Source: an uncultured virus (IMG/VR IMGVR_UViG_2875882051_000003)
Taxonomy: Duplodnaviria; Heunggongvirae; Uroviricota; Caudoviricetes
Strand: one strand, 5' to 3'
DNA: 20,000 bases
Virus record (IMG/VR): IMGVR_UViG_2875882051_000003
A program made the translations under genes and the position numbers. Each line of letters begins with the position of its first letter. Position 1 is the first letter of the stretch. The notes under the pieces were generated by a model that saw only the letters and a program-made list of their open reading frames with translations, had not been told where the DNA came from and ran no database searches. Below are positions 1 to 20,000 of this stretch, one piece after another.

Positions 1-2
1 TA

Positions 3-623
3 AAAATGCAGTCGGCTCCATTAAAAGAAACTAAAATAGAAAAAATAAATGAGTATAAAGATAAAGATATAAACGGTACTAAATACAAAAATGTTGTAGA
101 ATTTAATGTAACTGAAACTTTACATGATGCTTATGACGATAAAGATGTGAACAATCAATATAAACGATATGTTGTTAGTGAAGATGGAAATTGGAAATTA
201 TGTAGTTCAGATGAAAAAACAGATATTAAAGAAGATATAGCTAAAGAAATGGCTAGAGTTTCAGGAATGTATATAGATGGAAGAGGACAAACAAAGGATT
301 TAAATAAAGCAGCATCAATATTAACAGAAACGGTTAGTATTAAACCTGAGTATGCTCAAACTTATTATATACTAGGTACTACTTTATCAAAGCTGGGAAG
401 ATATGATGAATCTATAAATAATATACAGGAGTTTCTAAATAAAACTAACGATGATAAGGGAAAATCTGATGCATATAATGTTTTGGGAGTAGATTATGAA
501 GTAAAGAAAGACTATTCTAAAGCTAAAGAGAATTATAATAAAGCTATCGAATTAGATAATAATAATCAATATGCAAAAACTAATTTAGAGAGGGTAAATA
601 ATTTAAGTAAGTTAGGATTTTAA
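3..623 (+). CDS. TPR-repeat protein, probably 5'-truncated by the window; moron-like gene upstream of the xkdP-like gene
   Basis: Frame is open from the window edge. C-terminal TPR helices: YAQTYYILGTTLSKLGRYDESI and SDAYNVLGVDYEVKKDYSKAKENYNKAIELDNNNQYAKTNL. Followed by its own terminator. Confidence 0.75.
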   Translation, partial: KMQSAPLKETKIEKINEYKDKDINGTKYKNVVEFNVTETLHDAYDDKDVNNQYKRYVVSEDGNWKLCSSDEKTDIKEDIAKEMARVSGMYIDGRGQTKDLNKAASILTETVSIKPEYAQTYYILGTTLSKLGRYDESINNIQEFLNKTNDDKGKSDAYNVLGVDYEVKKDYSKAKENYNKAIELDNNNQYAKTNLERVNNLSKLGF

Positions 624-629
624 AACTAA

Positions 630-677
630 AATAATAGAAGCATCTATAATAAATTTATTGTAGGTGCTTTTATTATT
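630..677 (+). terminator. Rho-independent terminator after the TPR gene
   Basis: Inverted repeat aataatagaagcatctataataa / ttattgtaggtgcttttattatt, with G-U pairs on the + strand. Confidence 0.75.
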
Positions 678-704
678 ACTCAATATTTGAATGGAGCTGA
701 GATA

Positions 705-1391
705 TTGGACGTATATTTAAAAGATGAATCAAAGAGTTATACTCTGCAGTTTCCTGTTAATCCACTAGATAAGATATCTAATCCTAAAGAGAAAAAATAT
801 ATAACTGCAGATATTATAAATTTTGGAGAAGTTGATATTTCTCAAAAGGGAAGCAAAATAAGAGAAATAAGTTTTAATTCATTATTCCCAAAAGAATATG
901 ATTCCTATTGTAGATATGTTCCGAATATGCTGCCTATTGATTATGTTAATACAATTCAGTTTTGGATAGATGCAGATATACCAGTTAGGCTTATAATAAC
1001 GGATTTAAATATAAATGAATTAGTTAATATAAGTAAGTTTGAAACAGAAGTACGAGGCGGAGAAGTAGATGATATTTACTTTAGTATTACTTTTAGGACT
1101 TATAGGGAATTGAAAATTGAAACAGTAAACAATTCTTCGAGTTCTTATTCAGGTGGGCTTCAGGATAATAGGGCAGATAATAATTCAAATCAATATATAG
1201 ATGGCGATGTGGTTAAAGTAACTGCAAGTGCATTGAATGTAAGAGATGGACCAGGAACTGATAACAATGTTTTAGGCGTAGTTTATAATGGTGAACAATT
1301 AACGATATTCAGGCAGTATGGTAATTGGGCCGACACATATTTTGGTGATCATGGAGGTTATGTATGCTTAGACTATGTAATAAAGGTGTGA
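705..1391 (+). CDS. XkdP-like tail tube initiator with a C-terminal SH3b domain
   Basis: N-terminal FPVNP...GE...REISFNSLFP...DIYFSITFRTYR motifs and C-terminal VTASALNVRDGPGTDNNVLGVV...GNW (SH3_3). TTG at 705 follows GGAG at 693-696 (ORF track start is 687). Confidence 0.75.
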   Translation: MDVYLKDESKSYTLQFPVNPLDKISNPKEKKYITADIINFGEVDISQKGSKIREISFNSLFPKEYDSYCRYVPNMLPIDYVNTIQFWIDADIPVRLIITDLNINELVNISKFETEVRGGEVDDIYFSITFRTYRELKIETVNNSSSSYSGGLQDNRADNNSNQYIDGDVVKVTASALNVRDGPGTDNNVLGVVYNGEQLTIFRQYGNWADTYFGDHGGYVCLDYVIKV

Positions 1392-1395
1392 TTGT

Positions 1396-2412
1396 ATGGA
1401 ACTTGTTTTAAAAAATAAATATAAGATACAAATATTAAGCGAGTCTGTAACACTTAAAGAAGCGATAGATGGAATAGCTTATACATTAAATATATCTCTC
1501 ATAGAAACTCAAGAATTAGAAAGTATAGGTATTAATAAAGGGGATTCTATAGAGCTTTTTGATAATGAGTTTGGTAGTGGATCTTATACTCAAGTTTTTA
1601 ACGGAATTATATGGGAGATAAATAAAAATAAAAAATCTAAGAAAATCACAATAACAGGAAAAGAAAGAACGGTTGTTATTGAAGAGTCTGAGGATGAATA
1701 CTTGTGGAGTGATGGACAGACAGCGTCACAAAGGACTAAGATAATTTGTGATGATTGGGGAATACCTATAGGTAATCTTATAGAAACTGGAACTGGGTTA
1801 GCTAAAGATAAAAGAAAAGAGTCTTTATATGGAATGATAAAGAAAGACTTAAAAGAGACTGCTCAAAAAGGTGGAGATCTTTATAAACTAAGAATGAATA
1901 CAAGTTTAGATATAATTAAGCTTGGATCAAATGAAACTATTTATAAATTAGATAATATCATTGAAGAGTTAGAAGAAAAAGACAGCTTAGATGGTGCAGT
2001 AACTCAAGTTAAGGTACTTGGAAAAGAAGATACAAAGAAAAGAGGTAGAAAAAGTAAGTCTGATAGTTCTGGGAGTTCAGATGAGAAGGAGCTTGTATTG
2101 TCTCCGATTATAGGCGTATTTAAAAAAGATACCGAAACCTATGGAACATTACAAAAAATAGTGGATGATGATAAAGTAGACGATTATGCTAAAGCACAAG
2201 CTAAAGCTAATTGTCTTTTTTCGTCTGGTGAATCAAGCAAAACAGTTAATTGTTGTAAAGATATAAATATTCTAAGAAGTGGAGACAAAGTCAGTATTTA
2301 TGATGAAGAAGTTATTATAACTGATATCACTCATAATTTAGGTTCTGGTGGGAAAATGACTTTAACTGTTATGAAAATTGATGATGTAAGGAGGAAATTC
2401 TATAGTGAGTAA
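1396..2412 (+). CDS. XkdQ/YqbQ-like baseplate hub protein
   Basis: 338 aa, TASQ..K.ICDDWGIPIG and YGTLQKIV motifs, and position after the xkdP-like gene. Confidence 0.8.
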   Translation: MELVLKNKYKIQILSESVTLKEAIDGIAYTLNISLIETQELESIGINKGDSIELFDNEFGSGSYTQVFNGIIWEINKNKKSKKITITGKERTVVIEESEDEYLWSDGQTASQRTKIICDDWGIPIGNLIETGTGLAKDKRKESLYGMIKKDLKETAQKGGDLYKLRMNTSLDIIKLGSNETIYKLDNIIEELEEKDSLDGAVTQVKVLGKEDTKKRGRKSKSDSSGSSDEKELVLSPIIGVFKKDTETYGTLQKIVDDDKVDDYAKAQAKANCLFSSGESSKTVNCCKDINILRSGDKVSIYDEEVIITDITHNLGSGGKMTLTVMKIDDVRRKFYSE

Positions 2413-2752
2413 TAATGATGGAGATGTATTTAATGAAATTAAAAGATTAATGGATAGCAATACACATGGAGCTATTAAAGGAGTTATAGAAGGAACTGGA
2501 CTTACGTTAGGAAGTATAACGGAAACTGGCCTTAAGCTAGACAATTTTAAACATGAATTTACGGATTACATGGTCTTAGATTATTTAAAGATGGAAGACA
2601 ACTATACAACAGAATTAGCAGGTGATCCAAGTCATTCTCATGAAATTAAAACACCTAGTAATCTTACAAGATTAAATATAGGAGATAAAGTTTTAGTTGC
2701 TCAGTTTGGAGCTGATAATGTGGTTATAGGAAGGGTGGTTTCAAATGGCTGA
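2405..2752 (+). CDS. XkdR-like (DUF2577) baseplate spike protein
   Basis: 115 aa, HSHEI (HxH) motif, C-terminal LNIGDKVLV...VIGRV, RBS AGGAGG, synteny. Confidence 0.75.
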   Translation: MSNNDGDVFNEIKRLMDSNTHGAIKGVIEGTGLTLGSITETGLKLDNFKHEFTDYMVLDYLKMEDNYTTELAGDPSHSHEIKTPSNLTRLNIGDKVLVAQFGADNVVIGRVVSNG

Positions 2753-3185
2753 TTTATTTCCAAGTGGAAGTTTAGAGTCAACTAATTTAGAGAATAATTC
2801 ATTAGCTAATGAATTTAAAGGATCATATGCGGTTAATTTTGATACTATGGAATTTGTTAAAAATTCTGATGGAACAATAAAAATACTTAATGTCTATGAA
2901 ACTTATATTCAATGGTGCCAGTTGGCTATGATGACCGCCAGATATAAGTATAGAGCATATACCAGTAGGTTTGGTAGAGATATTATAGGTAAAATGATAG
3001 ATCAAAAAGCCATGGAATTAGAAATTAAAAGAGTTACAATAGAGGCACTAATGGTTCATCCAATGACTTCAAGTGTAGATAATTTTGTATTTGCATGGGA
3101 AAATGGCGAAGTTTATTACACCTATGAAGTCACAGCTACAAGTGGGCAGAGCACAGTTATTTCAAATACAGAAAAAGTGGGGTGA
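2745..3185 (+). CDS. XkdS-like (DUF2634) baseplate wedge / sheath initiator
   Basis: IQWCQLAMMTARYKYRAYTSRFG...EIKRVTIEALMVHP motif and synteny. Confidence 0.85.
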   Translation: MADLFPSGSLESTNLENNSLANEFKGSYAVNFDTMEFVKNSDGTIKILNVYETYIQWCQLAMMTARYKYRAYTSRFGRDIIGKMIDQKAMELEIKRVTIEALMVHPMTSSVDNFVFAWENGEVYYTYEVTATSGQSTVISNTEKVG

Positions 3186-3192
3186 TTAAATT

Positions 3193-4296
3193 ATGGCGGA
3201 TTTAATTCTTCCGGATTTTATAACAGAAAGTGCCAATGATATTCATGCTAGGATGATTGCAGAAGCTCCAGAGAATATTTCAACTATTGAAGGTGATATG
3301 TTTTGGAATTCGACAAAGCCATCAGCTAAAGAGATAGCAAGAGCTAAAAATATAGCACTTAAGAAAATTTTATATTCAAGGTTTCCACAAACAGCTAATG
3401 ATAATGACTTGGATTGTTGTGGTGAAGAATCAGGGGTTAAAAGAAATGATGCTGATTATGCAATACAAAAGATGTTATTTATCGGTGCAGAGGGAACTAC
3501 AATAGAAAAAGGTAGAATAGTTTGTACAGAAGCTACAGAGGAAAATTCATCAATTGAGTTTAGTATTTTAGATACAGTTACTATAGATTCAAGCGGTGAA
3601 GCTACGGTGAATGCAAAATGTACAATAGAGGGCACGATAGGAAATGTAGCTATAGGAGAAGTTAAAATATTAGCTAAATCTCTAAATGGAATTTCTAGTG
3701 CTTCAAATATAGAAATAATCCAAAATGGCGTTGATAAAGAAGATAACGAAAGTTATAGACAACGAATATTAGAAAAAGACAGAAAGCCAATTACAAGTGG
3801 CAATAAGTACCATTATGAAATGTGGGCTAAAGAAGTTGATGGAGTTGGAGCTGCTAAATGTATTCCAGCGCCTGGTAATGTAAAAGTAATAATTACAGAT
3901 GTAAATAAACATGCAGCTACAGCTGAACTTATTAAAAAGGTTTATGATTATATAGATTCTGTAAGACCAGTTTTAGCAGGGACATTAACAGTTGTAAGTG
4001 CAGTTGAAAAGCCTATTAATGTGACAGCTAATGTGCAGCTAGTAAAAGGATATAATCTAGGTACTGCTCAGAAAGAATTTAGTGATTCCATTGATAAGTA
4101 TTTAAAAGAAATTCATTTTGATTCTACCAATACTACGAGCAACTATGTAAGTATAGCAAAGGCAGGGAATTTGCTTTTTAGCGTAACTGGTGTAATAGAT
4201 CATGCTGATTTAAAAATTAATGGATTAACATCTAATATAAGTCTTGCAGATGAAGAAATTGCGGTTCTTGGTACTGTAAATTTAGGAGTGATGTAG
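3193..4296 (+). CDS. Baseplate J / XkdT-like protein
   Basis: 367 aa, G.D.E..ESYRQRI and SGNKYHYEMWAKEVDGVG motifs. Confidence 0.9.
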   Translation: MADLILPDFITESANDIHARMIAEAPENISTIEGDMFWNSTKPSAKEIARAKNIALKKILYSRFPQTANDNDLDCCGEESGVKRNDADYAIQKMLFIGAEGTTIEKGRIVCTEATEENSSIEFSILDTVTIDSSGEATVNAKCTIEGTIGNVAIGEVKILAKSLNGISSASNIEIIQNGVDKEDNESYRQRILEKDRKPITSGNKYHYEMWAKEVDGVGAAKCIPAPGNVKVIITDVNKHAATAELIKKVYDYIDSVRPVLAGTLTVVSAVEKPINVTANVQLVKGYNLGTAQKEFSDSIDKYLKEIHFDSTNTTSNYVSIAKAGNLLFSVTGVIDHADLKINGLTSNISLADEEIAVLGTVNLGVM

Positions 4297-6444
4297 TTGG
4301 ATGTAAGCAAATTTAATGAAAAGCTTAATAGAGTAGATGGTCATACTTATGTTATAGAAGAAACTGTTTATCCTGTAAATGGAATATACGAAAAAGAGCT
4401 TATACATGATAATGTAAATATCACAACTCTTAATGTGTATACTGGAAGTAGATTGACAGGAGATAAAATTGATTCTTACTCAACTTCAACGCCAAGTATG
4501 ACTCCGTGGAAAACTATAATAAGGATATTTAGCAGCATATCACCTTTATATATAAGTTATGAGACTACAGGAGATCAGATTGAAGCTGAAGATATAAACA
4601 ATCTTCAAGATGCAGTTGTTGAAACTCAAAAAAGTCTTAATAGCGAAATTGATAGAGCTATAGGTGCCGAAAAAGCACTAACTGACAATTTAAATACAGA
4701 AATATCAAGGGCAAAGAGTTCAGAAAATATGTTAACAAATAACTTGAATTCTGAGATTACTAGAGCAAAAGGTGCAGAAAGTACATTAACTAATAATTTG
4801 ATTAATGAAGTTAATAGAGCGACAGCAGCGGAAAACAATTTAAATAATAGTATTAATTCAGAAGTAAATAGGGCTAAATCAGCTGAAAGTACTTTGGCAG
4901 TTAATCTTAACTCTGAAGTAACAAGAGCTACTAATGCAGAGATCAACCTAACCAATAATCTTAATTCTGAAATTACTCGTGCTAAAGCTGCAGAAAATAC
5001 ATTAACAAATACAATTAACACAAATAAGCCTAATTGGGATGACAAGTATACAAAAAATGAAGTTGATAATAAAATAAGCCAGGTTGTTAGTAATATGGAC
5101 TGGAAAGAGTCTGTAGGGACTTATGTTGATATAGCAACAACTTATCCAACACCTAATGATGGATGGACAGTTAATGTTAAAGATACAGATATCACTTATA
5201 GGTATAGTGGAAGTGCATGGATTCCTATTAGTGCTAACGCTATTCCTTTAGCTTCATCTAGCGTTGATGGTAAGATGTCAAAGCAAGATAAGATAGACCA
5301 TGATGATATGAATAGTAAAAAACATACACATTCTAATAAAGGGATTATAGATATTATTACTCAAGCTTTAATTGATAACTGGAATGCTGCTTATACCCAT
5401 ATTTCAGATACAGTAAAACATATTACAGCAACAGAAAGGACATTGTGGAATTCAGTAAGTAATAAATCAGATGTAGGACATACTCATGTAGCTGTAAATA
5501 TTACTGATTTAATATCTACAATAAGATCATGTGCACTAACTGGTTTATCTACTACTACAAATTCAATAATTAGCGCGTCTGATACTATACTTGGAGCATT
5601 AGGGAAATTACAGTCCCAAATTACAGCAAATTTAAGTACTCTAACCAATCATACTAGTAATACAAATAATCCTCATTCGACTACTGCAAGCCAAATAGGA
5701 TTAGGGAATGTTACAAATGATTCTCAGGTAAAAAGAAGTGAAATGGGCGCTGTTAATGGAGTGGCCACACTTGATAGTTCTGGTGTCAATAGTCAAGCTC
5801 CAAAATCTCATACTCATGATGATAGATATTATACAGAATCAGAAGCAAATGCAAAGTTTGCAACAATAGCACAAATAACACAGGCAGGATATGGCGATAT
5901 GATGAAGAATGTATATGATTCTGATAATGATGGAGTTATAGATATTTCTAAGGCGATACAGAAATATATGACACCTAATAGTTCATCAAGTTATACAGGG
6001 CAATATAGTAAAATTGCTTCAATAACAATTACATCTCAATATAAAGATGCTAATGCTATTATAGATATAACTAGCACTGGAAGTGGAAATAGCATTCAAA
6101 CGAAAGGAACTCTTTATTTTAGAGTCAAGCAACAAAATGCATTGGGATCTCTTCCATATATTGATTTAAAAATAGTTAATTCTGAGGTTATAGGAAATGG
6201 TAATTTCGTTGCTGTTATAACTATCAATACATCAACTGTTACAACAGTAGAACTTTATTATAAAGCTGTTCAATCTTATGATGCACTTGTATTTGTTCCA
6301 ATATATAATAATGATTTTATTTTCTATAATAATCAAGCGTTTATATCATCTTTGCCTAGTGGAAATCAGATTGCATGTCTGAACTTAGTGTCAAATGGGA
6401 CATTGAAACCAGGTTTAACATGGAATGATTTAGAGGGGGTATAG
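4297..6444 (+). CDS. Long tail-fibre-like structural protein (coiled-coil repeats, HxH motifs, variable C-terminal head)
   Basis: TTG start after AGGAG, 7x18-aa repeat, three HTH tripeptides, HTSNTNNPHSTTASQIGLGNVTND fibre motif, GDMMKNVYDSDNDG motif. Confidence 0.7.
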   Translation: MDVSKFNEKLNRVDGHTYVIEETVYPVNGIYEKELIHDNVNITTLNVYTGSRLTGDKIDSYSTSTPSMTPWKTIIRIFSSISPLYISYETTGDQIEAEDINNLQDAVVETQKSLNSEIDRAIGAEKALTDNLNTEISRAKSSENMLTNNLNSEITRAKGAESTLTNNLINEVNRATAAENNLNNSINSEVNRAKSAESTLAVNLNSEVTRATNAEINLTNNLNSEITRAKAAENTLTNTINTNKPNWDDKYTKNEVDNKISQVVSNMDWKESVGTYVDIATTYPTPNDGWTVNVKDTDITYRYSGSAWIPISANAIPLASSSVDGKMSKQDKIDHDDMNSKKHTHSNKGIIDIITQALIDNWNAAYTHISDTVKHITATERTLWNSVSNKSDVGHTHVAVNITDLISTIRSCALTGLSTTTNSIISASDTILGALGKLQSQITANLSTLTNHTSNTNNPHSTTASQIGLGNVTNDSQVKRSEMGAVNGVATLDSSGVNSQAPKSHTHDDRYYTESEANAKFATIAQITQAGYGDMMKNVYDSDNDGVIDISKAIQKYMTPNSSSSYTGQYSKIASITITSQYKDANAIIDITSTGSGNSIQTKGTLYFRVKQQNALGSLPYIDLKIVNSEVIGNGNFVAVITINTSTVTTVELYYKAVQSYDALVFVPIYNNDFIFYNNQAFISSLPSGNQIACLNLVSNGTLKPGLTWNDLEGV
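4633..5010 (+). repeat. Seven degenerate 54-nt (18-aa) tandem repeats, consensus NLNSEITRAKxAExxLTN
   Basis: Read directly from the translation, from SLNSEIDRAIGAEKALTD to NLNSEITRAKAAENTLTN. Confidence 0.9.
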
Positions 6445-6445
6445 C

Positions 6446-7060
6446 ATGTATGGGTCAAATCAATATGGTGTAGTAAAGTATGCAGAGAACATACCGACAC
6501 CAGAAGATATAAGCAAATACAAGATTAATTTAACAAAATATGTACCTACTTTTGTAAGTGAAATTCCAGAAATGAAAGCTTCCTATGATGTGCAAGGCAC
6601 CGAATTAGGAAGCTTTTTGTATTATGCGGACGACATTAAAAAACAATTACATATAGATACAGCTATATGGGGGTTAATCTTTTGGGAAGAAAGATATGGG
6701 ATTGAAACTAACTTAGCCTTAAGCTATGAGCAAAGAAGAGAGATTGTAAAAGCTAAGAAAAAAGGTCAAGGAACTACAACAAAACAGATGATTAAAAACG
6801 TAGCTGAAACCTTCTCTGGTGGAGAAGTTGATGTGATTGAAAATACAGCACCATATACATTTACTATTCAGTTCATGGGAGTTAAAGGAATTCCACGTAA
6901 TATGCAGGCATTTATTAATATGCTAGAGGATATTAAACCAGCTCACTTGGGATATGTATTTAAGTATACTTATACCAATTGGGACTATTTAGATAGTAAA
7001 AAACTATCTTGGAATAATGCTGAAAACAATACTTGGAATCAGCTAGAAATATACGATTAA
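6446..7060 (+). CDS. XkdU/YmfQ-like (DUF2313) baseplate protein
   Basis: DTAIWGLIFWEERYGI...RREIVKAK.KGQGTTT...IKPAHL motifs. Confidence 0.88.
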   Translation: MYGSNQYGVVKYAENIPTPEDISKYKINLTKYVPTFVSEIPEMKASYDVQGTELGSFLYYADDIKKQLHIDTAIWGLIFWEERYGIETNLALSYEQRREIVKAKKKGQGTTTKQMIKNVAETFSGGEVDVIENTAPYTFTIQFMGVKGIPRNMQAFINMLEDIKPAHLGYVFKYTYTNWDYLDSKKLSWNNAENNTWNQLEIYD

Positions 7061-7073
7061 GGAGGATGATTAA

Positions 7074-8078
7074 ATGCAATTATCAACTAATTACATGTTA
7101 AAAATGCCTGAAGGAACAGACAATGTTAAAAGGCAAGATTTTGTAGATAACTTTGCAAAAATTGATTCTGTAATGAAAGAACATGATACGCACTTGTCAG
7201 ATATGGTGTATCAAACAGCAGGCGGATCTGCTACAGCAATAACACTTACAATTAAAGGAACGCTAGTAACTGGATATCCAATAACTTTTATAGCAAGTGC
7301 AAACAATGGTGGAGCCGCAACTACTATAAATGGTAAAAAATTATATAAACCAGGAACAACAACATCACCAAACTTAATAGCAGGAAAGGCATATACTGTA
7401 TGGTATAACTCGATAAGTGACTGTTTTTTTATTAAAGCTAGTGCAGAAGGGGATGCAGATGTCTCTAATGTACTAGCAACTAAAAAATTTAGTAATGATA
7501 ATGATACAGGATTAGTTGGAACAATGCCTAACAATGGGGCAGTAAATCAGTCTTTGCCTATAAACGGTTCTTATACAATTCCAAAAGGATTCCATGATGG
7601 AACTGGAAAAGTAACTCAAAGTATTCCAACAAAAGCTGGAATAACAATAAATCCTAGTACGTCACAGCAAGTAATAGCAGCAGGTCAATACTTGTCTGGT
7701 GATCAAACAATAGCAGCTATAACTGGAACAGCAACAGATGCAGATGTAGTAGCAGGTAAAACATATAATTCAGCAGCGGGTATATTACGTACTGGAAGTG
7801 CAACAATAGCAAGTTTAGGTGGAAGACAATTTAAAAGTGGTTCATTTGTTGGAAATCTTGGTGCAGTTACGGTAAACTTACCATTCAAACCTAGCATAGT
7901 GTATATGTATTGGAATTATTACGGCACTTTAATAAAGAGCGTTCTTTTTAGCGTTATTGATCCAAATACGTTCTATAACTTGAGTGGAACTGCTACTGAA
8001 GCAGGTAGTGTTGGAAATAACTTTTTCACAAGAAACGGGACGGGCGATGCTACTTGGTATTGGTATGCTTGGGAATAA
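7074..8078 (+). CDS. Tail fibre / receptor-binding protein
   Basis: N-terminal STNY.LK.PEGTD.V...F.DNF.KID anchor, GTMPNNG and YTIPKGFHDGTGKV repeats, GTATDADVVAGKTY, aromatic C-terminus. Confidence 0.75.
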   Translation: MQLSTNYMLKMPEGTDNVKRQDFVDNFAKIDSVMKEHDTHLSDMVYQTAGGSATAITLTIKGTLVTGYPITFIASANNGGAATTINGKKLYKPGTTTSPNLIAGKAYTVWYNSISDCFFIKASAEGDADVSNVLATKKFSNDNDTGLVGTMPNNGAVNQSLPINGSYTIPKGFHDGTGKVTQSIPTKAGITINPSTSQQVIAAGQYLSGDQTIAAITGTATDADVVAGKTYNSAAGILRTGSATIASLGGRQFKSGSFVGNLGAVTVNLPFKPSIVYMYWNYYGTLIKSVLFSVIDPNTFYNLSGTATEAGSVGNNFFTRNGTGDATWYWYAWE

Positions 8079-8107
8079 ATTTAATTAAAAATAGGGAGTG
8101 AACAATT

Positions 8108-8386
8108 ATGAAAACATTAGTAATATATGACAATGTAGGTTATATATATTTACAATTAACATCAGATGACAATAGAATACCGCAAGGAGGAATTAATTAT
8201 TTAGAAGTAGAAGTTCCAGGGGGGAAAATTATAAAAAGCATTGATATTTCCGTTACACCAAACGAACCAATATATGAAGATATGCCTAAATCAGAATTAG
8301 AACTTTTAAAAGAACAGGTGGATAATCTAACAGAAGCAAATGCAGAATTGACAAGTATAGTAGCAATGGAAAAAAACAATGCTTAG
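8108..8386 (+). CDS. Small phage tail accessory protein (possible fibre chaperone)
   Basis: 92 aa, RBS GGGAG, C-terminal coiled coil, position after the fibre gene. Confidence 0.6.
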   Translation: MKTLVIYDNVGYIYLQLTSDDNRIPQGGINYLEVEVPGGKIIKSIDISVTPNEPIYEDMPKSELELLKEQVDNLTEANAELTSIVAMEKNNA

Positions 8387-8420
8387 GATAATAAATTTAA
8401 ATTTAAGGAGAGTGTTTAGA

Positions 8421-8579
8421 ATGCAATTTAACAAGAACAGTGGATGTGTAAAAGTATGGATAACATTAATAGTAGGAGGTACTTACGAATATAAGGATGT
8501 TCCTAATCTCTTGAATCTACAAGAACAGGTAAAATTAGTCCTTGTAGATATGGGTGCTATGGAAGATATAACTATATAA
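8421..8579 (+). CDS. XkdX/CD1375-like small phage protein
   Basis: ATG at 8421 after AAGGAG. W..LI..G.Y...DVP.L..L.EQVK.VL pattern. Confidence 0.6.
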   Translation: MQFNKNSGCVKVWITLIVGGTYEYKDVPNLLNLQEQVKLVLVDMGAMEDITI

Positions 8580-8619
8580 GATACCGCATCATAGGAAAAA
8601 ATGACGCATCAAAACAAAT

Positions 8620-8880
8620 AAAAAAGCAATAATTAAGGCCTTTAGGTGGTCTTTTTTATTGCTTTAAATTACCACTTATACCACTCAAAAAGATAATAAT
8701 TTAGTAGGTCATGAGAAAAACTAAAAATATTCAGTAAGTAATATCCTCAACCTTTTTAGATATAAGATACCTCGACAGAGATTTAGTTTATATAAACCAT
8801 ATTAAAATAAATTTTTTAATTAATCATAATTTATTTTAATTCTATAACTGTAGTATGCCTAAGGTGTAATAAAATATACA
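8620..8880 (-). ncRNA. Candidate SigG-dependent ORF-less transcript between the tail and lysis genes
   Basis: Minus strand reads tGTATA-N17-CATACTA (8880-8851). Only very short ORFs follow. Ends at the 8623-8665 hairpin. Confidence 0.45.
8623..8665. terminator. Probably bidirectional terminator at the end of the tail genes
   Basis: aaagcaataa-ttaaggcc...ggtctt-tt-ttattgcttt inverted repeat with flanking A and T runs. Confidence 0.7.
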
Positions 8881-8930
8881 GTTATTTATAATTTATTTTT
8901 ATACAAAATTTGGAGTAAGGAAGTGAAAAA

Positions 8931-9215
8931 ATGGATGCGACAACAATAGGGATTATTTGCACTATATCTGGCGCTATAATTGGTTATTTAGGTTATAAAA
9001 GGACATTCATAAAAGATGTAAAAGAAGAAAGCAACTCGCAGACAAAATTAGAAATGCAACTTAATTATATATCTAGAGGTGTTGACGATATAAAACTAGA
9101 TATGAAAATGCAGGATAAAAAGATTAATGATGTTATTGAAAGAGTTGCAAAAGTTGAGGAATCAACTAAATCAGCACATCACAGATTAGATAATTTTGAG
9201 AAAGAGACAATGTAA
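8931..9215 (+). CDS. XhlA-like membrane lysis accessory protein
   Basis: N-terminal TM helix, coiled coil ending RVAKVEESTKSAHHRLD, position before the holin and lysin. Confidence 0.65.
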   Translation: MDATTIGIICTISGAIIGYLGYKRTFIKDVKEESNSQTKLEMQLNYISRGVDDIKLDMKMQDKKINDVIERVAKVEESTKSAHHRLDNFEKETM

Positions 9216-9235
9216 AATTAGAATATAAATATAAG

Positions 9236-9263
9236 TTGCGCGTGTTACCTTTTATGTTAAAAT
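9236..9263 (+). promoter_or_regulatory. SigA-like promoter of the moron
   Basis: TTGCGC-N16-TAAAAT with an extended TG. Confidence 0.5.
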
Positions 9264-9315
9264 ATAGTATGGTATTAAAAATATTTTATTATATTCTTAA
9301 ATAAGGGGGAAAATT

Positions 9316-10077
9316 ATGCAAATTTTAAAAAAAGCATTAATAGGAGTCTTCTGTGTAATTTCAATCTTGATAATGTATCCAATATCTATAGTACATGCTG
9401 AGTGGAAACAAGATTCTACAGGTTGGTGGTATACTGAAGGAAATTCATGGGCTACAGGTTGGAAATATATTAATAATAGTTGGTACTATTTTGGAAAAGA
9501 TGGGTATATGGCACATGATACCATAATTAATAACTACTATTTGAATAGTGATGGAGTTTATTCTAAGGGAGGAGAAGAAGTTGATGCATATTGGAACGCT
9601 TTGAATGATAATAGTTGGTTGCAAGAAAATGGAATCATATTTAAAAATGGTAAAAGTTATATAGAAAAAGCTGTTGTTTTGGATGTAAACCAAGATGGAA
9701 TACTTGATATGCTTATATGGAATGGTACTTGTAGTGCGGATTATAAAGTATCAGTATTTACATATAGTAATTCTAAAGAAAAAATTATAAAGTTAAAAGA
9801 TATAGAAACATTTAGTGGCGGATATTTAGGATATAGTTCTTCAAAAAAAGTCTTTCTTGTTTCAGGTGGACATATGGATAATTATTTCACCGATGGATAC
9901 ACAATCGAAGATGATAAATGTGTAAATTATTATGAAAGCACAGAACATGTAGATTATCTAACTGATAATAATAGAAATGTTATTTCTGAGTCACATAAAT
10001 ATACTTTAAATGGAAAAGAAGTATCAGAAAAAGAATACAATGATAATTGGATTCAACTTGGAGAAATAAAAAAGTAA
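9316..10077 (+). CDS. Secreted cell-wall/choline-binding repeat protein (moron in the lysis module)
   Basis: Signal peptide ending VHA-EWK, GWWYTEG/WYYFGKDGYM repeats, DVNQDG loop, RBS AAGGGGG. Confidence 0.8.
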   Translation: MQILKKALIGVFCVISILIMYPISIVHAEWKQDSTGWWYTEGNSWATGWKYINNSWYYFGKDGYMAHDTIINNYYLNSDGVYSKGGEEVDAYWNALNDNSWLQENGIIFKNGKSYIEKAVVLDVNQDGILDMLIWNGTCSADYKVSVFTYSNSKEKIIKLKDIETFSGGYLGYSSSKKVFLVSGGHMDNYFTDGYTIEDDKCVNYYESTEHVDYLTDNNRNVISESHKYTLNGKEVSEKEYNDNWIQLGEIKK

Positions 10078-10106
10078 TATAAATTAAAGAAAAAATAAAC
10101 AATATT

Positions 10107-10129
10107 AGAGCTCTTATGGGCTCTTTTTT
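10107..10129 (+). terminator. Terminator of the moron
   Basis: agagctc-ttat-gggctct followed by a T run. Confidence 0.75.
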
Positions 10130-10147
10130 GGTTTCAAAAAATGAATG

Positions 10148-10199
10148 AAAGAGAACAGTAGTTTATGCTGTTATAGGTGTAGCTACTGTTCTTTTTTTT
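10148..10199 (+). terminator. Terminator-like hairpin directly upstream of the holin-like gene
   Basis: agaacagtagt...gctactgttct followed by a T run, G-U pairs on the + strand. Confidence 0.6.
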
Positions 10200-10226
10200 A
10201 TGATTTTTAGAAGGGAAGAATGTAAA

Positions 10227-10667
10227 ATGATAAGAGCAGCAATAAAGTTAATAATTAAGGTATTAGAAAGTAAATTAGTTAAAAGTGGAGTTGAAGAGCA
10301 GATTCTAAAGAATAAAAATCATATAACTGTGGGAAAGGCTGTCTGGAATATAGTAGATGAACATTTTAGAATTTCAAAGACTGTAGAAGAAAAACTTGCA
10401 AGTAAAGCAGAGATGTTCGATAAACTGTTATTAACTAAGTTTCCAGAGCTAAGTCAAGATGATGTAGCAGAAATTAGACAAAGTATTGCTGGGGAGATAA
10501 ATCAAGGTAAAGCAGCAGTTGTAGATAATTCTGAGTTAATTAAGCAATTACAGAATGATAACACTAATTTAAAAGCAGAATTAGCAGCATTAACAGAACA
10601 ATTTAATAAAGTTCAAGCGTTATTAGTAAAACCTGCTGATGTAAGCACACAACAAGTAACAGCTTAG
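10227..10667 (+). CDS. Holin-like protein (LL-H-like core) with a C-terminal coiled coil
   Basis: Directly before the endolysin. AVWNIVDE...K.EMFD.LL..KFP.L....V..IRQSI.GE.N pattern. No clear TM helix. Confidence 0.5.
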   Translation: MIRAAIKLIIKVLESKLVKSGVEEQILKNKNHITVGKAVWNIVDEHFRISKTVEEKLASKAEMFDKLLLTKFPELSQDDVAEIRQSIAGEINQGKAAVVDNSELIKQLQNDNTNLKAELAALTEQFNKVQALLVKPADVSTQQVTA

Positions 10668-10726
10668 TATTTAGAGTAGTCTTTATAGATTGCTCTTATT
10701 TTTTTATTATAGAAAGGATGATATAA

Positions 10727-11512
10727 ATGAAAGGTATAGATATAAGTAATCATAACGGAAATATAAATTTTAACCAAGTAAAAACAGAAGGAGTAGAAGC
10801 CGTTTATATTAAAGCTACAGAAGGAACAACATATAAAGATAGTTATTTAGATACTAATTATTCAAATGCACATTACGCAGGTTTAAGAACAGGATTCTAT
10901 CATTTCTTAGTTGGAACTAGTGCTCCAGAAACTCAAGCAAATAGTTTTTATAATGCTATTAAGGATAAAGCTAATGATCTAATTCCTATGCTAGATGTAG
11001 AAACTAATTTTGATGGTCTAATGGACTATATATTAAGATTCATTGCTAAATTCAAAGAGTTGTCTAATATGCAAATAGGTATTTATACTTACACTAGTTT
11101 TATGGATAATTTAGATAATAGAATTGCGGATTATCCATTATGGGAAGCAAATTATAACAATACACCATGGAAATTAAATTCTAATTTCTTTACTAATAGA
11201 GTTGGTCACCAATATAGTGAAACAGGATCAGTACCTGGTATAAATACTGATTGCGATATGAATGAATTTAATGAAGGAATATTAAATAAAACTACTGGAT
11301 ATGTTGTTACAAGCTATCTACCTAATGGTTACCAAGGAAATAATGAATTTGAAGGTGTTGATTCTGATTATGTACTCCAATATTTTAAAGGTGTTAGATG
11401 TTATTTTAGGGGAAACCAAGAGGGGGTGTGGATTGAAACACAGAATATATCCATGAGCAAATGCCTAGAATTAAAAGAAACTTTGGGAAGTTGGTTTTAT
11501 GATATAAAGTAG
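10727..11512 (+). CDS. GH25 muramidase endolysin
   Basis: MKGIDISNHNG, YIKATEG, GFYHF, LDVE, LWEANY and HQYSETG..PGI..DCDMN motifs. Confidence 0.93.
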   Translation: MKGIDISNHNGNINFNQVKTEGVEAVYIKATEGTTYKDSYLDTNYSNAHYAGLRTGFYHFLVGTSAPETQANSFYNAIKDKANDLIPMLDVETNFDGLMDYILRFIAKFKELSNMQIGIYTYTSFMDNLDNRIADYPLWEANYNNTPWKLNSNFFTNRVGHQYSETGSVPGINTDCDMNEFNEGILNKTTGYVVTSYLPNGYQGNNEFEGVDSDYVLQYFKGVRCYFRGNQEGVWIETQNISMSKCLELKETLGSWFYDIK

Positions 11513-11517
11513 TTTCT

Positions 11518-11552
11518 AGGGCATGGGAGTAATCCTGTGCCTTTTATTTTTT
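11518..11552 (+). terminator. Terminator after the endolysin
   Basis: agggcatggga-GTAA-tcctgtgcctt followed by a T run. Confidence 0.8.
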
Positions 11553-11664
11553 GATAAGAAAATAATTTAAGTAATATTTTATTTTCTGAAACGAGAATAA
11601 TTTAAAGTTTGCTAGAGAAACTAACGGTAAAATAGTTAGTCTACTCAGGAGGAAAATTTTAGTT

Positions 11665-12504
11665 ATGAAGAAAATAGTTGCTTTAATTGTTATTGTAAAT
11701 TTCATTTGCAGGATAATTGGGTTTACTGTAAACATTAATGAAGTTGTCAGAGTTGATAATTTAATTGAAAAAGATAGATTGCAAACTATAAAAGAAAAAG
11801 GAACTCTTGCTGTTGCAGCTGCCTCAAGTGATCCACCGTTCTATTTTTTAGATATTAACACTCAAAAGGTAAGAGGCATTGACGCAGATATAATAAATGA
11901 AATTTCAAATAGGCTTAAAATTAATAAAGTTGATTTTAAAAGCACAGTGTTTTCAGAATTATTACAAAGATTAAAAACTGACGAAAATATAGATATAGCA
12001 TCTGGTGGAATGTATATAATTCCAGAGAGAGAGAAAGAAGCATCCTTTACTCATCCATTATATGCGGAAACAGAGGCAGTTATAGTTCGAAAGGCATCAA
12101 AAATTAATTTCAAAGATGATTTGAAAAATGCAGTAGTTGGAGTAGAAAAAGGAACTATATACTTAGAATTAGTTCAAAAATGGAAGACTGCTGGCTTAAT
12201 AAAAGACATAGAAATTTTTCAAAGCATATCTGAATTGCTAGATTCAATAAACAATGGGAAAATAGATGCTGGTATAGCAGATTCACTTGTTGTAAACAAA
12301 GATTTAAAAGATAATACGAATCTTTTTTTAAAGACGCTAGATGATTATAGCCCGGAACTAATAGGGAATGTAGGAATAGCTGTTAGAAAAAATGATAATA
12401 CTCTACTAAACGTACTAAATGAAAAGATTGATGAGATGAAAGCAGATGGAACGATGTACGCAATTCTTAAAGAAAATGGATTAGATAAGAATAATATTGT
12501 GTAA
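11665..12504 (+). CDS. Orphan amino-acid ABC transporter substrate-binding protein (SBP family 3)
   Basis: RLQTIKEKGTL, PPFYF, GIDADI, FTHP.Y, VGVEKGT, GKIDA and GIAVRK motifs. RBS AGGAGG. Confidence 0.88.
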   Translation: MKKIVALIVIVNFICRIIGFTVNINEVVRVDNLIEKDRLQTIKEKGTLAVAAASSDPPFYFLDINTQKVRGIDADIINEISNRLKINKVDFKSTVFSELLQRLKTDENIDIASGGMYIIPEREKEASFTHPLYAETEAVIVRKASKINFKDDLKNAVVGVEKGTIYLELVQKWKTAGLIKDIEIFQSISELLDSINNGKIDAGIADSLVVNKDLKDNTNLFLKTLDDYSPELIGNVGIAVRKNDNTLLNVLNEKIDEMKADGTMYAILKENGLDKNNIV

Positions 12505-12526
12505 ATTAAAGAACTGATATATGTTA

Positions 12527-12671
12527 GCAGTAGCTAGGAGTAATCCAACTACTGCTTTTTTAGAATATTTAATGAGGGTAGATCATGAAAACTTTTTGAG
12601 GAATAGAAAAATATACGATAATATAACTGCTTATATCACTTTAATATATTATGGCGTTTGGAAAAATGTTA
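12527..12671 (-). ncRNA. Candidate sRNA unit A (SigK-like promoter to hairpin). The hairpin also terminates the SBP gene on +.
   Basis: Minus strand TAACA-N16-AATATATTA (12671-12642). Hairpin agcagtag...ctactgct at 12527-12557. Confidence 0.5.
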
Positions 12672-12706
12672 CTCGAATATTTGAATATATTAGTGCTCGA
12701 AAAAGT

Positions 12707-12837
12707 AAAAGCAGCAAATAGAAGGAATCTAATTACCGCTTTTTGTGAATTAATATTATGCCAGTACTGTTGAGACTACTAGTTTTTTAGGAAATACTAT
12801 TATATAACTAATATATTACAAGTTAAGGAAAATGTGA
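12707..12837 (-). ncRNA. Candidate sRNA unit B
   Basis: Minus strand TCACA-N15-AATATATTA (12837-12809). Terminator 12707-12743 has two A/C mismatches on + that are G-U pairs on -. Confidence 0.55.
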
Positions 12838-12873
12838 TAAATGTAAATGAATATAAATTTAAAATAAAAAAGT

Positions 12874-13024
12874 TTGTATTTTTGTTAAAATATGTTATGA
12901 TGTAATTGAGGCAATTAATAAAAAAAGCAAGTTGAGTTCTGATTAATAATTCCAGTATAAGGGGAGTAGAGAGAAATCTTTATTCCTCTTGTTCTTGTAT
13001 ATGCAAATATACAAGTTTGCATAT
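12874..13024 (+). ncRNA. Candidate SigA-dependent structured RNA
   Basis: TTGTAT-N16-TATGAT with TG. 14-bp stem with GAAA loop (12959-12990), 9-bp stem with GCAA loop (12994-13015). No ORF. Confidence 0.45.
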
Positions 13025-13085
13025 TGTTATGTAATTAATCCAATATATTATGCAAGTTATAAATATAAATTGTGTTATTTATTTC

Positions 13086-13245
13086 AAAAGCAGTAGTCAG
13101 GAGGTCTCTAACTACCACTCTTTATATCAAAAATAAACAGGAAAGGTGATAATAATTTCTGTTTATTTATACAAAAAAGATAATATGGCATGGAGAAAAT
13201 GCCAATTATATTAATTAATATATTGTGTAGTAAGAAGAAATGTTA
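13086..13245 (-). ncRNA. Candidate sRNA unit C with three CU-rich-loop hairpins
   Basis: Minus strand TAACA-N16-AATATATTA (13245-13216). Hairpins at 13186-13204, 13131-13168 and 13089-13119 (three G-U pairs on -), then a U run. Confidence 0.6.
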
Positions 13246-13458
13246 CAAAATGAAAATTCATAGTTTTATTAAGTAACTGTAATTTTCAATAGAGATAGGG
13301 ATTATACATAAAATATGATTCATTTAGGTATATATTTAGGATAAAAGTATCCAGCCATTAATATTATATTTAAGATTTCTAGATCTAGAGAAAAGAACAG
13401 AAGTTAAAATATTTATTATTGATCAATTATAAGACAAAGCAGTAAATGGAAGAAATAA

Positions 13459-14520
13459 TTATTGCTTTTGTGTTTTATATTCATGATAAGGCATATTAAT
13501 TGTAACCCCAGTTTCATCAAATTTATAATTTGTACCTTGAAGCGGGTTTAAATTATTAGCTAAATTCATTCCTATAACATAAAGAGCTTCAGCTGTTTCA
13601 TTTGGATCTTGTGATACAGTACCAGACATAATGCCTCTATTAATTAAATCTGTAGCTTCTGGTATTCCGTCAATTCCGAAAACCGGAATATATTTTGATT
13701 TATCTCCTTTATTGTAACCATATGATTGCAATGCATTAATAGCGCCTATGGCCATAGCATCATTGTTTGAAATTATCGCTTCTATATTTTTCCCATAGGT
13801 TAAAAATAGCAGTCTAATGGAATCTTCTGCACATTTCTCGTCCCAATTACAAGTTTTTGATAGAATTTCTTGAGTTTTTATTCCAGATTGATTAACGGTA
13901 GAAATAGAATATAAACTTCTTGCAGTTGTGACTGTAATATTGTTTGGACCCTTTAGCATAATATATTGCAATATATTATCATTATTTTTATCAACAACAT
14001 TTTTACTTGAATTCCATTCATTTGTAACAAGATCACCTTGTAAAATACCCGATTGAATAGCATCGGTAGATATAACTAGAGCTTTATTATAAGATTTAAT
14101 AGGAGCTGTTTCAAGGGGAACAGTATTAAATAAGATTATTGGAATATTTTTTTGTTTTGCTTTGTAGATAACTGATTCAACTGTACTTTGATTTAAATCT
14201 ACCAAGTTTAGTAGCAAAAGATCATAATCACTTTGAAGTACCGAATCTAGAAGAGCATTTTGTATGTCTTGATTTCTTTTGCCATCATAAAATGTAAAGT
14301 CGACACTACTGGTATTTTTATTTTGAATTTCTTCTAGTCCTTTACGAACTAAAGAAATATAAGGATCATCAAAACTAAATAGTAACACAGCTGTTTTAAT
14401 CTGCTTTTGTGGAACAGCTTGCGCAGTTGCACATTTATTGCTTGTAATGCTATTGACAAAAGTAACAGTTATAAGAATTATGGCAAGAATAGACTTTAAT
14501 ATTCTTTTGAAATTTTTCAT
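13459..14520 (-). CDS. Orphan galactose/glucose-binding (MglB-like) ABC substrate-binding protein
   Basis: FDDPYISLVR, IPIILFN, QSGILQG, DKNNDNILQY.MLKG, IEAIISNNDAMAIGA and GTVSQD motifs. RBS GGAGG. Confidence 0.88.
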   Translation of the reverse strand: MKNFKRILKSILAIILITVTFVNSITSNKCATAQAVPQKQIKTAVLLFSFDDPYISLVRKGLEEIQNKNTSSVDFTFYDGKRNQDIQNALLDSVLQSDYDLLLLNLVDLNQSTVESVIYKAKQKNIPIILFNTVPLETAPIKSYNKALVISTDAIQSGILQGDLVTNEWNSSKNVVDKNNDNILQYIMLKGPNNITVTTARSLYSISTVNQSGIKTQEILSKTCNWDEKCAEDSIRLLFLTYGKNIEAIISNNDAMAIGAINALQSYGYNKGDKSKYIPVFGIDGIPEATDLINRGIMSGTVSQDPNETAEALYVIGMNLANNLNPLQGTNYKFDETGVTINMPYHEYKTQKQ

Positions 14521-14861
14521 TAGTAGTCCTCCATAAAATCATATAAATATATTTAATTTTATGTTTCCTTAAAATTACAGAAATATTACAGAATATTTTT
14601 TAATCCTGTATTAATAAAATAATAGGAACCGTACATAAAGTACAATCCCTTTTAAGTATATATACATATACGGACCAAGAATACCCAACCACTATTATTA
14701 TATTGGAAATTCTGAGAGAAAGAACAAAGTATATTAATTTTATATAGCGAAATCTTACATTTTAGTTATTAATTAATATTTCTCATAGTAAATAAAATTT
14801 TAGTAATAAAATAGGATGAAATTTGATAATCTATTAGGATGGTAAAAGGAGAAATATAGAA

Positions 14862-15065
14862 ATGTATAACTTATATGTAAGAAAAATAATTACGGCTATT
14901 ATAGAAAGTGATTATAAAACTATAATGGTTTATAAGAGTAGATTAGCAGATGAAGAAATAAATTTAATAAATGAAATTGCATGTGAATACAGAAAAACAA
15001 TTATTTTTGCATTTGTGAAAGATATCATTTTTAATACTGATGAAACTATATTGATTATAGAATAA
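14862..15065 (+). CDS. Small hypothetical protein (67 aa)
   Basis: RBS AAAGGAG about 10 nt upstream. No recognisable domain. Confidence 0.55.
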   Translation: MYNLYVRKIITAIIESDYKTIMVYKSRLADEEINLINEIACEYRKTIIFAFVKDIIFNTDETILIIE

Positions 15066-15121
15066 TAGTTTTATTATCATTAAAAGGGTAATATATATGA
15101 TAAAAAATTTATTATATGGAA

Positions 15122-15222
15122 CAAAAGACAGCAAACTATTAATTAATTTACTGTCTTTTGGCAACCTGCCAAGCTATAAAAGATTAGCAATTATAGTATT
15201 AGTAAATTACCAATATTTATAC
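15122..15222 (-). ncRNA. Candidate SigG-like sRNA unit
   Basis: Minus strand GTATA-N17-AATACTA (15222-15194). Terminator caaaagacag/ctgtcttttg at 15122-15160. Confidence 0.45.
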
Positions 15223-15286
15223 TATGGATTATTTGGGATTTATGTAATATAATATCTCATAATAACATCAAGGTGGTGATTTTATT

Positions 15287-15436
15287 ATGAAAGATGTAAC
15301 TATAGATACAATCAAAGATACAATAAGAGATCTTCCAGAAGGGGAACAAGAAGTAATATTATACTTAACAGAAATATTTAAAGGTGAAGAAGAGACTATT
15401 AATGAGTATATTAAGAATGAATTAATAGATAGATAA
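15287..15436 (+). CDS. 49-aa acidic small protein absent from the ORF track (MKDVTIDTIKDTIRDLPEGEQEVILYLTEIFKGEEETINEYIKNELIDR)
   Basis: RBS AAGGTGGTG (15270-15278), promoter TGGATT-N17-TATAAT (15225-15253), + strand terminator near 15505-15534. Confidence 0.7.
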   Translation: MKDVTIDTIKDTIRDLPEGEQEVILYLTEIFKGEEETINEYIKNELIDR

Positions 15437-15631
15437 TATGGAACTTTTTATATTAGTATGATAAAATGATAGAGATCCATTGAAAAAAACAAAAGTACAT
15501 ACAAGAAATGCAGCCTTTGAGTTGGCTGTATTTTCATTTATATCATAATATAGAAGAAGGTTTAATTAATATAGATTATTCTATAATGGTATGTTATTAT
15601 GATTATATCCACTCTATTGTCAACAAACACC

Positions 15632-15677
15632 AATAAAGGGTAGATTAAGTAAAAATACTTAGTCTACCCTTTATTTT
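15632..15677 (+). terminator. Strong 20-bp terminator with no upstream ORF
   Basis: aataaagggtagattaagta-aaaa-tacttagtctaccctttatt. Confidence 0.7.
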
Positions 15678-15682
15678 ACACC

Positions 15683-15795
15683 AAAATAGAGATAGCGAAA
15701 GAATCAGGTGCATGACAGTAAAGCTATCTCTTTTTTATGTTTAAATCCATAGATTGGAGCAGTTATATTATTAGCATAACATTAAGATTATATAC
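15683..15795 (-). ncRNA. Candidate SigG-like sRNA unit
   Basis: Minus strand GTATA-N18-AATAATA (15795-15766). Stem agagatagc/gctatctct at 15688-15731. Confidence 0.45.
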
Positions 15796-15994
15796 ATTGA
15801 TTATAAGAAAACAAAAAAGCAGTAGTATTATTAATGAGGATAAATTAAAAAACTGACTATACTGGAAAAGTTGAATGGTGACATTAAATAGAGTAATAGT
15901 TACTTATTTTCATGATAATATGCTTATATACCATAAACCCTAAAGCATACATATAAAAATGCAGCCATTGATTCGACCGCATTTTTTGTCACTA

Positions 15995-16098
15995 TTTACT
16001 TTATTGAAATATAATGGTAAAATGTGAAAGTAAGTATTTTAATATATCTATATGTCAATAGCAGCAGGCAAGTTTTTTGTTTGTTGCTATTTGATTTT
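15995..16098 (+). ncRNA. Candidate SigA sRNA (~65 nt)
   Basis: TTTACT-N17-TAAAAT with TG. 15-bp stem at 16057-16091 with three G-U pairs on +. No ORF. Confidence 0.4.
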
Positions 16099-16144
16099 GC
16101 AGAACTGTTCAGTTAAAAGATACTTAATTCAGAATAAAAAATAC

Positions 16145-16237
16145 AAAAAGAGATAGCAGGGGAAACGGAGAACTGCTATCTCTTTATATATTTAAATTTG
16201 GACATTTATATTATTTCTAAATAATTAAAAAATATTC
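16145..16237 (-). ncRNA. Candidate SigG/SigF-like sRNA unit with a C-rich loop
   Basis: Minus strand GAATA-N17-AATAATA (16237-16209). Perfect 13-bp stem at 16147-16185 with loop UUCUCCGUUUCCC, then a U run. Confidence 0.5.
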
Positions 16238-16334
16238 ACTGAAATTAATACATACTAACAATAAAATTACTACCAAATTTATCCTAATATGACTTTCTTT
16301 TATAATACAGCTAATAATTTAGATCTTATTATAT

Positions 16335-16362
16335 TTGACAAAGTTACCAAATAATATACAAT
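16335..16362 (+). promoter_or_regulatory. SigA promoter
   Basis: TTGACA-N16-TACAAT. The ORF-track TTG start falls inside this -35 box. Confidence 0.65.
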
Positions 16363-16394
16363 TATATTTAGAAGAACATTTAGGGGGAATAATA

Positions 16395-16808
16395 ATGAAA
16401 AAAATACTTAGTATTTTATTATGCAGCTTATTACTATTTACTATAGTAGGTTGTGGGAGCTCAGCAAAGAAATATACAGCTGAAGAATATGGAAATAAGC
16501 TAAAAGATGCTGGAGTTACTATTGAGAATATGGAAGTCACAACTACCGAAAATGATAAAAATCAGTTGTTGGGTAGACCAAATCAATATACATCTAAAGT
16601 AACTTTTACCAATGGTAGCATAGAGGTATTTGCTAATAAGGAAGACGCCACTAATAGAAAAGAATACATTGATAATATTGGTAAGAAAATGCCTTTAGTA
16701 GCTGAATATAACTACGTAAATGATACAGGAGCATTATTAAGACTTGATAAAAAATTAAATCCAGATGAGGCTAAAAAATATGAAGATGCATTTATGAAAA
16801 TTAAATAA
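16395..16808 (+). CDS. Lipoprotein of unknown function
   Basis: ATG at 16395 after AGGGGG, lipobox IVGC, LLGRPNQYTSK motif, terminator gctagga/tcctagc near 16819-16848. Confidence 0.8.
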   Translation: MKKILSILLCSLLLFTIVGCGSSAKKYTAEEYGNKLKDAGVTIENMEVTTTENDKNQLLGRPNQYTSKVTFTNGSIEVFANKEDATNRKEYIDNIGKKMPLVAEYNYVNDTGALLRLDKKLNPDEAKKYEDAFMKIK

Positions 16809-16873
16809 TATTCTATATGCTAGGATTAATTTCCTAGCTTTATTTTTATGTATAAAAATATTTTGAAATAATT

Positions 16874-16948
16874 AAAAAAGCGGCAGCCGTAGCTGCCACC
16901 AGTCCATTTTGCATAATTAGTATAACTCAAATTTATTAATAAGGTCAA
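16874..16948 (-). ncRNA. Candidate ~40-nt SigA sRNA
   Basis: Minus strand TTGACC-N18-TATACT. GC-rich stem gtggcagc-UACG-gctgccgc followed by U6. Confidence 0.55.
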
Positions 16949-17000
16949 GAAGAGAGATATGTAGTTGTTTTATTAATATTACTTGTATTAAAGGGGGGAA

Positions 17001-17264
17001 ATGTTTATGTCTAATTTTAGTATTAATGATAATCCATTTGGGATGATATTAATTATCTTTCCACTACTTACATTTATTATATCTCTAATTTTACAACTTT
17101 TAATTAAGAAAAAAGTAATTGTTTTAAGCATTATTTTTATATGGTATTTAATTGCTACATTTGTTTTATTTAATACAACTTTTCTAATATGGTGTTTTGT
17201 TTATACGGGTATATCATTAGTTGGAACATTTAGTGCAGATTTAATTCTTAAACATAAGAGATAA
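17001..17264 (+). CDS. Small three-TM membrane protein (DUF2651/YbeF-like)
   Basis: Hydrophobic throughout, FNTTFLIW.FVYT motif, RBS AAGGGGG (true start may be 17007). Confidence 0.7.
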   Translation: MFMSNFSINDNPFGMILIIFPLLTFIISLILQLLIKKKVIVLSIIFIWYLIATFVLFNTTFLIWCFVYTGISLVGTFSADLILKHKR

Positions 17265-17440
17265 CTTACTTTATAATTCTTTTATAAATAGTAGATATAT
17301 TACAATCAGTAATACTTATATTTATTAATTCTCATTAAACACCATAATTTACTTGATATTATCAATCTCTATATTAAAGGAATTTAGAAGAAAATGTAGA
17401 AATTAAAGTATTGAAAGTAAAATTTAAGGGGGATGTTTTA

Positions 17441-17878
17441 ATGAAGAACTTTAAGAGATTGATAGCTAGTTTTGTTACATTAATAACAATATTAGCAGCA
17501 ACACCGTTAGCAGCACATGCAGAATGGAAAAATAATTCTAACGGATGGTGGTATACAGAAGGAAACTCATGGGCTACTGGATGGAGATACATAGATGGGA
17601 ACTGGTATTATTTCTATTCTAATGGTTACATGGCTAAAGATTGTTATATTGGAGATTATTATTTACGTGGAGATGGAGCGTGGACAACTCCTCCTTCAAA
17701 GAGTAGTAGTGGAAGTACGGCAAGCAATACTAATAATGATCAAAGTCAAACAGTGTATGTATCAAAGAATGGTATATATCATTCAAGTCCAACTGCACAT
17801 GGTATGAAATATTATACTACTATGTCTTTAGCTGATGCTCAAAAGGCAGGGTATAGAGCTTGTGAAAAATGTTATTAA
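17441..17878 (+). CDS. Secreted cell-wall-binding repeat protein with a C-terminal Ada-like metal-binding module
   Basis: Signal peptide ending AHA-EWK, CWB repeats, Ser/Asn linker, VYVSKNGIYH...SLADAQKAGYRACEKC. Confidence 0.8.
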   Translation: MKNFKRLIASFVTLITILAATPLAAHAEWKNNSNGWWYTEGNSWATGWRYIDGNWYYFYSNGYMAKDCYIGDYYLRGDGAWTTPPSKSSSGSTASNTNNDQSQTVYVSKNGIYHSSPTAHGMKYYTTMSLADAQKAGYRACEKCY

Positions 17879-17899
17879 TATAATAAAGGATAATATATA

Positions 17900-17949
17900 A
17901 AAAAATAGAGGTAGTACTAAATGTTTTTTTAGTACTATCCTCTATTTTT
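17900..17949 (+). terminator. Terminator
   Basis: aaaaatagaggtagtactaaa / tttagtactatcctctattttt. Confidence 0.75.
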
Positions 17950-17988
17950 ATTAGATGGAATAATTATGATTTCTTCAATAAATAATTA

Positions 17989-18016
17989 TTGACACAATAT
18001 AGAAAGAATATACAAT
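17989..18016 (+). promoter_or_regulatory. SigA promoter
   Basis: TTGACA-N16-TACAAT. Confidence 0.65.
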
Positions 18017-18040
18017 AATAGTAGACAAAGGGGGATTAAA

Positions 18041-19000
18041 ATGACAAAAACTAAAAAAGTTATTAGCTTATTACTAACTTTATTATTTTCATTGTTTCTA
18101 ATATCATGTGGGAAAAGTTCTCAAGTCGATAATGTTAATAATACTAATAGTACAACAGCAGCTACTACAGAAACAAAAATAGAAACTCAAAAAACTTTAG
18201 AAGATTTAAAGATACATTATATAGATGTTGGACAAGGCGATAGTGAATTAATTCAAATAGGAGATAAAAATATATTAATCGACGCAGGAACTAGTGATAA
18301 AAAGGCTTTAGATTATCTTAAATCAATTGGAATCACTACAATAGATTATGCAATTGCAACTCATCCACATGAAGATCATATAGGTAGCATGGATGATGTT
18401 ATCAATAATTTAAAAGTTGGAACTTTTTATGCGCCTAAAGCAACAACAACAACTAAGACATTTGAGAATATGGTAGATGCTTTAAAAAACAAAAACTTGA
18501 AAATGAATGTACCAAAAGTAGGAGATCAAATTACGGTAGGAGACGCAACATTAACATTTTTAGCTCCTAATAGTGCTAAGTATGAAGATTTAAATAATTA
18601 TTCTATTGTCTGCAAATTGAAATATGGAAATAATTCATTCATATTTATGGGAGATGCTGAAGATGTAAGTGAGGGCGAGATACTGAAAAAACAATTAGAT
18701 ATACAGGCTGATGTTCTAAAAGTTGGGCACCATGGAAGTCATTCGTCTACAACTCAAGCATTTTTAGATAAAGTAAACCCTAAATATGCAGTTATAAGTT
18801 GTGAAAAAGGTAATGATTATGGACACCCACACGAAGAAACTTTAGATAAACTAAATGCTAAAAATATTAATGTATTTAGAACAGATTTAGAAGGAACAGT
18901 AATAGCAACAAGTGATGGAACAAATATAACATTCAATGTTAAGCCAGTTGATAAGGCTAATGACATAGCTCCTAAAAAAACTAATAAAAAAGATAATTAA
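18041..19000 (+). CDS. ComEC/Rec2-like metallo-beta-lactamase-fold lipoprotein (putative nuclease/phosphoesterase)
   Basis: Lipobox LISC; IDVGQGDS, THPHEDHIG, FMGDAE, LKVGHHGS, NDYGHPH and RTD..G motifs. Confidence 0.88.
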   Translation: MTKTKKVISLLLTLLFSLFLISCGKSSQVDNVNNTNSTTAATTETKIETQKTLEDLKIHYIDVGQGDSELIQIGDKNILIDAGTSDKKALDYLKSIGITTIDYAIATHPHEDHIGSMDDVINNLKVGTFYAPKATTTTKTFENMVDALKNKNLKMNVPKVGDQITVGDATLTFLAPNSAKYEDLNNYSIVCKLKYGNNSFIFMGDAEDVSEGEILKKQLDIQADVLKVGHHGSHSSTTQAFLDKVNPKYAVISCEKGNDYGHPHEETLDKLNAKNINVFRTDLEGTVIATSDGTNITFNVKPVDKANDIAPKKTNKKDN

Positions 19001-19006
19001 ATTTAT

Positions 19007-19038
19007 AAATCAGTAGTCATTATGTCTGCTGATTTTTT
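19007..19038 (+). terminator. Terminator
   Basis: aaatcagtag/ctgctgattt followed by a T run. Confidence 0.7.
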
Positions 19039-19214
19039 ATATCCATATATTAATATTCTATAAAATAAATACAAATATAATTATGGGAAAATCATTAAGT
19101 TTCTATCATTTCATTTCGATAATTTGCATTATGTAATAATATATTTTCTGGATAAAAACATATGAATTTAAAGAAAATAAATGATTATATGGAAAAAGTA
19201 AGAGGAAAATTTTC

Positions 19215-19265
19215 TTTACAAGATAACGAAAGTTAAATATAATATATTTATGAGAACGTATGTTT
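19215..19265 (+). promoter_or_regulatory. SigA promoter with a downstream LexA (SOS) box
   Basis: TTTACA-N17-TATAAT (19215-19243) and GAAC-gtat-GTTT (19254-19265). Confidence 0.7.
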
Positions 19266-19401
19266 GCATAAGACGTGGATTTTATTAAAGGAATCGAGAA
19301 AATATTGAACTTAAGTATGGTAGAAGGATGTAAGTGGATACTATTTAAAATATGGTAAAGTTTATTTTTCTAATAATGTTGTGATAAAAGGAATGATAGC
19401 T

Positions 19402-19584
19402 ATGGTAATAAAAGATAAAGAATTAGATATAAATTTAGTAAGTGCTGTGGAGAAATATTTAAAACTAAATTACAGTGATCTATATAATAAGAATAATTTA
19501 GGAATAGTATTTGAAGAAGCTAAGGAAGATGATGAACTTAAGTTAAAAATATTTAATTCAATAAGAAGATTTATAATGAATTAA
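19402..19584 (+). CDS. Small hypothetical protein (60 aa)
   Basis: AAAGGA 9 nt before the ATG at 19402. No recognisable domain. Confidence 0.6.
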   Translation: MVIKDKELDINLVSAVEKYLKLNYSDLYNKNNLGIVFEEAKEDDELKLKIFNSIRRFIMN

Positions 19585-19673
19585 CGTAAAAAGATATTTA
19601 ATAACAAATTATCATTAGAAATTATATATTATGTTAAAATCAAATTGAAGATTTAGAGTTTTCTTAGAAATCA

Positions 19674-19718
19674 CCCAATAACGTAATGTGATATTTTATA
19701 TCAGTATTCGTTATTGGG
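19674..19718. promoter_or_regulatory. Inverted repeat / paired operator upstream of the Xre gene
   Basis: CCCAATAACG...CGTTATTGGG, containing ATAAC-N7-GATAT and ATATC-N7-GTTAT. Confidence 0.55.
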
Positions 19719-19781
19719 ATAAGTATATAGAAATTTTTATAGTAAATAAATTTATAATTCCTGGTATAGGAGATGACACAT

Positions 19782-20000
19782 ATGATAAGAATTTGTTTAT
19801 CTAGAGTATTAGGGGAAAAAAGATGGACTCAAGCTTATTTGGCTAAAAAAACTGAAATAAGGCCTAATACTATTTCGGAACTTTATCATGAATTAAATAA
19901 TAGGGTGAATTTAGATCATATTGATAAAATATGTGAAGTGGTAGGATGTGATCTTACAGATATATTAAAATACGAACCTAATAAAAAGAAAACCGATTAA
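19782..20000 (+). CDS. Xre/Cro-C1 HTH transcriptional regulator (HTH_26-like)
   Basis: WTQAYLAKKTEIRPNTISELYHE...LDHIDKICEVVGCDLTDIL.Y. AGGAG 9 nt before the ATG at 19782. Confidence 0.88.
   Translation: MIRICLSRVLGEKRWTQAYLAKKTEIRPNTISELYHELNNRVNLDHIDKICEVVGCDLTDILKYEPNKKKTD

Follow-up and report, generated by a model that had tools for sequence, protein, structure and literature searches.

Unit C, a predicted multicopy small RNA with CU-rich loops in the Clostridium beijerinckii group

Of the small RNAs of solventogenic clostridia, organisms used in industry, very few have, to our knowledge, been investigated. Among the RNAs that invite comparison with the element described here, RsaE/RoxS, RNAIII, SprD and FsrA are single-copy and conserved across genera and have known regulons, and the promoters of the streptococcal csRNAs have a CiaR-type direct-repeat element. 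RsaE/RoxS, RNAIII, SprD and FsrA, from low-GC Gram-positive bacteria, have C-rich motifs in their hairpin loops that are thought to bind Shine–Dalgarno (SD) sequences. An article that names these RNAs reports that LhrC of Listeria monocytogenes is present in five copies and has three CU-rich sites, one in loop A, one in the linker and one in the terminator loop, which bind the SD sequence of lapB (PMC4132741). For the csRNAs, anti-SD sequences located in unpaired regions have been proposed to block translation initiation (PMC3091779). As to C. beijerinckii itself, a survey of 2011 gave 336 unnamed computational predictions of small RNAs in strain NCIMB 8052 (PMC3025663), and a preprint reported one homologue of sr8384 in this species, as well as sr8889, which is a different RNA with a single locus (bioRxiv 10.1101/663880).

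The element considered here, Unit C, lies on the minus strand of an AT-rich stretch of clostridial DNA of 20,000 nucleotides (the window, by which we always mean this whole stretch) and is predicted to be one gene of a small multicopy RNA family, restricted to the Clostridium beijerinckii group among the clostridia searched. The family is probably new, given that it has no Rfam model and that no description of it was found in the literature on C. beijerinckii small RNAs (the supplementary tables of PMC3025663 may list some of its copies), while its mechanism would be of a known kind. From the computational analysis presented below, we assign a probability of about 0.5 to the reading that Unit C is an independently transcribed, multicopy small RNA acting in trans, the CU-rich loops of which would mask SD sites.

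How does such an element compare with the systems already described? With LhrC1–5 it shares the presence of several paralogous copies per genome, a length of ~100–130 nt and a low-GC Firmicute host; as each LhrC copy has its own regulated promoter, so most copies of Unit C have a predicted promoter-like box, and the redundant CU-rich sites of LhrC, including that of the terminator loop, find their counterpart in the loops UUUCUCC, AUCACCUUUC and AGACCUC of Unit C. However, Unit C resembles LhrC neither in sequence nor by Rfam model, and its motif is CUCC, CCUCC or ACCUUUC rather than the UCCC of LhrC, which is found literally only in some copies (L077, L080 and L075). Moreover, LhrC has two hairpins and Unit C three, the LhrC promoter depends on LisR whereas that of Unit C bears an AT palindrome, and pairing with the SD region that blocks translation is established for LhrC and predicted for Unit C. 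The csRNAs are similar in having scattered, highly similar genes, one conserved promoter element in all copies and anti-SD sequences; their anti-SD and anti-AUG sequences, however, lie unpaired between two stem-loops, whereas the CU-rich motifs of Unit C lie in loops, the linkers having an identity of 0.58. Unit C also lacks the direct repeat of the csRNAs, its box consisting of GTAACA, a spacer and the palindrome TATATTAATTAATATA, and it does not match their Rfam models. With RsaE/RoxS, RNAIII, SprD and FsrA it has C-rich loop motifs in common, but its family is instead restricted to one clade, multicopy and without Rfam match.

Fold and copies of Unit C

Folding of both strands resolves Unit C into three hairpins on the minus strand, from 13211 to 13081. 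The predicted small RNA, of ~125–130 nt (13081..13211, minus strand), is scored by the covariance model R1, which was built from 12 copies with the three-hairpin structure, at 137.4 bits (E 1.6e-23), and it is the sole full copy within the window. When 156 nt are folded, the minimum free energy (MFE) of the minus strand is -33.9 kcal/mol (z -4.49) and none of 200 shuffles is equally stable, while the trimmed Unit C of 131 nt has an MFE of -33 kcal/mol (z -5.14); the fold of the plus strand is weaker (z -2.46), with two of 200 shuffles equally stable. The three minus-strand hairpins that a first-pass annotation had recognised at this place are therefore borne out by folding, at z values from -4.5 to -5.1, and the minus strand is the better folded of the two.

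Hairpin 1 (13186..13204, minus strand) has the sequence UGGCAU-UUUCUCC-AUGCCA, its loop being the best-conserved part of the whole unit. Hairpin 2 (13132..13167, minus strand) has the arms AAUAAACAG and CUGUUUAUU, which form an AU-rich stem of 9–10 pairs, and an 18-nt loop, AAAUUAUUAUCACCUUUC, which includes AUCACCUUUC. Hairpin 3 (13086..13123, minus strand), which RNAalifold returns as the consensus structure, is terminator-like: An A-tract is followed by a strong stem of 15 pairs enclosing the loop AGACCUC, after which CUG already lies within the stem, and then by UUUU. The first-pass annotation had called it a terminator with the loop ACCUC; our terminator scan, the rule of which asks for at least five T in eight, listed hairpin 1 and omitted hairpin 3 because just four U follow its stem. 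This U-tail is short in the window copy (UUUU) and poor in one subfamily (CUAUUAUAUAU, the stem there being followed by CUAUUAUAU), and hence the 3' end of the RNA is uncertain. Among 14 homologues folded singly, every z value falls between -3.4 and -6.1, and hairpin 3 is present in all 14; hairpin 1 with its CU-rich loop appears in the MFE structure of 11 and hairpin 2 in that of just seven, the ACCUUUC stretch being unpaired elsewhere.

BLAST with Unit C retrieved near-full-length copies, with 71–85% identity, in five genomes: six copies in C. beijerinckii HUN142 (G001), together with a fragment of hairpin 3, two each in G002 and G120, and one each in G003 and G008. A search of the genus took in 130 genomes, of which 123 were scored; eight of the latter match at E<=1e-4, with full-length copies in just the five named, all of ~6 Mb. 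The model R1 recovers 12 copies at E<1e-9 and one degenerate copy at 4e-6, again in five genomes, namely six plus the degenerate one in G001, hence up to seven per genome, and two each in G002 and G120. In a genus sample of 101 genomes, 97 of them scored, six match R1 at E<=1e-3; a distant copy of Unit C occurs in genome G038. Within the window, R1 also picks out two weak unit-like elements on the minus strand, downstream of Unit C and mostly of terminator type. The one at 12521..12624 (32.2 bits, E 5e-4) is effectively a stem of hairpin-3 type, GCAGUAGUUGG-AUUACUC-CUAGCUACUGC, which sits just beyond the end of a convergent gene for an amino-acid-binding protein and matches the tail found downstream of the orthologous sugar-binding-protein gene in loci L001 and L002. 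The other, at 12702..12805 (30.2 bits, E 1.3e-3), consists of TATAAT and then a terminator-type hairpin with the loop UUCCUUC; the promoter scan finds here TTAACT, a 16-nt spacer and TATAAT (12826-12799), and the element is 78% identical to the stretch that immediately precedes this orthologous gene in both of these loci.

Searches of other collections returned nothing of the family. No Rfam model, including those of LhrC, csRNA, RsaE and CsrB type, matches the whole window at the gathering thresholds; when positions 12700-13460 are searched at E<=10, there appear caiA, at 19.3 bits against a cut-off of 55.5 (E 1.7), and a Moco fragment on the opposite strand (E 0.74), both at chance level. 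The intergenic region of 737 nt had zero blastn matches among phage records. Viral contigs contained no locus with the exact hairpin-3 pattern and five loci with a pattern of palindrome, gap and CTACTGC, none of which matches R1. A metagenome scan for the hairpin-1 loop, a gap and AGCAG produced at least 116 stretches, and none of the 80 loci checked matches R1, this pattern, the antisense of a common ribosome-binding site (RBS) plus ATG, having been insufficiently specific.

Promoter-like box, covariation and strand

The sole conserved element flanking Unit C is a box situated upstream of it on the minus strand. The promoter scan reads here GTAACA, an 18-nt spacer and TATATT (13246-13217); the -35-like TGTAACA (13241..13247, minus strand) has a mean pairwise identity of 0.72 and is aligned in all copies but L070 and L054. 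The -10-like TATATT (13222-13217), as well as the inferred start site (~13211-13209), is overlapped by a perfect palindrome of 16 bp, TATATTAATTAATATA (13207..13222), which occurs once in the window. Among the 12 copies this palindrome is almost invariant, with an identity of 0.80 as opposed to 0.45 in the flank, and its 14-nt core stands at the unit promoter in most copies. Judging from these sequence features, it is probably an operator that binds a regulator. Extra palindrome sites occur in L059, L063 and L060, for which no common downstream element was found.

Mean pairwise identity among the 12 copies drops to 0.45 in the 5' flank and 0.47 in the 3' flank. Inside the unit it reaches 0.87 in the loop of hairpin 1, compared with 0.58–0.65 in the arms of the same hairpin and 0.58 in the linkers, 0.74 in the loop of hairpin 2 and 0.77–0.80 in hairpin 3. 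The stem of hairpin 1 varies in a compensatory manner, UGGCAU/AUGCCA being replaced by CGGCAU/AUGUCG or UGCAU/AUGCA, and the distant copy of G038 (L093) has the changed stem CGACAU/AUGUUG around an unaltered UUUCUCC. In hairpin 3, where 93% of cells are paired, L083 and L086 have C-G in place of U-A, both sides having changed; both-sided compensatory changes are indeed seen in all three helices. In the MAFFT alignment of the 12 copies, 84.3% of cells are paired, as against 34–56% when the 3' partners are slid by 1–3 columns, and its covariation score is reached by none of 500 shuffles. The alignment fitted to the model, with 13 distinct copies, has 87.4% of cells paired, compared with 35–56% in shifted controls, and 10 of 31 pairs changed on both sides; since the fit itself favours the structure and duplication links the copies, such pairing figures are supportive rather than a proof, and part of the apparent covariation may have been inherited through duplication.

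The same cells inform on the strand: As a minus-strand RNA, Unit C has 33 G-U cells and 16 A-C cells, which favours that strand. The first-pass annotation had likewise preferred the minus strand for its G-U orientation and its promoter, and both the count and the conserved upstream box sustain this preference. Taken with the folding, these features make it quite probable, in our estimate, that Unit C is a selected RNA element of the minus strand.

Loops resembling the 16S 3' tail

The 3' end of 16S rRNA, GGAUCACCUCCUUUCUA, was taken from the related genome G008, which belongs to the same clade and is itself a carrier of Unit C; consequently, AUCACCU, in the loop of hairpin 2, and ACCUCCU, spanning the loop and the 3' arm of hairpin 3, are true and exact 7-mers of the anti-SD tail. 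The resemblance has definite bounds. Half of the letters of ACCUCCU are buried within the stem of hairpin 3, and the loop of hairpin 1 has in common with the tail merely UUUCU and CUCC. Moreover, both 7-mers are present in the window at chance level, ACCTCCT twice where 1.3 is expected and ATCACCT five times where 2.35 is expected, so that it is their location in loops and their conservation, rather than their occurrence as such, that carry weight. Among the 13 distinct copies, hairpin 2 retains AUCACCU in six, ACCUUUC in eight and CCU in nine, hairpin 3 retains ACCUCCU or CCUCC in seven and CCU in all 13, while the loop of hairpin 1 has CUCC in six and UCC in nine. Two near-identical metagenome contigs read ACCUUCU in hairpin 3, at position 13101; the DNA contigs X2 and X3 span Unit C with three differences.

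As roughly one copy in two keeps the exact 7-mers, conservation concerns a looser set of C/U-rich loops and no faithful mimic of 16S; nor is Unit C detectably derived from rRNA, the likeness being confined to short motifs. The earlier suggestion of a sequence like the 16S tail in each loop thus holds for hairpins 2 and 3 of the window copy, and less so for hairpin 1; in the homologues, where it had proposed to look for conserved loops, the C/U-rich character is kept among paralogues and the exact 7-mers in roughly half of them.

On our preferred reading of a trans-acting RNA, transcription would proceed on the minus strand from the unit's own promoter, with GTAACA as -35-like and TATATT as -10-like element, and the palindrome over this promoter would bind a regulator, the copies being co-regulated through the palindrome that they have in common. 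The RNA would start near 13210, end at the stem-loop of hairpin 3 near 13084 and be stable. Its loops UUUCUCC, AUCACCUUUC and ACCUCCU would pair in trans with the G-rich SD regions of target mRNAs in competition with the 16S 3' tail, thereby lowering translation in the manner of LhrC, csRNAs, RsaE, RNAIII and FsrA. When Unit C was paired by duplexfold with the translation-initiation regions of 25 genes in the window, the predicted duplexes were long, ridden with loops and without discriminating power; the neighbouring gene did not rise above the rest, ranking 17th of the 25 at -18.1 kcal/mol. Among 23 sequencing runs, no RNA run was found to contain this stretch; of the four runs compared with it, X13, guessed to be of RNA, has four short contigs that match the binding-protein gene with 90–99% likeness and zero that fall on Unit C.

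Genomic setting and competing explanations

The window opens with genes for phage tail and lysis proteins (Baseplate_J, YQBQ-like, choline-binding repeats and GH25 lysin; 1-11512), followed by a gene for an amino-acid-type solute-binding protein on the plus strand (11665-12504) and one for an MglB-like sugar-binding protein (Peripla_BP_4) on the minus strand (14520-13459). Unit C lies in the gap of 737 nt between these two binding-protein genes. The closest relatives of the sugar-binding protein, with 84% amino-acid identity, are those of Candidatus Clostridium helianthi and Clostridium sp. LS, followed by proteins of C. beijerinckii, C. puniceum and relatives. Its gene is flanked by a direct repeat of ~150 nt, the downstream copy of which lies at 13260..13418 (minus strand) and the other at 14584-14728, both matching positions 2231-2374 of L042, at 77% and 81%. 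The order of the parts differs between loci: In the window the MglB-like gene lies upstream of Unit C, whereas in L001 and L002 Unit C comes first and is followed by a block of ~280 nt (window 12993-12699), the gene and a tail (window 12686-12526). Further away, at 15287..15436 on the plus strand, there is an acidic ORF of 49 aa that tblastn finds, with 80–88% identity, beside Unit C in six loci. In these six of the 13 oriented loci the ORF is divergent and 190–390 nt upstream of Unit C, remaining open in five, and its nucleotides are ~90% identical, more than those of Unit C itself; hence it could be a cassette partner. The window has the two further apart, with the duplicated repeat and the MglB-like gene in between. 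No Pfam or NCBIfam family was found for the 49-aa protein, which the sources, from C. beijerinckii or C. saccharoperbutylacetonicum, annotate simply as 'hypothetical protein'.

A neighbour so often met raises the question of whether Unit C belongs to a gene rather than being one. It could be a cis element of the MglB-like gene, acting from the 5' side as a leader or attenuator in which hairpin 3 would terminate conditionally, having become a 3' UTR in the window and surviving elsewhere as orphan remnants of rearranged cassettes. The locus is visibly mosaic, as this account would have it, and several copies are suitably placed: In G038, only 60 nt separate the end of Unit C from the RBS of a gene that shares 91% of its nucleotides with that of the window, and no obvious promoter intervenes; L001 and L002 have it on the strand of a 90%-identical orthologue, ~370 nt upstream; L042 has a related pseudogene after it; and in the window the same strand carries first the gene and then, 250 nt further downstream, Unit C, without predicted terminator in between, as a 3' UTR could be. 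Against this, the next ORF of at least 80 aa past hairpin 3 is the same-strand MglB-like gene in three of 12 copies and convergent in the other nine, where it belongs to unrelated families (DUF7677, YmaF, Bro-N/ANT, PocR-MCP and others), so that Unit C is not generally a 5' leader. Only three of 45 loci of the MglB-like protein family have Unit C, the minus strand of the window is empty after it, the folds reveal no alternative antiterminator pairing and the orphan copies keep their loops and promoter box, unlike decaying remnants. We therefore hold the cis explanation to be unlikely for the family, while a cis role beside the sugar-binding-protein gene is possible for some copies (G038, L001/L002 and L042). 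A mirroring of the 3' arm of hairpin 3 by the RBS of the window gene, GGAGGACUACU, was dropped, this RBS being kept neither in L001 nor in G038. The varied convergent neighbours and the three loci in 45 also speak, together with the small ORFs, against a type I toxin–antitoxin antisense RNA, for no conserved frame with a start codon overlaps Unit C among the ORFs of at least 22 aa around 13 copies; a 31-aa ORF of the window that ends in hairpin 3 is absent from the homologues.

Equally to be weighed is the idea that Unit C has no function at all and is mosaic intergenic DNA, in which duplicated promoter-like sequences and hairpins of bidirectional terminators have been spread by recombination, the C/U-rich loops being incidental. 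Stems of hairpin-3 type (GCAGUAGU...ACUACUGC) do recur in nearby terminators (window 12521-12560, L042 323-358), and in many copies hairpin 3 lies ~100 nt past the stop codon of a convergent gene, which it could simply terminate; the direct repeat, the block of the 49-aa ORF and a leader-like block are likewise repeated and shuffled between genomes, the Unit C family is narrow and young, and the 7-mers are each at chance frequency in the window. Incidental DNA accords poorly, however, with an identity that falls to 0.45–0.47 immediately outside the unit, with loops more conserved than their own stems, with changes on both sides of three helices and with an almost invariant palindrome, and the window has no convergent gene end within 360 nt of hairpin 3. 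On balance, absence of function seems an improbable explanation. Compatible with a trans-acting RNA, and given a somewhat smaller chance still, is the proposal that Unit C and the divergent gene for the 49-aa protein make up a two-gene cassette, Unit C either controlling the very strong SD sequence of that ORF (AAGGUGGUGAU) or acting with it as a small accessory module. By eye, and without scoring, 11 consecutive pairs (nine Watson–Crick and two G-U) could form between that SD sequence and AUUAUCACCUU of the hairpin-2 loop, and several copies are found among phage-type genes (Bro-N, ANT, and the prophage lysis module in the window); yet the ORF is absent within reach in seven of the 13 loci, its distance from Unit C is 2 kb in the window, an anti-SD-like loop is complementary to any strong SD and the 49-aa protein is without known family. 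More speculative, and in our opinion very doubtful, is an extension by which the family would consist of co-regulated decoys mimicking the 16S tail, each with two or three anti-SD-like loops that titrate strong SD sites globally, governed by one palindromic operator and moving, together with the acidic protein of 49 aa, through islands that lie next to prophage genes and recombine readily; if true, Unit C would be a mobile module of translation control or conflict rather than a housekeeping small RNA. Lastly, the first-pass annotation had mentioned as its alternative a plus-strand RNA of CsrB type that would titrate CsrA through GGA motifs in its loops, and on the plus strand hairpin 1 does expose GGAGAAA and hairpin 3 has CAGGAGG. 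This we now consider extremely improbable: Folding is poorer on the plus strand (z -2.46 vs. -4.49), where 33 cells that read as G-U on the minus strand would be A-C mismatches, as opposed to 16 that change in the other direction, and the 3' flank, where any plus-strand promoter would be sited, is unconserved (0.47), while the conserved box would fall downstream. Furthermore, there are at most two or three sites and not in every copy, for hairpin 2 is without GGA in most copies, L073 and L074 have lost that of hairpin 1 and L072 and L076 that of hairpin 3.

In comparative terms, a confirmed Unit C family would add another independent case of redundant CU-rich loops carried by sibling RNAs, alongside those of Listeria and streptococci, its mechanism not being new. 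It would constitute a new multicopy, promoter-sharing family of small RNAs with anti-SD loops, and offer a handle on post-transcriptional control in the C. beijerinckii group: a defined operator from which to search for the regulator, seed loops to mutate and a covariance model for genome annotation.

Direct repeat and gene order around the MglB-like gene

The gene for an MglB-like sugar-binding protein (Peripla_BP_4; window 13459-14520, minus strand) is flanked by a direct repeat of about 150 nt, the copies of which lie at 14584-14728 and 13260-13418 and both match a single segment (2231-2374) of L042, a comparison locus of C. beijerinckii HUN142. Gene order in the C. beijerinckii-group loci L001 and L002, and in the distant genome copy G038, differs from that of the window. 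Together, the direct repeat and this difference in gene order show that recombination has moved either the MglB-like gene or the small-RNA unit (Unit C, a predicted three-hairpin sRNA gene; 13081-13211, minus strand). As a separate observation, the unit in L042 is followed by a Peripla_BP_4 gene that appears to be interrupted: an in-frame stop (3001-3010) occurs close to where the match begins, and the ORF resumes at 3160.

Further hairpins, unit-like stretches and small ORFs

Two stretches on the minus strand weakly resemble the unit, 12521-12624 (E 5e-4) and 12702-12805 (E 1.3e-3); they consist mainly of stems of the hairpin-3 type (the terminator-like stem of the unit) with loops containing CU, and are probably the other 'units' of the first-pass annotation. 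Both are overlapped by a called plus-strand ORF of 66 aa without family (12521-12721), which is probably spurious. A hairpin of 16 pairs, AUAAGGGGAGUAGAGA-GAAA-UCUUUAUUCCUCUUGU, occupies 12957-12992. Its four G-U pairs favour the plus strand, not the minus strand of Unit C, and the surrounding block is conserved in L001/L002 (78%) and L042 (71%).

Another conserved hairpin, AAAAGACAG...CUGUCUUUUGG, is found at 15119-15170 (plus strand) and in L042 at 2190-2240, and its loop contains TATTAATTAAT; here the palindrome core from the unit's promoter occurs a second time, in partial form. At 15287-15436 (plus strand) lies an acidic ORF of 49 aa, shorter than the default limit of the ORF list and of no known family, which is multicopy in C. 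beijerinckii-group genomes with nucleotide conservation of about 90%, usually in divergent orientation to the small-RNA unit.

Prophage module and neighbours of other unit copies

A prophage module for tail, baseplate and lysis functions fills window positions 1-11512, with Baseplate_J, YQBQ-like and choline-binding-repeat proteins and a GH25 endolysin (10727-11512); the module stops about 1.6 kb short of the unit. Phage records gave no blastn match to the unit's 737-nt intergenic region (12722-13458, the sole query).

In C. beijerinckii HUN142, a 101-aa LytTR-domain gene (L061, 1797-2102, minus) is followed after about 140 nt by one unit copy in the same orientation. An Fe/Mn superoxide dismutase-like gene (L046, 2300-2959, minus) has another copy downstream. 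These neighbours are possible hints to regulation.
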